Below are positions 1 to 63,699 of a stretch of 63,699 nucleotides of DNA, piece after piece (position 1 is the stretch's first letter; each line of letters starts with the position of its first letter). Position numbers and translations under genes: made by a program. Source of the stretch: Aquificaceae bacterium (GTDB lineage: Bacteria; Aquificota; Aquificia; Aquificales; Aquificaceae); assembly GCA_037925365.1 (NCBI GenBank), contig JAXSNY010000001.1:1-63699 (forward strand), read 5' to 3'. The notes beneath the pieces were generated by a model that saw only the letters and a program-made list of their open reading frames with translations, was not told where the DNA came from and made no database searches.

Positions 1-500
1 TAGTGCTCTCAAGGCTTGTGGAAAGGGTAAAAGCTAAGGTAAAAAAGCCAGTGCTTGTAAAACTCTCACCCAATACGGGAGATATAAAGGGCTTTGCCAA
101 GGTTTGCACAGATGCGGGTGCGGATGGGCTCGTTCTCATAAACACCCTTCTTGGTATGAAAATAGACACAAAAAGCCAAAGACCTGAGCTCTCTACACTT
201 ATGGGAGGTCTCTCTGGTCCTGCCATACTTCCCATAGCGGTAAGAATGGTCTGGGAGGTTTTTTCAGAGCTTGGACACTCTGTCCCTATAATAGGTGTTG
301 GTGGCATATACGACACGGATTCCGCTTTGCAACATATCCTTGCAGGTGCGGTATGCATTCAAGTGGGAACCGCTAACTTCTTTGACCCCTATGCACCCCT
401 TAAGGTCATAGAAGGCATAGAAGACTACATGAGAGAGAGGTCTATAGAAAGGTTTACCGACCTTGTGGGTAGGGCTCACCGCCTTGTGGTGCGTGCCTGA
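1..500 (+). CDS. pyrD: Dihydroorotate dehydrogenase (family 1), 5'-truncated by window edge
   Basis: Motifs VKLSPN, LINTL, GGLSGPAI, IIGVGGI and QVGTANF; reading frame is open at the window start. Confidence 0.93.
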   Translation, partial: VLSRLVERVKAKVKKPVLVKLSPNTGDIKGFAKVCTDAGADGLVLINTLLGMKIDTKSQRPELSTLMGGLSGPAILPIAVRMVWEVFSELGHSVPIIGVGGIYDTDSALQHILAGAVCIQVGTANFFDPYAPLKVIEGIEDYMRERSIERFTDLVGRAHRLVVRA

Positions 501-524
501 TGTCTTTTGCTATAACTTTCCACT

Positions 525-590
525 ATGGGTTTTGAGGTTTATAGGGGGTTGAATTTCAAAGACACAGAGCTGGGTCTTTTGCCAGTTTAG
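525..590 (+). pseudogene. Short remnant resembling the N-terminus of a type I R-M specificity subunit (HsdS)
   Basis: Translates as MGFEVYRGLNFKDTELGLLPV*; FKxTExGxxP resembles the HsdS N-terminal K-x-T-E-I-G-x-I-P-E-D-W pattern; TATAAC at 511-516 upstream. Confidence 0.3.
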
Positions 591-657
591 TTGAGGTAGA
601 AACGAGAAAAGGTAAAAAGCCAAAATTTATAACAGAGGATTATGCTATAATCTCCTC

Positions 658-1059
658 GTGTCTTCAAAAGACATAGTTTTGAAAGATATTTTTGAAGAAG
701 ACCCTTATAGGTTCAGTAAACTTCTCTCGCCAGCACCTATAAAGGAACTACTGCCTACCAACCTGCCATCCACAGAGCTAAGGGTAGACTTCTTGGCAAA
801 ACTTGAAGATGAAAGCATACTGCATATGGAATCCCAATCCTTTAACGACCCTACTATGCCTTGGAGAATGCTACGCTATTATACATTAATCGCAGAAAAA
901 TACCAAACCCACAACATAAGACAATTTCTCGTTTATGTGGGAAACAAAAAACTAAGGATGAAGTCAAAACTAAAGCTCAAAAACCTAACCTTTAGCTATG
1001 AAGTCCTTGACATAAGACAGATAGACTGCAAAGTGAGGACTGTTTCAAAATTTGTGTAA
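658..1059 (+). pseudogene. Rpn family (recombination-promoting nuclease / PD-(D/E)XK putative transposase) protein, apparently 3'-truncated
   Basis: KDIVLK..RVDFLAKLED..ILHMESQS.ND..MPWRMLRYY pattern; only 133 aa and ends abruptly after IDCKV. Confidence 0.6.
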
Positions 1060-1261
1060 ATTCTGCCATACTTTATAACATACCCTCAAAAAGAATTATT
1101 AGCTGAGACTATATCCTCTTGCCTATTCAACTCCTAACACCTTACTGTAGCTTGAGGCATAAGGTCTTTGAGTAGCTAACTGAACTCCTTGCGGTATTGT
1201 TCTACCTTCTCCTTATAATAACTTGCAACTTGGGTTATGATATGTTAGAGGAGGTGGGAAA

Positions 1262-3232
1262 ATGAAAAAGCTGTTTTTCCTCATCCTTTCTCTAATGGCA
1301 GGCTTTATTGCAAGTTGTGGAGGAGGCTCTGACTGAGCCTACTCAGCCCTTTTCGGAGACGGACCAAAAGCCCTAAAGCCAGCACAGGCACAATGCACCA
1401 TAACGGTGTCCGACTCTAATGGCAACGGCTCTATTGACAATGCGGATATCCAAACAGCTCTTAACACTGCACGCGCAAACGGGCAAGATGATGTGGTGTG
1501 TATACCTGCTGGCACTTACAGCATAACAAGAACACTTACTTATAGTTTCACCTCAAACTCTGCAGAATGTGGTAGAAAACTCACCATAAGAGCGGTTGGT
1601 GGAAGTGTAATCCTTGATGGAGGGAATTCTGTTCGGATACTCAAGATAGATACATCCAATTGCTCTAATGACACAGGTGGAGATATAACCGTAGATGGTA
1701 TAACTTTCAAGAATGGTAAAGTTTTCTTCTATTCTGGTGGTGGACTTTTCATTGTTACAAATAATGCTAAAATAACTATTAAAAACAGTGCATTTAATAG
1801 CAATAGTTCTGATGGTTATGGTGGTGGTGCTTATGTGCAGACTTCCTCTGGTTCAATAGATCTTACAAACAATACATTCAATAATAATATTTCTAAGTTT
1901 GATGGCGGTGGTGCTTATGTTTCTTCTTCGAATGGTTTAATAAATCTTATAGACAACACGTTTAACAGTAACCAGTCTAATTATGGGCATATGGCGAGGG
2001 GAGGTGGTGCTTACGTGAGCTCTCTCTCCAGTAAAATAAACCTTACAAACAATAAGTTTGGTGGTAATACCGCTAGGGATGGTTATGGTGGTGGTGCTTA
2101 TGTGTGGACTTCCTCTGGTTCAATAGATCTTACAAACAATACATTTAGTAATAATACTGCTGACTATAGAAGTGGTGGCGCTTACGTGGAGACTTCCTTT
2201 GGTTCAATAATTCTTATAAACAACATATTTAGTAATAATACCTCTAGTGAGTATGGTGGTGTTTATGTGAAGACTAGTCCTGGTTCAATAACTCTTACAA
2301 ACAACACATTCAGTAATAATAACGCTAATAATTATGGCGGTGGTGCTTATGCGGAGACTTTCTCTGGTTCAATATTTTTTACAAACAACGCTTTTATTAA
2401 TAATACTGCTAACTATGGTGGTGGTACTTACGTGGGTACAGTTTCTGGTTCAATAACTCTTACAAACAACACACTCAGTAATAATAACGCTAATAATTAT
2501 GGCGGTGGTGCTTATGTATATTTAGAAAATAACACAGCAACTTTAAACTTTTACAACAACATTCTCTGGAGCAATACAGCAAATGCAACTGATTATGGCG
2601 GAGATGATTTGTATGTGTATAACGACGGTAATAAGGATAAAATAGCTTCTTCTGTTAACCTTGTCCATAACCTGTTTAGCGTTACGACAACTCCAATAAA
2701 CTTTTCTACCGCACCAGAGACCGAAAAGGTTTATATCTATGCACCTGCACCCGAAAAATACAATAGGGGTATACCAATTGGATGCACCAATACCGGGAAT
2801 TATGGCAACATCCAAGCAGACCCTAAATTTGTAGACCCACAAAATGGAAACCTGCGTCTTCAGGCAGGCTCCCCTGCTATAGATGCAGGATGTAATAACG
2901 CTCCTTCACTTCCAAGCACAGACAGGGATGGAAACCAAAGAGTATGGAACGGCACTGTAGATATTGGAGCTTATGAGTATGGTTCTCAGCCACCACAATC
3001 TGGTAACAATGGCGGACAAACTGGTGGTGGTCAAAACGGTGGAAATGGTGGACAACCACAACCACAACCACAACCACAACCACAACCACAACCACAACCA
3101 CAACTCGGCATTGGTCAAATCGGTGGTGTCGCTGGAGGATGTTCAATGGGTGGCACTGCGGATGCTTCTATGCTTTGGTGGCTTGTGCCTCCAGTCCTTG
3201 CACTTGTAAGAAGACTAAGACGCTCAGCATAA
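1262..3232 (+). CDS. Right-handed parallel beta-helix repeat surface lipoprotein with choice-of-anchor-Q-like region and C-terminal GGCS-TM-basic sorting signal; interrupted by an in-frame TGA at 1334-1336 (uninterrupted ORF 1406-3232)
   Basis: SD GGAGGT then ATG 1262 gives MKKLFFLILSLMAGFIAS-CGGGSD (lipobox), in frame with ORF 1406; repeats of GGGAYV...I.LTNN.F.NN.A; DPKF..LRLQAGSPAIDAG..DRDGNQR..VDIGAYE; C-terminus GGCS..hydrophobic..RRLRR. Confidence 0.75.
1811..2516 (+). repeat. Near-identical internal DNA duplications of beta-helix repeat units
   Basis: 1811-1878 matches 2078-2145 (2 mismatches); 2280-2351 matches 2445-2516 (1 mismatch). Confidence 0.8.
3053..3104 (+). repeat. Perfect hexanucleotide tandem repeat (CAACCA)8 plus CAAC, encoding a Gln-Pro linker
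   Basis: Read directly from the sequence. Confidence 0.95.
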
Positions 3233-3239
3233 AACTCAT

Positions 3240-3262
3240 GCCCCCGCATGGGGGCTTTTTTT
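3240..3262 (+). terminator. Rho-independent terminator
   Basis: GCCCCC-GCAT-GGGGGC followed by T7, just after the stop at 3232. Confidence 0.85.
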
Positions 3263-3271
3263 ATATCTCAA

Positions 3272-5365
3272 CTACCCCATTAACCTCTGCACGCTTTCCA
3301 CACCTTCCAAACCACTTAGTGCTTCCTTGACCTTTAGAAAGCTCTGGTAGTTTTCCACTTGCAATGTAAAGTCCATTAAGGCCTGACCAGAGGGCAGGCT
3401 TTTTGTTCTTGCCTCTGTGATGTTTGCACCCAACCTTCCTATGGCGGTGGTTACCTCTCCCAGTATGCCCAGCCTATCTTTTACAAGAAGTCTTATCCTT
3501 ACTGGGTGAAGCCCCTGAGACCTGTCCCATAGGACCTTTACCACCTTCTCTGGAGATATCTTAAGAAGATAGTTCAGGTTTGGGCAGTCCTTTGAGTGTA
3601 TCACAAGCCCCTTACCCTTTGATATAACACCGTAGACCTCTTCGCCCGGCAAGGGATTACAGCACTCCGCAAGGGCATGAAGCACCTTCCCAAGCCCGTC
3701 TATATGCAGGGCATCTTCTACCTTCCCCTGAGGCTTTTCCTTCTGAGTTTTTCTAAATAGGGAATAAACCCTTTCCTTTGAAAGCTTACCGCTTCCCAAA
3801 AGCAGGTATACCTCTTCCTCGCCTTTGGCTCCTGTCTCCTCAATAAGCCTCTTTAAAAGCATCTCCCTGCCTAGCCCCAGTTTTTGGGAATACAGCTCAA
3901 GCCTTTCCCTCCCAAGTTGAACATACCTTTCCCTTTCAAGTTCCTTAAGCACGGACTTTATCTTGCTTTTTGCCTTTGAGGTCACCACAAAGCTCAGCCA
4001 TTCTTGGTTAGGCTTTTTGTTGGGGTTCGTGATAATCTCCACCATGTCTCCATTTTGAAGCCTATAGTTAAGTGGCACAATCCTGCCGTTTACCTTTGCT
4101 CCAGCACAGTGGTTACCCACCTCCGTATGTATGTAGTAGGCAAAGTCTACCGGCGTTGCCCCCTTTGGAAGCACCAGCAGGTCTCCCTTTGGAGTGAAAA
4201 CGAAAACCTCCTCGGAAAATAACTCCAGCTTGAGATTTTCCAAAAGCTCCTGAGGGTTCTTGCTACCCTGCACGCTCTCCACAAGGCTTTTCAGCCATGA
4301 ATACACTCCACCGTCCTTTACGCTTTTGCCTTCTTTATAAGCCCAGTGCGCAGCGATACCCTTCTCTGCCCTTTCGTGCATCTCCCATGTGCGTATCTGC
4401 ACCTCCACCATCCTACCTTTCGGACCTATAACCGCAGTATGCAAGGACTGGTAGAGGTTTGGCTTAGGCAGAGATATATAGTCATCAAACTTTCCTGGGA
4501 CTGGTTTGAATACACTATGGACTATGCCCAGCACAAGGTAACACTCTTGAACCGTGTTGACTATAACCCTAACGCCCAGTATGTCATGCACGTCCTCAAG
4601 TTTTATACCCTTTCTTAGGGTCTTTTGCCATATACCGAATAAATGCTTTGGTCTATAGGACACCTGGGCTTGAACGCCTGCCTTCTTTAACTCTTCCTTT
4701 AGCCTTGGTATGAATACTCTCTTCAGATAGTCTTCAAGCTCTCTTTTGCTCCTGCCTACAAAGTTTTTGACTTCTTCGTATTCCTTTGGATAAAGATACA
4801 TAAAGCATAGGTCTTCAAGCTCTGTTTTTATCCTCCAAAGACCGAGCCGGTTTGCTATGGGGACATATATCTCAAGTGTCTCCTTAGCAATCCTGACCTG
4901 CTTTTCCCTAGAGAAAAACTGCAGTGTTTTCATGTTATGAAGCCTGTCTGCAAGCTTCACAAAGATAACCCTTAGGTCCTTTGAAAAGGCAAGGATGAGT
5001 TTTCTGTAGTTTTCCGCTTTTTGGGTTTCCACATCCTTAAAGTGTATCTTTCCCAACTTTGTCACGCCCTCCACTATATCCGCCACATCCTTGCCAAAGT
5101 TCTCCTTTAGCTCTTCGTAGGTGGTTTCTGTATCCTCAAGCACATCGTGCAAAAGCCCAGCTACCACCGTATCTCTATCCATGCCCAGCTCTGCGAGTAT
5201 TATGGCAACCTCCACAGGGTGGACCACATAAGGGTCTCCGGATTTTCTAAACTGTCCTGCATGCTTCTCTTCCACGAACTCAAGAGCCTTCTTCACTTTG
5301 CTATTTTCGTTTCCCAGAGCTTTGAAGAGCCTTTCCTCGTGCTTTCTGTGTAAAGTAGTCTCCAT
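3272..5365 (-). CDS. spoT: Bifunctional (p)ppGpp synthetase/hydrolase (RelA/SpoT)
   Basis: HD domain (HxGQxRKSGDPY, LLHDVLEDT), synthetase (KPNLYQSLHT, EVQIRT, AAHWAYK), TGS and ACT domains. Confidence 0.95.
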   Translation of the reverse strand: METTLHRKHEERLFKALGNENSKVKKALEFVEEKHAGQFRKSGDPYVVHPVEVAIILAELGMDRDTVVAGLLHDVLEDTETTYEELKENFGKDVADIVEGVTKLGKIHFKDVETQKAENYRKLILAFSKDLRVIFVKLADRLHNMKTLQFFSREKQVRIAKETLEIYVPIANRLGLWRIKTELEDLCFMYLYPKEYEEVKNFVGRSKRELEDYLKRVFIPRLKEELKKAGVQAQVSYRPKHLFGIWQKTLRKGIKLEDVHDILGVRVIVNTVQECYLVLGIVHSVFKPVPGKFDDYISLPKPNLYQSLHTAVIGPKGRMVEVQIRTWEMHERAEKGIAAHWAYKEGKSVKDGGVYSWLKSLVESVQGSKNPQELLENLKLELFSEEVFVFTPKGDLLVLPKGATPVDFAYYIHTEVGNHCAGAKVNGRIVPLNYRLQNGDMVEIITNPNKKPNQEWLSFVVTSKAKSKIKSVLKELERERYVQLGRERLELYSQKLGLGREMLLKRLIEETGAKGEEEVYLLLGSGKLSKERVYSLFRKTQKEKPQGKVEDALHIDGLGKVLHALAECCNPLPGEEVYGVISKGKGLVIHSKDCPNLNYLLKISPEKVVKVLWDRSQGLHPVRIRLLVKDRLGILGEVTTAIGRLGANITEARTKSLPSGQALMDFTLQVENYQSFLKVKEALSGLEGVESVQRLMG

Positions 5366-5382
5366 AGTTTATAATATTATGG

Positions 5383-6414
5383 ATGTTAGGCAAATTAGCA
5401 AATCTTCTCGGTTTTATCGCCAGTAACATAGGCATAGACCTCGGCACTGCCAACACGGTGGTTTACGCTCAAGGAAAAGGTATAGTGCTGTATGAACCTT
5501 CCATCGTTGCGATTGATGTGCGTTCTGGTAGAGTTTTGGCGGTAGGTAAAGAGGCAAAGGAAATGCTTGGAAAAACTCCCGAGAACATACAAACTGTTAG
5601 ACCCCTCAGAGACGGTGTGATAACGGACTTTGAAGCCACTAAGGTTATGCTTTCTCATTTTATAAACAAAGCAATAGGGGGAAGTATATTCAAGGCAAAG
5701 CCAAGGGTTGTCATAGGCGTGCCCTCTGGGGTTACACAGGTGGAGAAAAGGGCAGTCATTGACGCAGCAAAAAGTGCAGGAGCGAGAGAGGTCTATCTCA
5801 TAGCGGAGCCTATGGCCGCTGCCATAGGTGCTGGGCTTCCAATAGAAGACCCTATAGGTAATATGGTAGTAGACGTAGGTGGTGGCACTACAGAGATAGC
5901 GGTCATTTCTCTTGCGGGCATAGTAGTTTCAAATTCCATAAGGGTAGCAGGCGATGAGATGACGGAGGCTATAATACAGCATGTTAAGAAAAAACATCAT
6001 CTCCTTATAGGTGAGCAAACTGCAGAAAAGGCAAAGATAGAGCTTGGCAGTGCCATATACGAAGAAGAGGAAAGGTTTATGGAAATAAAGGGAAGAGACA
6101 TAACGGGACTTCCAAAGGTGGTGAAAATAAGCAATAGAGATGTTACAGAAGCCCTTGAGGATGTGCTGTCTTCTATTATAAACGCAGTCAAGTCTACCTT
6201 GGAAAGGACACCACCAGAACTCGCCTCTGATATAGCGGAAAGAGGTATAACCTTGGCTGGAGGAGGGTCTCTTCTGAGGAACCTCAATGTGAGAATAGAG
6301 CGCGAAACAGGCATAAAGACCAACTACTGCGAAGATCCTATAACTGCAGTAGCCAGAGGGGTGGGAAAGGTTCTTGATAACATAGAGCTGATAAGGAAAG
6401 TTTCCATGATATGA
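5383..6414 (+). CDS. mreB: Rod shape-determining protein MreB
   Basis: IDLGTANT, EPMAAAIGAG, DVGGGTTE, LAGGGSLL. Confidence 0.97.
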   Translation: MLGKLANLLGFIASNIGIDLGTANTVVYAQGKGIVLYEPSIVAIDVRSGRVLAVGKEAKEMLGKTPENIQTVRPLRDGVITDFEATKVMLSHFINKAIGGSIFKAKPRVVIGVPSGVTQVEKRAVIDAAKSAGAREVYLIAEPMAAAIGAGLPIEDPIGNMVVDVGGGTTEIAVISLAGIVVSNSIRVAGDEMTEAIIQHVKKKHHLLIGEQTAEKAKIELGSAIYEEEERFMEIKGRDITGLPKVVKISNRDVTEALEDVLSSIINAVKSTLERTPPELASDIAERGITLAGGGSLLRNLNVRIERETGIKTNYCEDPITAVARGVGKVLDNIELIRKVSMI

Positions 6415-7199
6415 AAGGATTTGTTGCACCATCCATAGCTTTATTATTTAGCATTGTAATTTATTTTATCAACCTTTCCGCATTGCCATACCTGAGCCGG
6501 GTTTATAACCTCCTTAGGTTAGCGGTTTACCCCCTTTTTGAGCTAAAGGGAAACGTTCAAGAAAACACAAAAAGGATAGTGGAAACTTACCTGTTTCTAA
6601 GAAATGTAAGCGAAGAAAACTATAGATTAAGGCAAGAGCTTGAAGAATATAAATTATACAAGGCTCAACTTCTTGCCTGCGAGAGCAACCTGAAAAGCCT
6701 AAGCCAAGCTATAGACCTTCCCTTTCGTCCAGGCAAATATTCAGTAGTTTACGCAAATGTGGTTGCCTACGACCCATCAGGCAGGGATACCTTTGTGCTT
6801 ATAAACAAGGGACAGGATAAGGATATATCTGAGGGTATGTTAGTATTTTCTGGAGAGAACTTGGTGGGCATTGTAGATAGTGTGTATGGAAGCTCTTCAA
6901 GGATAAGAACAGTCTTCTCTGAGGAATTCACGCTTAGCGTTGGGGTGGGAGATAAGGCGTACATATACAAAGGTGGGTTCCCCATGGGATCTTTACTTCA
7001 CGTCAAGGTTGATGACAAGATTAATGTGGGCGATGTGGTTTATGTAAGGGTGCCAGGCAAAGTCTTCCCTCAGCTGAAGATCGGCACTGTTCAGCGAGTG
7101 TCTCATGATGGAAAGGGCTTTTTTAAGAAGGTGGGTGTTAAACCCTCTGCAGATGTAAGAGGGGCTTACCTTATTCTTGTCATAAGAGAAAAGTTATGA
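6411..7199 (+). CDS. mreC: Rod shape-determining protein MreC
   Basis: N-terminal TM, coiled coil, INKG..GM.V....LVG.V motif; follows mreB. Confidence 0.9.
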   Translation: MKGFVAPSIALLFSIVIYFINLSALPYLSRVYNLLRLAVYPLFELKGNVQENTKRIVETYLFLRNVSEENYRLRQELEEYKLYKAQLLACESNLKSLSQAIDLPFRPGKYSVVYANVVAYDPSGRDTFVLINKGQDKDISEGMLVFSGENLVGIVDSVYGSSSRIRTVFSEEFTLSVGVGDKAYIYKGGFPMGSLLHVKVDDKINVGDVVYVRVPGKVFPQLKIGTVQRVSHDGKGFFKKVGVKPSADVRGAYLILVIREKL

Positions 7200-7645
7200 A
7201 GTTCTACATCGTTGCCTTTTTGCTTGCCTATTTTCAAGGTGCGGTGTTGATCGCTGTCTTTCATAATATGCTTATAGCTCCTAATCTTCTCCTTGTTTAT
7301 CTTTTCCTTAATATCTTTAAGGAGGACAATGGATGGCTTAGGAAGGCCATAATAACAGGTTTTTTCCTTGACCTGTTTCAGGACTCTCTTGGATTGAACC
7401 TGTCAGGACATATTTTCTTTGCTATTCTTTTTAACATAATGAAACTGAGGATTGAACTCCCAAGCAAACTCTCTTTACTACTTGCCTACCTTCTGCTTTC
7501 TTTATTTGAAAAGCTCTGGGTAGTTCTTCTGTTCAGGGTAAAGTACTATGCGAACCTTAACCTATGGCTTTTGCCCTTGAGCCTTGCCTTTGAAGCTCTT
7601 TTCCTCTACCTTATCTCAGGAAGATATCTTCGTAAGGAAACATGA
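7196..7645 (+). CDS. mreD: Rod shape-determining protein MreD
   Basis: Hydrophobic 149 aa with PNLLL and GFFLDL motifs; lies between mreC and PBP2. Confidence 0.8.
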   Translation: MKFYIVAFLLAYFQGAVLIAVFHNMLIAPNLLLVYLFLNIFKEDNGWLRKAIITGFFLDLFQDSLGLNLSGHIFFAILFNIMKLRIELPSKLSLLLAYLLLSLFEKLWVVLLFRVKYYANLNLWLLPLSLAFEALFLYLISGRYLRKET

Positions 7646-9411
7646 ATAGGAGGAGATTTTTATTCCTTATGCTTGTAGGTATCTTTGTCTATGCTCTTAT
7701 TTTCCTTAGATTGCTCTACCTTCAACTTTTTAGAGGTGAATACTACAGAGAGCTTGCTCAAAGAAATTACGTGAGGAAGAGGGTTATATATCCTCAGAGG
7801 GGGGATATACTTGACAGAAGAGGGGAAAAGTTAGCTTATGACACTCCGAGGTATATACTTCTTCTTGACCATCAAAAATTGCAAGAAGAAGGGAATCTTA
7901 GGGAGGTTTTGATGAATGTTGAAGAAATATTTGGAGTTAAACTGGATTATGAAAGTATAAAAAAGAGAAAGGCAATAGAACCGGTTGTCCTGACAGAGCT
8001 AAAGACACAAGAAGAGATAGATAAATTCTATAACTACAGCTACAAGCTACCGGGGGTCTTTATAAACACGGTGCCAACAAGAAACTACCCTCTGGGTGAG
8101 GTATGTGCCCATGTGGTGGGCTATGTTTCCTACCCTACGGAAAGACACTATCAGAAGTATGGGGACAGGATAGGAAGTCAGAGCTTGGTGGGTGTATATG
8201 GGCTTGAGGGGGTTTTTGATACAGACCTTCTGGGCAGGGTGGGGGCTGAGGAAGTTATGGTGAACGCGATTGGAAGGGTTATAGGAAATCTTGGCTACGA
8301 AGAGCCAAAGAAGGGCATAACCCTTTTAACCACCATAGACTCAAGAATACAGAAAATAGCCTATGAGGTCTTTAGAGACTCTGGACAAAAGGCTGGTGCG
8401 GTTCTTATTATGGATACGAGGACGGGCGAGGTGCTAACGCTTCTGAGCTACCCATCCTTTGACCCCAACAGAATAGCAGACTTATGGAGTCAATATAACA
8501 GTGATAAATTCAGACCTCTTTTCAATAGGGCAACACAGGCAAAGTATCCCCCTGCATCGGTTATAAAGCCTGCATTGGGAGTAGCCTTGCTTGAAAAGGG
8601 TGTGTCTCCAAGAGAAGGTGTTGTATGCAGGGGACACTTTGAGCTTGGAAACAGAAAATTTTTCTGCTGGAATAGGGCAGGACACGGCTGGGAGAACCTA
8701 CACGGAGCAATAAAAGACTCTTGCGACGTCTACTTTTATCATTTTGGCTACTACAAACTTGGTCCGAGGGAGATAGAAAGAACTCTCAGGAGCTTTTCTT
8801 ACGGAGAAAACATACCCTTTGACCTTCCTATTGCAAAGGGTTTGATACCTACGCCTGAATGGAAAAGAAGTAAGACGAAAGAGCCTTGGTATGGTGGAGA
8901 CACGGTTAACATGTCTATAGGGCAAGGATACATGAGGGCTACCCTCTTTGAGCAAACTCTTATGATGATGGCGATAGCCAATAATGGGGTTATATACAAG
9001 CCTCTGCTGGTAAAGGAAAAAAGAGACGCAAGCGGAAGGGTAATATGGAAAGCCAGCAAGAGCGTTTATAAGTTGGTAAAAGCTAAGCCAGAGCATTTTG
9101 CCATTGTTAGGGAAGCACTCAGAAGTGTAGTAAGGTCAGGAACTGCTACCTCTGCCTTTTCAAGGATAGTAGAAATAGCAGGCAAAACGGGAACTGCTCA
9201 AGTATCTATTCATAGTGCAAGAAAAAAGAACTTGCCTTATCATCTTAGAGACCATGCTTGGTTTGTGGGTTTTGCACCTTACAGAGACCCTATATTTGTA
9301 ATAGGAGTGCTTGTAGAACATGGAGGTTCTGGTGGTGCGATCGCTGCACCTATTGCAAGAAAGATTCTTGAAAGGATATACATGGAAGGCATACATAAGG
9401 AGCTTACCTAA
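7642..9411 (+). CDS. mrdA: Penicillin-binding protein 2
   Basis: RGDILDR, SxxK (ASVIK), SCDVYFY, KTGTAQ. Confidence 0.95.
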   Translation: MNRRRFLFLMLVGIFVYALIFLRLLYLQLFRGEYYRELAQRNYVRKRVIYPQRGDILDRRGEKLAYDTPRYILLLDHQKLQEEGNLREVLMNVEEIFGVKLDYESIKKRKAIEPVVLTELKTQEEIDKFYNYSYKLPGVFINTVPTRNYPLGEVCAHVVGYVSYPTERHYQKYGDRIGSQSLVGVYGLEGVFDTDLLGRVGAEEVMVNAIGRVIGNLGYEEPKKGITLLTTIDSRIQKIAYEVFRDSGQKAGAVLIMDTRTGEVLTLLSYPSFDPNRIADLWSQYNSDKFRPLFNRATQAKYPPASVIKPALGVALLEKGVSPREGVVCRGHFELGNRKFFCWNRAGHGWENLHGAIKDSCDVYFYHFGYYKLGPREIERTLRSFSYGENIPFDLPIAKGLIPTPEWKRSKTKEPWYGGDTVNMSIGQGYMRATLFEQTLMMMAIANNGVIYKPLLVKEKRDASGRVIWKASKSVYKLVKAKPEHFAIVREALRSVVRSGTATSAFSRIVEIAGKTGTAQVSIHSARKKNLPYHLRDHAWFVGFAPYRDPIFVIGVLVEHGGSGGAIAAPIARKILERIYMEGIHKELT

Positions 9412-9940
9412 AGGCTACAAGCGTGGAAATGTTAAACTCTTCTTTGTAAAAAACTACTCTAAAGTCCTGAAAAAGTCTGAAAAGCTCTCCCTCCTTAAGA
9501 AGGTAATCGGGATTAAAGTCCCTTTTTATAAGGGTATGCCTTTCATTGTAGGTTTCAAAGATAATCAAACCATTAGGCTTTAGAGCCTTCTTTATTTGGG
9601 GTATAAGTCGTCTATTTAGATAATAGAAGTTCACAATAAGGGTATATGTGTTTTCTCTCAATGTAAAGTAATCAAGGTCAGCACATATGAAATTCACTTT
9701 AAGATTCCTTTCATTGGCTTGTCTTCTTGCCTTTTTGAGTGCAATGATAGATATATCAATTGCATCTACAGTAAAACCTTGCTCTGCAAGAAAAATCGCA
9801 TTCTCTCCAGTTCCACAGGCTATCTCAAGTGCCCTTCCAACAGGTGCATAGGTGTAAAATTCAACCAAAGTTTTGTGAAGAGTGCCTTGCCAACCCTGTA
9901 GATATTTAAAGTCCCACCTTTCCTTGTCCTGAAGTGCCAT
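9404..9940 (-). CDS. Class I SAM-dependent methyltransferase (TehB-like)
   Basis: ALEIACGTGENAIFLA, VDAIDIS, LKPNGLIIFETY. Confidence 0.8.
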   Translation of the reverse strand: MALQDKERWDFKYLQGWQGTLHKTLVEFYTYAPVGRALEIACGTGENAIFLAEQGFTVDAIDISIIALKKARRQANERNLKVNFICADLDYFTLRENTYTLIVNFYYLNRRLIPQIKKALKPNGLIIFETYNERHTLIKRDFNPDYLLKEGELFRLFQDFRVVFYKEEFNISTLVAFR

Positions 9941-9958
9941 GATAGAATTTTAAACTCA

Positions 9959-11218
9959 ATGAAGAGAGTTCTTGTCTGGGGTCTTGGCATTAGTGGAAGG
10001 TCTGCGGTTAACCTTTTGAAGGCTAAAGGTTTTGAGGTATACGCAGGGGACGATGCGAAGGGTGATAGCTTTGAAGAATTCCTGAACATAGTGGATACAG
10101 TGGTTCTCTCTCCAGGCATACCACCGCACCACGCACTTTGGAAAAAAGCACAAGAGAAAGGAATAGAGGTTATAGGAGAGCTTGAGCTTGCTTGGAGGTT
10201 TTTTGAAGGCACAGCCTTGGCTATCACCGGCACAGACGGGAAGTCCACCACCACAAGGCTTACATACCTTATGTTGAGAGAGGTCTACGCCAACGTGGAA
10301 GAGGGTGCAAACGCGGGAAAGCCTCTCTCTGAGATAGTCTTAAGCAATCCCTCTTGCCTTGCGGTGCTTGAGGTCTCCTCCTTTCAGGGTAAAACTTTAA
10401 AAACCTTTAGACCAATAGGAGGTGCTTTTCTAAACTTTTCTGAGGACCACCTTGATTGGCATCCGAGTCTCCAAGACTACCTTGAGAGCAAAAGAAACAT
10501 CTTCTCAAGACAAGGAGAAGAGGATTTTCTATTATTGAACGCAAGGGACCCAAGGGTTAGTGAGACGCCAAGCAAGGCAAGGAAGTTTTTACTTCTTGAA
10601 GAAGGCTCACAGGGTTATATAAAGGGAGGCAAAGCCTACTTTCTTGGTGAAGAGCTCTTTGAAGTGGAGAGGCTCAAAATAAGAGGAAAACACAACTGGC
10701 ACAATGCCCTTTTTGCAGGTGCTATGGCAAGGCTTATGGGTGTGGAAAGGGAAATAATACAAGAAGTTCTCTACAGCTTTTCTGGACTGCCATATAGGAT
10801 GGAGTATATGGGAAGTTTTGGTGGTGTAGAGGTATACAATGATTCTAAGTCTACCACCGTTAACGCCTTAAGGTCCGCCCTTGAAAGTCTTGAAGATGGC
10901 AAGGTTATCTTAATAGCAGGTGGGAAGGACAAGGGTGGAGATTTTGAAAGTATAAAGGAGCTTGTTAAGAAAAAGACAAGGCTCAGCATCCTCATAGGTG
11001 AGGCACGGGAGAAAATCGCAAAGGCTTGGCAAGGCTGTGAGGTCTATTTAGCAAAAGACCTTGAGTCTGCGGTATCAAAAGCCTTTGAGTTTGCCAAGCA
11101 GAAAGACATTATTCTCTTTTCTCCAGCTTGTGCTTCCTTTGATATGTTTAGAGACTACAAGGAAAGGGGAGAGAGGTTTAAGCGGTTAGTTTTTGAGCTT
11201 GGTGGCAAAAGTCTATGA
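9959..11218 (+). CDS. murD: UDP-N-acetylmuramoyl-L-alanine--D-glutamate ligase
   Basis: GLGISG, SPGI, ITGTDGKSTTT, LEVSSFQ, NDSKST, SPACASFD. Confidence 0.95.
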   Translation: MKRVLVWGLGISGRSAVNLLKAKGFEVYAGDDAKGDSFEEFLNIVDTVVLSPGIPPHHALWKKAQEKGIEVIGELELAWRFFEGTALAITGTDGKSTTTRLTYLMLREVYANVEEGANAGKPLSEIVLSNPSCLAVLEVSSFQGKTLKTFRPIGGAFLNFSEDHLDWHPSLQDYLESKRNIFSRQGEEDFLLLNARDPRVSETPSKARKFLLLEEGSQGYIKGGKAYFLGEELFEVERLKIRGKHNWHNALFAGAMARLMGVEREIIQEVLYSFSGLPYRMEYMGSFGGVEVYNDSKSTTVNALRSALESLEDGKVILIAGGKDKGGDFESIKELVKKKTRLSILIGEAREKIAKAWQGCEVYLAKDLESAVSKAFEFAKQKDIILFSPACASFDMFRDYKERGERFKRLVFELGGKSL

Positions 11219-11263
11219 GCTTTGTTATAATCTTTTAACTCACAAACCTTTACGGAGGCAGGC

Positions 11264-12421
11264 ATGAAACTGCACGAGCATCAGGCAAAGGAGCTTTTGA
11301 AAAGATATGGTCTTCCTGTGCCAGAGGGAAGAGTAGCCTTTAGCCTTCAAGAAGCCCTGCAGGTGTGTGAAGAGCTTGGAGAGTTTCCTCTTGTGGTAAA
11401 GGCTCAGGTGCATTGCGGTGGGCGTGGAAAGGCTGGCGGTGTAAAGCTGGTCAAAAACGCAGAAGAGCTCCAGCAAGCGGTGGAGAGTATGCTTGGGAAA
11501 GTGCTTAAGACCTTCCAGTGCCCTGATGGAAAACCTGTAAGCAGGGTATGGATAGAAAAGGCTACATACATAGAAAAGGAATACTACCTCTCTATAACCC
11601 TTGACAGGGCGGTTTCTAAACCCGTTTTGATGGCTTCTGCGGAGGGTGGAATGGAAATAGAGGAGGTAGCCAAAGAAAAACCAGAAGCCATACACATGCT
11701 CCATATAGACCCAGCGTTAGGTCTTATGCCCTCTCAGGCAAGAAGGATAGCCTTTAAGCTTGGACTCCCTGTAAACGAGTTTGTAAAGATAGCTTTGGCT
11801 CTCTACAAGGCGTATATTGATCTTGATGCAAGCCTTGTGGAGATAAACCCACTTGTCCTTACAAAAGAAGGAAGCCTTGTGCTTCTTGACGCAAAGGTGG
11901 AGCTTGACGACAATGCCCTAATAAGGCATAAGGACCTTGAAGAGCTTGAAGACCTCACTCAGCTTGACCCTCTTGAGGTGGAAGCAAAGAGGTATAGCCT
12001 TAACTACATAAAGCTGGATGGAAACATAGGGTGTATGGTAAACGGTGCAGGGCTTGCTATGACCACAATGGACATAATAAAGCTCGCAGGAGGAGAGCCT
12101 GCTAACTTCCTTGATGTGGGCGGTGGTGCCAATGTGGAGCAAATAGCCAACGCCTTTAGGATACTTATGGCGGACCAGAATGTAAAAGCGGTCTTTATAA
12201 ACATCTTTGGTGGTATCCTTAGATGCGACAGGCTTGCCAATGGTCTCATAGAGGCGGCAAAAATGGTAGAAATAAAAGTCCCCGTTGTGGTCCGTATGGA
12301 GGGGACGAACGTAGAGGAGGGAAGAAGACTTTTGGCTGAGTCTGGACTAAACTTTATAAACGCAGTGGATATGTGGGACGGTGCAAAGAAGGCGGTGGAG
12401 TTAGCATCCAAAGGAGGTTAA
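11264..12421 (+). CDS. sucC: Succinyl-CoA synthetase beta subunit
   Basis: [50 protein letters not shown]. Confidence 0.95.
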
Positions 12422-12424
12422 GTC

Positions 12425-13306
12425 ATGTCAATCCTTGTAGACAAAAACACAAAAGTAGTAGTCCAAGGTATAACAGGAAAAGAAGGCTCTTTCCATGCTA
12501 CCCAATGCAAAGCCTATGGCACTCAAGTTGTGGCTGGTGTAACGCCCGGCAAAGGGGGTCAGTCTGTAGAGGGTATACCCGTTTTCAACACCGTAGAAGA
12601 GGCTGTAAGAGAAACATCCGCTAACTGCTCTCTCATCTTTGTCCCACCAGCCTTTGCAGGAGATGCCATAGTGGAAGCTCTGGATGCAGGCATAGAGCTC
12701 GTGGTCTGTATCACGGAGGGTATACCGGTAAGAGATATGATGATGGTAAAGGACTACATGAAGAAAAACTACCCCAACGCCAAGCTCATAGGTCCAAACT
12801 GCCCAGGAGTGATAACACCAGGCGAGGCAAAGGTGGGTATAATGCCAGGGCATATCTTCAAAAGAGGTTCTATAGGCATAGTTTCAAGAAGTGGGACGCT
12901 TACCTACGAGGCATCCTATCAGCTCACCCAGTTTGGACTTGGACAGTCTACCGCAGTGGGAATAGGTGGAGACCCAGTTCATGGACTTTCTCACAAAGAA
13001 GTTATAGCCATGTTTAACCAAGACCCAGAAACAGAGGCTATACTTATGATAGGAGAAATAGGGGGAACCGCGGAAGAGGAGGCGGCGGAGTATATAAAAG
13101 AGCACGTGAAAAAGCCAGTCTTTGCCTATATTGCGGGTATAACCGCACCACCGGGAAGGCGTATGGGACATGCAGGTGCTATAATAAGTGGAGGCAAAGG
13201 CACAGCTCAAGCAAAAATGCAAGCACTTAGAGATGCAGGCGTGACGGTGATAGAGAACCCTGCCTTTATAGGGAAAACTGTAGCGGAGGCTATCGAAAAG
13301 ATATGA
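12425..13306 (+). CDS. sucD: Succinyl-CoA synthetase alpha subunit
   Basis: [30 protein letters not shown] phospho-His motif. Confidence 0.96.
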
Positions 13307-13375
13307 TTAAATATATGTTGATAAACTAAACCTGTGATATATTTTATAAACCCAAACTTTTAAGGAGGTGTTAAT

Positions 13376-13594
13376 ATGGCTCTGAAGACCAAAGTTGACC
13401 CAGATACCTGTACCTCATGCGAGCTCTGCTATGACAGAGTGCCAGAGGTTTACAAAAACAGAGGCGATGGAATAGCAGAGGTAGTAAGCCCTGGAGCTGA
13501 CGGATGGATGACAGTTCCAGCAGAGCTTGAAAGCGAGGTCAAAGAGGTTACCGACGAATGTCCCAGTGGGTCTATCATAACAGAAGAAGTGTAA
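13376..13594 (+). CDS. fdx1: Monocluster [4Fe-4S] ferredoxin (Fd1-like)
   Basis: CTSCELC...CP motif; strong SD TAAGGAGGTG. Confidence 0.92.
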   Translation: MALKTKVDPDTCTSCELCYDRVPEVYKNRGDGIAEVVSPGADGWMTVPAELESEVKEVTDECPSGSIITEEV

Positions 13595-13779
13595 GCATAA
13601 GGGTTGACATAGATACGTGCACCGCTTGCGAGCTTTGCTACGACAGGCTCCCAGAGGTTTTTGTGGACAGGGGGGATGGCATCCCCCTTGTTATCATAAG
13701 GGTGCCTATAGAGAATGCATATGAGGACATCCTTCAGGTGGCAGAGGATTGTCCCAGCGGGTCTATAATTCTATACTGA
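13558..13779 (+). CDS. fdx2: Second tandem monocluster ferredoxin (Fd2-like); start uncertain
   Basis: CTACELCYDRLPEV..RGDG...CPSGSI paralogous to fdx1; the only standard start is ATG 13558, inside fdx1. Confidence 0.85.
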   Translation: MSQWVYHNRRSVSIRVDIDTCTACELCYDRLPEVFVDRGDGIPLVIIRVPIENAYEDILQVAEDCPSGSIILY

Positions 13780-13780
13780 G

Positions 13781-14536
13781 TTGGATAAGATACTTTTTCT
13801 TGGAACCGCAGGCGGTAGGGCAAGCGTTTTTAGATTTTTGCGGAGGTCTGGGGGCTTTTTGCTTTTTTTATCTGGTTCGCTGGTGCATGTAGACCCTGGT
13901 CCTGGTGCCTTTGTTTATCTTCATCAGCTTGGGGTGGACCCAAGAAGCATAGACTTGGTAGTCTTATCCCACATACATCTTGACCACTCTTCGGATGTAA
14001 ATGCGGTCATAGAATCTGCCACGGACGGAGGAAAGATAAGACATGTAGCTCTCTTTGCTCCAAAGTCCGCCTTTGAGGGGCATCACAGAGTGGTTCTGCC
14101 CTTTATAAGAGAAAGGCTTGTGATGGAAGGTTTTCTTAGAGAAGGTGAACTGCTCTCATACAAATCAGTAAGTGTAAAGGCTGTGATGAAACATACACAT
14201 CATGGTGCAGAGACCTATGCACTACTCTTCAACGGCAGAATTCTTTATGTTTCCTGTGCTCTTTATGAAGAGAGGATGCTACAGATGTATCCACATAATG
14301 TGGATGTGATGATAATAAACACCACACTCTACAGGAAGACAAAACCTATAGACCATCTTACCGTTGAAGATGCGGAAAGGTTGATATGTGGTTTAAGACC
14401 TAAAAAGGTCATACTAACACACTTTGGGTATGAGTTTCTTTTACAACATGACCCTGAAAGGGTTGCAAAAGAGCTATCTCAAAAATACGGAATACCAGTG
14501 ATACCTGCGAAGGACTTTATGGAGGTAGTCCTTTAG
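13781..14536 (+). CDS. MBL-fold metallo-hydrolase
   Basis: FLGTAGG, DPGPG, SHIHLDHSSD (HxHxDH), LTHFG. Confidence 0.88.
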   Translation: MDKILFLGTAGGRASVFRFLRRSGGFLLFLSGSLVHVDPGPGAFVYLHQLGVDPRSIDLVVLSHIHLDHSSDVNAVIESATDGGKIRHVALFAPKSAFEGHHRVVLPFIRERLVMEGFLREGELLSYKSVSVKAVMKHTHHGAETYALLFNGRILYVSCALYEERMLQMYPHNVDVMIINTTLYRKTKPIDHLTVEDAERLICGLRPKKVILTHFGYEFLLQHDPERVAKELSQKYGIPVIPAKDFMEVVL

Positions 14537-15012
14537 TGTTGGAACACTTTTTCCCTGAGTTAAAAAGATGGGCGGAAGAGTTTGTGCAGGAGCATGGCTA
14601 CACTGCACTCTTTATACTTTCTTTCACAGAATCCATAATGCAGCCAGTGCCACCATATCCCTTTATAGTGAGTGCCCCCATATTCAAGCTAAGTCCATAC
14701 ACTGCAGGCTTTGTAGCCTTTGCGGGAAATATATTAGGTGCTCTGGTTGCCTACTATCTTGCTAAAATTCTTGGGGAAACCTTTGTAAGAAAGGTTTTTG
14801 GTCAGAGACTTTACCTGAAGGGGGAAGCCCTCTTTAACAGATACGGCTTTTGGGCGGTGCTCATAGGCGAACCCTATAAGCTGGTTTGCTGGCTTGCGGG
14901 GCTCTTTCACATGCCCCTGTGGAGTTTTATCTTAGCAAGCCTTATTGCAAGGGCTATTAGGATAGGCATATTTGTATTCTTTGGTGATGTGCTTGGGAAA
15001 TTTATAAACTAA
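14536..15012 (+). CDS. DedA/YqaA (VTT domain) membrane protein
   Basis: LSFTES..PVPP, GALVAYYL, PYKL..W.AG, RAIR. Confidence 0.85.
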   Translation: MLEHFFPELKRWAEEFVQEHGYTALFILSFTESIMQPVPPYPFIVSAPIFKLSPYTAGFVAFAGNILGALVAYYLAKILGETFVRKVFGQRLYLKGEALFNRYGFWAVLIGEPYKLVCWLAGLFHMPLWSFILASLIARAIRIGIFVFFGDVLGKFIN

Positions 15013-15084
15013 TGGGTGCGGGAGGACTCGAACCCCCAACCGGGCGGTTATGAGCCGCCCGCTCTGCCATTGAGCTACGCACCC
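15013..15084 (-). tRNA. tRNA with CAT anticodon (probably tRNA-Ile2, otherwise elongator tRNA-Met); CCA not encoded
   Basis: Minus strand GGGTGCG-TAGCTCAATGGCAGAGC-G-GGCGG-CTCATAA-CCGCC-CGGTT-GGGGGTTCGAGTCCTC-CCGCACCC-A folds as a cloverleaf; paired 1-72 excludes initiator. Confidence 0.93.
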
Positions 15085-15096
15085 TACAGGAAAAAT

Positions 15097-15125
15097 ATTA
15101 TAAAACCTCTTGACAATCTTTGCAA
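15097..15125 (-). promoter_or_regulatory. Sigma70-type promoter for the tRNA
   Basis: Minus strand TTGCAA-17 nt-TATAAT. Confidence 0.6.
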
Positions 15126-15168
15126 CTCTATGGTAGAGTTTTGGAAACTCCTTTAGGGAGGTAGTGCC

Positions 15169-15771
15169 ATGAAGAAGTTTGTCCTTGCCTTTGCTCTGGT
15201 GGGAGCTCTCTGCAAGCCCATAATGGATGCGTCTCCCTTAGGCATGGGTGGGCCTTCAGAGGTCTCATACCAGAACAATGAGCCAAATGAGGAAATTTTT
15301 GACGTAGACACGGTCAGTAAGGTCTTAGCGATAGAGATATCCGTGGAAGAAGCCATGAAAGAGCTTCTCAATGTTAAAACTATAGAAACAGTCAAGCCAG
15401 ACATATGGCCAGTGGTGGGTGTTATAACCTCAGACTACGGTTGGAGAACCATGGGAAGAAGAAGAGAATTTCACACTGGCATAGACATATCCGCACCTTA
15501 CGGAACACCTGTGGTTTCCTCTTCTGACGGCAGGGTTATATACGCAGGGTGGATAAGGGGCTATGGCAAGACAGTTATTATCTATCACGGTTATGGTTTT
15601 GCAACCCTATACTCACACCTATCGGACATAAAGGTTTCCTACTCAGACAGGGTTGTAAAGGGTCAGATAATAGGAAACGTGGGGACCACCGGCAGGGCGT
15701 TTGGACCACACCTCCATTATGAGGTTCTAAAATACGGGGTTAGACAAAACCCTATAGCCTACCTGCCTTAA
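15169..15771 (+). CDS. M23 family metallopeptidase
   Basis: HTGID, YSHL, GPHLHYEV; N-terminal signal peptide. Confidence 0.92.
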   Translation: MKKFVLAFALVGALCKPIMDASPLGMGGPSEVSYQNNEPNEEIFDVDTVSKVLAIEISVEEAMKELLNVKTIETVKPDIWPVVGVITSDYGWRTMGRRREFHTGIDISAPYGTPVVSSSDGRVIYAGWIRGYGKTVIIYHGYGFATLYSHLSDIKVSYSDRVVKGQIIGNVGTTGRAFGPHLHYEVLKYGVRQNPIAYLP

Positions 15772-16319
15772 AGTAGACCTCTTCTCTTTAGGGCATCTTC
15801 GTATATTCTTTTGTAGAGATGGTTCCACTCGGGAGTGCCTTCCACTATCCTTTTTGAATAGGACCTTATCCTTTCTCTTACTTCTTTGTCTATATCTTCC
15901 TCTTCTCTAACCGCCTCCATGAGAATCTCCCTTATCCTGTTTCTTATTACGCTTGGCTCTTCGTATATCTCCACCTGAGGGTCTTCCATTATCATGTCCT
16001 TTATTCTATGGGCTATCTGGTTCATCCTTTCCCTTCTTGAGGTGTGTATGTTCATTTCCTCTGCGAGCTTGCTCCTAACAGTTTTGTAGGCTGTCCTATA
16101 ATCAAGGCTGGTTTCCTCAAGAAGCTCCAGCTTTTCCTTGAGTATTTCCTTAGTTTTTTCGTCAAGCATTCTCTCCTGTTCTTCCGCCTCCTTAAATATG
16201 GCTATTATCTTTTTCTTAAAGGTATAGGTGTCTTCTGGTTCTATTATTTTCTCGTTCTCATAGAGTTCCTTTATAATCCTATCCGCTATCCTCTCCACAA
16301 GTTTCTCAGGTAGCCTCAT
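15768..16319 (-). CDS. DUF507 family protein
   Basis: Two similar halves MRL...ERIA.RI...E..ID..VR..I.SY; SD GGAGG supports a start at 16319. Confidence 0.7.
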   Translation of the reverse strand: MRLPEKLVERIADRIIKELYENEKIIEPEDTYTFKKKIIAIFKEAEEQERMLDEKTKEILKEKLELLEETSLDYRTAYKTVRSKLAEEMNIHTSRRERMNQIAHRIKDMIMEDPQVEIYEEPSVIRNRIREILMEAVREEEDIDKEVRERIRSYSKRIVEGTPEWNHLYKRIYEDALKRRGLL

Positions 16320-16348
16320 ACATCGCCTCCTAAATCTTATCAATTATA

Positions 16349-17053
16349 TCATAGAAAACTCTCAAGAAGGTTTTTGACTTCTTGCGTGTATTCACCACTA
16401 TCTTCGTTGATTATTAGAGGTTTTTCAACAAAGGGCAAAGGTCTTAAATTTTTTAATGCATGTATACGCACTATTTTTGCGTTTTTTTGTAGCTTTGGGT
16501 AAAAAAACCTCAAGGATTCTACCTCCAATCTATGATTTTTCATATACACTATAGCTTCTACAAGACGATGTGAAGCTATTAAAAGGTTAAAGTGTCCACC
16601 ATCTCTAAGCAAAAAGCTCGCTGTTTTCACAAAATCTTCAAGGCTCGTATCTGTTTCATGATGATAGGCATTGGCTGGATTATAACCCATATAAAAGGGT
16701 GGATTGGCCACCACCACATCAAAACTCTGAGCCTTTAGGAAATTCTCTGCGGTTCTAAGGTCAAGGTCAAGAACACGGATTTTATCCTCAAGTTTGTTGA
16801 GCCTTATATTCTCTCTGAGAAGCTGAAGCATAAGAGGGTCCCTTTCCATAGCCCAAACTTGGCAAGAGTTTCTGAGGGAAATAAGTATGGAGAGGATGCC
16901 AAAGCCTGCACCAAGGTCAAGGACTTTTGAGCTTTTTTTTATGCCTTTAAGATTTGCCACAAAAAGTATCTCTACTACGGACAGTCTGTGTGTTTTTGGC
17001 TGTCTGAACCTTACCTTTCCTCTAAAAAACTCAAACTCCTTATACTCTTCCAA
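16349..17053 (-). CDS. tRNA1(Val) adenine-N6 methyltransferase-like (TrmN6/YfiC family)
   Basis: VLDLGAGFG, VVANPPFY, C-terminal YT.EV. Confidence 0.75.
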   Translation of the reverse strand: MEEYKEFEFFRGKVRFRQPKTHRLSVVEILFVANLKGIKKSSKVLDLGAGFGILSILISLRNSCQVWAMERDPLMLQLLRENIRLNKLEDKIRVLDLDLRTAENFLKAQSFDVVVANPPFYMGYNPANAYHHETDTSLEDFVKTASFLLRDGGHFNLLIASHRLVEAIVYMKNHRLEVESLRFFYPKLQKNAKIVRIHALKNLRPLPFVEKPLIINEDSGEYTQEVKNLLESFL

Positions 17054-17441
17054 ACCTCTCTACAAGTTCAAGCAGAGTTCTTGCTCTTTCCTTGGCTTTT
17101 TCCAGCTCTTCTATCTCCTCCATGGTCTGGGCGGTCGCTAACTTTTTCATTGCTTGGTCAAAGAGTTCCTTCTCCTTGCCAGGGTCAATGTCTCCTATGT
17201 TGTAGGCTTCTTCTGTGAGGATGATAACCTTTTCAGGCGTCACATCCACAAAGCCGTAGGTTACCGCAATGCCATTTTCTTGCCTTCCGTCAAAGTAAAC
17301 AAGCCCGGGCTTTAACATGGTCATCAGATACATGTGTTTTTCAAGCACGCCTATTTCACCCTCTGCGGTGGGTATGTTTACAGAGTTTACCTCCCTTGAA
17401 AAATGAAGCCCTTGAGGTGTGACTATTTCTACCTTTATCAT
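17040..17441 (-). CDS. atpC: ATP synthase F1 epsilon subunit
   Basis: VEIVTP, IPTAEGEIGVL..H, LKPG, GFVDV. Confidence 0.93.
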   Translation of the reverse strand: MIKVEIVTPQGLHFSREVNSVNIPTAEGEIGVLEKHMYLMTMLKPGLVYFDGRQENGIAVTYGFVDVTPEKVIILTEEAYNIGDIDPGKEKELFDQAMKKLATAQTMEEIEELEKAKERARTLLELVERFGRV

Positions 17442-17458
17442 GGCGTTAAAATTATACC

Positions 17459-18250
17459 ATGAAGGCTTATGTGCTTGGAAAACTTCCCCGCATGCTCTCC
17501 ACCACCCTCTTTCACGCCATGGCGGAGCTGGGCTATGAGGGTCTCATACTCTGTGAGCCAGAGGATACCTACGTAAGCCTTGGATACTTTGACAGGGCTC
17601 AGGAGCTTATAGACCTCAAAAGGTGCAAGGAGCTGGGACTTGGTGTTATAAGGAGGCAGGTGGGAGGTGGTGCGGTGCTCTTGGCACCAGAGCAGGTTTT
17701 TTATCAGCTTGTGCTTCCCAAAAGCCTTGTGCCCTTTAAGGTAGAGGATGCCTACAGAAGGCTCTCTCAGCCAGTTATAAAGGCTTACGCAAGGCTTGGG
17801 CTTGATGTGGAATACAAACCCATAAACGACCTTGTGGTCAAGTCATCTCAGAGAAAGATAAGCGGTCAGGGTGCTGGAGATATAGGAAAGTTTTTTGTCT
17901 TCGTGGGAAACGTTCTCCTAAGGTTTGACCCAGAGCTTATGGCAGAGCTTTTTAATCTTCCAAACAAGTATATGAGGGAGAAAGTGAGGCAAAGTCTCTG
18001 GGAAAACATATCGTGGTTAGAAAGAGAGTTGTGCAGGACTTTTAGCCCAAAGGAGGTTATGGAAGCTCTCCTTGAGGAGTTCTCCAAGGACTTTAACCTT
18101 GAGGTTTGTGAGGAAGCTCCACAGGATGCCATTGAGCTTGCGGAAAAGTTAAGAGAGGAGATGACCTCTGAAGAAACTCTCCTTGAAGACACAGGAAGAA
18201 GGCACGACCTTATAAAGATAAGGGAAGGGGTATATGTGCTAAAACATTAG
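17459..18250 (+). CDS. lplA: Lipoate--protein ligase family protein (catalytic domain)
   Basis: IRRQVGGGAV, PINDL, RKISGQG. Confidence 0.85.
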   Translation: MKAYVLGKLPRMLSTTLFHAMAELGYEGLILCEPEDTYVSLGYFDRAQELIDLKRCKELGLGVIRRQVGGGAVLLAPEQVFYQLVLPKSLVPFKVEDAYRRLSQPVIKAYARLGLDVEYKPINDLVVKSSQRKISGQGAGDIGKFFVFVGNVLLRFDPELMAELFNLPNKYMREKVRQSLWENISWLERELCRTFSPKEVMEALLEEFSKDFNLEVCEEAPQDAIELAEKLREEMTSEETLLEDTGRRHDLIKIREGVYVLKH

Positions 18251-18301
18251 GTTGCTAAATTTTAGCCCTTAGTTTACGATACTATTAAGAGGGAGGTGTA
18301 A

Positions 18302-19867
18302 ATGTTTGGTGCTACCTTTGGTATAGTGGCTCAGGGGCTTGAACTTTTTAGAAAGTCTGCGGATATAAGAAATAGGAACATACTCAATGCCAACAATCCA
18401 GATTATGCCCAAGAAGACCCAGCGGTAGAGAGCTTTGCACCGGTGGGTATAAGGCTGGAAGACATAATAAGAAGTCAGAATTTCTACTACATGTCTTTGA
18501 GAAATCAAAAGCTCTCTACAATTTCTGCCCTTGATACCACCATAAAGGGAAACTCTCAAGTGGAGAACCTCTTTCAGGAGTTTACGCATGGGCTCGGTGG
18601 CAGCGAATACATAAACCGATTCTTTACCGCATACCAAAACTTAATGAAAGAACCCACCAACGAAGGGGCAAGAAGTGAATTATTAAATTCCGCACAAAGT
18701 CTTATTTTTTACCTCAAGGATAGAAAAAAAGATATGGAAAGGTATCTCAACAGCACAGACTACGATATGAGGCAATACACAAGCAGGATAAACACCCTAA
18801 CAAAGAAGATAGCCAGTATAAACCAAGAAATACTCACAGGCTATGCCCAGACCTATGCACGGGGTAAGGATTACAAAAACCTGCTGGACGAAAGGGATAG
18901 CTACCTGAGGGAGCTTTCGGAGCTTATAAATGTGCAGGTGCAGGAGGATGATATTGGAAGGGTGAGGGTAGAAACCAGTCAGGGCTTTGTGCTTGTAGAA
19001 GACCGATACAGCTGGGAGCTAAAGTATGATGCGGGCAACAGAAGGGTCTTGTGGAAGTCAAAGGACGGCTCAGAGGTGGACATAAGTAATCTTATAAGCG
19101 GTGGAAGGCTTAGGGGGCTTTTGGAATTCCAGCAAGACCTTCAGGACTACATAAACCAGCTTGAGGGAATTGCCAAAAGGCTCATAAGCCAAGTAAAAGT
19201 GCCACTGAATGCACAAGCCACCACAAACTGGTTTTGGTTCAAAAATGTAAGCGACCCAAACGCACCCTTGGGCTTTTCTGGAAGCATTACCTTTAACTTT
19301 CCTGGTGGTCCTGTGGTGCTAAGCTATTCCAACACAGACAGTTTAAACGCTATAATAAGCACCATAAACACAAACCTAAGCTCTTATTTTACCGCAAGCC
19401 TAATTTCCAACCCAGACGGCACATACACTATGAGGATAACCTCCAACAACCCTTCATACACCATAGAAGACAGCAACAACCTTATCTACCGTTCTGAGCC
19501 TCTTTTTACTGGAACTGGTATAGGGGACATGGCTCTAAACCCAAGCATAAACAATTATATGCAGAACCTTGACTACGAAAAGGTGGATGAGTTTATGGAT
19601 TTTTCAAAGGACTGGTGGGAAGATGTAAAGGCTCTATACAATGGGCTTGTGGACAATGTGGCTTCAAGGCAGAGGGACCTAAGGACAAGGTATGACATAG
19701 AAAATGCCCTTTTGAATTCCTTGAAGGCAAGGCTTCAAGAAATGCAGGGAGTTTCTGTGGATAACGAGTTTATTGAACTAATGAAACTTCAGAGGAGCTA
19801 TGAAGCCCTTGCAAGAACTATAAATGCTATGGACGAGATGCTTCAGGCAACACTAAATATGGTATGA
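18302..19867 (+). CDS. flgK: Flagellar hook-associated protein 1
   Basis: NI.NANNPDY, LLDERD..L.ELS, GG.L.GL, GVSVDNE..LM..QRSYEA. Confidence 0.92.
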   Translation: MFGATFGIVAQGLELFRKSADIRNRNILNANNPDYAQEDPAVESFAPVGIRLEDIIRSQNFYYMSLRNQKLSTISALDTTIKGNSQVENLFQEFTHGLGGSEYINRFFTAYQNLMKEPTNEGARSELLNSAQSLIFYLKDRKKDMERYLNSTDYDMRQYTSRINTLTKKIASINQEILTGYAQTYARGKDYKNLLDERDSYLRELSELINVQVQEDDIGRVRVETSQGFVLVEDRYSWELKYDAGNRRVLWKSKDGSEVDISNLISGGRLRGLLEFQQDLQDYINQLEGIAKRLISQVKVPLNAQATTNWFWFKNVSDPNAPLGFSGSITFNFPGGPVVLSYSNTDSLNAIISTINTNLSSYFTASLISNPDGTYTMRITSNNPSYTIEDSNNLIYRSEPLFTGTGIGDMALNPSINNYMQNLDYEKVDEFMDFSKDWWEDVKALYNGLVDNVASRQRDLRTRYDIENALLNSLKARLQEMQGVSVDNEFIELMKLQRSYEALARTINAMDEMLQATLNMV

Positions 19868-19878
19868 GGTGAAGAGCC

Positions 19879-21051
19879 ATGAAAGTGCCCGATAATTTAC
19901 TCTTTTCTCTATTTCAGGAGCAGGATGCCAGGATAAGGAAACAGCTTGCAGAAAAATCTTTGGAGATATCCACAGGTAGGAAGTATAGAAATATATCCGA
20001 TGACCCATCGACTACATACAATATACTTGAGCTCAAAAAGGATATATCCCAGCTTTCCCAGTATTCAAAAAACAGGCTCTTTGCGGACACAACCCTTAGC
20101 TATGTGGACTTTAACCTTGGAAAGATAGCAGACACTCTGAACCTTCTCTATGCCAAAACAATACAGGCAAAGAACCAAGTGCTTCAATCCGACCAACTTA
20201 TGTCAATAGGAGAGCTTTTTTCCGCAAGCCTTAGGTCTCTCCTTGATAGGGTAAACGACCAGCTGGGAGGCAACTACATTCTTGGAGGTGCAAGCCTCAC
20301 CCAAAAACCCTTTGACGAGAACACACTTGACTATAAAGCTTCCACAGAAGGCTTTAAGGTATGGCTCTCGGACAATCTCAAAGTGGACGCCCTTCTAAAT
20401 GGTGCAGAGACCTTTGGTCTTAATGTAGCCATATCAAGGGCTAGCTTCTCAAGCCCCGCCACCAACTTCAACACCTCAGGCACTTTGAACATAAGCGTGG
20501 GGAATACTCTCATAAATGTAAACTACACCACAACCCAAAGCCTCAATGACCTTGTAGAGGTTATAAACACCAACTATTCAAGCCTTCTTCAGGCAAAGGT
20601 GAGCCAAAACCCCGATGGCACATATTCCCTTATACTCATGCCAGTGGACATAAGCAAGGAAATTTCTGTCTCCGATACAAGTGGTGGAGACTTTGATGTG
20701 GGAACTGCGGACTTTTACTCTCCGAATGTGCTTCAGGCGGTAAAAAGGATAGGAGAAAAGCTCTCCTCCGCCCTGTATCCTGATGATGCGGACCTCATGC
20801 TCTTGCAGAGAGCCTTTGACAGGGTTTCTTTCAGAAGGTCTCAAGTGGGTAGCGTGTTATCTCAAGTCAAAAATCTCCAGCCTTTGCAGGAAAATCTTAG
20901 TGATAACCTAAACAAACAGAAATCCGACCTTGAGGATGCGGACCTTTCTCAAAGCATAATGGACTACACCCGCTATAGGTTGGCTTACGAAGCCCTCATG
21001 CGCATAATCGCGGACCAGAGGGATATGAGTATACTTAGGTATCTAAGATAG
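19879..21051 (+). CDS. flgL: Flagellar hook-associated protein 3
   Basis: ISTGRK...SDDP, GNYILGG, SDLEDAD, AYEA; follows flgK. Confidence 0.88.
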   Translation: MKVPDNLLFSLFQEQDARIRKQLAEKSLEISTGRKYRNISDDPSTTYNILELKKDISQLSQYSKNRLFADTTLSYVDFNLGKIADTLNLLYAKTIQAKNQVLQSDQLMSIGELFSASLRSLLDRVNDQLGGNYILGGASLTQKPFDENTLDYKASTEGFKVWLSDNLKVDALLNGAETFGLNVAISRASFSSPATNFNTSGTLNISVGNTLINVNYTTTQSLNDLVEVINTNYSSLLQAKVSQNPDGTYSLILMPVDISKEISVSDTSGGDFDVGTADFYSPNVLQAVKRIGEKLSSALYPDDADLMLLQRAFDRVSFRRSQVGSVLSQVKNLQPLQENLSDNLNKQKSDLEDADLSQSIMDYTRYRLAYEALMRIIADQRDMSILRYLR

Positions 21052-21457
21052 GGACAATCTCAGGCTCTCTGTAGTTCTTGGGAAAGTTTATTAGGAAACC
21101 TCCAATGCATGTCCTTAGCTCTAAGTCTGAAGAATGCTTTATGGAGATAAGGTAGGCCCTCAACTGCGCTCGGTGGTTGTCATTTAGCCTGTCTACCGCC
21201 TTTAACTCCACTATTATGGGTTTTTCAATATGCAAGGCTCCGACAGTGCAGGGTCTTATTATGAAATCTGGTCTACCAAGTCCAAGTGGTATACCCTTGT
21301 AGAATATCTCAATGTTTACCTCTCTTTGAAAATGGAAGCCTCTTTGCCTCAGCTCGTAGGCGAAGGCACTTTGGTATATGCTCTCGTCAAAGCCTGAACC
21401 TAAGTGTGTATAGACTTCCCTTGCCATATCTTGTAGCACATTCTGAAGCTCCTTCAT
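21035..21457 (-). CDS. GxxExxY family protein (PD-(D/E)XK-like); start could be 21472 or 21502
   Basis: LGSGFDESIY, RPDF, IVELKAV, HRAQLRAYL, GFLINF. Confidence 0.88.
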   Translation of the reverse strand: MKELQNVLQDMAREVYTHLGSGFDESIYQSAFAYELRQRGFHFQREVNIEIFYKGIPLGLGRPDFIIRPCTVGALHIEKPIIVELKAVDRLNDNHRAQLRAYLISIKHSSDLELRTCIGGFLINFPKNYREPEIVPILDT

Positions 21458-21526
21458 CTCTGCTCCCACCATATATTTTAAACTACTCCTCATTACCCAC
21501 AACCTCTAAAAACCTTACATAAAAAA

Positions 21527-21556
21527 CTTGACAAAACTCTACTAAAGTTTTATATT
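21527..21556 (+). promoter_or_regulatory. dnaK sigma70 promoter overlapped by a HAIR-like inverted repeat
   Basis: TTGACA(21528)-17-TATATT; CTTGACA-N7-ACTAAAG at 21527-21547. Confidence 0.65.
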
Positions 21557-21589
21557 AGATGACATAAAGCTAAGCGAAGGAGGTATCCT

Positions 21590-23455
21590 ATGGCGGAGAA
21601 GATAATAGGTATAGACCTTGGAACGACCAACTCGGTGGTGGCTGTTATCATCGGTGATGAGCCTGTGGTTATTGCCAACCAAGAGGGTTCAAGGTTGACA
21701 CCCTCTGTAGTATCTTGGACAAAGGAAAAGGAGGTGCTTGTAGGAGAACCTGCAAAGAGACGCGCCATCCTTGACCCTGAAAACACGGTCTACGAGTCCA
21801 AAAGGTTCATAGGTAGAAAGTATGAAGAGGTAATTGAGGAAACTAAGAGAGTCTCCTATAAGGTGGTGGCAGACGACAAGGGAGATGCCAGCTTTGAGAT
21901 ACCCAACATAGGTAGGAAGGTGCGTCCCGAGGAAGTAGGAGCTCAGGTGCTAAAAAAGCTCAAGGAGGCTGCAGAAGCCTATCTTGGAGAGAAGATAACG
22001 AAAGCGGTTATAACGGTGCCTGCTTACTTTAACGAGAGACAAAGGCAAGCAACAAAGGATGCGGGCAAGATTGCAGGGCTTGAGGTGCTAAGAATCCTCA
22101 ACGAGCCAACCGCAGCGGCCCTTGCATACGGTCTTGACAAGAAGAGCGATGTGAAGATTCTGGTTTATGACTTTGGTGGTGGCACCTTTGATGTGTCCAT
22201 CCTTGAGGGTGGGGAAGGCGTTATTGAAGTAAAGGCCACGGCTGGAGATACCCATCTGGGAGGTGCCAACATAGACGAGCGGATAATGGAGTGGCTCATA
22301 GAGGAGTTCAAGAAGGAGATAGGTGTTGACCTAAAGAAGGATAGAACCGCCCTGCAAAGGCTAAAGGAAGCAAGCGAACAGGCAAAGAAGGAGCTTTCCT
22401 TTAAACTGGAGACAGAGATAAACCTACCCTTTATTACAATAGACCCCTCTACAAATCAGCCCCTTCACCTTCAGAAAAAGCTCACAAGAGCAAGACTTGA
22501 AGAGATGATAAAAGACCTTGTAGACAGGACTATGGATATTGTTAAAAGGGCCCTTGAGGATGCCAAACTAAGACCTCAGGATATTGACGAGGTAGTCCTT
22601 GTGGGAGGTTCCACGAGGATTCCCTTGGTTCAGCAGAGGATAAAGGACTTCTTTGGGAAAGAGCCCCACAAGGGTGTGAACCCTGACGAGGTGGTGGCGG
22701 TGGGCGCTGCCATACAGGCTGGCGTGCTGTCTGGTGAGGTAAAGGAGATACTCCTTGTGGACGTGACGCCCCTCTCCCTTGGTGTGGAGACCTACGGCGG
22801 TGTTATGACGGTTCTTATACCCAGAAACACGCCCATACCCTACAGGAAGTGTGAAACCTTCACCACCGCCAGCGACTACCAGACAGAGGTGGAGATCCAT
22901 GTGCTTCAGGGTGAGCGTCCTATGGCAAGGGACAACAAGTCTCTCGGGAAATTCTACCTTACGGGCATTCCACCTGCACCCAGAGGCATTCCAAAGATTG
23001 AGGTATGCTTTGACATAGATGTGGACGGGATACTACACGTGACCGCAAAGGATCTCGGCACTGGCAAGGAGCAGTCCATAAGGGTTCAGGCATCCTCTGG
23101 TCTAACCCAAGAAGAGATAGAGCGGATGGTAAAGGAAGCCCAGCTTCATGAAGAGGAAGACAGGAAAAAGAAAGAGCTGGTGGAAGCCAAAAACCAACTT
23201 GACCAGCATGTTTACAACCTTGAGAAGGTGCTAAGAGAAAGCAAGGACAAGCTACCTGCGGATGTGGTTTCTGAGGCAGAAAAGGCTATAGAAGAAGCAA
23301 AGAGGGTCTTTGCCAGCTCTCAAGACCTGCAGGAGGTAAGAAGAACCACCGAAAAGGTCCTTGAGGTTGCCAGCAAGGTGGGAAGCCACCTCTATCAAGG
23401 ACAGACTACCCAAAAGGGCGAAGGTGGAGATGTGATAGAGGGCAAGCCTATGTGA
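21590..23455 (+). CDS. dnaK: Chaperone DnaK (Hsp70)
   Basis: [39 protein letters not shown]. Confidence 0.98.
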
Positions 23456-23472
23456 TATAATATTGACCGCCT

Positions 23473-24984
23473 ATGGCGGTCGCCTTTCCCTTTCTGATTC
23501 TACTCCTCTTAGGAACCGCTACCGCGCACGAGAAGAAGATAAGGGAAAGTTGGGATAGGCTCTCAAACCCTCAGAAGGTCTACCAGCTGTATAAACTCCT
23601 TGGTTTTAGATGCATATGGTATTGTGATGGCCTGCCCACCAAGGAAGTTTCTGATTTCCAACAAATCCTAAGGGAAGCGGTCCACCATGGACTTAACCCA
23701 GATCGCTACAAGCCTGTGGAGGGTATAGACCCAGAGTTGGCTAACACAGACAGCCTCATAAGGCTTGCCTACTCCCTTTACTATGGGAGGGTAAGACCCT
23801 CAGAGCTTTACAAGGGCTGGAATATCCCTCAAAAGCAGGATAGGATCCTCCAGACGCTGACAACTCTTATAAAAGAGGAAAGACTAAAAGACCTTTTCTC
23901 TGAGCTTACGCCCAAAAACCAAGAATACCGGTTTCTCGTGGAGCAGGCAAGGCTCTACAAGGATTTGTCCTCTTTGGAATGGAAGCCCATAAGGCTTTCA
24001 AAACCCTTGTCATATGGTGATAGAGATGCCTGCCTTGAGGAGATAAGGTTTAGGCTCTTCTTGCTTGGAGACCTTGAGGAGTATACCTTTTCTGAAACCT
24101 TTGACAATACACTTCTTGAGGCGGTCAGGAGCTTCCAAAGAAGACACGGACTACCAGATACCGGACTTATAGACACAAAGACCATAGCAAAGCTAAATGT
24201 GAGCCCTAAGGAAAGGCTTTCGCAGGTATACCTAAACCTTGAAAAACATCGCTGGCTTCCAGAAGACTTCAAGAGGGCAGTGGTGGTCAATATACCCTCC
24301 TTTGAGCTTTTTCTCATAGAAAACAACTCGGTTAGGCTCCAATCAAGGGTAATAGTGGGTAGAAGCTACAAGGAGGATTTCAGACCCACACCCATGCTAC
24401 ACAGCAGGATAGAGAGCATCACCATAAACCCCAAGTGGTATGTGCCTGTAAGCATATCTGTCAAGGACCTCCTTCCAAAGGTCAAAAAAGACCCGCAGTA
24501 TCTCACAAAAAAGGGCTTTAGGGTCTTTCAGGGAGAAGAGGAAATAGACCCCCTGCAGACAGACTGGGGTCAATACAACGAGAGATACTTTCCCTTCAGA
24601 CTGGTGCAGGAGCCAGGAGGAAAAAACTCACTGGGCTATATAAAGTTCAACTTCCCCAATCCCTTTGCGGTTTATCTTCATGACACTCCAGACAAACATC
24701 TTTTCAACAGAAGCCATAGGGCTTTTAGCTCTGGCTGTATAAGGGTGGAGAGGGCAAGGGAGTTGGCTTTGAATCTTCTTGGAGAAGGTTGGAACGCAAA
24801 AAGACTGGACAACCTTATAAAGAGCCAGCAGACCCAAACCATACGCCTTACAAACCCCGTGCCTGTATACATCCTCTACTTTACCACTTTTGAAAGGGAC
24901 GGTAAGATACACTTTAGGGAAGACCTATACGAGTATGATACAATTTTGTCCCGTGCACTTTCCAATTCTGGAGGTAGAAGATGA
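23473..24984 (+). CDS. L,D-transpeptidase (YcbB/LdtD family) with peptidoglycan-binding domain
   Basis: AVRSFQRRHGL, VNIPSF, YLHDTP, SSGCIRV. Confidence 0.9.
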   Translation: MAVAFPFLILLLLGTATAHEKKIRESWDRLSNPQKVYQLYKLLGFRCIWYCDGLPTKEVSDFQQILREAVHHGLNPDRYKPVEGIDPELANTDSLIRLAYSLYYGRVRPSELYKGWNIPQKQDRILQTLTTLIKEERLKDLFSELTPKNQEYRFLVEQARLYKDLSSLEWKPIRLSKPLSYGDRDACLEEIRFRLFLLGDLEEYTFSETFDNTLLEAVRSFQRRHGLPDTGLIDTKTIAKLNVSPKERLSQVYLNLEKHRWLPEDFKRAVVVNIPSFELFLIENNSVRLQSRVIVGRSYKEDFRPTPMLHSRIESITINPKWYVPVSISVKDLLPKVKKDPQYLTKKGFRVFQGEEEIDPLQTDWGQYNERYFPFRLVQEPGGKNSLGYIKFNFPNPFAVYLHDTPDKHLFNRSHRAFSSGCIRVERARELALNLLGEGWNAKRLDNLIKSQQTQTIRLTNPVPVYILYFTTFERDGKIHFREDLYEYDTILSRALSNSGGRR

Positions 24985-25526
24985 CAAGGAGAGAGCTTTT
25001 AAAGTCAATGGGATACATAGGATGCATGCTACTGACAGGTTCAATTTCTTACGCCTCCTTCCCTTCAATGGTGGGCATCACAGAAGGTGCAAGGTTTCTT
25101 AACCTTTACTCTGTAAACACGGGAGAAAACCTAAAGGTTGTCTACTGGGTGGACGGAGAGTATATAAACAGCTCTATCAAGGAGATAAACTGGCTTCTGA
25201 GGGACTACAGAAGTGGAGAGGTTGCAGATATAGACCTCAAGCTGATTGACCTTCTTTTTCTTATAAACAGGCTCTCTGAAAGGGAGAGGATAGAGGTAAT
25301 ATCGGGCTATAGGTCTCCTGCCACCAATGCATACCTTCGTAGAACCAAAAGAGGCGTAGCCAAAGACAGCTACCACACGCATGGAAAGGCTATAGATATA
25401 AGGATTGATGGGATGAGCTTAAACAGTCTTAGAGACTTAGCAGTGAGTCTGCGGGCTGGAGGCGTGGGGTATTACCCAAGGTCTGGCTTTGTACATTTGG
25501 ATACTGGACCCTTTAGGTGCTGGTGA
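24981..25526 (+). CDS. YcbK/MepK (DUF882, M15) peptidoglycan endopeptidase with a Tat-like signal
   Basis: TRRELL, ISGYRS..TN, SYH..GKAID, GVGYYP.SGFVHLDTG; adjacent to ycbB. Confidence 0.9.
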   Translation: MTRRELLKSMGYIGCMLLTGSISYASFPSMVGITEGARFLNLYSVNTGENLKVVYWVDGEYINSSIKEINWLLRDYRSGEVADIDLKLIDLLFLINRLSERERIEVISGYRSPATNAYLRRTKRGVAKDSYHTHGKAIDIRIDGMSLNSLRDLAVSLRAGGVGYYPRSGFVHLDTGPFRCW

Positions 25527-26083
25527 TGATAAGGGTCTTTGTGGGTTTTTTTACCACCAAGAGGATACAGGAAGCGGTGGAGAGATTACAGTCCCAAAGC
25601 GAAAGGTTTATAAAGGGCAAGTGGGTTGAACCACAGAACTTTCACATGACCTTTCAATTCATAGGTGAGGTGCCTCAGGAAAGGCTTACAAACCTTTTGA
25701 AAAACCTTCAGGAAATAGCTCAGAATGCCAAGGCAATAAGGATAAAGTATAGGGGACTGGGTGTTTTCCCAAACCTCGATAGAGCCAGAGTCCTCTGGAT
25801 AGGTGTATCCGATGGTCATAGACAGCTAATAGACCTTGCCAAGAGCATAGTGAGAGCAAACAGGCAGATAGGAATAAGGGACGAGGGTAAGCCCTTCCAC
25901 CCACATGTAACCATATGCAGGATAAAGGAGTTTGATAAGAGGGCTCTCAAAGACCTTCTGCGTCAGCATGAGAATACCTTCTTCGGTGAAGACCTTGTGG
26001 ACAAAATAGCATTGGTCAAGAGCTCCTTGACCGCAGTGGGACCCATATACACGGTCATAGAGGAGTTTTACTTCCATGGGTGA
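25526..26083 (+). CDS. thpR: RNA 2',3'-cyclic phosphodiesterase
   Basis: Two HxT motifs (FHMTF, PHVTI), RVLWIG. Confidence 0.9.
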   Translation: MIRVFVGFFTTKRIQEAVERLQSQSERFIKGKWVEPQNFHMTFQFIGEVPQERLTNLLKNLQEIAQNAKAIRIKYRGLGVFPNLDRARVLWIGVSDGHRQLIDLAKSIVRANRQIGIRDEGKPFHPHVTICRIKEFDKRALKDLLRQHENTFFGEDLVDKIALVKSSLTAVGPIYTVIEEFYFHG

Positions 26084-27077
26084 GTGGACTTACGAAAAGG
26101 CTGGAGTGAGTATAGAGAGGGCGGACGCCTTTGTGGAATACATAAGGGAAAGGGTTAAAGCCTTGCCAAAACAGGCTCTTCTTTTTGGCTCCTTTGCCAG
26201 CGGACTAAAACTCACAGGTTATAAAAGCCCAGTGCTAATGCTTACAACGGATGGTGTGGGGACAAAGCTCAAGATAGCACAAGCGGTGGGTGTTCACAAC
26301 ACGGTGGGCATAGACCTAGTTGCCATGAACGTAAATGATCTTCTTACTACTGGTGCAACTCCCCTTGCCTTTCTGGACTACATAGCCACTGGCAGGATAG
26401 ACCTTGAGGTTATGAAGGCTCTTATGGATGGCATAGTGGAGGGGTGTAGGCTTGCGGAGGTTGCCCTCGTGGGTGGAGAGACCGCAGAGATGCCAGACTT
26501 CTATCCAGAGGGCGTTTACGACCTTGCAGGTTTTTGTCTTGGTGTGTGTGAAGAAGAAGACCTTATCACTGGAGAAAATATAAAAGCTGGAGATGTTATA
26601 ATAGGCTTGCCTTCAAGCGGGTTTCACAGCAACGGATACAGCCTAATAAGAAAGGTGCTTCAGGACAGAGGCATAAGCTACGAGGACAGCTTTGAGGACA
26701 GAAGGGTCTGGGAAGTGCTTTTAGAGCCCACAAGAATATACCTGCAGGAGGTGCGTGCCTTGAAATCTTCTGGTATAAGGATAAAGGGAATGGCTCATAT
26801 AACAGGTGGTGGTATCCCGGGGAATCTTGTTAGAATACTTCCAGAGGGTCTAAAGGCAGTTGTGGAAAAGGATAAAATTCCAAAAAACCCAGTGTTTGAC
26901 TGGATAAGGGATTTAGGAAAAATACAGGAGGAAGAAATGTTTAAAACCTTTAATATGGGCGTAGGTTTTATGGTGGTTGTTGAGAAGGAAGATGTGCCTA
27001 CAGTTCTTAGTGAGGTTCATTCTTCCTTTGTATGTGGTTTTATTGAGGAGGATAAAAGGAGTGTGGTTATTGTTTAG
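26076..27077 (+). CDS. purM: Phosphoribosylformylglycinamidine cyclo-ligase
   Basis: TDGVGTK, GGETAEMP, SSGFHSNG, AHITGGG, TFNMGVG. Confidence 0.97.
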   Translation: MGEWTYEKAGVSIERADAFVEYIRERVKALPKQALLFGSFASGLKLTGYKSPVLMLTTDGVGTKLKIAQAVGVHNTVGIDLVAMNVNDLLTTGATPLAFLDYIATGRIDLEVMKALMDGIVEGCRLAEVALVGGETAEMPDFYPEGVYDLAGFCLGVCEEEDLITGENIKAGDVIIGLPSSGFHSNGYSLIRKVLQDRGISYEDSFEDRRVWEVLLEPTRIYLQEVRALKSSGIRIKGMAHITGGGIPGNLVRILPEGLKAVVEKDKIPKNPVFDWIRDLGKIQEEEMFKTFNMGVGFMVVVEKEDVPTVLSEVHSSFVCGFIEEDKRSVVIV

Positions 27078-29394
27078 GGCTTTTTTGTTTGTATTTCTTC
27101 TCTTTGGTTTCTCTTTGGCAGGGGTTATAAAGGAAGTAAAGGTAGAAGGTGCACAGTTTGTGCCAGAGGATGTAATACTTGGACTTATAAATCTAAGGCA
27201 GGGTAGTCTATATAGCCCAGATATGGTCAGGGAAAGCATAAGACGCATGTATAGAACTGGCTTTTTTGACGAGGTGGAGGTTTATGAAGAGAAGGTGGGT
27301 GAAGATGTTGTTCTTACATACAAGGTAAAGGACTTGCCTGTTATATATAAAATAGAGTTCGTAGGCAATAAAAAGATAAGGTCTGATGAACTTGAAAGGA
27401 AGATAGGTATAGAAACAGAAATAGGCAAAATAGACACAGATGAGATTACAAGAGGATTTACATCATCGCCTGCAATAGAAGAGAGGCTGGAAATTCAAAG
27501 AAGGCTCAGGCTTGGAAGGGTGCTTACCCGTGAGGAGTTAGAGTTTATAAAAAAGAGAATAGTAGAAGCATACCTAAAGGAAGGATATCCAAATGTTGAG
27601 GTAAGCTACGAGCTTGTCCCAAAGAAGGGAGCATCAAAGGTGGTCTACAAAATAGTGGAGGGAAAGTCAGAGCATGTAAGAAGCATAAACTTCATAGGAA
27701 ACCAGAGCTTCCGCAGAGGCAGGCTTCTTGAACTGATGGAAACAAAGCCAGTTAACCTTTTTGCCTTCAGGTTTAAACCACCCTTTAGCGAGGATGTGCT
27801 AAAGGAGGATGTAAAAAAGATAAGAGATTTCTATCGCTCCGAGGGCTTTCTTGAGGCACAGGTGGATTATTCAATAAAGAAGGAAGGGAATAGATACGAG
27901 ATAAATATAAAAATACAGGAAGGACCAAGATACAAGCTCTCTAAGCTAAAGATAGAAGGCAACACTCTGTATGCCTACTCTGAACTGGTGGAAAACCTAC
28001 TTAGGAAAAACAGAGGAGGCTACTACAGAAGGGAAGTTATAGACAAGATAAAAGAGAACATAAAAAGACGCTATTCAGAAATAGGCTTTCTTGGAGTCTT
28101 TGTGGAAGAGATGGAGATGGTAGATAGGGAAAACAAGAAGGTTAACGTGACCTTGAAGGTTCAGGAAGGTGAGCCTGTTTATGTAGATAGAATAGAAGTC
28201 CAAGGCAACTATGAGTCAAGGGATTATGTTATAAGGAGAGAACTGAGGTTTCAGGAGGGTGAGCTGGCAAATCAAAGGGAAATAGAGCGTTCAAGGACGA
28301 GGATTTTTAACCTCGGATACTATCAGGATGTTTCTATAGACCCCTTCCCCTCAGATGGTAGAAATTGGGACTTTACCGCAAGGGTAAGGGAGAGGTTTAC
28401 AGGGCAGTTTTCTATAGGACTTGGCTACAATCAGGTAACAGGACTTTCTGGATTTGTATCTCTGCGTAAGGGCAACTTCCTTGGGACAGGTGACATAATA
28501 GGCATATCCTTATCCTATGGAAGTAGGTTCAAAGAAAACGCCTTCTCTTATACAAAGAAATGGTTTCTGAACCAACCCATAGACCTAACAACCTCTGTTT
28601 ATGACAGAAGGGTAGAATACAGCACATACACAGTAGAAAGAACTGGTGTAGATTTTATCCTCTCAAGGGAGTTTGCAGAGTTCTGGAAAGCAAGTGCAGG
28701 CGTTAGCCTTCAAAAGGTAAAATACGGTAATATATCCCCTGATGCTTCACCTCTCGTAAAGGAAGAGGCTGGGACGAGAGAATCAAGAAAGCTAACCTTT
28801 GGTCTTAGCAGGGACACAAGGGACAATTACCTGTTTCCTTCAAGCGGTTCTCTTACAGAACTTGGTTACTCAGTTGCAATGCCTGTGTTGGGAGGAAACG
28901 AAAAGTTCAACAGAATTACATTTTCTCATCAGCAATTTTTCAAAGATGTGTGGCTTGATACTGGTTTTATACTTGCTCTTAGAGGTTCTGTGGGTATTGT
29001 TGAACCCTACGGTGGTAAAAGAGTGCCATTAGATGAGAGGTTTTTTGTAGGAGGTGACTTTACCATAAGGGGCTACAGATACGGCTATGCAGGTCCCCTT
29101 GATCCCAACACAAAAGACCCCATAGGTTCAAAAAAGCAAGTTATCGTAACTACAGAAGCAAACTACCCAATCTATAAAAACATACTATACCTTGGAGTCT
29201 TCTACGATACAGGGCTTGGATTTAACGACTGGAATGAGCTCAAAAGGGAAAACCTCAGAGGTGGCTATGGTGCAGGAATAAGGTTTGTGACACCCCTTGC
29301 TCCCATAAAGTTAGACTGGGCCTTTAAAACGAAAAAAGTGCCAGGCGATGAGTCAAGAAGCAGAATACACTTTGTGTTAGGATTTTATTTCTGA
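27061..29394 (+). CDS. bamA: Outer membrane protein assembly factor BamA
   Basis: POTRA repeats, VIRRE, IRGY loop-6 motif, terminal F; GTG 27061 with SD GAGGAGG. Confidence 0.92.
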   Translation: MWLLFRAFLFVFLLFGFSLAGVIKEVKVEGAQFVPEDVILGLINLRQGSLYSPDMVRESIRRMYRTGFFDEVEVYEEKVGEDVVLTYKVKDLPVIYKIEFVGNKKIRSDELERKIGIETEIGKIDTDEITRGFTSSPAIEERLEIQRRLRLGRVLTREELEFIKKRIVEAYLKEGYPNVEVSYELVPKKGASKVVYKIVEGKSEHVRSINFIGNQSFRRGRLLELMETKPVNLFAFRFKPPFSEDVLKEDVKKIRDFYRSEGFLEAQVDYSIKKEGNRYEINIKIQEGPRYKLSKLKIEGNTLYAYSELVENLLRKNRGGYYRREVIDKIKENIKRRYSEIGFLGVFVEEMEMVDRENKKVNVTLKVQEGEPVYVDRIEVQGNYESRDYVIRRELRFQEGELANQREIERSRTRIFNLGYYQDVSIDPFPSDGRNWDFTARVRERFTGQFSIGLGYNQVTGLSGFVSLRKGNFLGTGDIIGISLSYGSRFKENAFSYTKKWFLNQPIDLTTSVYDRRVEYSTYTVERTGVDFILSREFAEFWKASAGVSLQKVKYGNISPDASPLVKEEAGTRESRKLTFGLSRDTRDNYLFPSSGSLTELGYSVAMPVLGGNEKFNRITFSHQQFFKDVWLDTGFILALRGSVGIVEPYGGKRVPLDERFFVGGDFTIRGYRYGYAGPLDPNTKDPIGSKKQVIVTTEANYPIYKNILYLGVFYDTGLGFNDWNELKRENLRGGYGAGIRFVTPLAPIKLDWAFKTKKVPGDESRSRIHFVLGFYF

Positions 29395-30194
29395 TGATTC
29401 CAAAAGCTTTGACAGTAGCCGGCTCTGATAGCAGTGGCGGTGCTGGAATCCAAGCGGACCTAAAGACCTTTACCGTGCTTGGCGTGTATGGTATGAGTGC
29501 CATAACTTCCATAACCGTCCAAAACACAGTGGGAGTTCATGGAGTTGTAGACCTTCCACCAGAGGTGGTTTACGAACAGATAAAGGTTGTGGTAGAAGAC
29601 ATAGGTGTGGATGCCTGCAAAACTGGCATGCTATCCAATGAAGACATAATAAAGGCAGTGGCAAGGGCTATAAAGGACACAAAAATTGAAAAGCTCGTGG
29701 TTGACCCTGTAATGAGGGCAAAGTCTGGAGACCCACTTTTAAAACAATCCGCAAGAGAAACGCTTATAAGAGAAATCCTTCCCCTTGCCCTTGTGGTCAC
29801 CCCAAACATCCCAGAGGCGGAGGAGCTGTGCGGTTTTGAGATAAAAAGCCTTGAGGATATGGAAAGAGCCTGCAGGAAGATACTCTCTTATGGTCCCTCT
29901 GCGGTGGTGGTAAAGGGAGGACATATGGAAGGCAAGGAGTCGGTGGATGTATTTTACGATGGGCAGAGTTTTGAATACCTAAGGGGTAGGTTTATAAAGA
30001 CAAAGAATACTCATGGCACTGGGTGCACCTTCTCCTCCGCCATAACCGCCCATTTGGCAAAGGGGCATAGTCTAAAAGAAGCGGTCATGATGGCAAAGGA
30101 ATACATTCAGAAAGCTATAGAAAATTCATTGCCTCTCGGTAAAGGGCATGGACCCCTCAACCACATGTGGCCCTTCTATTCCTTTAAAACATAA
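29394..30194 (+). CDS. thiD: Hydroxymethylpyrimidine/phosphomethylpyrimidine kinase
   Basis: AGSDSSGGAGIQADLKT, KTGML, TPNIPEA, HGTGCT. Confidence 0.96.
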   Translation: MIPKALTVAGSDSSGGAGIQADLKTFTVLGVYGMSAITSITVQNTVGVHGVVDLPPEVVYEQIKVVVEDIGVDACKTGMLSNEDIIKAVARAIKDTKIEKLVVDPVMRAKSGDPLLKQSARETLIREILPLALVVTPNIPEAEELCGFEIKSLEDMERACRKILSYGPSAVVVKGGHMEGKESVDVFYDGQSFEYLRGRFIKTKNTHGTGCTFSSAITAHLAKGHSLKEAVMMAKEYIQKAIENSLPLGKGHGPLNHMWPFYSFKT

Positions 30195-30529
30195 GCGACC
30201 GCCACAGAAAATTCTCTCTCATGGGATAGGGAAACAAGGACTTTCACATCCTCAAAGCCTCTTCTAAGTATTCTTACCCTTGCCGGCCTTCCCCTGTCAC
30301 CAAGAACCTCTATCTCTGAGAACTTTAGAACAATCCCATATGTTTGGTAGAAGGCCTTCAGCACTGCCTCCTTGCAAGCCCACCTTGCGGAGAGACACTC
30401 ATAAAAGGCTTGCTGACCCATACAGTATCTTAGCTCCTCTTCCGTATAGACGCGTCTTAGAAACCTCTCTCCGAACCTCTCTACCGCCTCTTTTATCCTT
30501 TTATTGCTCACTATGTCAATGCCCACCAT
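30176..30529 (-). CDS. acpS: Holo-ACP synthase
   Basis: GIDIV, ARWACKEAVLKA, VSLSHE. Confidence 0.94.
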   Translation of the reverse strand: MVGIDIVSNKRIKEAVERFGERFLRRVYTEEELRYCMGQQAFYECLSARWACKEAVLKAFYQTYGIVLKFSEIEVLGDRGRPARVRILRRGFEDVKVLVSLSHEREFSVAVAYVLKE

Positions 30530-30544
30530 GATAAACTATCTTAC

Positions 30545-31303
30545 ATGTCCTTGCTTACTCTTAGCATAGTATTCTACTTTCTGGCTTTTGTGTCCTCTCT
30601 GGTCTCTTATTTTCTAAATAAGGCTGAAAAACTTACCCGTCTCTTCCTCTTTGTGGCTCTTCTCTTTTATATGCTTTATGCGATAATTCTATCTGTTAAA
30701 GTGGGTAGTTTCCCCTTTGCGGACACTTATGGCTTTTATTCCCTCTTAGGAAACGTCATCTTAGGCATTCTCATAATCATATCTTTCAAATACGAGTATC
30801 TTTGGAAGTTTTCCGCCTTTTTTGCCATATTTGGGATACTTTCGACCTTACTGGCTATGCCCGCAGAACCCTCACCTTACAGAAGTCCTTTGTATTCCCT
30901 TCATATCACCTCCGCCCTCGCTTCTTACGCTTTTGCTTTTCTGGGTGGGCTCTCATCTATGTTCAAACTCTTTCTTGAGACAAGGCTAAAACACAAGAAT
31001 ATAACTGGCTTTTTTATGCCTCTTAGTCTTCTCAGAGGGGCGGAAAGGCTTTCCATGAACCTGAGCTTTCTATTCTTTACACTTACCCTTATCTTTGGAA
31101 GTTTCTGGAGCAGGAGCTTCTTCGGAAAACACTGGGTAAACGACCCAAAGCTAATATTTGTGCTATACCTGTGGACATACTACGCTGTGGCGGTTCACCT
31201 CAATCTCCTAAAAAGGATAAAACCTAAAACACTCTCCTATGCGGTTATACTTGGCATGGTTTTCACTGTACTTAACATACTCTTTGTCAGACATGAGCTG
31301 TAA
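30545..31303 (+). CDS. Cytochrome c biogenesis protein CcsA family
   Basis: Multi-TM, conserved His, GSFWS..FG..W..DPK (WWD-like). Confidence 0.85.
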   Translation: MSLLTLSIVFYFLAFVSSLVSYFLNKAEKLTRLFLFVALLFYMLYAIILSVKVGSFPFADTYGFYSLLGNVILGILIIISFKYEYLWKFSAFFAIFGILSTLLAMPAEPSPYRSPLYSLHITSALASYAFAFLGGLSSMFKLFLETRLKHKNITGFFMPLSLLRGAERLSMNLSFLFFTLTLIFGSFWSRSFFGKHWVNDPKLIFVLYLWTYYAVAVHLNLLKRIKPKTLSYAVILGMVFTVLNILFVRHEL

Positions 31304-31808
31304 GAGGGTGTTTCTTGTGGGATTTATGTGCAGTGGAAAAAGCACGGTAGGTAGACTTCTTGCTGATATGTTAGGCTGGCGGTTTGTGGACATAGACAAG
31401 GAAGTTGAAAAGACAGAAAAGATGAGTATACCTGAGATATTTGAAACCAAAGGAGAAGACTATTTTAGAAGGCGTGAGTTAGAGGTTCTTAAAGAGTTAG
31501 TCAAAGGAGAAGGACTTGTAATAAGCACAGGAGGTGGATTGGGTTCAAACTCTCAAGCTATGGAGCTAATGAAAAGCTCAGGGCTTGTTGTTTGGCTAAG
31601 AGTGGCTTTTGAAACTTTTTTGGAAAGATGTGGAAAAGACCCATCAAGACCACTTTTGAGAAAGAGCAGAGAAGAGCTCCTTAAACTTTTTGAAAGCAGG
31701 TCTAAAATTTATGGCAAAGCCCACCTTGAGCTTGATGGGACGATAGACCCCTCCTTACTTGCAAAGGATATAATTCATGCTTGCAGAAACTACACTTTTA
31801 CTTTATAA
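31293..31808 (+). CDS. aroK: Shikimate kinase
   Basis: GFMCSGKSTVG, GEDYFR..E, STGGG, RPLL. Confidence 0.95.
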   Translation: MSCKRVFLVGFMCSGKSTVGRLLADMLGWRFVDIDKEVEKTEKMSIPEIFETKGEDYFRRRELEVLKELVKGEGLVISTGGGLGSNSQAMELMKSSGLVVWLRVAFETFLERCGKDPSRPLLRKSREELLKLFESRSKIYGKAHLELDGTIDPSLLAKDIIHACRNYTFTL

Positions 31809-31828
31809 TGAACTCCAGAGGAGGTGTC

Positions 31829-32572
31829 ATGTTGAAAAAAATAGGTTTCCTCTCAGCCTTTGTAGTTGCGGTGCTTACTCTTAATGCCTGTGGGCAGAGC
31901 TCTGCTAAGTGCCCTACAAAGGAACAGGTTAAAACTTCTGTGAAAGACTTTATACCTCAAGATTTTAGCGTTGAAGCTGTATCCCAAGTTCAAAACATAG
32001 GCGGTCTTTGTGAAGTGGTTATCAAAGTTGGAGCACAACCTCTGGTCTTCTACATGGATAGCAAAGGTGAATACTTGCTTGCTGGCAATCTAATAAGCGT
32101 AAAAGACAAAAAGAACATAACCAGAGACAGACAGCAGGAATTTATGAAGGTCTCCGCAGACCAACTTAAAGAAATAGAAAAGTATGTAAATGTGACATAT
32201 GGAGAAGGAAGCAAGTATATATACTTTATAACAGACCCGGACTGTCCCTTCTGTAAGAGGAGCAACCCAATAGTAGAGGAGTGGGCAAAGAAGAACAATG
32301 TCCAAATAAGACTTATCTTCTTCCCCCTTCCAATACACCCAGAAGCCTTTGGTAAAGCGGTGGCTGTAATATGCGACAAGAAAGGCTTTAAGGAATACGC
32401 AGAAGGCTACACTTCAAAGAATCAATGTGAAGAAGGTAAGAAGGCAGTTGAGGCAAACCTTGAGCTTATGAACAAGCTGGGCATAGGAGGGACACCTACT
32501 TTTATAGGTATGAACGGGAAGCTGCACTCAGGGCTTCCCACAGAGGAAGACCTTAACAAGCTCATAAATTAA
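31829..32572 (+). CDS. dsbC: DsbC family thiol:disulfide isomerase (lipoprotein)
   Basis: Lipobox LNAC, TDPDCPFC, GTPT; SD GAGGAGGTG. Confidence 0.85.
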   Translation: MLKKIGFLSAFVVAVLTLNACGQSSAKCPTKEQVKTSVKDFIPQDFSVEAVSQVQNIGGLCEVVIKVGAQPLVFYMDSKGEYLLAGNLISVKDKKNITRDRQQEFMKVSADQLKEIEKYVNVTYGEGSKYIYFITDPDCPFCKRSNPIVEEWAKKNNVQIRLIFFPLPIHPEAFGKAVAVICDKKGFKEYAEGYTSKNQCEEGKKAVEANLELMNKLGIGGTPTFIGMNGKLHSGLPTEEDLNKLIN

Positions 32573-35322
32573 TCTGAGGGTAGCAACAACCTGTACTGTA
32601 GGAATGGCTCCCAATAGGTAGCCTTGGTATTTCCGTAATTGGATGAGTGTCTAACGCCTAAGAATAGTGTATCTTTTCCTATAAGCCTGCCACCTAAACC
32701 TACAGAAAGCCCATACCCTAAACCGCTGGAGGTATTGTAAAAGACTTCAGAGTCAAGGAAAGGAGACAGGGATCTACTCAACATCTCCTTCCTATCTAAT
32801 CCGAACCGCAAGCCTATGCCTACCGTAAAACTATCCGCTGGAAGAACCCTTGGATTTTCAAAACTATACAGTCTTAGCAATCTATTGCTTTTGTTATTTT
32901 TCTCTTCATAATCTGCAAAAGCAGTATAAAACCTAAAAGTGTAATTTGGATAAGCAACCCTTAACTTATAAAATGTTTCAAGATAAAGGTTAAAACCTTG
33001 ACCTATCTCTTTCATGTCTTGCGATTTGAATCTATTGTATTCAAAGGTTGAGCTTAATCCCATACGAGGAGAAAGCGATTTAGAGGCGTTTATGGAAACA
33101 CCATCTTTAACAGCACTTAGGCTCATTATAAAGGTTTCATTTGCAGGTTTATTGTAATATACGGAAGTAGTTATATTATCTACAGTATGTAGCCTTTTAG
33201 AAGCCTTTGCCTCTATACCCGCAAAGTCCTTAATGCCTTTACCTAAAACTGTTCCAATTTCATAATAGCCATTGTTAACATTAATCCTTAATGCAACACT
33301 GTTGTAAACAAAGGAAGACGGAAGTTTTGCAAGTGCTGGATTGCTGTTATACATAAGGAAACCACCTTCTCTGTTAAGCAGTATATACCACTTATCCGTT
33401 AGCACATACATTAAGTGTAGGTTGTATAGCAAATAACCAGTTTTATCCACATTCCTTTGAGAGACTCCGATTCGTATCTGGCTCACATAGGAATCAACTA
33501 ACTGTCTTAGCTGTTCGTATACTAAAACATCCTCTGGATTTTTTTCAAGGCTCTGTTGGGCATGTTCCACAGCCTTCCCATATTGACCAAGTCTTCTATA
33601 GGATTCCACCACATCTCTATAGGGCAATGTATCAGCCATCTCCTCTAAAAGCTGGTTTATGCGCTCCCTATCGTTGTTCTTAAGTGCAAGGTTTAACTCC
33701 ATCCAGGGTTCAAGCTTAGCTTTCTTTATGTTCTTTAGATATTCAATCTCTTCATAAAAGTTATTTACAAAAAGATGCGAAAGGTATATGTTTAACCAAA
33801 TTTCAGGTTTTAACTCCTCCCTCGCTTTAGCTAACAAATCCTGCATATAGTATGATGGAAGTATACCCACACCGCTCATTAAGGTAATTCTAAGTTCATC
33901 AGGGTCCTCCCGCGCCTTTCCATCCTTTAAAACATCTCTAACCAAAGTATATCTTATCATGTTCGCCTCTTCAGTCCTTCCCATAAGATTGAGTGCGTAG
34001 GAGTATAAGAGAAGCTCTTCTTTGCCCTTTTCCTTGATTTGGTCTAAAAGCCTTTTAGCCTTATATCCATTTTGTTTTGACATGTATAGAAGGGCAAATT
34101 CCTTTGGAAGCATTCTTTCTTCAGATGAGAAGTTCCTAATAAGGTAATCTATAAGCTTTCTATCATGGAAACCGACTGCGATGTATATGGCGTTGGAAAG
34201 TAAACTTAAAGAAGGATTAGCCTTCAAGGAATGCAATATAATCTGCCTTGCCTCTTGCTTTCTACCTAACATATACACAGCTCTTGTATAAATGGCAGTA
34301 AGATAGGAATTAGCCAAGAACTTTTCCCTATCGTATTCTCTATATGCATCAACTATACCTTTCCAATCAGCCAAAGCACTAAGACCTTCTACCCAAAGTG
34401 TAAATAGATATTCATTCCTACTCTTTCTATAGCCTATTGATGCATACTCTATAGCTTTTGTATAATTCTTCTTTAAGGAATAATAGGTATAAAGCCTTAT
34501 GTAATCATCTTTGCTTGCCTTGCCCATCTTATGAAGCATCTCAGAAGCCTTTGCGGAAGTTTCTATGTCTTGATTAATCCATGCAAGTTCAGAAAGTTTT
34601 CTTAAGTATAAGATATAAAGCTCTTCCTTATCGCTTTCAATCTTTCCAAAGTATCTCTTTAAAAGCTCATAAGCTTCTTTTTGCTTTCTTTCAAAAAGTA
34701 TGATATCCGAGTAGAGTATAACTTCTTCCGACTTCAATGGTCTAATGGCTTCTAATTTTTCCATGTATTCCCTCGCCTGTTTATATTTCCCATATCTAAA
34801 CTGCGCTAATGCAATATAATAAAGGTATTCATCCTTTTTCTCCTCTCTGTAAAGCTCTTCGGCGAGCTTTATAAATTCTTCTATTCTGCCTGCATTGAAG
34901 AATATAAAATAGATTTCTTCGGGTTTTAGGTCCTCTATTAGCCATGGATGTTTTCTAATAAGATTTACCGCAAAGTCGTAGCGATTTGTAGAAAGTGCTA
35001 ATTTAAAGGTTTCTACTATCCTTTCTCTTACGGGTCTTAATTCTATTAGTTTTAGGTTTGCTTCCATAGCTTCCTCTGTTTTCCCGAGCCAATAAGCCAG
35101 TTTACCATACCACTCCCACCAGTATGGGTCATTCGAATAGATTTCTGCCCCTTTTTTTGCTACCTCAAAAGCATTCTGAAGGTCGCTAGCTCCTAAAAAA
35201 GTGGAAAGAAGCAATCTAAGTAATTCTTTGCTTGGAGCTCCTGCTTTTGGTCTTTCTAAGGAAAAAGTTGAACCAATAAATAGGATACTTGAAATAGTGA
35301 ACATAAGCAACCTCTTAGTCAC
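32569..35322 (-). CDS. pelB: PelB-like TPR plus outer-membrane beta-barrel export protein (C-terminal portion)
   Basis: Signal peptide, TPR-rich region, C-terminal beta-strand pattern (YKLRVAYPNYT, terminal QYRL); in the pel operon. Confidence 0.75.
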   Translation of the reverse strand: MTKRLLMFTISSILFIGSTFSLERPKAGAPSKELLRLLLSTFLGASDLQNAFEVAKKGAEIYSNDPYWWEWYGKLAYWLGKTEEAMEANLKLIELRPVRERIVETFKLALSTNRYDFAVNLIRKHPWLIEDLKPEEIYFIFFNAGRIEEFIKLAEELYREEKKDEYLYYIALAQFRYGKYKQAREYMEKLEAIRPLKSEEVILYSDIILFERKQKEAYELLKRYFGKIESDKEELYILYLRKLSELAWINQDIETSAKASEMLHKMGKASKDDYIRLYTYYSLKKNYTKAIEYASIGYRKSRNEYLFTLWVEGLSALADWKGIVDAYREYDREKFLANSYLTAIYTRAVYMLGRKQEARQIILHSLKANPSLSLLSNAIYIAVGFHDRKLIDYLIRNFSSEERMLPKEFALLYMSKQNGYKAKRLLDQIKEKGKEELLLYSYALNLMGRTEEANMIRYTLVRDVLKDGKAREDPDELRITLMSGVGILPSYYMQDLLAKAREELKPEIWLNIYLSHLFVNNFYEEIEYLKNIKKAKLEPWMELNLALKNNDRERINQLLEEMADTLPYRDVVESYRRLGQYGKAVEHAQQSLEKNPEDVLVYEQLRQLVDSYVSQIRIGVSQRNVDKTGYLLYNLHLMYVLTDKWYILLNREGGFLMYNSNPALAKLPSSFVYNSVALRINVNNGYYEIGTVLGKGIKDFAGIEAKASKRLHTVDNITTSVYYNKPANETFIMSLSAVKDGVSINASKSLSPRMGLSSTFEYNRFKSQDMKEIGQGFNLYLETFYKLRVAYPNYTFRFYTAFADYEEKNNKSNRLLRLYSFENPRVLPADSFTVGIGLRFGLDRKEMLSRSLSPFLDSEVFYNTSSGLGYGLSVGLGGRLIGKDTLFLGVRHSSNYGNTKATYWEPFLQYRLLLPSD

Positions 35323-36359
35323 TTCAATACCTCCTTCTTTATACCTTCCGCAATTTCTTTGGCAAATGTAGGATCACCAGTAGCAAGAGCGGACTTAAGA
35401 ACGAGCTTTGAAACCTCTTCATCCTTAGCAAACTCCATATAGTACATTCTTATGAACTTCTTCAAACCATTGTAATCTTCCTTCCACAAGTACATCTGAA
35501 CAATCTTTGTGAATAACACTTTTCTATCGTTATAACTCCTTGCTTGCAAAAAGAGTTTCTCATACTCTTTTAATTCTATTATTTCTATATTTAAGGCTAA
35601 ACCTGGTTGGGGAGTAGTTAACAAACCCATTGTTAATTCTGCATAAAAGCTCTTATCTAATTTACCGCTTAACTTTTGTATAATGCTTCTACCATCCTGA
35701 TTGTTTTTTACTATATATACCGCATCATTAACGTACTTCCTTCTGTTAGACACATCCTTTCTGTATAGTTCAGAAGCATATAAAAGGGCTTTTTCCACGT
35801 CCATAAGTGCTATGGCATAGCGATAAGCTTGCTTTAACCATTCTATGTTTCCTGTAATTTGATAGAGTTTTTCTGCAGATACCATAACTACGAATGGTAG
35901 GTTCATGCTAATGGCTTCTCTATTTATTTCTATTAAGAGCTCTTTTTCATTCATAGACTTGATGGCTTCCAAAAGATAAGTCTGCATTTTTTGCACATCT
36001 CCATCCTTTTTCGCAAAGAATTTTGCCTTTTCTATTCTGTATAACGCCACATAGGCCTTATCTCTATATCTTGTGTTCAAAAGTTTTTGTGCTTCTAACT
36101 CCGCTTCTTGAAACTCTCCCGCTTGAGTAAGGCTTACTACTAAGTGTAAGCGTATTATATCATCATCCTTAATTTTCAACAAGTTCCTAATGTATATAAC
36201 GTACAGTGTAATGTTGCTTTTCTCTTGAGATAGAGCGTATTCTTCCAATTTTCCTTTAGGAAACAGCATTACACTAACTACAGTGAAAATCAAGATGTAT
36301 GTAATAATTTCCTTAATACTAAAAAACTTACTTTTTACAGTAAGCTTCAATTCTCGCAT
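35319..36359 (-). CDS. Membrane-anchored TPR-like protein resembling the PelB N-terminus
   Basis: N-terminal TM ending LFPK, then Y...LL....D..IRLHL...L..AG.F.EA; lies between pelA and pelB. Confidence 0.6.
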   Translation of the reverse strand: MRELKLTVKSKFFSIKEIITYILIFTVVSVMLFPKGKLEEYALSQEKSNITLYVIYIRNLLKIKDDDIIRLHLVVSLTQAGEFQEAELEAQKLLNTRYRDKAYVALYRIEKAKFFAKKDGDVQKMQTYLLEAIKSMNEKELLIEINREAISMNLPFVVMVSAEKLYQITGNIEWLKQAYRYAIALMDVEKALLYASELYRKDVSNRRKYVNDAVYIVKNNQDGRSIIQKLSGKLDKSFYAELTMGLLTTPQPGLALNIEIIELKEYEKLFLQARSYNDRKVLFTKIVQMYLWKEDYNGLKKFIRMYYMEFAKDEEVSKLVLKSALATGDPTFAKEIAEGIKKEVLK

Positions 36360-39078
36360 TTTTGTTCCCCTTATACCGAACTGTTGTAATTTGTGCTTTG
36401 ACATTTACATTTTCAGGCTTGGGCTCAAAACGCAGTTGACATTGGCTTTCTATTGTAAACTCCAAGGGCACGTTAGCTTTAAGTTGTAAAATATAACTTT
36501 TTTCCCCTTTTTGGAAGCTCAACACCCTGCCATTAGCCTCTATGAGATTAAACCTTGGTTTTTCTTTGCTAAAGACAATTTTGTATTCACCTGAGGAGTC
36601 CAAATTTATGTAAGTGGAATTGTTGATATGCCTATAACCTACCACACCTTTACTGCTATCAAGATCAATATGCGTTAAGAAATCTACCCTTAGTGTTCTT
36701 AAAGTTCCACCACCACGCAGAATCAGTGAATTATCCCTTATATCTTCAAGTAATGCAATGTTTCTATACTCAAGAACTTTCTGAGCGTATTCAGAAAGAT
36801 AAATAGGATTTGGACTTTGATTAAGAGCCCATTCATAGACTCTTTTTAAAGCCTCCAAAGACGCAATTTTTTGTCCAGAATACATGTGATAATAGATATT
36901 CAATGGTTTAAGCCTATAAGGTTTTTCTGTAAGCTCAAAAGTATCTATAACCCTTACAAAGCCGTAGTAGTCTGTCCATAACCTAGTATATATGTTTTCA
37001 TTCATTATAGGAGCATATATCTGAAAGTATTCTCCCTTATTGACACCCATAGGACCTATATACATCCAAAAAGGTTCCTCTCTGTTTATCCACGTATAAC
37101 CACCGTTTACATTATACACACCAGCTTCGTAGGTCATCCTTATGGCTCTCTCGGATGGGTTCGTATCACCAGACCAAAGAAATACCTTTACTCTCTTCCC
37201 TTCGGGTGCAAGCCTTGTATTTATGTATTCTATGGACCCGAAAATTTCTCTACGCAGGTCAAAATTATAGCCCTTTATGGGAAGATTATATTGAATATTT
37301 GGATTAATTTCTCCGCCTTTAACTTCATAAGACTCTAATTCTTGCCACTTGTAAGGGTGGGAAAAGGTATGGGATGCTATTTCCACGTTATCTAAGGAAA
37401 ATATAGATCTTGCTATTGTCTTAAGCCTTTCGGATTTTTCTGGGTATAGACCATATGGAGCTATCTTGCCTTCAATTATGGAAACAGTATGAGGTATGGG
37501 ATAGCGTTTGATTATCTCATCTCTTATCACTTCTCCTATGTTTCTTGAAGGATTGAAATCCGCATAGCCAAAAAAGGCATCCCCGTCTATATGCACTATC
37601 AGCAGTCTTCTACCATTTTCTGTAGTAGTGTCTGGAATAAGAGTCATAGGTTCAAAAATCCTGCTAAGGAATTTTACTGGCTCAACTACAAACAAGTTAA
37701 ATTTATCGGATACACTTATAAATGAACCTATAAAGGCATAACCTCCCCAGTCAGTTATAGCAAGAGGGTAGAATATTTTATCCCCAGCCTTTACTTTTAT
37801 GTAATAATTGGCTCTCTCGGGGACTATCATAGGTATGTTTTCTAAAAGAGGGTTCGCTTCAAAAAACTCAAAGGAACTTTCTACTATTTCATATCTCTGT
37901 CCAGCCCTCAAGGTACCTACATTTCTAAGTGCAAAGGCGTTTAGAAATCTACTTTCTTGAGGAAATCCAAAGGTGTTTAAAAAGAATATTTTTAGTCCCT
38001 CTTTTTGCTTATCTACTAACCACTTAAAAAGCTTCTCTCCTTCATCATATGTTGCAACATCTACAACTATTCCTGCATATATATCAGCCATATGGTAGTT
38101 TAACCTATCATCTGAGAGAGCTTGCTTTACTTCCATTATAACTGGCACGTATCCTATATATTCCAACCAAGGTTGTATAAGTCTGTTTACCACAGTAAAG
38201 GAAGGGTCATTGTAGAGTTTACTGTTGTATAGCATAAGTACTCTTCTTGGTTTCAACTTGTATGTGGATATTCCAAGAGTTCTTAAATATTTGTCAGAAA
38301 CGTAGGGTATAAAACCAAGCTCATATATTTGCTTTGCCACTTCAATCTGTAGTTTTTTATTCTTTGGGTCTACGTAATCTATAACTATAACCTTGTATCC
38401 AAGTTCCTTTGCGGTTTTTAATTGAGACATAAGCCACTCCGTTTCCTCAGGTTTCATCTTTTTGTACATTTTTTTCTTGTCATAACTAATTCCATAAAAA
38501 AGAGATTCTGCCACTATAGCATCCGCTTGTCCTTTAACATCTTTCATTATCTCAAAGCCTCTATTGAGTAGTATTAATTTATCAGGATACTTATTCCTAA
38601 TACTCTTTACTAACTTTGTTAGGTTTTCTCGAGCTTTTTGAAGGTCTTGGGGATTTTTTAGGAAAAGTTGATGACTATCAAGAGTATCTAAAAAAAATCC
38701 GTCAAATGCCTCTAAGCGTGGAAAAACTCTATCCAAAAGAAACTTTATATATTCCTCTTTCCCTATATCCATCACGTAGGAATTCCATACTTCATTCTTT
38801 CCAAGAATCCATTCCTTGGGTATTTCCTTGTAGTAGTCCCTGTATGGTTCAGCCTCTCCAACGCTTACGTAAGCTATGAGCTTTGCTTTTCTGTTTTTAA
38901 GATAGAAGGTCGTCATAACTTTTTTTGTATGTTCACTGTCTGGGTCCACTACGAGCCAATCAAAGACATAAAGAGCTTCCTCTGGAATAGGGTTTCCATA
39001 AATCATGAAGCCAACAGACATATCTTTTGCAATTGCCCTAAAACTAAATATGCATAAAAGTATAATAATGAATATCAT
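36328..39078 (-). CDS. pelA: PelA: alpha-1,4-GalNAc glycoside hydrolase plus polysaccharide deacetylase
   Basis: AYVSVGE, DGFFLDTLDS, NRGFE, AESL, IDY; TTENGRR..HIDGD, SHTFSHP, WSGD, NENIYT, YYH.YS. Confidence 0.9.
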   Translation of the reverse strand: MIFIIILLCIFSFRAIAKDMSVGFMIYGNPIPEEALYVFDWLVVDPDSEHTKKVMTTFYLKNRKAKLIAYVSVGEAEPYRDYYKEIPKEWILGKNEVWNSYVMDIGKEEYIKFLLDRVFPRLEAFDGFFLDTLDSHQLFLKNPQDLQKARENLTKLVKSIRNKYPDKLILLNRGFEIMKDVKGQADAIVAESLFYGISYDKKKMYKKMKPEETEWLMSQLKTAKELGYKVIVIDYVDPKNKKLQIEVAKQIYELGFIPYVSDKYLRTLGISTYKLKPRRVLMLYNSKLYNDPSFTVVNRLIQPWLEYIGYVPVIMEVKQALSDDRLNYHMADIYAGIVVDVATYDEGEKLFKWLVDKQKEGLKIFFLNTFGFPQESRFLNAFALRNVGTLRAGQRYEIVESSFEFFEANPLLENIPMIVPERANYYIKVKAGDKIFYPLAITDWGGYAFIGSFISVSDKFNLFVVEPVKFLSRIFEPMTLIPDTTTENGRRLLIVHIDGDAFFGYADFNPSRNIGEVIRDEIIKRYPIPHTVSIIEGKIAPYGLYPEKSERLKTIARSIFSLDNVEIASHTFSHPYKWQELESYEVKGGEINPNIQYNLPIKGYNFDLRREIFGSIEYINTRLAPEGKRVKVFLWSGDTNPSERAIRMTYEAGVYNVNGGYTWINREEPFWMYIGPMGVNKGEYFQIYAPIMNENIYTRLWTDYYGFVRVIDTFELTEKPYRLKPLNIYYHMYSGQKIASLEALKRVYEWALNQSPNPIYLSEYAQKVLEYRNIALLEDIRDNSLILRGGGTLRTLRVDFLTHIDLDSSKGVVGYRHINNSTYINLDSSGEYKIVFSKEKPRFNLIEANGRVLSFQKGEKSYILQLKANVPLEFTIESQCQLRFEPKPENVNVKAQITTVRYKGNKNARIEAYCKK

Positions 39079-40414
39079 GGATAAACCTCCTCATTAGTAT
39101 TATTCCAATAATTATACTCAAAATAGTTGCTACTGCAAAGCCGTATCCATAAAAATAAGGTCCTAAGTATATACTGAGCAAGCTTAGACCTAAATTACTA
39201 ACCGCATAGACAAATGTTGTTATTAGTGCATAAGTTAATCTATCAAAATAAAACATGATAGCAATAAGACTAAGTAAAACCACTTGTAAGGATGTGCCAA
39301 AAAGAAGGATGTCAAAGAGAGGTATGTATACCTTCGGCAGTCTAAACAAAGTAAAAAGTGGTTCCTGCAGTATGATAATAAATACGCTAAACATAGCCTG
39401 TATTCTAAAGGTATCTAATAACACACCTCTTGCAGAGCTAATAAGTTCATCTCCATACAAATATATCTTATCTAACAAAGCTCCACCTCTCACTGCCTCA
39501 TAATATTTATCGTAATATTCTGCAAACTCCCACTCAATCTTGAGAAACATAGCGGATATACCCGGAGCTATAGAAAGATAAGCTAAAAATATAGGAATAT
39601 CATAGACAATGGAGTAGCTCAAAGGACCAAGAGCTTTCGTGCTGGTGTAGGGATGAAACCAAAAAACCAGTTTGTCTGCCCATATACCTAAATTGTAGAA
39701 AAAGCCTGTTAATATAAGGCTCCTATATTTGTCCTCTTTTATGAATTCAAGGGACAGTAGCCTATCTGAATAGTAGTTTCTAATAGTATACGCGAAAAGC
39801 ATAAAAAACAGAATTGAATTAGAAAGCGTAAAAGCAAACACAAGACCAGTCAGACCGTATTTTATAAAGTAAAGGGATGTTATAAGAAATATGCTGTAGC
39901 TAAATGCATAGGAAAAAAGAATGTATTTGTAGCTTTTAAAGCCAGTAAGAATGGTGTTTAATGTCCATATACACATAAAAAGAGTAAAACATAAGGTAAA
40001 CAAAAAGGCGAAATCATAACTCGTATAAGGTACCAGAGCCAATAGGCTAAATATAAGAGATAGTATAAAGCCTACTGAAGCGTTTAATATTATAGCAGAC
40101 ATTAGATTGGGAATAATAGCATCATGCCTTTTTGCAAAAATCATGTCCGCAAGAAATCTTATTAGGTATAAATTGGTGAAGCCATTAAGGATAAGACTGA
40201 AAGCTACTATGTAAGTTATCACCACTTGAAACTGGGTGAGTTGAGTTGAATCTTTAACAAAGTAGCTTCCAATGAAATTTACAAGAAGTAGAGAGGTTAT
40301 AGTTATAATATATGGACCCGAGCTCAGAGTAAGAGAATATCCAAAAGCGGTAAATATAGAAGTTATACTTCTTTTCCTTAATATCTTCTTAAGCTCAAAA
40401 GCTATGCCCGCCAT
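39044..40414 (-). CDS. pelG: Pel polysaccharide transporter PelG
   Basis: MAGIAFEL.K, SSGP, GIWADK..FW, YD.P.F.AYL, YGYGF. Confidence 0.93.
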   Translation of the reverse strand: MAGIAFELKKILRKRSITSIFTAFGYSLTLSSGPYIITITSLLLVNFIGSYFVKDSTQLTQFQVVITYIVAFSLILNGFTNLYLIRFLADMIFAKRHDAIIPNLMSAIILNASVGFILSLIFSLLALVPYTSYDFAFLFTLCFTLFMCIWTLNTILTGFKSYKYILFSYAFSYSIFLITSLYFIKYGLTGLVFAFTLSNSILFFMLFAYTIRNYYSDRLLSLEFIKEDKYRSLILTGFFYNLGIWADKLVFWFHPYTSTKALGPLSYSIVYDIPIFLAYLSIAPGISAMFLKIEWEFAEYYDKYYEAVRGGALLDKIYLYGDELISSARGVLLDTFRIQAMFSVFIIILQEPLFTLFRLPKVYIPLFDILLFGTSLQVVLLSLIAIMFYFDRLTYALITTFVYAVSNLGLSLLSIYLGPYFYGYGFAVATILSIIIGIILMRRFIHDIHYYTFMHI

Positions 40415-41913
40415 GATAAAAACCTGCTATACAGCTTCCTGTAGTTTTCTAAGAAAGCCTCTCTTGAATAAAATCTTTTAACTCTTTCTAATGCTGTCTT
40501 TTGACAAATTTCCCATAGACTTTCGTCAGTCAAAAGTTTTGCATAACTTTCCGCTAATCCATTGGTATCTTTTACTGATACCACTTCTCCCGCCTTACCG
40601 AGTTTTATATCTTCTTCATTTAACCCACCGTATATGAGTTGCCTACAAGAACCTACGTCAGTGGTAACACACGGAACTCCTCCCGCAAAACCTTCAAGAA
40701 CCGTATAGGGCATACCTTCGCTTATAGAAGTAAGTGTAAGAAGTCCTACTTTAGGTAGAATGTCTTCTACCTTTTGGAAACCTAAGAATTTCACCTTTTC
40801 CTCAAGACCCAACACTTTCACAAGATATAGACATTCCGCGTAATACTCTGGGTCTTCATCCGTAGGACCCACTACCCACCCTTCTGCCTCAGGGATTTTT
40901 TCAACCAATAGCTTCATAGCCTTTATAAAGGTTTTTATGTCCTTTATGGGAACCACCCTTCCAATAAGGGCTACAACTTTTGGAATATGTGGTGGTCTAC
41001 GTTTATATGCTTCAAGGAGCTTGTTTACATTCACACCGTTTGGAATCACTATGCACTTTTCTGGGTCTGCACCGTAAGATATCTGGATTTCCCGAGCTCC
41101 ATTAAAAAGAGATATAATTATGTCCGCCTCCGCATAGGTTACTTTTCCTAAGTGTATAAAGAACCTAGTCCAAACTCTCTTAGTTGCGGAAAGTTCAACA
41201 GAGCCTTTATATATTAAGAGCTTTTCATCCGATAACCAATCGGCGTTCATGAGGTCTATTTTTCTTTCTCTTGTGTATATACCATGCTCGGTTAGTATAA
41301 AGGGTTTTTTTCTGAACCTTTTTAAGAGAGCGGATAAAAAACCTGCATACCCCGTAGAAGGACTATGGACTAAATCAAAATCACCTACCTCCTTAGCTAT
41401 TTGTGCAACTAACCATAGAGGTGTATGTAGATTTCGCACATTCCAAAAGTAGTTTATAAAGGGTTCAGTTGCTCCATATCTTGAATACATATTTACTATG
41501 TGTTCCCATGCCCTCTTAGAATACAAAAAATCTTCATATTTAACCTCGTTTATTAAAAAGCTTTCATCTATTAGTTCTGTTATAGCTTCAGATTTATCAT
41601 CCTTGAGCGATCTATGAAGTTTTTCAACTATAGTGAAAGCTTTCTCATCACCTTCTATATAGTGCGGTTTTGGTTTTTCCTTTTCCTCAAAGAGATAGGA
41701 TGCGGAAAGATATACAAGATTTTCAGGAAGTTTATACCTTATGCCTTCGTAATCTTCTCGTCTACTACCTAAAAATACTACTCCAAATTTAATCTCCTCC
41801 ATACCCCTTATGAGGTCATCTATCCAAGTGGAAACTCCACCCCTTATATATGGGTAAGTTCCCTCTGCTACTAGCAATACCTGTGGTTTATCCTTGTTTA
41901 GAATTAGCTCCAT
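40402..41913 (-). CDS. pelF: Pel glycosyltransferase PelF (GT4)
   Basis: EGTYPY..GGVS.W, STGYAG, TEHGIYTRER, GRVVPIKDIKTFI, SISEG.P, TDVGSC. Confidence 0.95.
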   Translation of the reverse strand: MELILNKDKPQVLLVAEGTYPYIRGGVSTWIDDLIRGMEEIKFGVVFLGSRREDYEGIRYKLPENLVYLSASYLFEEKEKPKPHYIEGDEKAFTIVEKLHRSLKDDKSEAITELIDESFLINEVKYEDFLYSKRAWEHIVNMYSRYGATEPFINYFWNVRNLHTPLWLVAQIAKEVGDFDLVHSPSTGYAGFLSALLKRFRKKPFILTEHGIYTRERKIDLMNADWLSDEKLLIYKGSVELSATKRVWTRFFIHLGKVTYAEADIIISLFNGAREIQISYGADPEKCIVIPNGVNVNKLLEAYKRRPPHIPKVVALIGRVVPIKDIKTFIKAMKLLVEKIPEAEGWVVGPTDEDPEYYAECLYLVKVLGLEEKVKFLGFQKVEDILPKVGLLTLTSISEGMPYTVLEGFAGGVPCVTTDVGSCRQLIYGGLNEEDIKLGKAGEVVSVKDTNGLAESYAKLLTDESLWEICQKTALERVKRFYSREAFLENYRKLYSRFLSWRA

Positions 41914-42913
41914 TTTTCCTCACCCAGAAGTCTATAACATATACTAGATTAGGATTTATAGTATACCTTAAGCTATCTGAGTACTTTTGTATTACATTTT
42001 TAACTTCAGAAACATTTCCGCTTCCAAAGTATGCCTCCGCTATATAGGGAACATATTTAACCGGATTTACATATTTATATTGGCTCACCTTATTTAAAGT
42101 CTCTATAGCCTTTGAGTATTCCTTTTTAGCTATATATATCTTTCCAAGAAGTATGTAAAACTCTGGTGCATCCTTTATGTTCATAGCTTTGTATATATAC
42201 TCTTCAGCTTTCTGTAGTGTAACAATTTCTAATTCCTTATCTACAAGCTTGTAGTAGACAAGGTCGTAATAGCTCTGTGAGAGTTCAAAAAACAAATAAG
42301 CTTTATCTTCCTTACTTGCTTCTAGCCTTTCAAGTAGATGTTTTATTCTTTCTTGTATGCTATTTTCAAGCTTGTAGTATAAAGATGTTACGGATAGTCT
42401 CAATTCGTCATTTTCATGACCTATCAACCTTGAAACGTACTCAATTAGTTTTGGGTTTTTTACTTCAGTTATGACAAGAGAAATAAGCTCCAATCTACTT
42501 TTGGGAATATCATCCCTAAATATGATAGAGTATAAAGGTGCTTCACCGAAAAGACTAACTTTTGGTGGTATTCTATCAGCTAACAGTTCATACAATGAAA
42601 AGCTCTTTATGTTATCTCCCATAAAGGTTTTTTGATGTCTTAGAAGGTAGAGAGTCGCTATAACTAATGAAACATAACCTATTACGAATAAGAAGAAACC
42701 GATTAGAGTAAGTGATATAAATGCCCCTACGACTCCTTTCTTTTCTTTCCTATATCTCTTTGGCAATAGAGGTATTAATACACTTACGATTAAAAGACAG
42801 GCAATAAAATGAAGAAGAAACGATAAAAACAGCTGATATATACTCTTTAAAAACATTAGGTTTGTTATAGCACCCATTTCAAAGAAAAATGAGTAATAAA
42901 ATTCTTTCCTCAT
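41888..42913 (-). CDS. pelE: PelE-like inner-membrane TPR protein
   Basis: N-terminal TMs, DELRL, TPRs, PYIAE..F; first gene of pelEFG. Confidence 0.75.
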   Translation of the reverse strand: MRKEFYYSFFFEMGAITNLMFLKSIYQLFLSFLLHFIACLLIVSVLIPLLPKRYRKEKKGVVGAFISLTLIGFFLFVIGYVSLVIATLYLLRHQKTFMGDNIKSFSLYELLADRIPPKVSLFGEAPLYSIIFRDDIPKSRLELISLVITEVKNPKLIEYVSRLIGHENDELRLSVTSLYYKLENSIQERIKHLLERLEASKEDKAYLFFELSQSYYDLVYYKLVDKELEIVTLQKAEEYIYKAMNIKDAPEFYILLGKIYIAKKEYSKAIETLNKVSQYKYVNPVKYVPYIAEAYFGSGNVSEVKNVIQKYSDSLRYTINPNLVYVIDFWVRKNGANSKQG

Positions 42914-42947
42914 GTATAGTATAATATTTTAGCGGCAGGAGGTAAAC

Positions 42948-43451
42948 ATGAGAAAAGTAATTTTAGTCATAATCAGTTTGGTGCTTCTCTCTTGTTCATC
43001 AATGGTGGAGAATGCACAAAAAGGTTTAGAAAAGGGACCTACCTTTGCGGTCATACCCTTTGAAAATAACACGGAAACGCCTTTAGCGGGACTAAGGGTT
43101 GCTTCTATTGCAGAAGGTGTTGCTTCTTCAAAGGGGTATAATGTTAAGAGGGTTATAACTTATGAACAAAAAGAATATGCACAGGAAGATATTATGAACA
43201 TAATTAACACTCTTAAGGATAAAAATATAGACTACGTTATAACAGGTTCGGTGAACGAATTTAGATACAAGGCAGGAATAGATGGAGAGCCTGCGGTAAG
43301 TATAACACTAAGAATATTTTCTTTAAAAGAGGATAAATGGGTTTATGTAGCAACCGCATCAAGGAGCGGTTGGTATTTTCAATCTGTATCCACTTTAGCA
43401 CAAAGTATATTAAACAAAATAATTCCTACAACAGATGTTTTCAATAGGTAA
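42948..43451 (+). CDS. pelC: PelC outer-membrane lipoprotein
   Basis: Lipobox LLSC, P.EN.TETP.AG, GSV.E.RYK.G.DGEPAV. Confidence 0.9.
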   Translation: MRKVILVIISLVLLSCSSMVENAQKGLEKGPTFAVIPFENNTETPLAGLRVASIAEGVASSKGYNVKRVITYEQKEYAQEDIMNIINTLKDKNIDYVITGSVNEFRYKAGIDGEPAVSITLRIFSLKEDKWVYVATASRSGWYFQSVSTLAQSILNKIIPTTDVFNR

Positions 43452-44775
43452 CTTACTCAAAAGCAGGTTTAAGCTAGACAGAGATCTACTAGATGGCAAG
43501 ACGGAAATAAATATAAAGTTAGCTTTGGTTGAAGTTTTATTTTTTGTCAGTTTTATTTACCTTTTAGGCTTTCTTTTTAACAAAGAAGATCCCTTGTTTG
43601 TAAATAGCAATTTTTCTATAGTAATTCATATGTTACCTTTGGTAGTGCTAACCTTGTTTTATGGATTTTTAATAGGCTCAGTATATATGATAATATTTGC
43701 TACAGCTAAATACCTTATCTACGGAAAGCTTGACACTTTATACTTGCTATACATTTTTCTATACCTTTTAGTGTTTTCTGAATTTCATTTTTATTGGAAT
43801 AGGAGAATAAGAAGTTTATTGGGAAAGGTAGAATATATAGGGGATAGATTAAGAGATGTTGGAAGGGCTTTGTATCTAACAAAGCTTTCGCATGATAGAT
43901 TAGAAAGCTACCACATAGCTAAGCCTATAAGTATAAGAGGTTTTATAGAAGACTTGCGAAGAGATATGCTTAAAGGTGTTAGTTTGGAAGAACTTCTAAA
44001 AAGGGTGGTGCAATTCATCGGTAGTATCTATACAATAGAAAAGGGAGAACTTTTTAAGATAAATGGAAATAAACTTGAAAGTGTAGTAAAGCTGGGGGAT
44101 ATGGAAGAGCTAAATCTTAAAGATAACTTAATACAGATTGCTTTGAAAAAAGGAGAGACCACTTATGTAAGTGATTTATTACCAGAATCCACAAGTAAAT
44201 ATCTGTGTGCTATACCTTTGCCTATAGAAGATGGGGATTACTACCTTTTTGTTATAGAAAAGATGCCTTTTTTTAATTTAAATGTTGACAATATATTGTC
44301 TATTAACGCTATTTTAGATTACATATTATTTAGCTATCATCACACTATTAGCTTAAGAGATTTTCATTTGCGTTTTGGTTGGATAAACTCTGATATGCTT
44401 AGAGAAATTGTAAAGTGTGCTTACTTGAAAGAAAAATACAATATAGATTCAAGTGTAGTGGTTTTTAAACTTAAAAAGTGGGACAAGTCTATATATTACC
44501 TACTATTTTACCTACTATTGGATACGGTGAGAGGTTTGGATTTTGTAGATAAATGTGAAAATTTAGGAATAATAGTGCTTTTACCCTTTACAAATCAGGC
44601 AGGTGTATATAGTTTTCTGGGAAGACTTGAAGATGTTTTGCAGAGTTTAGGATCTGGTAGTTTTGGGCAACTTGGTATTCACCACCGCATATACGAACTT
44701 AAGGAAGTAAAGACCCTTCTCATGGAAATGGAGGAATTTATGTTTAATTTAGCTAATGTGGTGGATAGAGCATAG
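43435..44775 (+). CDS. pelD: PelD c-di-GMP receptor (TM, GAF-like, degenerate GGDEF)
   Basis: DPL, L.YG, L..LSHD.LE, RxxD I-site RGLD, LLPFT. Confidence 0.85.
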   Translation: MFSIGNLLKSRFKLDRDLLDGKTEINIKLALVEVLFFVSFIYLLGFLFNKEDPLFVNSNFSIVIHMLPLVVLTLFYGFLIGSVYMIIFATAKYLIYGKLDTLYLLYIFLYLLVFSEFHFYWNRRIRSLLGKVEYIGDRLRDVGRALYLTKLSHDRLESYHIAKPISIRGFIEDLRRDMLKGVSLEELLKRVVQFIGSIYTIEKGELFKINGNKLESVVKLGDMEELNLKDNLIQIALKKGETTYVSDLLPESTSKYLCAIPLPIEDGDYYLFVIEKMPFFNLNVDNILSINAILDYILFSYHHTISLRDFHLRFGWINSDMLREIVKCAYLKEKYNIDSSVVVFKLKKWDKSIYYLLFYLLLDTVRGLDFVDKCENLGIIVLLPFTNQAGVYSFLGRLEDVLQSLGSGSFGQLGIHHRIYELKEVKTLLMEMEEFMFNLANVVDRA

Positions 44776-45871
44776 TCTTGAAGATATAAAGCTTAATAAT
44801 CTGTATCGTATACGCCTTTTAAAAGAAGGTCTTTTAGATTTTTGCTCCAACGACTACCTTGCACTGAAAGACCACCCTGAGGTAATTGAGGAGAGTGTAA
44901 AGGTTCTTAGAAATTACGGTCTTGGGTCTGGTGCTTCCGCACTTGTGTCTGGATATACAAAGCATCATAAAGAGCTTGAAGACAAACTATCTGAGTTTAA
45001 GTCTACACCTTGCTGTGTTCTTTTTGGCTCTGGTTATCTTGCTAACCTTGGCACTATACCTGTCCTTGTGGGGGAGAATGATTTAGTCCTGAGCGACCAG
45101 CTAAACCATGCAAGTATTATAGATGCTTGTAGGTTATCTAAATCTAAGGTGCTTGTCTACAGACATGGAGACTACCAACACTTAGAAGAGCTACTCAAAA
45201 CCTTTAGAAACTACCACAGAAGATGTCTTATAGTTACGGATACGGTTTTTAGCATGGATGGTGACATTGCGGATATTAGAACCCTAAAAAGGTATGCGGA
45301 AGAATTTGACTGCATGCTCTATATTGATGAAGCCCATGCAACGGGTGTGCTTGGACCTTCTGGAAGAGGTGGTCTTGAAGAGTCTGGAGAGAGTTGGGAA
45401 GAGTATATAGTGGTTATGGGTACATTATCAAAGGCGATAGGCTCGTATGGTGCCTTTGTATGTGGTTCTAAGGTTTTATGTGATTATCTGGTAAACAAGG
45501 CAAGGAGTTTGATATTTTCCACATCTCTTCCTCCTGCGGTATGTGCTGGTACAAAAAGGGCTATAGAGATTATCCAGCGAGAAAGCTGGAGGGTAAGAAA
45601 GCTGAGAGAGAGAAGCCAGTTGATATACAATAGGCTCTCCACATTTGGGCTTGAGGTTCTCTTTCACCATACACCTATTTTGCCCATAATGGTTTACGAG
45701 GAAGCCAAAGCATTAGAGTTGAGGGATAGACTTCTTAAGCAAGGAATACTTATTCAAGCTATAAGATACCCCACAGTTCCCAAAGGCATGGCAAGGCTAA
45801 GACTTACCACAACGCTAAGGTACACGGATAATGACCTTGAAAGGCTCTTTAAGTCCCTTGAAAAGCTTTAA
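44756..45871 (+). CDS. bioF: 8-amino-7-oxononanoate synthase
   Basis: FCSNDYL, SGY.ANLG, NHASIID, FSMDGD, DEAH, TLSKA, IRYPTVP. Confidence 0.95.
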   Translation: MWWIEHSLEDIKLNNLYRIRLLKEGLLDFCSNDYLALKDHPEVIEESVKVLRNYGLGSGASALVSGYTKHHKELEDKLSEFKSTPCCVLFGSGYLANLGTIPVLVGENDLVLSDQLNHASIIDACRLSKSKVLVYRHGDYQHLEELLKTFRNYHRRCLIVTDTVFSMDGDIADIRTLKRYAEEFDCMLYIDEAHATGVLGPSGRGGLEESGESWEEYIVVMGTLSKAIGSYGAFVCGSKVLCDYLVNKARSLIFSTSLPPAVCAGTKRAIEIIQRESWRVRKLRERSQLIYNRLSTFGLEVLFHHTPILPIMVYEEAKALELRDRLLKQGILIQAIRYPTVPKGMARLRLTTTLRYTDNDLERLFKSLEKL

Positions 45872-45914
45872 CCCCCTCCCACCCCTTTGTTCCCTCCCAT
45901 GCCCATCTTCTAAA

Positions 45915-47285
45915 TTACCTTACCAGATTTATTGTATCATCAAGCACCGCGTTGGATGAGGTTATTACCCTTGTATTTGCCTGATATGCCCTTTGGGCAG
46001 ATATAAGATTTATAAACTCAACCCCTATATCCACATTGGACATTTCTAACATGCCAGACCTGACTTTCTCCGCACCACCTGGGGTCATTATGGTTGGTGT
46101 GGAAATGGAGGTATAAAGATTAGAACCTTTTTTTGTAAGTTCCTCTGGGTCGGAGAACACTGCAACCGCGACTCTATAAAGGGGGAGGGATTTCCCGTTG
46201 GAATACACACCTACAACCGCACCATCTTCTGACAGAACATAGACATCCACAAGGTCACCCTTGGCGTAGCCATTTTGGTCTGCTGTGACAAGAAAGTCTG
46301 CAGAGTATCGGGTTATGTATGAATTTGGGATAGGGTCTCCATTATTTACTGTCACAGATTGGAGAGACTCACCTACGTATATCCTCCAGTCAGTGTTTGC
46401 AGGGAATGTTCCACCGCTGGGAGTGGGTGTAGGAACGGAAAGAGCACCTGGGTTTAGATAGTAGTAATAGCTTTTCCCATCGGGAGATTGTTCTCTCGTA
46501 ACTACCGTTCCGTCGTAGACCAGTTTTCCAGAGGAATCAAATTGAACACCTGTCCAGTCACCAGAAAACTCATATCCTGCATTTGCTGGGTCAATGTCCG
46601 CCCTGAGGTATATATTCCATGTATTTGTTACCGTCTTTCTGAAAAACAGGTCTGCTTGATAGGGGGTTCCAAGGCTGTCGTATATGGTTATGGTGTATTT
46701 GTAGTTGTAACTTGCAGGGTTATTTGGGTCAAAAGGAACCGCAGGTACGCCTGCATCTGCGTTAAGGTTTGTTGGACCCAAGAACCTTATCTGCCCTGTA
46801 GCTTTGGGTGGAAGCTGAGGTATAACGTGAATGTCTTCGGGAGCAGTGCCTACGGTTTTCCCCCTCTCGTCAACTCTGAAGCCCTGCAGTTTTAAACCAC
46901 CAGAATTAACCATATAGCCATCCCTGCTAAGCCTAAATTGTCCATCCCTTGTGTAGTAGTTGATTCCTGAAATGGGGTCCTTTATTATAAAAAGTCCTCT
47001 GCCTTGTATGGCAAGGTCGGTATTTATACCTGTCTGCTTGAAGTTGCCTATTGTCCAAAGCTTTTGCGTGCTATCAATCAAAACACCCGCTTCGTATGTG
47101 GTAGACTTAATGGTGTTGGTTACTGTATTAAGACCTATGGTGACCGAAGATATAACGTCCTGAAAAATGGGTCTACTACCCTTAAAGCCTATGGTGTTTA
47201 CGTTTGCCATATTATCTGCGGTTATGTCCATCCATGTTCTGTAGGCGTTCATGCCTGTTACAGCGTTAAAAAAGCTCCTCATCAT
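45915..47285 (-). CDS. flgE: Flagellar hook protein FlgE
   Basis: NMANVNTIGFK, DLAIQG.G.F, YTRDGQF, IYDSLG, LEMSNVD, QRAYQAN. Confidence 0.93.
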   Translation of the reverse strand: MMRSFFNAVTGMNAYRTWMDITADNMANVNTIGFKGSRPIFQDVISSVTIGLNTVTNTIKSTTYEAGVLIDSTQKLWTIGNFKQTGINTDLAIQGRGLFIIKDPISGINYYTRDGQFRLSRDGYMVNSGGLKLQGFRVDERGKTVGTAPEDIHVIPQLPPKATGQIRFLGPTNLNADAGVPAVPFDPNNPASYNYKYTITIYDSLGTPYQADLFFRKTVTNTWNIYLRADIDPANAGYEFSGDWTGVQFDSSGKLVYDGTVVTREQSPDGKSYYYYLNPGALSVPTPTPSGGTFPANTDWRIYVGESLQSVTVNNGDPIPNSYITRYSADFLVTADQNGYAKGDLVDVYVLSEDGAVVGVYSNGKSLPLYRVAVAVFSDPEELTKKGSNLYTSISTPTIMTPGGAEKVRSGMLEMSNVDIGVEFINLISAQRAYQANTRVITSSNAVLDDTINLVR

Positions 47286-47287
47286 GA

Positions 47288-47935
47288 CTACGTCCCTCCT
47301 GCATATATTAGTCTTGAAGGAGAAACAAGCTCTCCATTTTCAAGCTCAAAAAGCAGTTCCCCACCAGAAACACTAACAGACTTTATCTTACCCATAACAC
47401 CAAGATTTAGACCATCAACGGGCATACCGTTCTTAAGTATCTGCACGCTGAACTGCCCCTTTGGCAGGTCCCTAAGTTCAATAGGATTAAGCCCCTTGTT
47501 TATATCTAATTGAAGCTCCTTTATCACATCATCTCCATCCATTATCCTAAGGGTAGCATCCTTTATATCCTCTGAAGACAGAAGGTAGTATTGCCCACCC
47601 TTTAGTGTATCTATTTTGTCAGTGGAGAACACAAACTCCTTACCTATCAAACTCAGGCTTGAGAGAAGGGTGATTTGATTAAACCAACCCTTGAGACCTT
47701 CCATAAAGCTTTTCATATCGTTCATATACCTGATCTGATTTAGCCTTGTCATGTCCTCTAACATCTTTGAGAGGTCTTGAGGCTGGAAAGGGTCTTGATA
47801 CTTTAGGGTCTCCATGTATATTTTTAGGAAGTCTTCAGAAGAGAGACTGTCTACGCCTTGAGTGTAGTTTTTGGGTAGAACTTTCGGCTCAGGGGGTTTT
47901 ATATCGTAGGGGTTTGTAGCCTTAAGCTGCGCCAT
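47288..47935 (-). CDS. flgD: Flagellar hook capping protein FlgD
   Basis: DFLK....LKYQDP..P, SLIGK; upstream of flgE. Confidence 0.88.
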   Translation of the reverse strand: MAQLKATNPYDIKPPEPKVLPKNYTQGVDSLSSEDFLKIYMETLKYQDPFQPQDLSKMLEDMTRLNQIRYMNDMKSFMEGLKGWFNQITLLSSLSLIGKEFVFSTDKIDTLKGGQYYLLSSEDIKDATLRIMDGDDVIKELQLDINKGLNPIELRDLPKGQFSVQILKNGMPVDGLNLGVMGKIKSVSVSGGELLFELENGELVSPSRLIYAGGT

Positions 47936-48179
47936 CCTTCTTCCCTCCCTTCTGTTTTTGGAACTCTTCCGCTAATATCTGGGCGAAGCTCTTCTGTTGG
48001 GTTTGCCCTGATGGGATGCTACCCTTTAGGTCATAAACCCTCTGCTCCTTTTTTATTATGAGCTGGTCATCTTTTACCTCAATCCTGACCAAGTCTCCCT
48101 CCTTTAGCCCGAGCCTTTTTCTAACATCACTGGGCAAAGCTACCAGCCCTCTTGCCATTATCTTGGCTACCTCATCCAT
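47922..48179 (-). CDS. AbrB/MazE/SpoVT family DNA-binding protein
   Basis: K...RG.V.LP..VR..LGLKEGD.V. Confidence 0.85.
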   Translation of the reverse strand: MDEVAKIMARGLVALPSDVRKRLGLKEGDLVRIEVKDDQLIIKKEQRVYDLKGSIPSGQTQQKSFAQILAEEFQKQKGGKKDGAA

Positions 48180-48186
48180 GGGTATG

Positions 48187-48214
48187 ATTATATTCCTATT
48201 TTGGAAAATGTCAA
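48187..48214 (-). promoter_or_regulatory. Consensus sigma70 promoter for abrB-like/flgD/flgE, probably leaderless
   Basis: Minus strand TTGACA-16-TATAAT, ending 7 nt before ATG 48179. Confidence 0.7.
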
Positions 48215-48308
48215 GTAGTTTGATACTATAATAATGTCAAACAATAATTAACTATCAGAAAACCTACAAGATAAATCCGTAAAAAATTGTCGTATAATCT
48301 TCTATTCA

Positions 48309-49886
48309 ATGAGCCTCGAGCCCACAAAAATACCTCTCACGGTGAAGGAGTTTGACAGCCAAAAAGTAGGCTTTTGTGCAGGTTGTGGCTGTGCCTGCGG
48401 ATATATCCTTTACCAAAAGGAAGGTAAGATAGTAGACTTATACGGGCACCCTGCAGATCCAAGGGGGATGGGAAGTCTATGCACCAAAGGCATAGCCTAT
48501 ATACAGGAAGCGACAACCAATCCTATGAGACTAAAAGGTATTTTTATGAGGAAGGGAGATGAGTTTATTTCTGTTGATTACGCTCAAGCTCTTGAAATCC
48601 TGAAGGGAAAACTATCAAAGGGCAAGACTGCCTTTTTGCTTGGTAGACAGACAGGACTTGAGGATTATCTCCTTGCCAGAAGCCTTTCAGAGGATGTTTT
48701 TGTTGATGCTCCTATTGTAGACTTTATGCCTTCAAGTCTTAAGCCCACTGATTGGAAAAGGGCAAAGTTCATACTCTCCGTTGACGCGGAGCCAGTTTTT
48801 TCTGAGGTTATGGCAACGCGGTGGGTGGTAGATGCCATAGAAGCGGGTGCATACCTCTTTTGTCTCTCCAGCAGGTACGAAACCACCTGTGCCAAGGCAA
48901 AGGATAGATTGCTCTTAAAGCCAGATTCTATTATAGAGTTTTTGCAGGCTATTCTTGAGCCTGAAAAGGGTGATAGCAAGGTAGAGTTTGTTAAAAGGAG
49001 TCTGTTTCTTATGAGAGGTGCCCTTGTCCTTGTGGGAGCACATCTTTTGAATTCTCCCTTTAGAGAAGCTATACTTTCTATTCTTGCTGGGCTTAGAAAG
49101 AAGTTTGGTGTTAACTACAGCTTCGTGGGAGACCTTATGCCTTTCCCTGCCAAGCCTATGGAGGAGTTTTTTGAAAGGTTTGAGGAGTTTGATAACCTTG
49201 TGGTGGTAGGAAACCACTTTAGATATCTAAGTGAAGACCATCTAAAAGCCCTTAAGGATAAGTTTGTGGTTAGCTTTCAGGTTTTCCCAAACATTACAGC
49301 CCATTATTCGGACATGCTTTTTGCCTTGAGCATGTATCAAGAGCGAGACTTTATAAACTACAGACATGGCTTTGGCTATCTTGTATATTCACCAAAGACG
49401 GTAGATGCGCAAGATGTTTATAGTCCTGCGGACGTGCTTGGAAAAGCTCTTGGGCTAAGGGTAAGCCTAAAAGACTTTGAATACTATGAACATTTAGAAA
49501 CAAAGGGTGAGGTAGAGCTTAGGATGGAAGACATTGGTTCGAAGGGGTTTTCAGGTGATTACTACACACGAAAGGGCGAGCTTTTCCTTTACACAGACAG
49601 CACTCTTGTGGAGGACTTGGGACATTGGAACCCTTGGACCCATGAGATGGAAAGGTTTCAAAGGGCTTATATAAACCCGCACACTGCAAGAAGGATCGGC
49701 CTAAAGGATAGCATACAGATAGGAGGTATAATTTTTGACTTAATCACCACAGAAAATATAGCAGAGGGCGTTATCTTTATACCCTCAGAGTATGAAGAAT
49801 TTCAACCCTTTGACCCAGGGCGTAGAGTTGGAGCTTTCCTAAAAAATCCCTATCACAGGTATGAGGTCTTGGCGACTAGTCTTTGA
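48309..49886 (+). CDS. Molybdopterin oxidoreductase family protein (short/divergent) with an N-terminal 4Fe-4S motif
   Basis: CAGCGCAC (CxxCxxxC)...G.LCTKG; C-terminal YINP.TA..IG dinucleotide-binding-like segment. Confidence 0.7.
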   Translation: MSLEPTKIPLTVKEFDSQKVGFCAGCGCACGYILYQKEGKIVDLYGHPADPRGMGSLCTKGIAYIQEATTNPMRLKGIFMRKGDEFISVDYAQALEILKGKLSKGKTAFLLGRQTGLEDYLLARSLSEDVFVDAPIVDFMPSSLKPTDWKRAKFILSVDAEPVFSEVMATRWVVDAIEAGAYLFCLSSRYETTCAKAKDRLLLKPDSIIEFLQAILEPEKGDSKVEFVKRSLFLMRGALVLVGAHLLNSPFREAILSILAGLRKKFGVNYSFVGDLMPFPAKPMEEFFERFEEFDNLVVVGNHFRYLSEDHLKALKDKFVVSFQVFPNITAHYSDMLFALSMYQERDFINYRHGFGYLVYSPKTVDAQDVYSPADVLGKALGLRVSLKDFEYYEHLETKGEVELRMEDIGSKGFSGDYYTRKGELFLYTDSTLVEDLGHWNPWTHEMERFQRAYINPHTARRIGLKDSIQIGGIIFDLITTENIAEGVIFIPSEYEEFQPFDPGRRVGAFLKNPYHRYEVLATSL

Positions 49887-49891
49887 AAATG

Positions 49892-49920
49892 TTGACAAAC
49901 GAAGACAAATGTTGTATATT
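49892..49920 (+). promoter_or_regulatory. Sigma70 promoter
   Basis: TTGACA-17-TATATT; direct repeat AAATGTTG at 49887 and 49907. Confidence 0.75.
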
Positions 49921-49926
49921 ATTCCT

Positions 49927-50150
49927 TAGTTTTTAAAGCGGGGTGCGGAACGTGAATACCGACAAAGGCTCGCCTAACCGTGTTAGGTGAGGTTGGTGTT
50001 TACACTGCACTCTGCAAGCCCTTATCAAGTGGGTATAAAAAGCCTGCTTGATGAGCGGTATTAGTGCCTTTGGAGTAAGGCTACTTTCGTTGGTGAGCCC
50101 CTAAACCCGATGTGTGGATAAATATCCCTAAAAGGGATATTTGTCTATAC
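49927..50150 (+). ncRNA. Putative structured non-coding RNA or long 5' leader of unknown class
   Basis: Four hand-folded hairpins (33 bp, 13 bp, 8 bp, 18 bp) with many G-U pairs that only work on the + strand; follows a promoter; no credible ORF. Confidence 0.6.
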
Positions 50151-50165
50151 TAAGGGATACTCTTT

Positions 50166-50681
50166 ATGGAAAGGTATGGAAACTTTGTCTACGCAATTGG
50201 AAGGAAGAGTATGGAGGAGATTGTAGGAGTCCTTTTAAGAGAAAAAGGCTTAAAGCTAGCCATTGCAGAAAGTTGTACAGGTGGTCTACTTTCTGCAAGG
50301 ATCGTAAATGTTCCAGGTTCTTCTCACTACTTCGTGGGTGGCTTTGTGGTCTATGCCAACGAGATCAAGACAAAACTGCTCGGGGTTGAAGAAAGCTCTA
50401 TAAGAAGACACGGTGCGGTTTCTGAAGAGGTTTGCAGACAGATGGCGGTGGGTGCTCTTGAGAAAACGGATGCGGACATAGCACTTGCCATAACGGGTAT
50501 ATCCGGACCAGAGGGAGGGACAGACCAAAAACCTGTGGGGCTTACCTACATAGCCCTCGCAACAGACAGGGAAGTGGTTGTTAGAAGGTTTCTCTTTGAG
50601 GGTAGCAGGAATGAGAACCGTTTCATAGCTACCCAGTGGGCTCTTGAAATACTTAGGCAATACCTTATAAGGGGGGTCTAA
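50166..50681 (+). CDS. CinA C-terminal domain / NMN amidohydrolase (PncC); start could be 50211
   Basis: AESCTGG, PGSS.YF, Y.NE.K..LLGV, HGAVS, ITGISGP.GG..KPVG. Confidence 0.9.
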   Translation: MERYGNFVYAIGRKSMEEIVGVLLREKGLKLAIAESCTGGLLSARIVNVPGSSHYFVGGFVVYANEIKTKLLGVEESSIRRHGAVSEEVCRQMAVGALEKTDADIALAITGISGPEGGTDQKPVGLTYIALATDREVVVRRFLFEGSRNENRFIATQWALEILRQYLIRGV

Positions 50682-50682
50682 A

Positions 50683-51474
50683 ATGCCAAAGGTTCACCCA
50701 ACAGCCATAATAAGGGGGGAGGTAGAGCTGGGAGAGGAAGTGGAGGTCGGTCCCTACACCATCATAGAAGGCAAGGTGGTAGTTGGAGAAGGAACAAAAA
50801 TAGGTGCAAGGGTCTCAATAAAAGGAAAGGTCTCCATAGGTTCAAACTGTAGGATTCATGACGGAGCTATCGTGGGAGAGGAGCCACAACACCTAAAATA
50901 TGCAGGAGAAGAAAGCGAGGTGATAGTGGGCAATAATGTAATAATAAGAGAATACGTCACCATTCATAGGGGAACAGCCATAGACAAGATGAAAACAGTT
51001 ATAGAGGATGATGTGATGCTTATGGCTTATTCCCATGTGGCACATGACTGCATAGTCCGAAGGGGAGTTATCATGGCAAACTGTGCTACCCTTGGAGGAC
51101 ATGTAGAGGTGGGAGAGTATGCCTTTATAGGCGGGCTTTCCGCAGTCCACCAATGGGCGAGGGTTGGAGCTTACGCCATGGTGGGGGGTCTATCTGGAGT
51201 ATCCCTTGATGTACCGCCCTACGTGAGGGCATCAGGACAACATGCACATCTATACGGCATAAATACGATTGGACTTGAGAGGAGAAGCTTTTCCAAGGAA
51301 GCAATAGCCATTCTCAAAAGGGCATACAGAATTCTCTTTAGAAGTGGTATGTTGAAGGAGGATGCTATAGCCTTACTTCTTAGTGAATACGGAGGCCACA
51401 AAGAGGTAAGAAACTTAGTGGAGTTCATAAGGACTTCAAAAAGAGGTGTCGCAAGAGACGAAGGGAGGAGTTAA
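50683..51474 (+). CDS. lpxA: UDP-N-acetylglucosamine O-acyltransferase
   Basis: Hexapeptide repeats, PQHLKY, IREYVTIHRGT, HVAHDC, VHQ. Confidence 0.96.
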   Translation: MPKVHPTAIIRGEVELGEEVEVGPYTIIEGKVVVGEGTKIGARVSIKGKVSIGSNCRIHDGAIVGEEPQHLKYAGEESEVIVGNNVIIREYVTIHRGTAIDKMKTVIEDDVMLMAYSHVAHDCIVRRGVIMANCATLGGHVEVGEYAFIGGLSAVHQWARVGAYAMVGGLSGVSLDVPPYVRASGQHAHLYGINTIGLERRSFSKEAIAILKRAYRILFRSGMLKEDAIALLLSEYGGHKEVRNLVEFIRTSKRGVARDEGRS

Positions 51475-51483
51475 AATATTTGC

Positions 51484-52869
51484 ATGCGAGCCCTTGTTCT
51501 TTCCGCAGGTCTTGGAACGCGCTTTAAAAGCGAAAAGCCAAAGGTTATGCATAACATACTTGGTAAACCCATGCTCTGGTATGTTCTAAAAACTCTGAAG
51601 GAATTGCATATAGAAAATATTGCCCTTGTGGTAGGGTATAAGGCGGAGCAGATAAGGGAATACTTTGGATATTCTTACCATTACTTTTACCAGTCAAACC
51701 CAAAGGGTGGAACCGGTGATGCGGTGCTTTCTGCTGTTGATTTTTGGAGAGATTACCATGGTTATATGTTGGTAATAAACGGAGATTCTCCCTTAGTCAA
51801 GTCACAAACCCTCAAAAACATGCAGAGATATTTGCATATGGTGGAAGAATACGAGGGCATCAAGTTAAGTGCCCTTTTACTCTCCACACAATTACCAGAC
51901 CCAACGGGTTATGGAAGGATAATAAAGGACGAAAGGGGAAATGTGATAAAGGTGGTGGAGGAAAAGGATGCGAGCTTTGAAGAAAAGCTAATAAAGGAAA
52001 TAAATGGAGGGGTTTACATTTTCTATTGTCCTCATCTCATAGAAACCCTTTTCAAGGTAAGCCCAAGTCCTAAAACCGGTGAAGTGTATCTCACAGAGGT
52101 TTTCAATCTCATGCACCAAAAAGGTTACACAGTAAGGAGCTTTATGGCGGAAGACCCTACGGAAGTCCTTGGAGCTAACACGAGGTGGGAGCTTGCCATA
52201 GCGGAGAATGTGATAAGGCTTAGGATACTTCAGGAGTGGGCGGAGAAGGGCAACACCATACATCAACCAGAAAGTGTGTGGATAGAACCAGACGTGGTTT
52301 TAGAAGGCGATGTGGAGATATATCCAGATGTTATGTTAAGGGGCAACACAAGGCTCGGCAGGGGTGTGCTGGTAGGGAAAGGTAGCCTCTTGGAAAACTC
52401 CGTGGTGGAAGAGGGAGCAGTGATAGAGGCATATTCCATAGTAAGAAATTCACACATAAAGTCTGGGGCTGTTATAGGACCCTTTGCCCATGTTAGAGAA
52501 AACAGCCTAATAGGGAAAGGTAGCCATATAGGAAACTTTGTGGAAGTAAAAAAGTCCTTTATAGGAGAAGGAGTAAGAGCAAAGCACCTTGCCTATATAG
52601 GAGACGCAACTATTGAGGATGATGTGAATGTAGGTGCTGGTGTGGTTTTTGCAAATTTTGACGGAAAAAGAAAGCATCAGAGCTATGTGGGAAGGGGTGC
52701 CTTTATAGGTAGCAACTCCTTGATAATCGCTCCAATAAGGCTTGGAAACTATTCTTTTGTGGCAGGTGGTTCTGTGGTAAACAAAGATGTGCCCGACGGT
52801 GACCTTGCCATTGAAAGGTCTCAACTTAGAATTTTAAAAGGTAAAGGAAAGGAAAAATTACTTGAATAG
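51484..52869 (+). CDS. glmU: Bifunctional GlmU
   Basis: L.AGLGTRFKS..PKV, GTGDA, PTGYGRI, GNFVEVK, HLAYIGDA. Confidence 0.96.
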   Translation: MRALVLSAGLGTRFKSEKPKVMHNILGKPMLWYVLKTLKELHIENIALVVGYKAEQIREYFGYSYHYFYQSNPKGGTGDAVLSAVDFWRDYHGYMLVINGDSPLVKSQTLKNMQRYLHMVEEYEGIKLSALLLSTQLPDPTGYGRIIKDERGNVIKVVEEKDASFEEKLIKEINGGVYIFYCPHLIETLFKVSPSPKTGEVYLTEVFNLMHQKGYTVRSFMAEDPTEVLGANTRWELAIAENVIRLRILQEWAEKGNTIHQPESVWIEPDVVLEGDVEIYPDVMLRGNTRLGRGVLVGKGSLLENSVVEEGAVIEAYSIVRNSHIKSGAVIGPFAHVRENSLIGKGSHIGNFVEVKKSFIGEGVRAKHLAYIGDATIEDDVNVGAGVVFANFDGKRKHQSYVGRGAFIGSNSLIIAPIRLGNYSFVAGGSVVNKDVPDGDLAIERSQLRILKGKGKEKLLE

Positions 52870-52890
52870 TCAGACAATAGATGCTATAAT
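52862..52890 (+). promoter_or_regulatory. Sigma70 promoter for tRNA-Lys
   Basis: TTGAAT-17-TATAAT with extended TGn. Confidence 0.65.
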
Positions 52891-52901
52891 AACTAATCTC
52901 A

Positions 52902-52974
52902 GAGCCGGTAGCTCAGCTGGCAGAGCAACGGACTTTTAATCCGTGGGTCGCGGGTTCAAATCCCGCCCGGCTCA
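52902..52974 (+). tRNA. tRNA-Lys (TTT); CCA not encoded
   Basis: GAGCCGG-TAGCTCAGCTGGCAGAGC-A-ACGGA-CTTTTAA-TCCGT-GGGTC-GCGGGTTCAAATCCCGC-CCGGCTC-A. Confidence 0.97.
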
Positions 52975-53691
52975 TACTGCAAGTCTTTCAAGCTCACGCC
53001 TTTTTATTATCTCTATGTATCCCCTCTCTGCGTTTATTATGCCTTGCTTTTTCCACTTACTCATAACCCTTATTGTGGTCTCAACGGTTGTTCCCGTCAT
53101 CTCTGCTATGTCCAGCCTTGTTAGGGGTGCATCAATGACTATGACATCTTCGTATTTTTTCCCTATTCTGTCCGCTATCTCAAGAAGGACCTTCGCAATC
53201 CTTTCTTCTACTTTACCACCCGCTATGCTTTTGAGAGTTTCGTAACTATGCAGAAGTGTGGCAGTTGCTTCGCAGGTCATCTTTATAGCAATAGCAGGAT
53301 GCTTTATGGAGAGGTTTATAAAGTCCCTGTTGGAAATGTAGAGGGTCTTGCTTTCAAGCATCGCCTTAGCGGTGTAAGTATTTCTTGGAACCTTTTTACC
53401 CCACTCTATCCAGCCAAATATGTCCCCAGGATAGACAAGCCTAACTATAACAATCTTTGCATCGTGGGTTTCCTTCAAGAGCTTTATAAGACCATCCAAA
53501 AGGATGTATACGCCAGGCTCCGCCTCCTCTTCAAAGAAGAGATACTCATTTCTTATAAACTCCCTAACTTGCATGTAGTTCAGGGCATCCCTGAGCTCAT
53601 CCTCTGACAGGTCTTCAAAAATGTGAACCTTTCTTAGTAGGTCAATTCTCAGGTCCTTAGCTTGCCTTTCTCTAAAAGTCTCTTTTGCCAT
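52972..53691 (-). CDS. Crp/Fnr family transcriptional regulator
   Basis: cNMP-binding domain (G.IKL, PGDIFG), ERIA..LL, HTH LTR.DIAEMTGTTVETTIR. Confidence 0.92.
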   Translation of the reverse strand: MAKETFRERQAKDLRIDLLRKVHIFEDLSEDELRDALNYMQVREFIRNEYLFFEEEAEPGVYILLDGLIKLLKETHDAKIVIVRLVYPGDIFGWIEWGKKVPRNTYTAKAMLESKTLYISNRDFINLSIKHPAIAIKMTCEATATLLHSYETLKSIAGGKVEERIAKVLLEIADRIGKKYEDVIVIDAPLTRLDIAEMTGTTVETTIRVMSKWKKQGIINAERGYIEIIKRRELERLAV

Positions 53692-54725
53692 CCCTTACCT
53701 CCTATGATTACTTGGGTTTCAAAAACCACATAATCGGTGTGAAAGGAAACTCTGTTCACACCTCCAAAAGTATGATTATCTCCAATAGCTACATGCACTG
53801 TGCCAAGAATCTTCTCTGCCTCAAGCACATTGTCAGGTCTTTTTGCACCCGGGTTTGTCCCAACTCCAAACTCCGCAATTACTCGGGCATTCTCGTATCT
53901 TTTAAACACCTCTTCAAGATAATTCCTATATGGTTCAAAACCTTCTATCTCTTCCACCGCACCGTCTCGGAATTTAAGAGTTATGGGTCTTTCCAGTTTC
54001 CTATCAGGACCGTAGGTTATGGTTAGCTTTCCAAAGGCTGAGTTTTCTATAGGAGCTACAAAGGCTTCGCCAGCAGGCAGGTTTCCATATTGACCGCTAT
54101 GGTGAAAAAGACCCGTGTCCGCCACAGCCCTCCTTCCTAACACAGAAAACTCCATGTCTGTTCCTTCCGCCTTTATATGCACCCATTCCGCCTCAGAAAG
54201 CATGTCCGCCACATCAAGGCTCAACTTTGCCACGTAATCCCAGTCCACGTTCATAGGACCGTAAAACATCTCCGGCTCAAAAAGAGGCATACTTGCGTAT
54301 CTACAGCCAAAGCCTTCTGTAAGAGCTTTTCTAAAAAAGGTATGTGTGGTGGAAAAGTAGGGAAAGGCTACCACCACTTGAGGGACATCCTCTGCGTAAG
54401 CCTTGAGTATTTGCAGAGCTTCATATTCCGAATAGTCTTCTTTTAGGATTATATGCTCAAAGAGACCCTTTTTTCTTAGCTCATCTATTGCTCTATCTCC
54501 AAAGGCAAGCCTCCAAACCTCCTCTGGCGGTTCTTTGCCATGCCCTCCCAAAGAGGGATAAACACAGTGCCTTACTTTTTTTGTTATGGCTCTTGCACTT
54601 TCCACAAACTGGTCTATCAGAGCCAAAAGGTAGTCCTTCTCCGTATCCGTAAGCAGGAGCAAAGACTCGTCCTCTTTCAAGTTCATGTTCACCCTGTAGA
54701 GCCTGTATATGTGTTCCCTATACAT
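53649..54725 (-). CDS. M29 family aminopeptidase (thermophilic metalloprotease)
   Basis: GNLPAGEAF.AP, IAEFGVGTN, EAEKILGTVH.AIGDN, HTD. Confidence 0.85.
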   Translation of the reverse strand: MYREHIYRLYRVNMNLKEDESLLLLTDTEKDYLLALIDQFVESARAITKKVRHCVYPSLGGHGKEPPEEVWRLAFGDRAIDELRKKGLFEHIILKEDYSEYEALQILKAYAEDVPQVVVAFPYFSTTHTFFRKALTEGFGCRYASMPLFEPEMFYGPMNVDWDYVAKLSLDVADMLSEAEWVHIKAEGTDMEFSVLGRRAVADTGLFHHSGQYGNLPAGEAFVAPIENSAFGKLTITYGPDRKLERPITLKFRDGAVEEIEGFEPYRNYLEEVFKRYENARVIAEFGVGTNPGAKRPDNVLEAEKILGTVHVAIGDNHTFGGVNRVSFHTDYVVFETQVIIGGKGWQKRLLEKGKLRT

Positions 54726-54757
54726 GGCTACTAATCATAAATTTATCTCAATTTACC

Positions 54758-56326
54758 TTATGGCAAGGGCAGTCTTAAACCACCAAGCAGGTATTTTAGG
54801 TCGTTGTCAGTAAACATAAGACCTACACCACCGAATACACCCCTTAGCTTTGAATTTAAAAGGTCATCGCCACCAAACCTTACATAAAGTGGACCATTAA
54901 CCTTGTAGTTTACACCCACCTGAAGATTTGGCTTAAGGTCCTTATCCTGTGGTCTGTCTCTCCTTCCAAAGTCCCAAAGGTCTGTGGTAAAGGCGAGCCT
55001 TTGTGAATATATAAGGTCAGCACCTATTCCGCCTGTGGATTCCTTTAGTCCACCTCTCAAGACAAGCTCCTTACCAAATAAGGGAAATATTCTTGCATAC
55101 TGCAATGTAACTTCAGGCTTAAACTCCTTTTTAACTATCCATTGATTAGGGAGTATTTCCTCCTTGTAGACTCTACCCCTTGAGTCTCCAACTATCTCTA
55201 AGAGGTAATACTTTTCGTTATCGGGTTGCAGTTTGACAGTCAGTATCCCCTTTGAATCACCAGCCCTGTAGAGCTCACCCCTAAAGCCTATGTAGAGATT
55301 TGTCCTATCCGCAACCTCTCCTGCTTTGCCAAGCACCCTAACACCAGAGGATACATTTCTGTATAGTTCATCATCCTTTATTAGCTTCCCCAAGGTGCCT
55401 TCACCTCTTTCAATATGTGCCAGTATGTTATTTAAGCTTTCAGAGCTTTCTTTAAGGCTTTTGGTAAGTTCAGAGAGATTTGATGTGGTGGTTCTTATAT
55501 CTTGACGGTTTTCCACAACCAAGGCGTTTAGATTTACTGAAAGCTCGTTAAGGTTTCTTGAAAGTTCAGGAAGGGTTGTCTTTAGGTCGTTGCTAAGCTG
55601 TTTCAAGTTTGCAACCGTTTCTTTTATGTCTTGTCTGTTCTCGCTGGCAATGGCTTCAAGGCTCTTTGCAAGCCTGTCTATGCTTTCTATAGTTTGAGGA
55701 AGTGTTCTGTTTAAGTTAGAGGCAAGTAGGTTTATGTTATATATAGCTCCCCTTAGGGACTCTCTGTTTTCAAGGGCTATTAAGTTAAGATTACGGGTAA
55801 GCATTTCCAAGTTCTGCACCACTCTCCTTATATCTTCTCTGTTTTCAGAAAGTATAACCCGAAAACTTTCCACCATTAGCCTTATGGATTCTGAGGCATT
55901 TGTCATTTGCTTTACAAGAAGGTCCGTATCCGCGTAGCCAAGGGTTTTACTTATCGTCCCACCCTCTTCTAAGATGCCTGCTTGTGGACTTCCGGGGTAT
56001 ATGTTTAGGTATTTATCTCCCATAAGACCAAGAGTTCCTATCTCCGCCTGTGCGTCTCTATAAAGGGTTATGTCTTTGTCAAGTTCAAAAACCACTTCCA
56101 CCTTGCCATCTTTTAAGCTGATAGACTTAACCTTTCCACTTTTTATACCGGCCACCCTTACCTCCGCACCTGCACTAAGCCCCGCCACGTTATCAAAGTA
56201 GACCCTGTAATTCTTTACCGCAGGTCTGAAAAAGGGGACCTCCCCAAAGGTAAGTATAAGAAATCCAAAGCCAAGGGAAAATACAAGCACGAGAAAACCT
56301 ACCTTTGCTTCGTTGGAAAACCTCAT
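54758..56326 (-). CDS. MlaD/MCE family protein with long helical region
   Basis: EAKVG, F.NVAGL..GA.V.VAGI..G.V, GLMGDKY. Confidence 0.9.
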   Translation of the reverse strand: MRFSNEAKVGFLVLVFSLGFGFLILTFGEVPFFRPAVKNYRVYFDNVAGLSAGAEVRVAGIKSGKVKSISLKDGKVEVVFELDKDITLYRDAQAEIGTLGLMGDKYLNIYPGSPQAGILEEGGTISKTLGYADTDLLVKQMTNASESIRLMVESFRVILSENREDIRRVVQNLEMLTRNLNLIALENRESLRGAIYNINLLASNLNRTLPQTIESIDRLAKSLEAIASENRQDIKETVANLKQLSNDLKTTLPELSRNLNELSVNLNALVVENRQDIRTTTSNLSELTKSLKESSESLNNILAHIERGEGTLGKLIKDDELYRNVSSGVRVLGKAGEVADRTNLYIGFRGELYRAGDSKGILTVKLQPDNEKYYLLEIVGDSRGRVYKEEILPNQWIVKKEFKPEVTLQYARIFPLFGKELVLRGGLKESTGGIGADLIYSQRLAFTTDLWDFGRRDRPQDKDLKPNLQVGVNYKVNGPLYVRFGGDDLLNSKLRGVFGGVGLMFTDNDLKYLLGGLRLPLP

Positions 56327-56341
56327 GCTTAAATTATAGCC

Positions 56342-57022
56342 TTAAGCGACAAGAGAATGCCAGAGTATTATGCCGTCTCGGTAGCCAAGTAGGTCTTCGC
56401 AAGCTCTTTCTGGATGAGGCATAAGACCAAAGACATTGCCTTCCTTGTTGCATACACCTGCTATGTTGGATATAGAACCATTGGGATTAGCTTTAGAGTT
56501 TATATTACCCTTTTCATCGCAGTATCTTAGGACAATTTGACCCCTTTCCTCCATAGACCTTAGCTCCTCCTCTGGCACATAATACCTTCCTTCTCCATGG
56601 GCTATGGGAAGTTTTATCACCTCACCCTTTTCAAACTTTCTGGTAAAGGGTAAGGAATTATTTTCAACTCTAAGGTATACGTCCTTACATAGAAAGGTTA
56701 GGTTTTCATTCTTGAGTAAAGCACCTGGCAATAGGTGAAGCTCTGTGAGAATTTGAAAGCCGTTGCATATACCAAGCACGAGCCCACCTTTTTGTGCGTA
56801 TTCCACTATAGCGTTGCCAAGGGGTGTTTTGCTGGCAAGCACTCCAGCCCTTAGATAGTCTCCAAAAGAAAAACCACCCGGCAAAACTACACAATCAAAG
56901 GCATCAAGCCTTTTTGTATTGTGGTCTACAAAGCTCACCTCTTGTCCAAGAAGGTCCCTTATCACGTAGTATGTATCGTAATCACAGTTAGACCCTGGAA
57001 ATACACATACCGCAAACCTCAT
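56342..57022 (-). CDS. purQ: FGAM synthase glutaminase subunit
   Basis: FPGSNCD, PGGFSFGDYLR, GICNGFQ, AHGEG, MPHPER. Confidence 0.97.
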   Translation of the reverse strand: MRFAVCVFPGSNCDYDTYYVIRDLLGQEVSFVDHNTKRLDAFDCVVLPGGFSFGDYLRAGVLASKTPLGNAIVEYAQKGGLVLGICNGFQILTELHLLPGALLKNENLTFLCKDVYLRVENNSLPFTRKFEKGEVIKLPIAHGEGRYYVPEEELRSMEERGQIVLRYCDEKGNINSKANPNGSISNIAGVCNKEGNVFGLMPHPERACEDLLGYRDGIILWHSLVA

Positions 57023-57231
57023 TCTATTACATACTCCTCAACCAAGGGATTTACGAGATATCTTTCCACAAGGGCTTTTATGTCTGTGCCTTCTCCCACC
57101 TCAAGCTCCACAACCTTTCCCACCTTTACATCCTTTACATCAAAACCGCCGTCAAGTAGCATCTCCTTTACCGCCCTGCCTTCTGGGTCAAGAAGCCCTT
57201 TCTTGGGAAGTATAATAACTCTTACCTTCAT
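57019..57231 (-). CDS. purS: FGAM synthase subunit PurS
   Basis: K.G.LDPEG.AV, V.VGK, L.NP.VE.Y. Confidence 0.93.
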   Translation of the reverse strand: MKVRVIILPKKGLLDPEGRAVKEMLLDGGFDVKDVKVGKVVELEVGEGTDIKALVERYLVNPLVEEYVIE

Positions 57232-57288
57232 CACCTTATATTCTACCATTTTAAGGCACGCAACGAAGGGATTTTCTATAATTTAAAT

Positions 57289-59085
57289 ATGCTAAAAAGA
57301 ACCAGATACTGCGGACACATTAGCGAACAAGACCTCGGAAAGGAGGTTATCCTAAACGGCTGGGTTCATCGCATAAGAAACCATGGAGGAGTAATCTTTA
57401 TAGACCTAAGAGACAGAGAGGGTCTAATCCAGTGTGTGGTGGAAGAAAAAACAAACCCTGAGGTGTATGAGCTTGCGGACAGGCTCAGGTCAGAATATGT
57501 GGTTTCCCTGCGTGGTACTGTTAGGAAAAGACCGCCTGGCACAGAAAACCCAAAGCTAAAGACGGGAAACTACGAAGTGGTAATTGAAGAGCTTGAAATT
57601 CTCAACACTTCAGAAGCTTTGCCTTTCCCTATTGACGAAGAGACACACCTTTCGGAAGAAACAAAACTCAAATACCGCTACCTTGACCTAAGAAGGGAGA
57701 GCATGAAAGAAAACCTTCTCTTTAGGCATAGAGCCTATCAGGTAATAAGGAAGGTTTTTCTTGAAGAAGGCTTTGTGGAAATAGAGACGCCCTTTCTTAC
57801 CAAGTCCACTCCAGAGGGTGCAAGGGACTTTCTTGTCCCTTCAAGGCTACATCCAGGAAAGTTTTACGCCCTTCCTCAGTCTCCACAGCTCTTTAAGCAA
57901 GTGCTTATGGTTGCAGGCTTTGATAGATATTTCCAGATAGTTAAATGTCTAAGAGACGAAGACCTGCGTGCGGACCGTCAGCCTGAATTTACCCAGATAG
58001 ACTTTGAAATGTCCTTTGTAGAGGAAGAGGATGTTATAGCTTTTAGCGAAAGGCTTATATATAGCCTCTTTAAGGAGCTTCTCGGCGTTGAGCTAAAACT
58101 CCCCTTTGACCGTATTTCCTATGAGTATGCCATGGAAACTTATGGCTCGGACAAGCCTGACCGTAGGTTTGGGCTTGAGCTTGTGGACCTCACACAGGTC
58201 TTTAAAAATACAGAGTTTAAAGTGTTTCGTCAAGCCATAGAATCTGGTGGAGTGGTAAAGGCTATAAACTTCAAAGGTTCAAACCTCTCAAGGAAAGAGA
58301 TAGATGAGCTTACCCAGTTTGTGCAAAGTCTTGGAGCAAAGGGTCTCGCTTGGATAAAGGTAGAAGAAGACAAACTAAACTCACCCATAGTAAAGTTTTT
58401 CTCTGAAGAAGAAACCAGAGAGCTCTTGCAAAGGCTAAGGGCTGAAAGGGGGGATGTGATATTTTTCTCCGCGGACAAAAGGGAAATGGTTTACCGTATT
58501 CTTGGAAATCTTAGACTTCACATAGGCAAGAAATACAACCTTATAGATACGAGTAAATTTGACATATTTTGGGTGGTGGACTTTCCTCTTATGGAATGGG
58601 ATGAAGAAGAGAAAAGGTTTGTCTCTTTGCACCACCCCTTCACATCGCCCAGAGAGGAGGATATTCCGCTTCTTGAAAGGGCTCTACAGGTGCAGGACTT
58701 AGAGGAGAAAAAAAGGCTCGTCCACTCTGTAAGGGCAAGGGCTTACGACCTTGTGATAAATGGATACGAGGTGGGAGGAGGTTCTATTCGTATACATAGG
58801 AAAGACCTTCAGGAACTTGTCTTTAAGCTTTTGGAGATACCAGAGATGGAGGCAAGGGAGAAGTTTGGTTTTCTACTTGACGCATTACGCTTTGGAGCAC
58901 CACCACATGGAGGACTTGCCTTTGGACTGGACAGGCTAATTGCTATAATGAGAGGCTTGGACTCTATAAGGGATGTGATAGCCTTTCCCAAAACCCAGAA
59001 GGGTATATGCCCTCTTACTGGTGCACCAGACTATGTGGAGCCAAAACAGCTCAAGGAGCTTCATATAAGGGTGGTGGAAGGTTAG
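57289..59085 (+). CDS. aspS: Aspartate--tRNA ligase
   Basis: FIDLRD, PEGARDF, LPQSPQ, RDEDLRADRQPEFTQ, HHPF, GAPPHGG. Confidence 0.98.
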   Translation: MLKRTRYCGHISEQDLGKEVILNGWVHRIRNHGGVIFIDLRDREGLIQCVVEEKTNPEVYELADRLRSEYVVSLRGTVRKRPPGTENPKLKTGNYEVVIEELEILNTSEALPFPIDEETHLSEETKLKYRYLDLRRESMKENLLFRHRAYQVIRKVFLEEGFVEIETPFLTKSTPEGARDFLVPSRLHPGKFYALPQSPQLFKQVLMVAGFDRYFQIVKCLRDEDLRADRQPEFTQIDFEMSFVEEEDVIAFSERLIYSLFKELLGVELKLPFDRISYEYAMETYGSDKPDRRFGLELVDLTQVFKNTEFKVFRQAIESGGVVKAINFKGSNLSRKEIDELTQFVQSLGAKGLAWIKVEEDKLNSPIVKFFSEEETRELLQRLRAERGDVIFFSADKREMVYRILGNLRLHIGKKYNLIDTSKFDIFWVVDFPLMEWDEEEKRFVSLHHPFTSPREEDIPLLERALQVQDLEEKKRLVHSVRARAYDLVINGYEVGGGSIRIHRKDLQELVFKLLEIPEMEAREKFGFLLDALRFGAPPHGGLAFGLDRLIAIMRGLDSIRDVIAFPKTQKGICPLTGAPDYVEPKQLKELHIRVVEG

Positions 59086-59090
59086 AGAAA

Positions 59091-60278
59091 ATGGTTTTCC
59101 TAAGCTTGGTGGGAGTAGAAAAAAGTGAAGTTAAAAAGCATTTTGTTAGACATGGTTTTATCTTTGCTTGCACTGACAAGAGCGAGGAAACACTATTGTC
59201 TAATAGGATAATCTTGACTGGAAAAAACTACGCAAATAAGTTATTCGCAGTTAAAGAAGGCGACTTTATTTTTCTGTATAATCTTGACAGAGATGTCCTT
59301 TATGGCACTTTTACTGCAAAAGGCGAACCTGGATATGATAAAGGTATTCCAATCTTTGAAGGTAGATACCCTTACTATATACGCTTTGAAACAACACAAA
59401 CCATAAAAAAAGTTGAAAAGGCAAGTTCAATCTTTAGAAGTCTTAACATCTCGTGGAGAGATATACTGACAGAGAAGGGGGCACTTCTGATAAAGAATAT
59501 CCTTGAGGGAAGAGCAATAAATAAGCTTCGCAAGGAAGAAATAATAGATGACAAATACATACCCCCAATGATGACAACTACCTTGTGGGACTATCCATAC
59601 CAAAGTTACGGATATACCAAAAAGGGTAATAATAAATACCCTGGCGTTACTCCAGCCTTCATTATTTATAACCTCATATGGAGATACACTGAACCTGGTG
59701 AGATAGTATGCGACCCTATGGCAGGCTCTGGGACTACGGTAGATGTGTGCCTTGAAGAGAGGAGAAGGGTTGTAGCCTTTGATATAGTGCCAACGAGAAA
59801 AGATATAATACAGGCGGATGCCAGAAACATACCTCTGAAGGATGAAACGGTGGATTTAGTGTTTGTAGACTCGCCATACGGAGACAACATCAAATATAAC
59901 GACCATCCCTTAAATATAGGTCATATACCTGCAAGTTCTGAAGAGTTTTACGAGGAGCTTGAAAAGGTAATGCAGGAATGTCATAGAATACTCAAAAAAG
60001 GCAAAGTATTGGCTTGGTTAATAGGTGACCAATGGGCAAAGGGGGAATATATTCCAGTGGGCTTTAAGATATACGAAAGACTTACAAAATATTTTTCCCC
60101 TGTTGACGTAATTTCTGTTGTCCGCAGAAATCAAGCCTCAAATACCCCCTTTTGGCATAGCAAGGCTTTACAGCATAACTTCTATCTAAGGGGTTTTAAA
60201 TACCTTATAATAGTTAAAAAGGAAGAAAATTTTAAAAGAAAAGAGGTGAAGATAAGGTGGAATTTCTATGAAAGATAG
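59091..60278 (+). CDS. DNA amino-methyltransferase (probably N4-cytosine) with an N-terminal DCD-like domain
   Basis: Motif I DPMAGSGTT, motif IV DSPY; N-terminal GFIFAC...FLYN....LYG.F.A...RYP..IRF. Confidence 0.85.
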   Translation: MVFLSLVGVEKSEVKKHFVRHGFIFACTDKSEETLLSNRIILTGKNYANKLFAVKEGDFIFLYNLDRDVLYGTFTAKGEPGYDKGIPIFEGRYPYYIRFETTQTIKKVEKASSIFRSLNISWRDILTEKGALLIKNILEGRAINKLRKEEIIDDKYIPPMMTTTLWDYPYQSYGYTKKGNNKYPGVTPAFIIYNLIWRYTEPGEIVCDPMAGSGTTVDVCLEERRRVVAFDIVPTRKDIIQADARNIPLKDETVDLVFVDSPYGDNIKYNDHPLNIGHIPASSEEFYEELEKVMQECHRILKKGKVLAWLIGDQWAKGEYIPVGFKIYERLTKYFSPVDVISVVRRNQASNTPFWHSKALQHNFYLRGFKYLIIVKKEENFKRKEVKIRWNFYER

Positions 60279-60957
60279 TAAAAAGGTTTTTCTTAAGGCT
60301 TTAAAATTGAAAGCTATAGAAGATGTAAAACTAAAAGGCATAGAAAACCTTTCTGATGTTCTTGAAACTATAAGGCAAGAGTTCTCTAAGGAGATAACTA
60401 AGTTTGGTATAAGAGATGCAGAGCAAAGCTGGAAAGCCTTCAAAGGTAAACTTCTTGAAGAGTTAATAGTGGAAGTTATGAGTTCTGAAGTTAAAAAACA
60501 TGGTCTAAATATAATAAGTGGTTCAAAGTTAAGTGGTATAGTATTAGATGAGTGTCTATGCATGGTGAAAAGGAGTATACTTGTTGATTATGGTGAGTTT
60601 GGGATGCATGTTCCAGATGCTGATTTAGTTATATACAATAAGAATTGCAGGGCTTTAGCAATAATATCCGTAAAAGCTACCTTAAGGGAAAGAATAGCTC
60701 AAACAGGTTATTGGTCTTTGAAGTTGAAACAATCAAAGCTCACGCAAAATATAAAAGTTTTTTTTATAACGCTTGATGAAGATAGGGACCTCTCGAGAAA
60801 AAGGTTTGCAAAAAAGGGTAGGGCTATAGTTGAAGTAGATATGGACGGAGCTTTCGTAATAACCACAGAGCGGATTGAAGAAAGTGAGAAAGTCATGCCT
60901 TTTGAAAAGTTTAGAAGGATAATAGAAAAACTTGGTAGGGTTGACAAGGATGAGTAA
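60268..60957 (+). CDS. Type II restriction endonuclease, BsaWI/CCGG-family-like
   Basis: [34 protein letters not shown]; overlaps the methyltransferase gene. Confidence 0.8.
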
Positions 60958-61870
60958 GAATACACTTCGCATAGGCACACGAAAGAGCAAGTTGGCTCTT
61001 TGGCAGGCAAACTATGTAAAGGAGAAACTTGAGAGCAGGGGCTACGGGGTTGAGCTAGTGCTTATCACTACCACCGGCGATAAAATCCTTGACGCACCTT
61101 TGGCAAAAATAGGAGGCAAAGGACTTTTTGTAAAAGAGATAGAGGAGGCACTTCTGAGGGGAGATATAGACCTTGCGGTTCACTCTTTAAAGGATGTGCC
61201 AATGGTTCTGCCAGAGGGTCTCACTCTTGGAGCTATAACGGAGAGGGAAGAGCCTTTTGATGTGCTCATATCAAGGGATGGGAGAGGACTTCAAGAGCTT
61301 CCAGAGGGTGCAAAGGTAGGCACTTCCTCTCTGAGGAGACAGGTTCAGATAAAAAGAAAAAGACCAGACTTGAGGGTGGAGATCCTTCGCGGAAATGTGG
61401 ATACGAGGCTCAGAAAACTGGAGGAAGGACTTTATGACGCCATAGTGCTTGCTTACGCAGGTGTTAAGAGAATGGGATTTGAGGAAAGGGTAAGCCAAGT
61501 ATTGGAAGACTTTATTCCTGCAGTGGGTCAAGGAAGCCTCGCCATAGAGATAAGGCAAGAAGACCAAAGGGTGTATGAGGCTATAGCCTTTCTTGACCAT
61601 AGAGAAAGTCGTATTAGGGCGGAGTGTGAAAGGGCTTTTCTGAGAGAACTTCAAGGTGGTTGCCAAGTGCCTATAGGTGCCTATGCGTGGATTGAAGGCG
61701 AGAAATTAAAGCTAAAAGCCTTTATTTCTGACCTTGAAGGAAGGAGGTTTTTAGAGGGAATAGAAGAAGGAGACCTTCATCAAGCGGAGCAAGTAGGCAA
61801 AAAACTTGCCAAAAGGCTCTTAGAAGAAGGTGGCAAAGAGATACTTGAGGAAATATACCATCAAAGCTGA
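60950..61870 (+). CDS. hemC: Hydroxymethylbilane synthase
   Basis: [48 protein letters not shown]. Confidence 0.98.
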
Positions 61871-62190
61871 CCTTCAAGCTCCTTTTTGTAGACCTTCCAC
61901 CTTGCAGGGCTAAGACTTGAGGAACATCCAAGAGAAGATAGGTCATAGACCTTTATTGCCCGAGGGTTGTCTGGAGTGCTTACAAAGAAGAAGGTTGTGC
62001 CTGCGGGTATATGCCTACTTTCTTGCTTCCAGACCTTTACCATATTGACCAGCTCAAGGAGTTTTTTCTTAACTTCCCTTGCAGACAGCTCTTCCCTATT
62101 GCCATTCTCTTCATAAAGCCATTCACCATCTGTTATCCTCTCTACTATTTCAAGCATCCTATCCTCAAAAGGTATGCCATAGAATCTCAT
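61861..62190 (-). CDS. Hypothetical protein
   Basis: 109-aa ORF with SD GAGGAGG and typical codon usage; no recognised motif. Confidence 0.65.
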
Positions 62191-62588
62191 ATCAAAGCCT
62201 CCTCAAGCTTTATATCTACCTTACATTCTTCAAAGTTGAAGCTTCTGTCCCTTTTCTCTCTATATTTACCTTCAACAAGTTCAAAGACCTTTAACCATCT
62301 TCTCATCAGGATAAACAAGCACAAAATATTTCACCTTTTCTCTTTCACACAGTTCAAACTTAAGCCCTTCATCCATATGTCTACTGGAGAGCGAAACTAT
62401 CTCAATAACCATTCGCAATCCCCTAAAGTGCTATATAGTAGGTGTCCGAGTTTTATGAGTGTAATTTGATTAATAGGTCTTGGCGAGGCCATAGCATAAG
62501 GGATGCCTTGCACCAGTTCCCAGTCTCCCTGCCAGTGCTTCCAATCTTCTATGGTGTATCTTACTGGATATTTCTCAGTCAAACCCAC
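62187..62588 (-). pseudogene. Uma2 family endonuclease pseudogene
   Basis: N-terminus YTIEDW..W.GDWELV.G.PYAMASP; continues in other frames as MVIEIVSLSS..MD...KF.L.E...VKYF.LVYP and KVFELVEGKY...EEALI*; central PD segment is missing. Confidence 0.8.
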
Positions 62589-63571
62589 TATAGTTCACCC
62601 TTGTTTATGAGTTGTGCTATATCTTTTGCAAAGTAGGTGATTATCATATCCGCACCAGCACGCTTTATGGAAAGTAGGGTTTCTATCATCACCTTCTTTT
62701 CGTCTATCCAGCCAAGTTTGCTAGCTGCCTTTATCATGGCATATTCACCACTTACATTGTAAGCACACACTGGCAGGAAAGTGTGTTCTTTTACTTTTGC
62801 TATTATATCAAGGTAAGCTAAAGCCGGTTTTACCATTACAATGTCTGCACCCTCTTGCACATCCAAAAGTATCTCTTTAATGGCTTCTCTTGAGTTTGCT
62901 GGATCCATCTGGTAGCTTCTTCTATCTCCAAAAGCTGGTGCGGATTCAGCTATATCCCTAAAGGGTCCATAAAAGGCAGAAGCATACTTGGCGGAATATG
63001 CCATTATAGGAATGTGTTCAAAGCCCGAGGAATCTAAGGCTTCTCTTATAGCCCTTACCATACCATCCATCATGCCAGAGGGTGCAAGCATGTCCGCACC
63101 ATTTTTGGCATGCGATATGGCTTGCTTCTTGAGGTTTTCAAGGGTCAGGTCGTTATGAACATCTCCATTACACAACACCCCACAGTGCCCGTGCGTTGTA
63201 TACTCACAAAAGCACACATCGGTTATAAGATACATATCTGGCACTTCCTTCTTTATGAGCCTTAAAGCCCTTTGTATAATGCCCTCATCACTCCAAGTGT
63301 CTGAGCCTACCTCATCCTTGTACTCTGGTATGCCAAAGAGTATTATGGCAGGTATACCAAGGTCTCTTACCTCTTTTACTGCATCCACTACCTTGTCAAG
63401 GCTGTAGCGGTAAACCCCGGGCATGCTTGGGACTTCTTCTACAATGCCTTGACCATATCGCACGAAGATGGGGCATATAAGGTCGTCAAGGCTCAGCTTG
63501 GTTTCTCTTATAAGCCTTCGGATATTTTCCTTCCTTCTTAATCTCCTTGGTCTTAGCTTTGGAAATTCCAT
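62588..63571 (-). CDS. hemB: Porphobilinogen synthase (ALA dehydratase)
   Basis: [47 protein letters not shown]. Confidence 0.98.
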
Positions 63572-63699
63572 GGGAATATAATATACTTCCCCATAAGCGT
63601 TTTTGCTGCAGACACCTCTGACGGTTATCTCATCTCTACCCACAGGCACTTTTCTAAGGCTGCAAAGCGTTTGAGCAGGTTGTCCACCTGTGGGCGTGT

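What the first reader, a model, noticed from the sequence alone, without database searches (positions are those of the whole stretch)
49887..50165. Unrecognised, highly structured ~220-nt RNA with its own promoter upstream of NMN deamidase (cinA/pncC)
Seen in sequence: this is the longest gene-free gap in the housekeeping part of the window, and it starts with TTGACA-17-TATATT. Hand folding gives P1, a 33-bp interrupted rod (49938-49948/50005-50015, 49952-49963/49992-50003, 49969-49978/49982-49991) with 7 G-U pairs. P2 is 50021-50033/50043-50055 (13 bp, 3 G-U), P3 is 50063-50070/50077-50085, and P4 is 50112-50129/50133-50150 (18 bp, 3 G-U). The mismatches are G-U on the plus strand, which points to selection on an RNA rather than a DNA palindrome. 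I could not match it to tRNA, tmRNA, 6S, SRP, RNase P or common riboswitches. Inference: a new ncRNA class, a cis-regulatory leader, or the orphan guide/bridge-type RNA of a lost mobile element. This is my best candidate for an undescribed system in the window.
Basis: partly seen in the sequence, partly recalled or inferred. Interest (0 to 1): 0.8.

Follow-up and report, generated by a model that had tools for sequence, protein, structure and literature searches.

The report
Gene-less IS607 mini-transposon carrying guide RNA
This is a 296-base, gene-less copy of a jumping element that keeps the element's ends, a promoter-like sequence and the folded guide-RNA part of a TnpB nuclease gene, so it likely borrows its moving and cutting enzymes from full-length relatives in the same genome; such elements are already known.

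Summary
The fold and promoter match are real (z −10.95 on +; no Rfam hit), but this is not a cinA leader. It is a mobile element at 49867-50162, with 13 full copies in 6 genomes. It is absent from the orthologous site in 11 of 11 relatives, and other copies insert precisely at GTCY. It shares both ends with a 2,116-bp IS607 element (TnpA serine recombinase plus TnpB) in the same genome. The RNA is the 3' end of tnpB, i.e. the omegaRNA scaffold, fused to the element's own tnpA promoter. P1 is 54% identical to the parent, yet none of its 33 pairs is broken and 11 changed on both sides. Two of four hot-spring/sediment RNA runs show the element strongly. A tree forces at least five separate origins of such minis among relatives. 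Most likely its RNA guides borrowed TnpB to cut empty sites (untested). Standalone omegaRNAs are published, and this scan found IS607 minis before on other DNA. New here: a TC core instead of GG, an RNA family without an Rfam model, and repeated origins.

The parts
49867..50162 (+). Non-autonomous IS607-family mini-element, TC core to TC core (296 bp; net insertion 294 bp)
   Evidence: Boundaries from 13 aligned copies and empty sites of other copies
49866..49869 (+). Left junction GTCT (target motif; TC core at 49867-49868)
   Evidence: GTCT in 42 of 45 left junctions, GTTT in 3; empty sites read GTCY
49867..49897 (+). Left end, shared with the tnpA-tnpB and tnpB-only elements; it supplies the new stop codon (49884-49886) of the upstream gene
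   Evidence: 14 left ends in own genome; alignment
49892..49920 (+). Sigma70-like promoter, in register with the promoter-like site before the parent's tnpA start codon; predicted start of transcription about 49927
   Evidence: the start is inferred, not mapped
49938..50015 (+). P1 rod, homologous to the tnpB codons for the RuvC-III region (KLHADVNASRNLL...)
   Evidence: 54% identity to the parent; 16 same, 11 both-side, 5 one-side, 1 gap, 0 broken of 33 pairs
50018..50059 (+). P2 hairpin, loop shortened by about 10 nt against tnpB
50063..50085 (+). P3 hairpin; its loop bases 50072-50077 can pair with the 3' end (predicted pseudoknot)
   Evidence: 98% of cells paired, no both-side change
50086..50111 (+). 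Linker where the parent's extra hairpin is cut by about 23 nt; two alleles among copies
50112..50150 (+). P4 hairpin within the right end
50158..50163 (+). 3' end of the scaffold and right junction (TC core 50161-50162, then a pyrimidine)
   Evidence: Base after TC is T or C in 51 of 51 right ends
50164..50183 (+). Predicted guide (flanking DNA); its first 17 nt match the element-free allele behind GTCT in G015 and G011
   Evidence: guide role inferred from published TnpB biology
50166..50681 (+). pncC/cinA, lacking the first 50 or so residues found in relatives; CinA domain intact
48309..49886 (+). Upstream molybdopterin-oxidoreductase-like gene whose last codons are replaced by the left end

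Best explanation
The stretch is a protein-less IS607-family mini-transposon made of the left end with its promoter-like site, the structured 3' end of a tnpB gene and the right end; it likely transcribes a complete omegaRNA that would load TnpB made by full-length copies and guide it to cut element-free copies of the insertion site. Shown: mobility, boundaries, GTCY target, shared ends and collinearity with an IS607 tnpA-tnpB element in the same genome, structure kept after loss of coding, and RNA from this element family in two metatranscriptomes. Inferred steps: (1) an internal deletion joined the tnpA promoter to a point just before P1; (2) TnpA from the autonomous copy excises and inserts the mini as a circle through a TC core; (3) transcription from about 49927 runs through the right end into the flank, whose first 16-20 nt become the guide; (4) TnpB in trans cuts GTCY plus guide-matching DNA, which exists only where the element is missing, and repair from an element-bearing copy restores it. 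At this site the element stands in place of 152 bp between two GTCT sites, and its promoter would now also feed pncC-lpxA-glmU.
For: Multicopy: 4 full copies at 94-97% plus 2 partial ones in a genome 55% complete; 13 full copies from 6 genomes. Parent: G000:C9:14301-12186, TnpA NF033518 177 bits (cut-off 110), TnpB NF040570 100.9 bits (cut-off 100), with D247, E331 and D416 in RuvC-type motifs. Empty sites: 5 of 9 filled copies tested have a precise 4-base GTCY site in relatives. Structure: 36 of 63 consensus pairs have both-side changes in 19 sequences; 0 of 500 shuffles reach any measure, and slid controls fall from 91% to 36-45% paired. The tnpB frame is broken by stops in the mini. Only 40 and 60 bp of the ends are needed for excision of a studied IS607 element (10.1101/2023.11.20.567912, passages), so transposition does not explain P1-P3. 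Repeated origin: 13 mini rows need 5 changes on a 31-row tree, and one clade is rejected, p-AU 0.0002. L153 is a young intermediate, with the tnpA start fused just before the KLHADV codons. RNA: X1 contig depth 782 on the element against 0-12 on the flanks; in X4, 13 of 15 reads in 19 kb fall on it, all in one direction. No perfect self-target for 19 of 19 guides. Full-length tnpB lies beside the mini in the complete genomes G015 and G024.
Against: No binding or cleavage was tested. The TnpB passes the family cut-off only narrowly (C9 100.9; C12 96.9, below it) and scores far below the IS607_TnpB model (40 of 350). The pseudoknot shows no both-side change. The mini has lost most of the hairpin between P3 and P4, and the window's allele can fold in competition with P3. 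RNA depth sums all copies and strains, may include DNA, and maps no 5' or 3' end. X2 lacks the body of the mini although neighbouring genes are well covered, and X3 has 2 reads. Strand control is one read pair on glmU. G015 and G024 have no IS607 TnpA over cut-off, and G008 showed only a tnpB fragment with this query. The self-target test covers about half a genome. Related sequences inflate the shuffle control.
Confidence: 0.75

Rival explanations
1. The mini makes an RNA that binds TnpB but works as a decoy or damper: it soaks up TnpB, or binds targets without productive cutting, and so tunes the activity of the full elements.
For: The RNA is abundant in X1 and X4 relative to neighbouring genes; the P3-P4 hairpin is truncated.
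Against: The 3' end, the pseudoknot pairing and the junction with the flank are intact. Other mini lineages keep the P3-P4 hairpin. Homing of its own site gives a direct selfish benefit, which a decoy role lacks (inference).
Confidence: 0.1
2. A passive MITE-like passenger: only the DNA ends matter, and the helices are inherited from tnpB and patched by template-switch repair of near-palindromic DNA.
For: The parent already folds the same way; quasi-palindrome correction can mimic compensatory change (recalled); some copies are decaying (C2, L080, L066).
Against: G-U pairs and the asymmetric internal loop are kept, and the - strand folds far worse. Five lineages keep the whole scaffold behind the promoter, although short ends suffice for excision in a studied IS607.
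Confidence: 0.1
3. A host-adopted regulatory leader or small RNA for pncC-lpxA-glmU.
For: The element's promoter now lies directly before the truncated pncC, and no terminator-like site was found at the right end. 6 of 7 insertions examined lie in ORFs in the sense direction.
Against: Absent from this site in 11 of 11 relatives, two of them 98% identical in the flanks. Found at unrelated sites in other genomes. Read-through here is a side effect.
Confidence: 0.03

Closest known systems
Standalone omegaRNAs of OMEGA systems (as summarised in PMC10691335, passages read; the primary paper was not read)
   Same: Mobilised omegaRNA with no effector or transposase gene, in a genome that holds effector loci; guide taken from the flank; reported to work in trans.
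   Different: Here the parent is a defined IS607 tnpA-tnpB element, the promoter is the tnpA promoter, and at least five separate origins can be traced.
PATE-like non-autonomous IS200/IS605 elements of Geobacillus stearothermophilus (PMC10055086, passages)
   Same: Minimal gene-less IS derivatives that often encode omegaRNAs and need TnpA and TnpB in trans.
   Different: The partner transposase here is a serine recombinase (IS607), not a Y1 HUH enzyme.
sRk48/sRk52 RNAs of Pyrococcus abyssi (PMC3124441, passages)
   Same: Multicopy, promoter-driven, structured RNAs matching the sense 3' end of IS607 orfB (tnpB).
   Different: Archaeal and described without a guide function. No sequence comparison with this RNA was made here.
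IS607-family CboIStron (10.1101/2023.11.20.567912, passages; review PMC13565253, passages)
   Same: Serine-recombinase TnpA plus TnpB, scarless insertion through a core dinucleotide, a pseudoknot predicted in the omegaRNA.
   Different: Core GG and TAM TGGG there; core TC and target (A)RGTCY here. No group I intron here (no Rfam hit).
RAGATH-18 reRNA with IS607 TnpB (PMC11061315, passages)
   Same: IS607-linked TnpB with a structured right-end RNA.
   Different: RF03064 not found in this genome. That RNA does not overlap the ORF, whereas this scaffold overlaps the last 80 or so codons of a 493-aa TnpB; their TAMs are AGGAG or GAGGG.

Membership tests
IS607 family (non-autonomous derivative) | Ends shared with an element encoding an IS607 serine-recombinase TnpA | tested here: met
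   C9 TnpA NF033518 177 bits over cut-off 110, Pfam Resolvase; same left and right ends
IS607 family (non-autonomous derivative) | No terminal inverted repeats; scarless insertion through a core dinucleotide | tested here: met
   Precise GTCY empty sites for 5 of 9 copies tested; unlike left and right ends
IS607 family (non-autonomous derivative) | Core dinucleotide GG (stated for most members; review) | tested here: not met
   Core reads TC (or CT with a tolerated mismatch). Treated as a variant, since family assignment rests on TnpA
IS607 family (non-autonomous derivative) | Circular double-stranded intermediate made by TnpA | not testable with these tools
   No end-to-end joint seen in four RNA runs; needs an excision assay
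TnpB omegaRNA | Scaffold homologous to the 3' end of tnpB and ending at the transposon right end | tested here: met
TnpB omegaRNA | Conserved structure with covariation on the sense strand | tested here: met
TnpB omegaRNA | Pseudoknot to the 3' end of the scaffold | tested here: inconclusive
   98% of cells paired, three one-side changes, no both-side change
TnpB omegaRNA | Variable guide from the flank that matches the empty site behind the target motif | tested here: met
TnpB omegaRNA | Binds TnpB and directs cleavage | not testable with these tools
   Needs biochemistry
Standalone omegaRNA element | No protein gene, mobilised, cognate effector elsewhere in the genome | tested here: met
Standalone omegaRNA element | Transcribed from its own promoter | tested here: inconclusive
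   RNA of the family is seen in X1 and X4, but no start is mapped and the copy of origin is unknown
RAGATH-18 (RF03064) | Match to the Rfam model | tested here: not met
   No match in own genome, though the controls were also silent; no Rfam hit over the locus
PATE (IS200/IS605) | Ends recognised by a Y1 HUH TnpA | tested here: not met
   The TnpA inside the same ends is a serine recombinase
Riboswitch or cis-regulatory leader of pncC | Conserved position upstream of the same gene in relatives | tested here: not met
   Absent in 11 of 11 orthologous loci

The most novel reading that the evidence does not exclude
In these hot-spring bacteria an IS607-TnpB family with a non-GG (TC) core spawns guide-RNA-only parasites again and again. 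At least five separate deletions park the whole omegaRNA behind the tnpA promoter, and selection then rewrites P1 pair by pair once coding is gone. The minis are naturally minimised, highly expressed, thermostable guide cassettes that run TnpB homing in trans. They mark the RNA's true 5' boundary and make the role of standalone omegaRNAs directly testable.
Probability: 0.55. Interest if true: 0.5.

Novelty: new member of a known kind. Interest (0 to 1): 0.35.

Why it matters
PMC10691335 (passage) calls the biological role of standalone omegaRNAs unknown. This family offers natural evidence that such RNAs stay under selection after their gene is lost: compensatory change in a helix that transposition should not need, and five separate origins with the same layout. 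It also supplies a ready test pair from thermophiles: a 493-aa TnpB with predicted TAM (A)RGTCY, and a natural scaffold of about 230 nt already separated from its ORF. It does not define a new kind of system.

Tried and rejected
Rfam at E up to 10 over 48500-51500: only chance hits. Rfam at gathering score over 7 parent and mini loci: none. RAGATH-18 in own genome: none, with silent controls. tRNA/tmRNA: none at the locus. An in-frame fusion of the upstream gene and pncC, or an intron-like element, was considered because the two flanks join in frame; rejected, since relatives have two separate genes and about 150 more bases there. The pseudoknot columns were one base out of register (38.6% paired); the corrected count is, and the whole-structure figures still include the wrong six pairs. 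One search's pair list holds one stray pair that inflates 'broken' in P4. The left-junction count returned nothing (faulty pattern) and was redone. One exact 21-nt pattern in viral contigs: no match, a narrow test. Empty-site searches: no ortholog for the C12 flank; C32 ambiguous; for G008:C14 only the downstream flank matched. Earlier findings by place: nothing. Lechner et al. (PMC4227106): abstract and outline only, so I cannot say whether its candidate list holds this RNA. No supplements of any paper were read; those of PMC10055086 and PMC10691335 may show IS607 minis. Literature searches listed no paper on this family, judged from titles and abstract starts.

Full report
Observation. A TTGACA-17-TATATT match lies at 49892-49920. 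The + strand of 49920-50165 folds at -116.1 kcal/mol with z -10.95, the - strand at -70 with z -3.94. P1 has 33 pairs with 7 G-U at the stated positions, P2 and P3 match, and P4 has 16-18 pairs. Rfam has nothing credible. The downstream gene is a PncC/CinA-domain protein followed by lpxA.

It is a mobile element. A DNA search matched 20 of 61 genomes. The own genome (55% complete) holds 4 full copies at 94-97%, one copy cut by a contig end and one internally deleted copy. Thirteen full copies from 6 genomes align end to end with unrelated flanks. The orthologous site lacks the element in 11 of 11 relatives examined. Of 9 filled copies whose flanks I searched, 5 have a precise empty site in relatives, a single GTCT or GTCC, giving a net insertion of 294 bp. 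One had no ortholog, one was ambiguous, one matched on one side only, and one is the window's own case. GTCC targets yield a left junction GTCT and a right junction ending CTCC, so the simplest reading is a TC core with a pyrimidine after it. That base is T or C in 51 of 51 right ends. Left junctions read GTCT in 42 of 45, with A at -2 in 29 and a purine at -1 in 38. The element is therefore 49867-50162.

Parent. The same ends bound G000:C9:14301-12186 (2,116 bp), which encodes an IS607 TnpA (NF033518, 177 bits, cut-off 110) and a 493-aa TnpB (NF040570, 100.9 bits, cut-off 100). They also bound a 1,600-bp tnpB-only copy on C12. D247, E331 and D416 sit in RuvC-type motifs in 4 of 4 aligned proteins; nuclease activity is inferred. 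The closest solved structures are Cas12f and TnpB proteins. The own genome has 14 left ends and 19 right ends. Of 12 named records with close TnpB relatives, 9 are labelled Aquificaceae MAGs.

Anatomy. The mini's first 62 or so bases align with the parent's left end, with -35 and -10 in register with the site before the tnpA start codon. From 49935 on, the mini is collinear with the last 260 or so bases of the parent, with deletions of about 10 nt in the P2 loop and 23 nt between P3 and P4. P1 corresponds to the codons for the RuvC-III region. The tnpB frame now has stops. So the RNA is the tnpB-overlapping omegaRNA scaffold placed directly under the element's own promoter.

Selection on the RNA. 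Across 19 sequences, 36 of 63 consensus pairs show both-side changes. No shuffle of 500 reaches the observed values, and slid controls fall from 91% to 36-45% paired (related sequences inflate the shuffle test). Against the parent, P1 is 54% identical, yet of 33 pairs 16 are the same, 11 changed on both sides, 5 on one side, 1 is gapped and none is broken. The P3 loop (50072-50077) can pair with the last six bases (50158-50163) in 98% of cells, without both-side change, so the pseudoknot is plausible but unproven. In a studied IS607 element 40 and 60 bp of the ends suffice for excision (passages), so transposition alone does not explain P1-P3.

Repeated origin. A covariance model matched 28 of 141 genomes of the phylum. 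I fetched 20 further hit regions besides the 30 loci returned. Among them are other gene-less scaffolds behind promoter-like sites, most with a recognisable left end: L061, L193 and L188 (G013), L197 (G017), L202 and L203 (G023), L153 (G070) and L157 (G060, another family; no left end found). L153 is young: the tnpA start codon is fused just before the KLHADV codons. On a tree of 31 rows that I chose (13 minis, 18 tnpB ends; truncated and decayed hits left out), the minis need 5 changes, all forced by well-supported branches, and a single clade is rejected (p-AU 0.0002). Since regaining an intact ORF is implausible, I read this as five losses of coding. The window's group is sister to the C9/C12-type tnpB ends (95/93).

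Expression. In X1, contig depth is 782 over the element against 0-12 on the flanks and about 50-200 per bin over the flagellar hook genes. In X4, 13 of 15 reads laid on 19 kb fall on the element, all with the first mate on -, none before the bin 49912-49943. This fits a + strand RNA starting after the promoter. Against: depth sums copies and strains, DNA may be present, no ends were mapped, X3 gave 2 reads, and X2 shows the element-free allele with no mini body.

Mechanism. By analogy with published TnpB homing (passages), TnpA in trans moves the mini. Its RNA runs into the flank to gain a guide, and TnpB in trans cuts the empty site, which repair refills. The guide's first 17 nt match the element-free allele behind GTCT in G015 and G011. 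None of 19 guides has a perfect GTCY-adjacent match in the assembled genome (best: 2 mismatches in 16). The complete genomes G015 and G024 carry a mini and full-length tnpB but no IS607 TnpA over cut-off, so there the mini could be guarded but not moved. Binding and cutting are untested.

This locus. Relatives have two AGGTCTT sites 152 bp apart; here the element stands between the outer flanks. The upstream gene ends in the left end, and pncC has lost about 50 N-terminal residues. Insertion followed by a microhomology or transposase-mediated deletion is inferred. Read-through from the element would keep pncC-lpxA-glmU expressed, a side effect rather than its purpose.

Comparison and verdict. 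It works like a standalone omegaRNA (PMC10691335, passages) or a PATE-like element (PMC10055086, passages). Promoter-driven RNAs matching IS607 orfB 3' ends were already reported in Pyrococcus (PMC3124441, passages; lead from e1-9819923). It is a member of the IS607 family by its TnpA, though its core is not GG. It is not a PATE and not RAGATH-18. Earlier notes of this scan describe the same class on other DNA; they are not evidence. Verdict: new member of a known kind, interest 0.35.

Noticed in passing
window 49866-50163 against L032/L033: 152 bp of host DNA between two AGGTCTT sites is missing at the insertion, removing about 50 N-terminal residues of PncC/CinA that are kept in 11 of 11 relatives.
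   Followed up: partly
L110 (G024:C1:1499977-1500412): One mini is nested in the left end of another, at its internal GTCT, with about 45 bp lost; G008:C14 also has an unrelated upstream flank. Adjacent deletions may be common with this element.
   Followed up: partly
L032, L116, L120, L130, L134, L136, L143: 6 of 7 empty sites examined lie in ORFs in the same direction as the element; the sample is small.
   Followed up: partly
L095:1-1405 and L097:928-2935: TnpB relatives at 89% and 76% identity in MAGs labelled Ca. Aenigmatarchaeota and Thermodesulfobacteriota: horizontal spread among hot-spring microbes, or binning error.
   Followed up: no
G000:C12:410-2009 and G015/G024 copies: 1,600-bp tnpB-only elements with a different sequence between the left end and tnpB than the C9 element: a second, intermediate non-autonomous form.
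   Followed up: partly
L047, L053, G000:C58: Left ends of this family are followed by, or interrupted by, other transposase-like ORFs.
   Followed up: no
L045 / L130: The autonomous element sits about 11 codons before the end of a 393-codon frame that reads like carA (name recalled from sequence, not searched).
   Followed up: no
window 47922-48179 (-): AbrB/MazE-type protein directly before the flagellar hook genes; this stretch is well covered in X2.
   Followed up: no
window 59007-60278 (+): DNA methyltransferase (N6_N4_Mtase) fused to an N-terminal Dev_Cell_Death domain (PF10539, E 1.6e-8).
   Followed up: no
window 48309-49886 (+): 525-aa molybdopterin-oxidoreductase-like protein far below all family cut-offs, in an operon with pncC, lpxA and glmU.
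   Followed up: no
L080:~1495-1627, L066: Short decayed remnant joining half of P1 to P3 and the right end, at the same site in G008 and G011.
   Followed up: no
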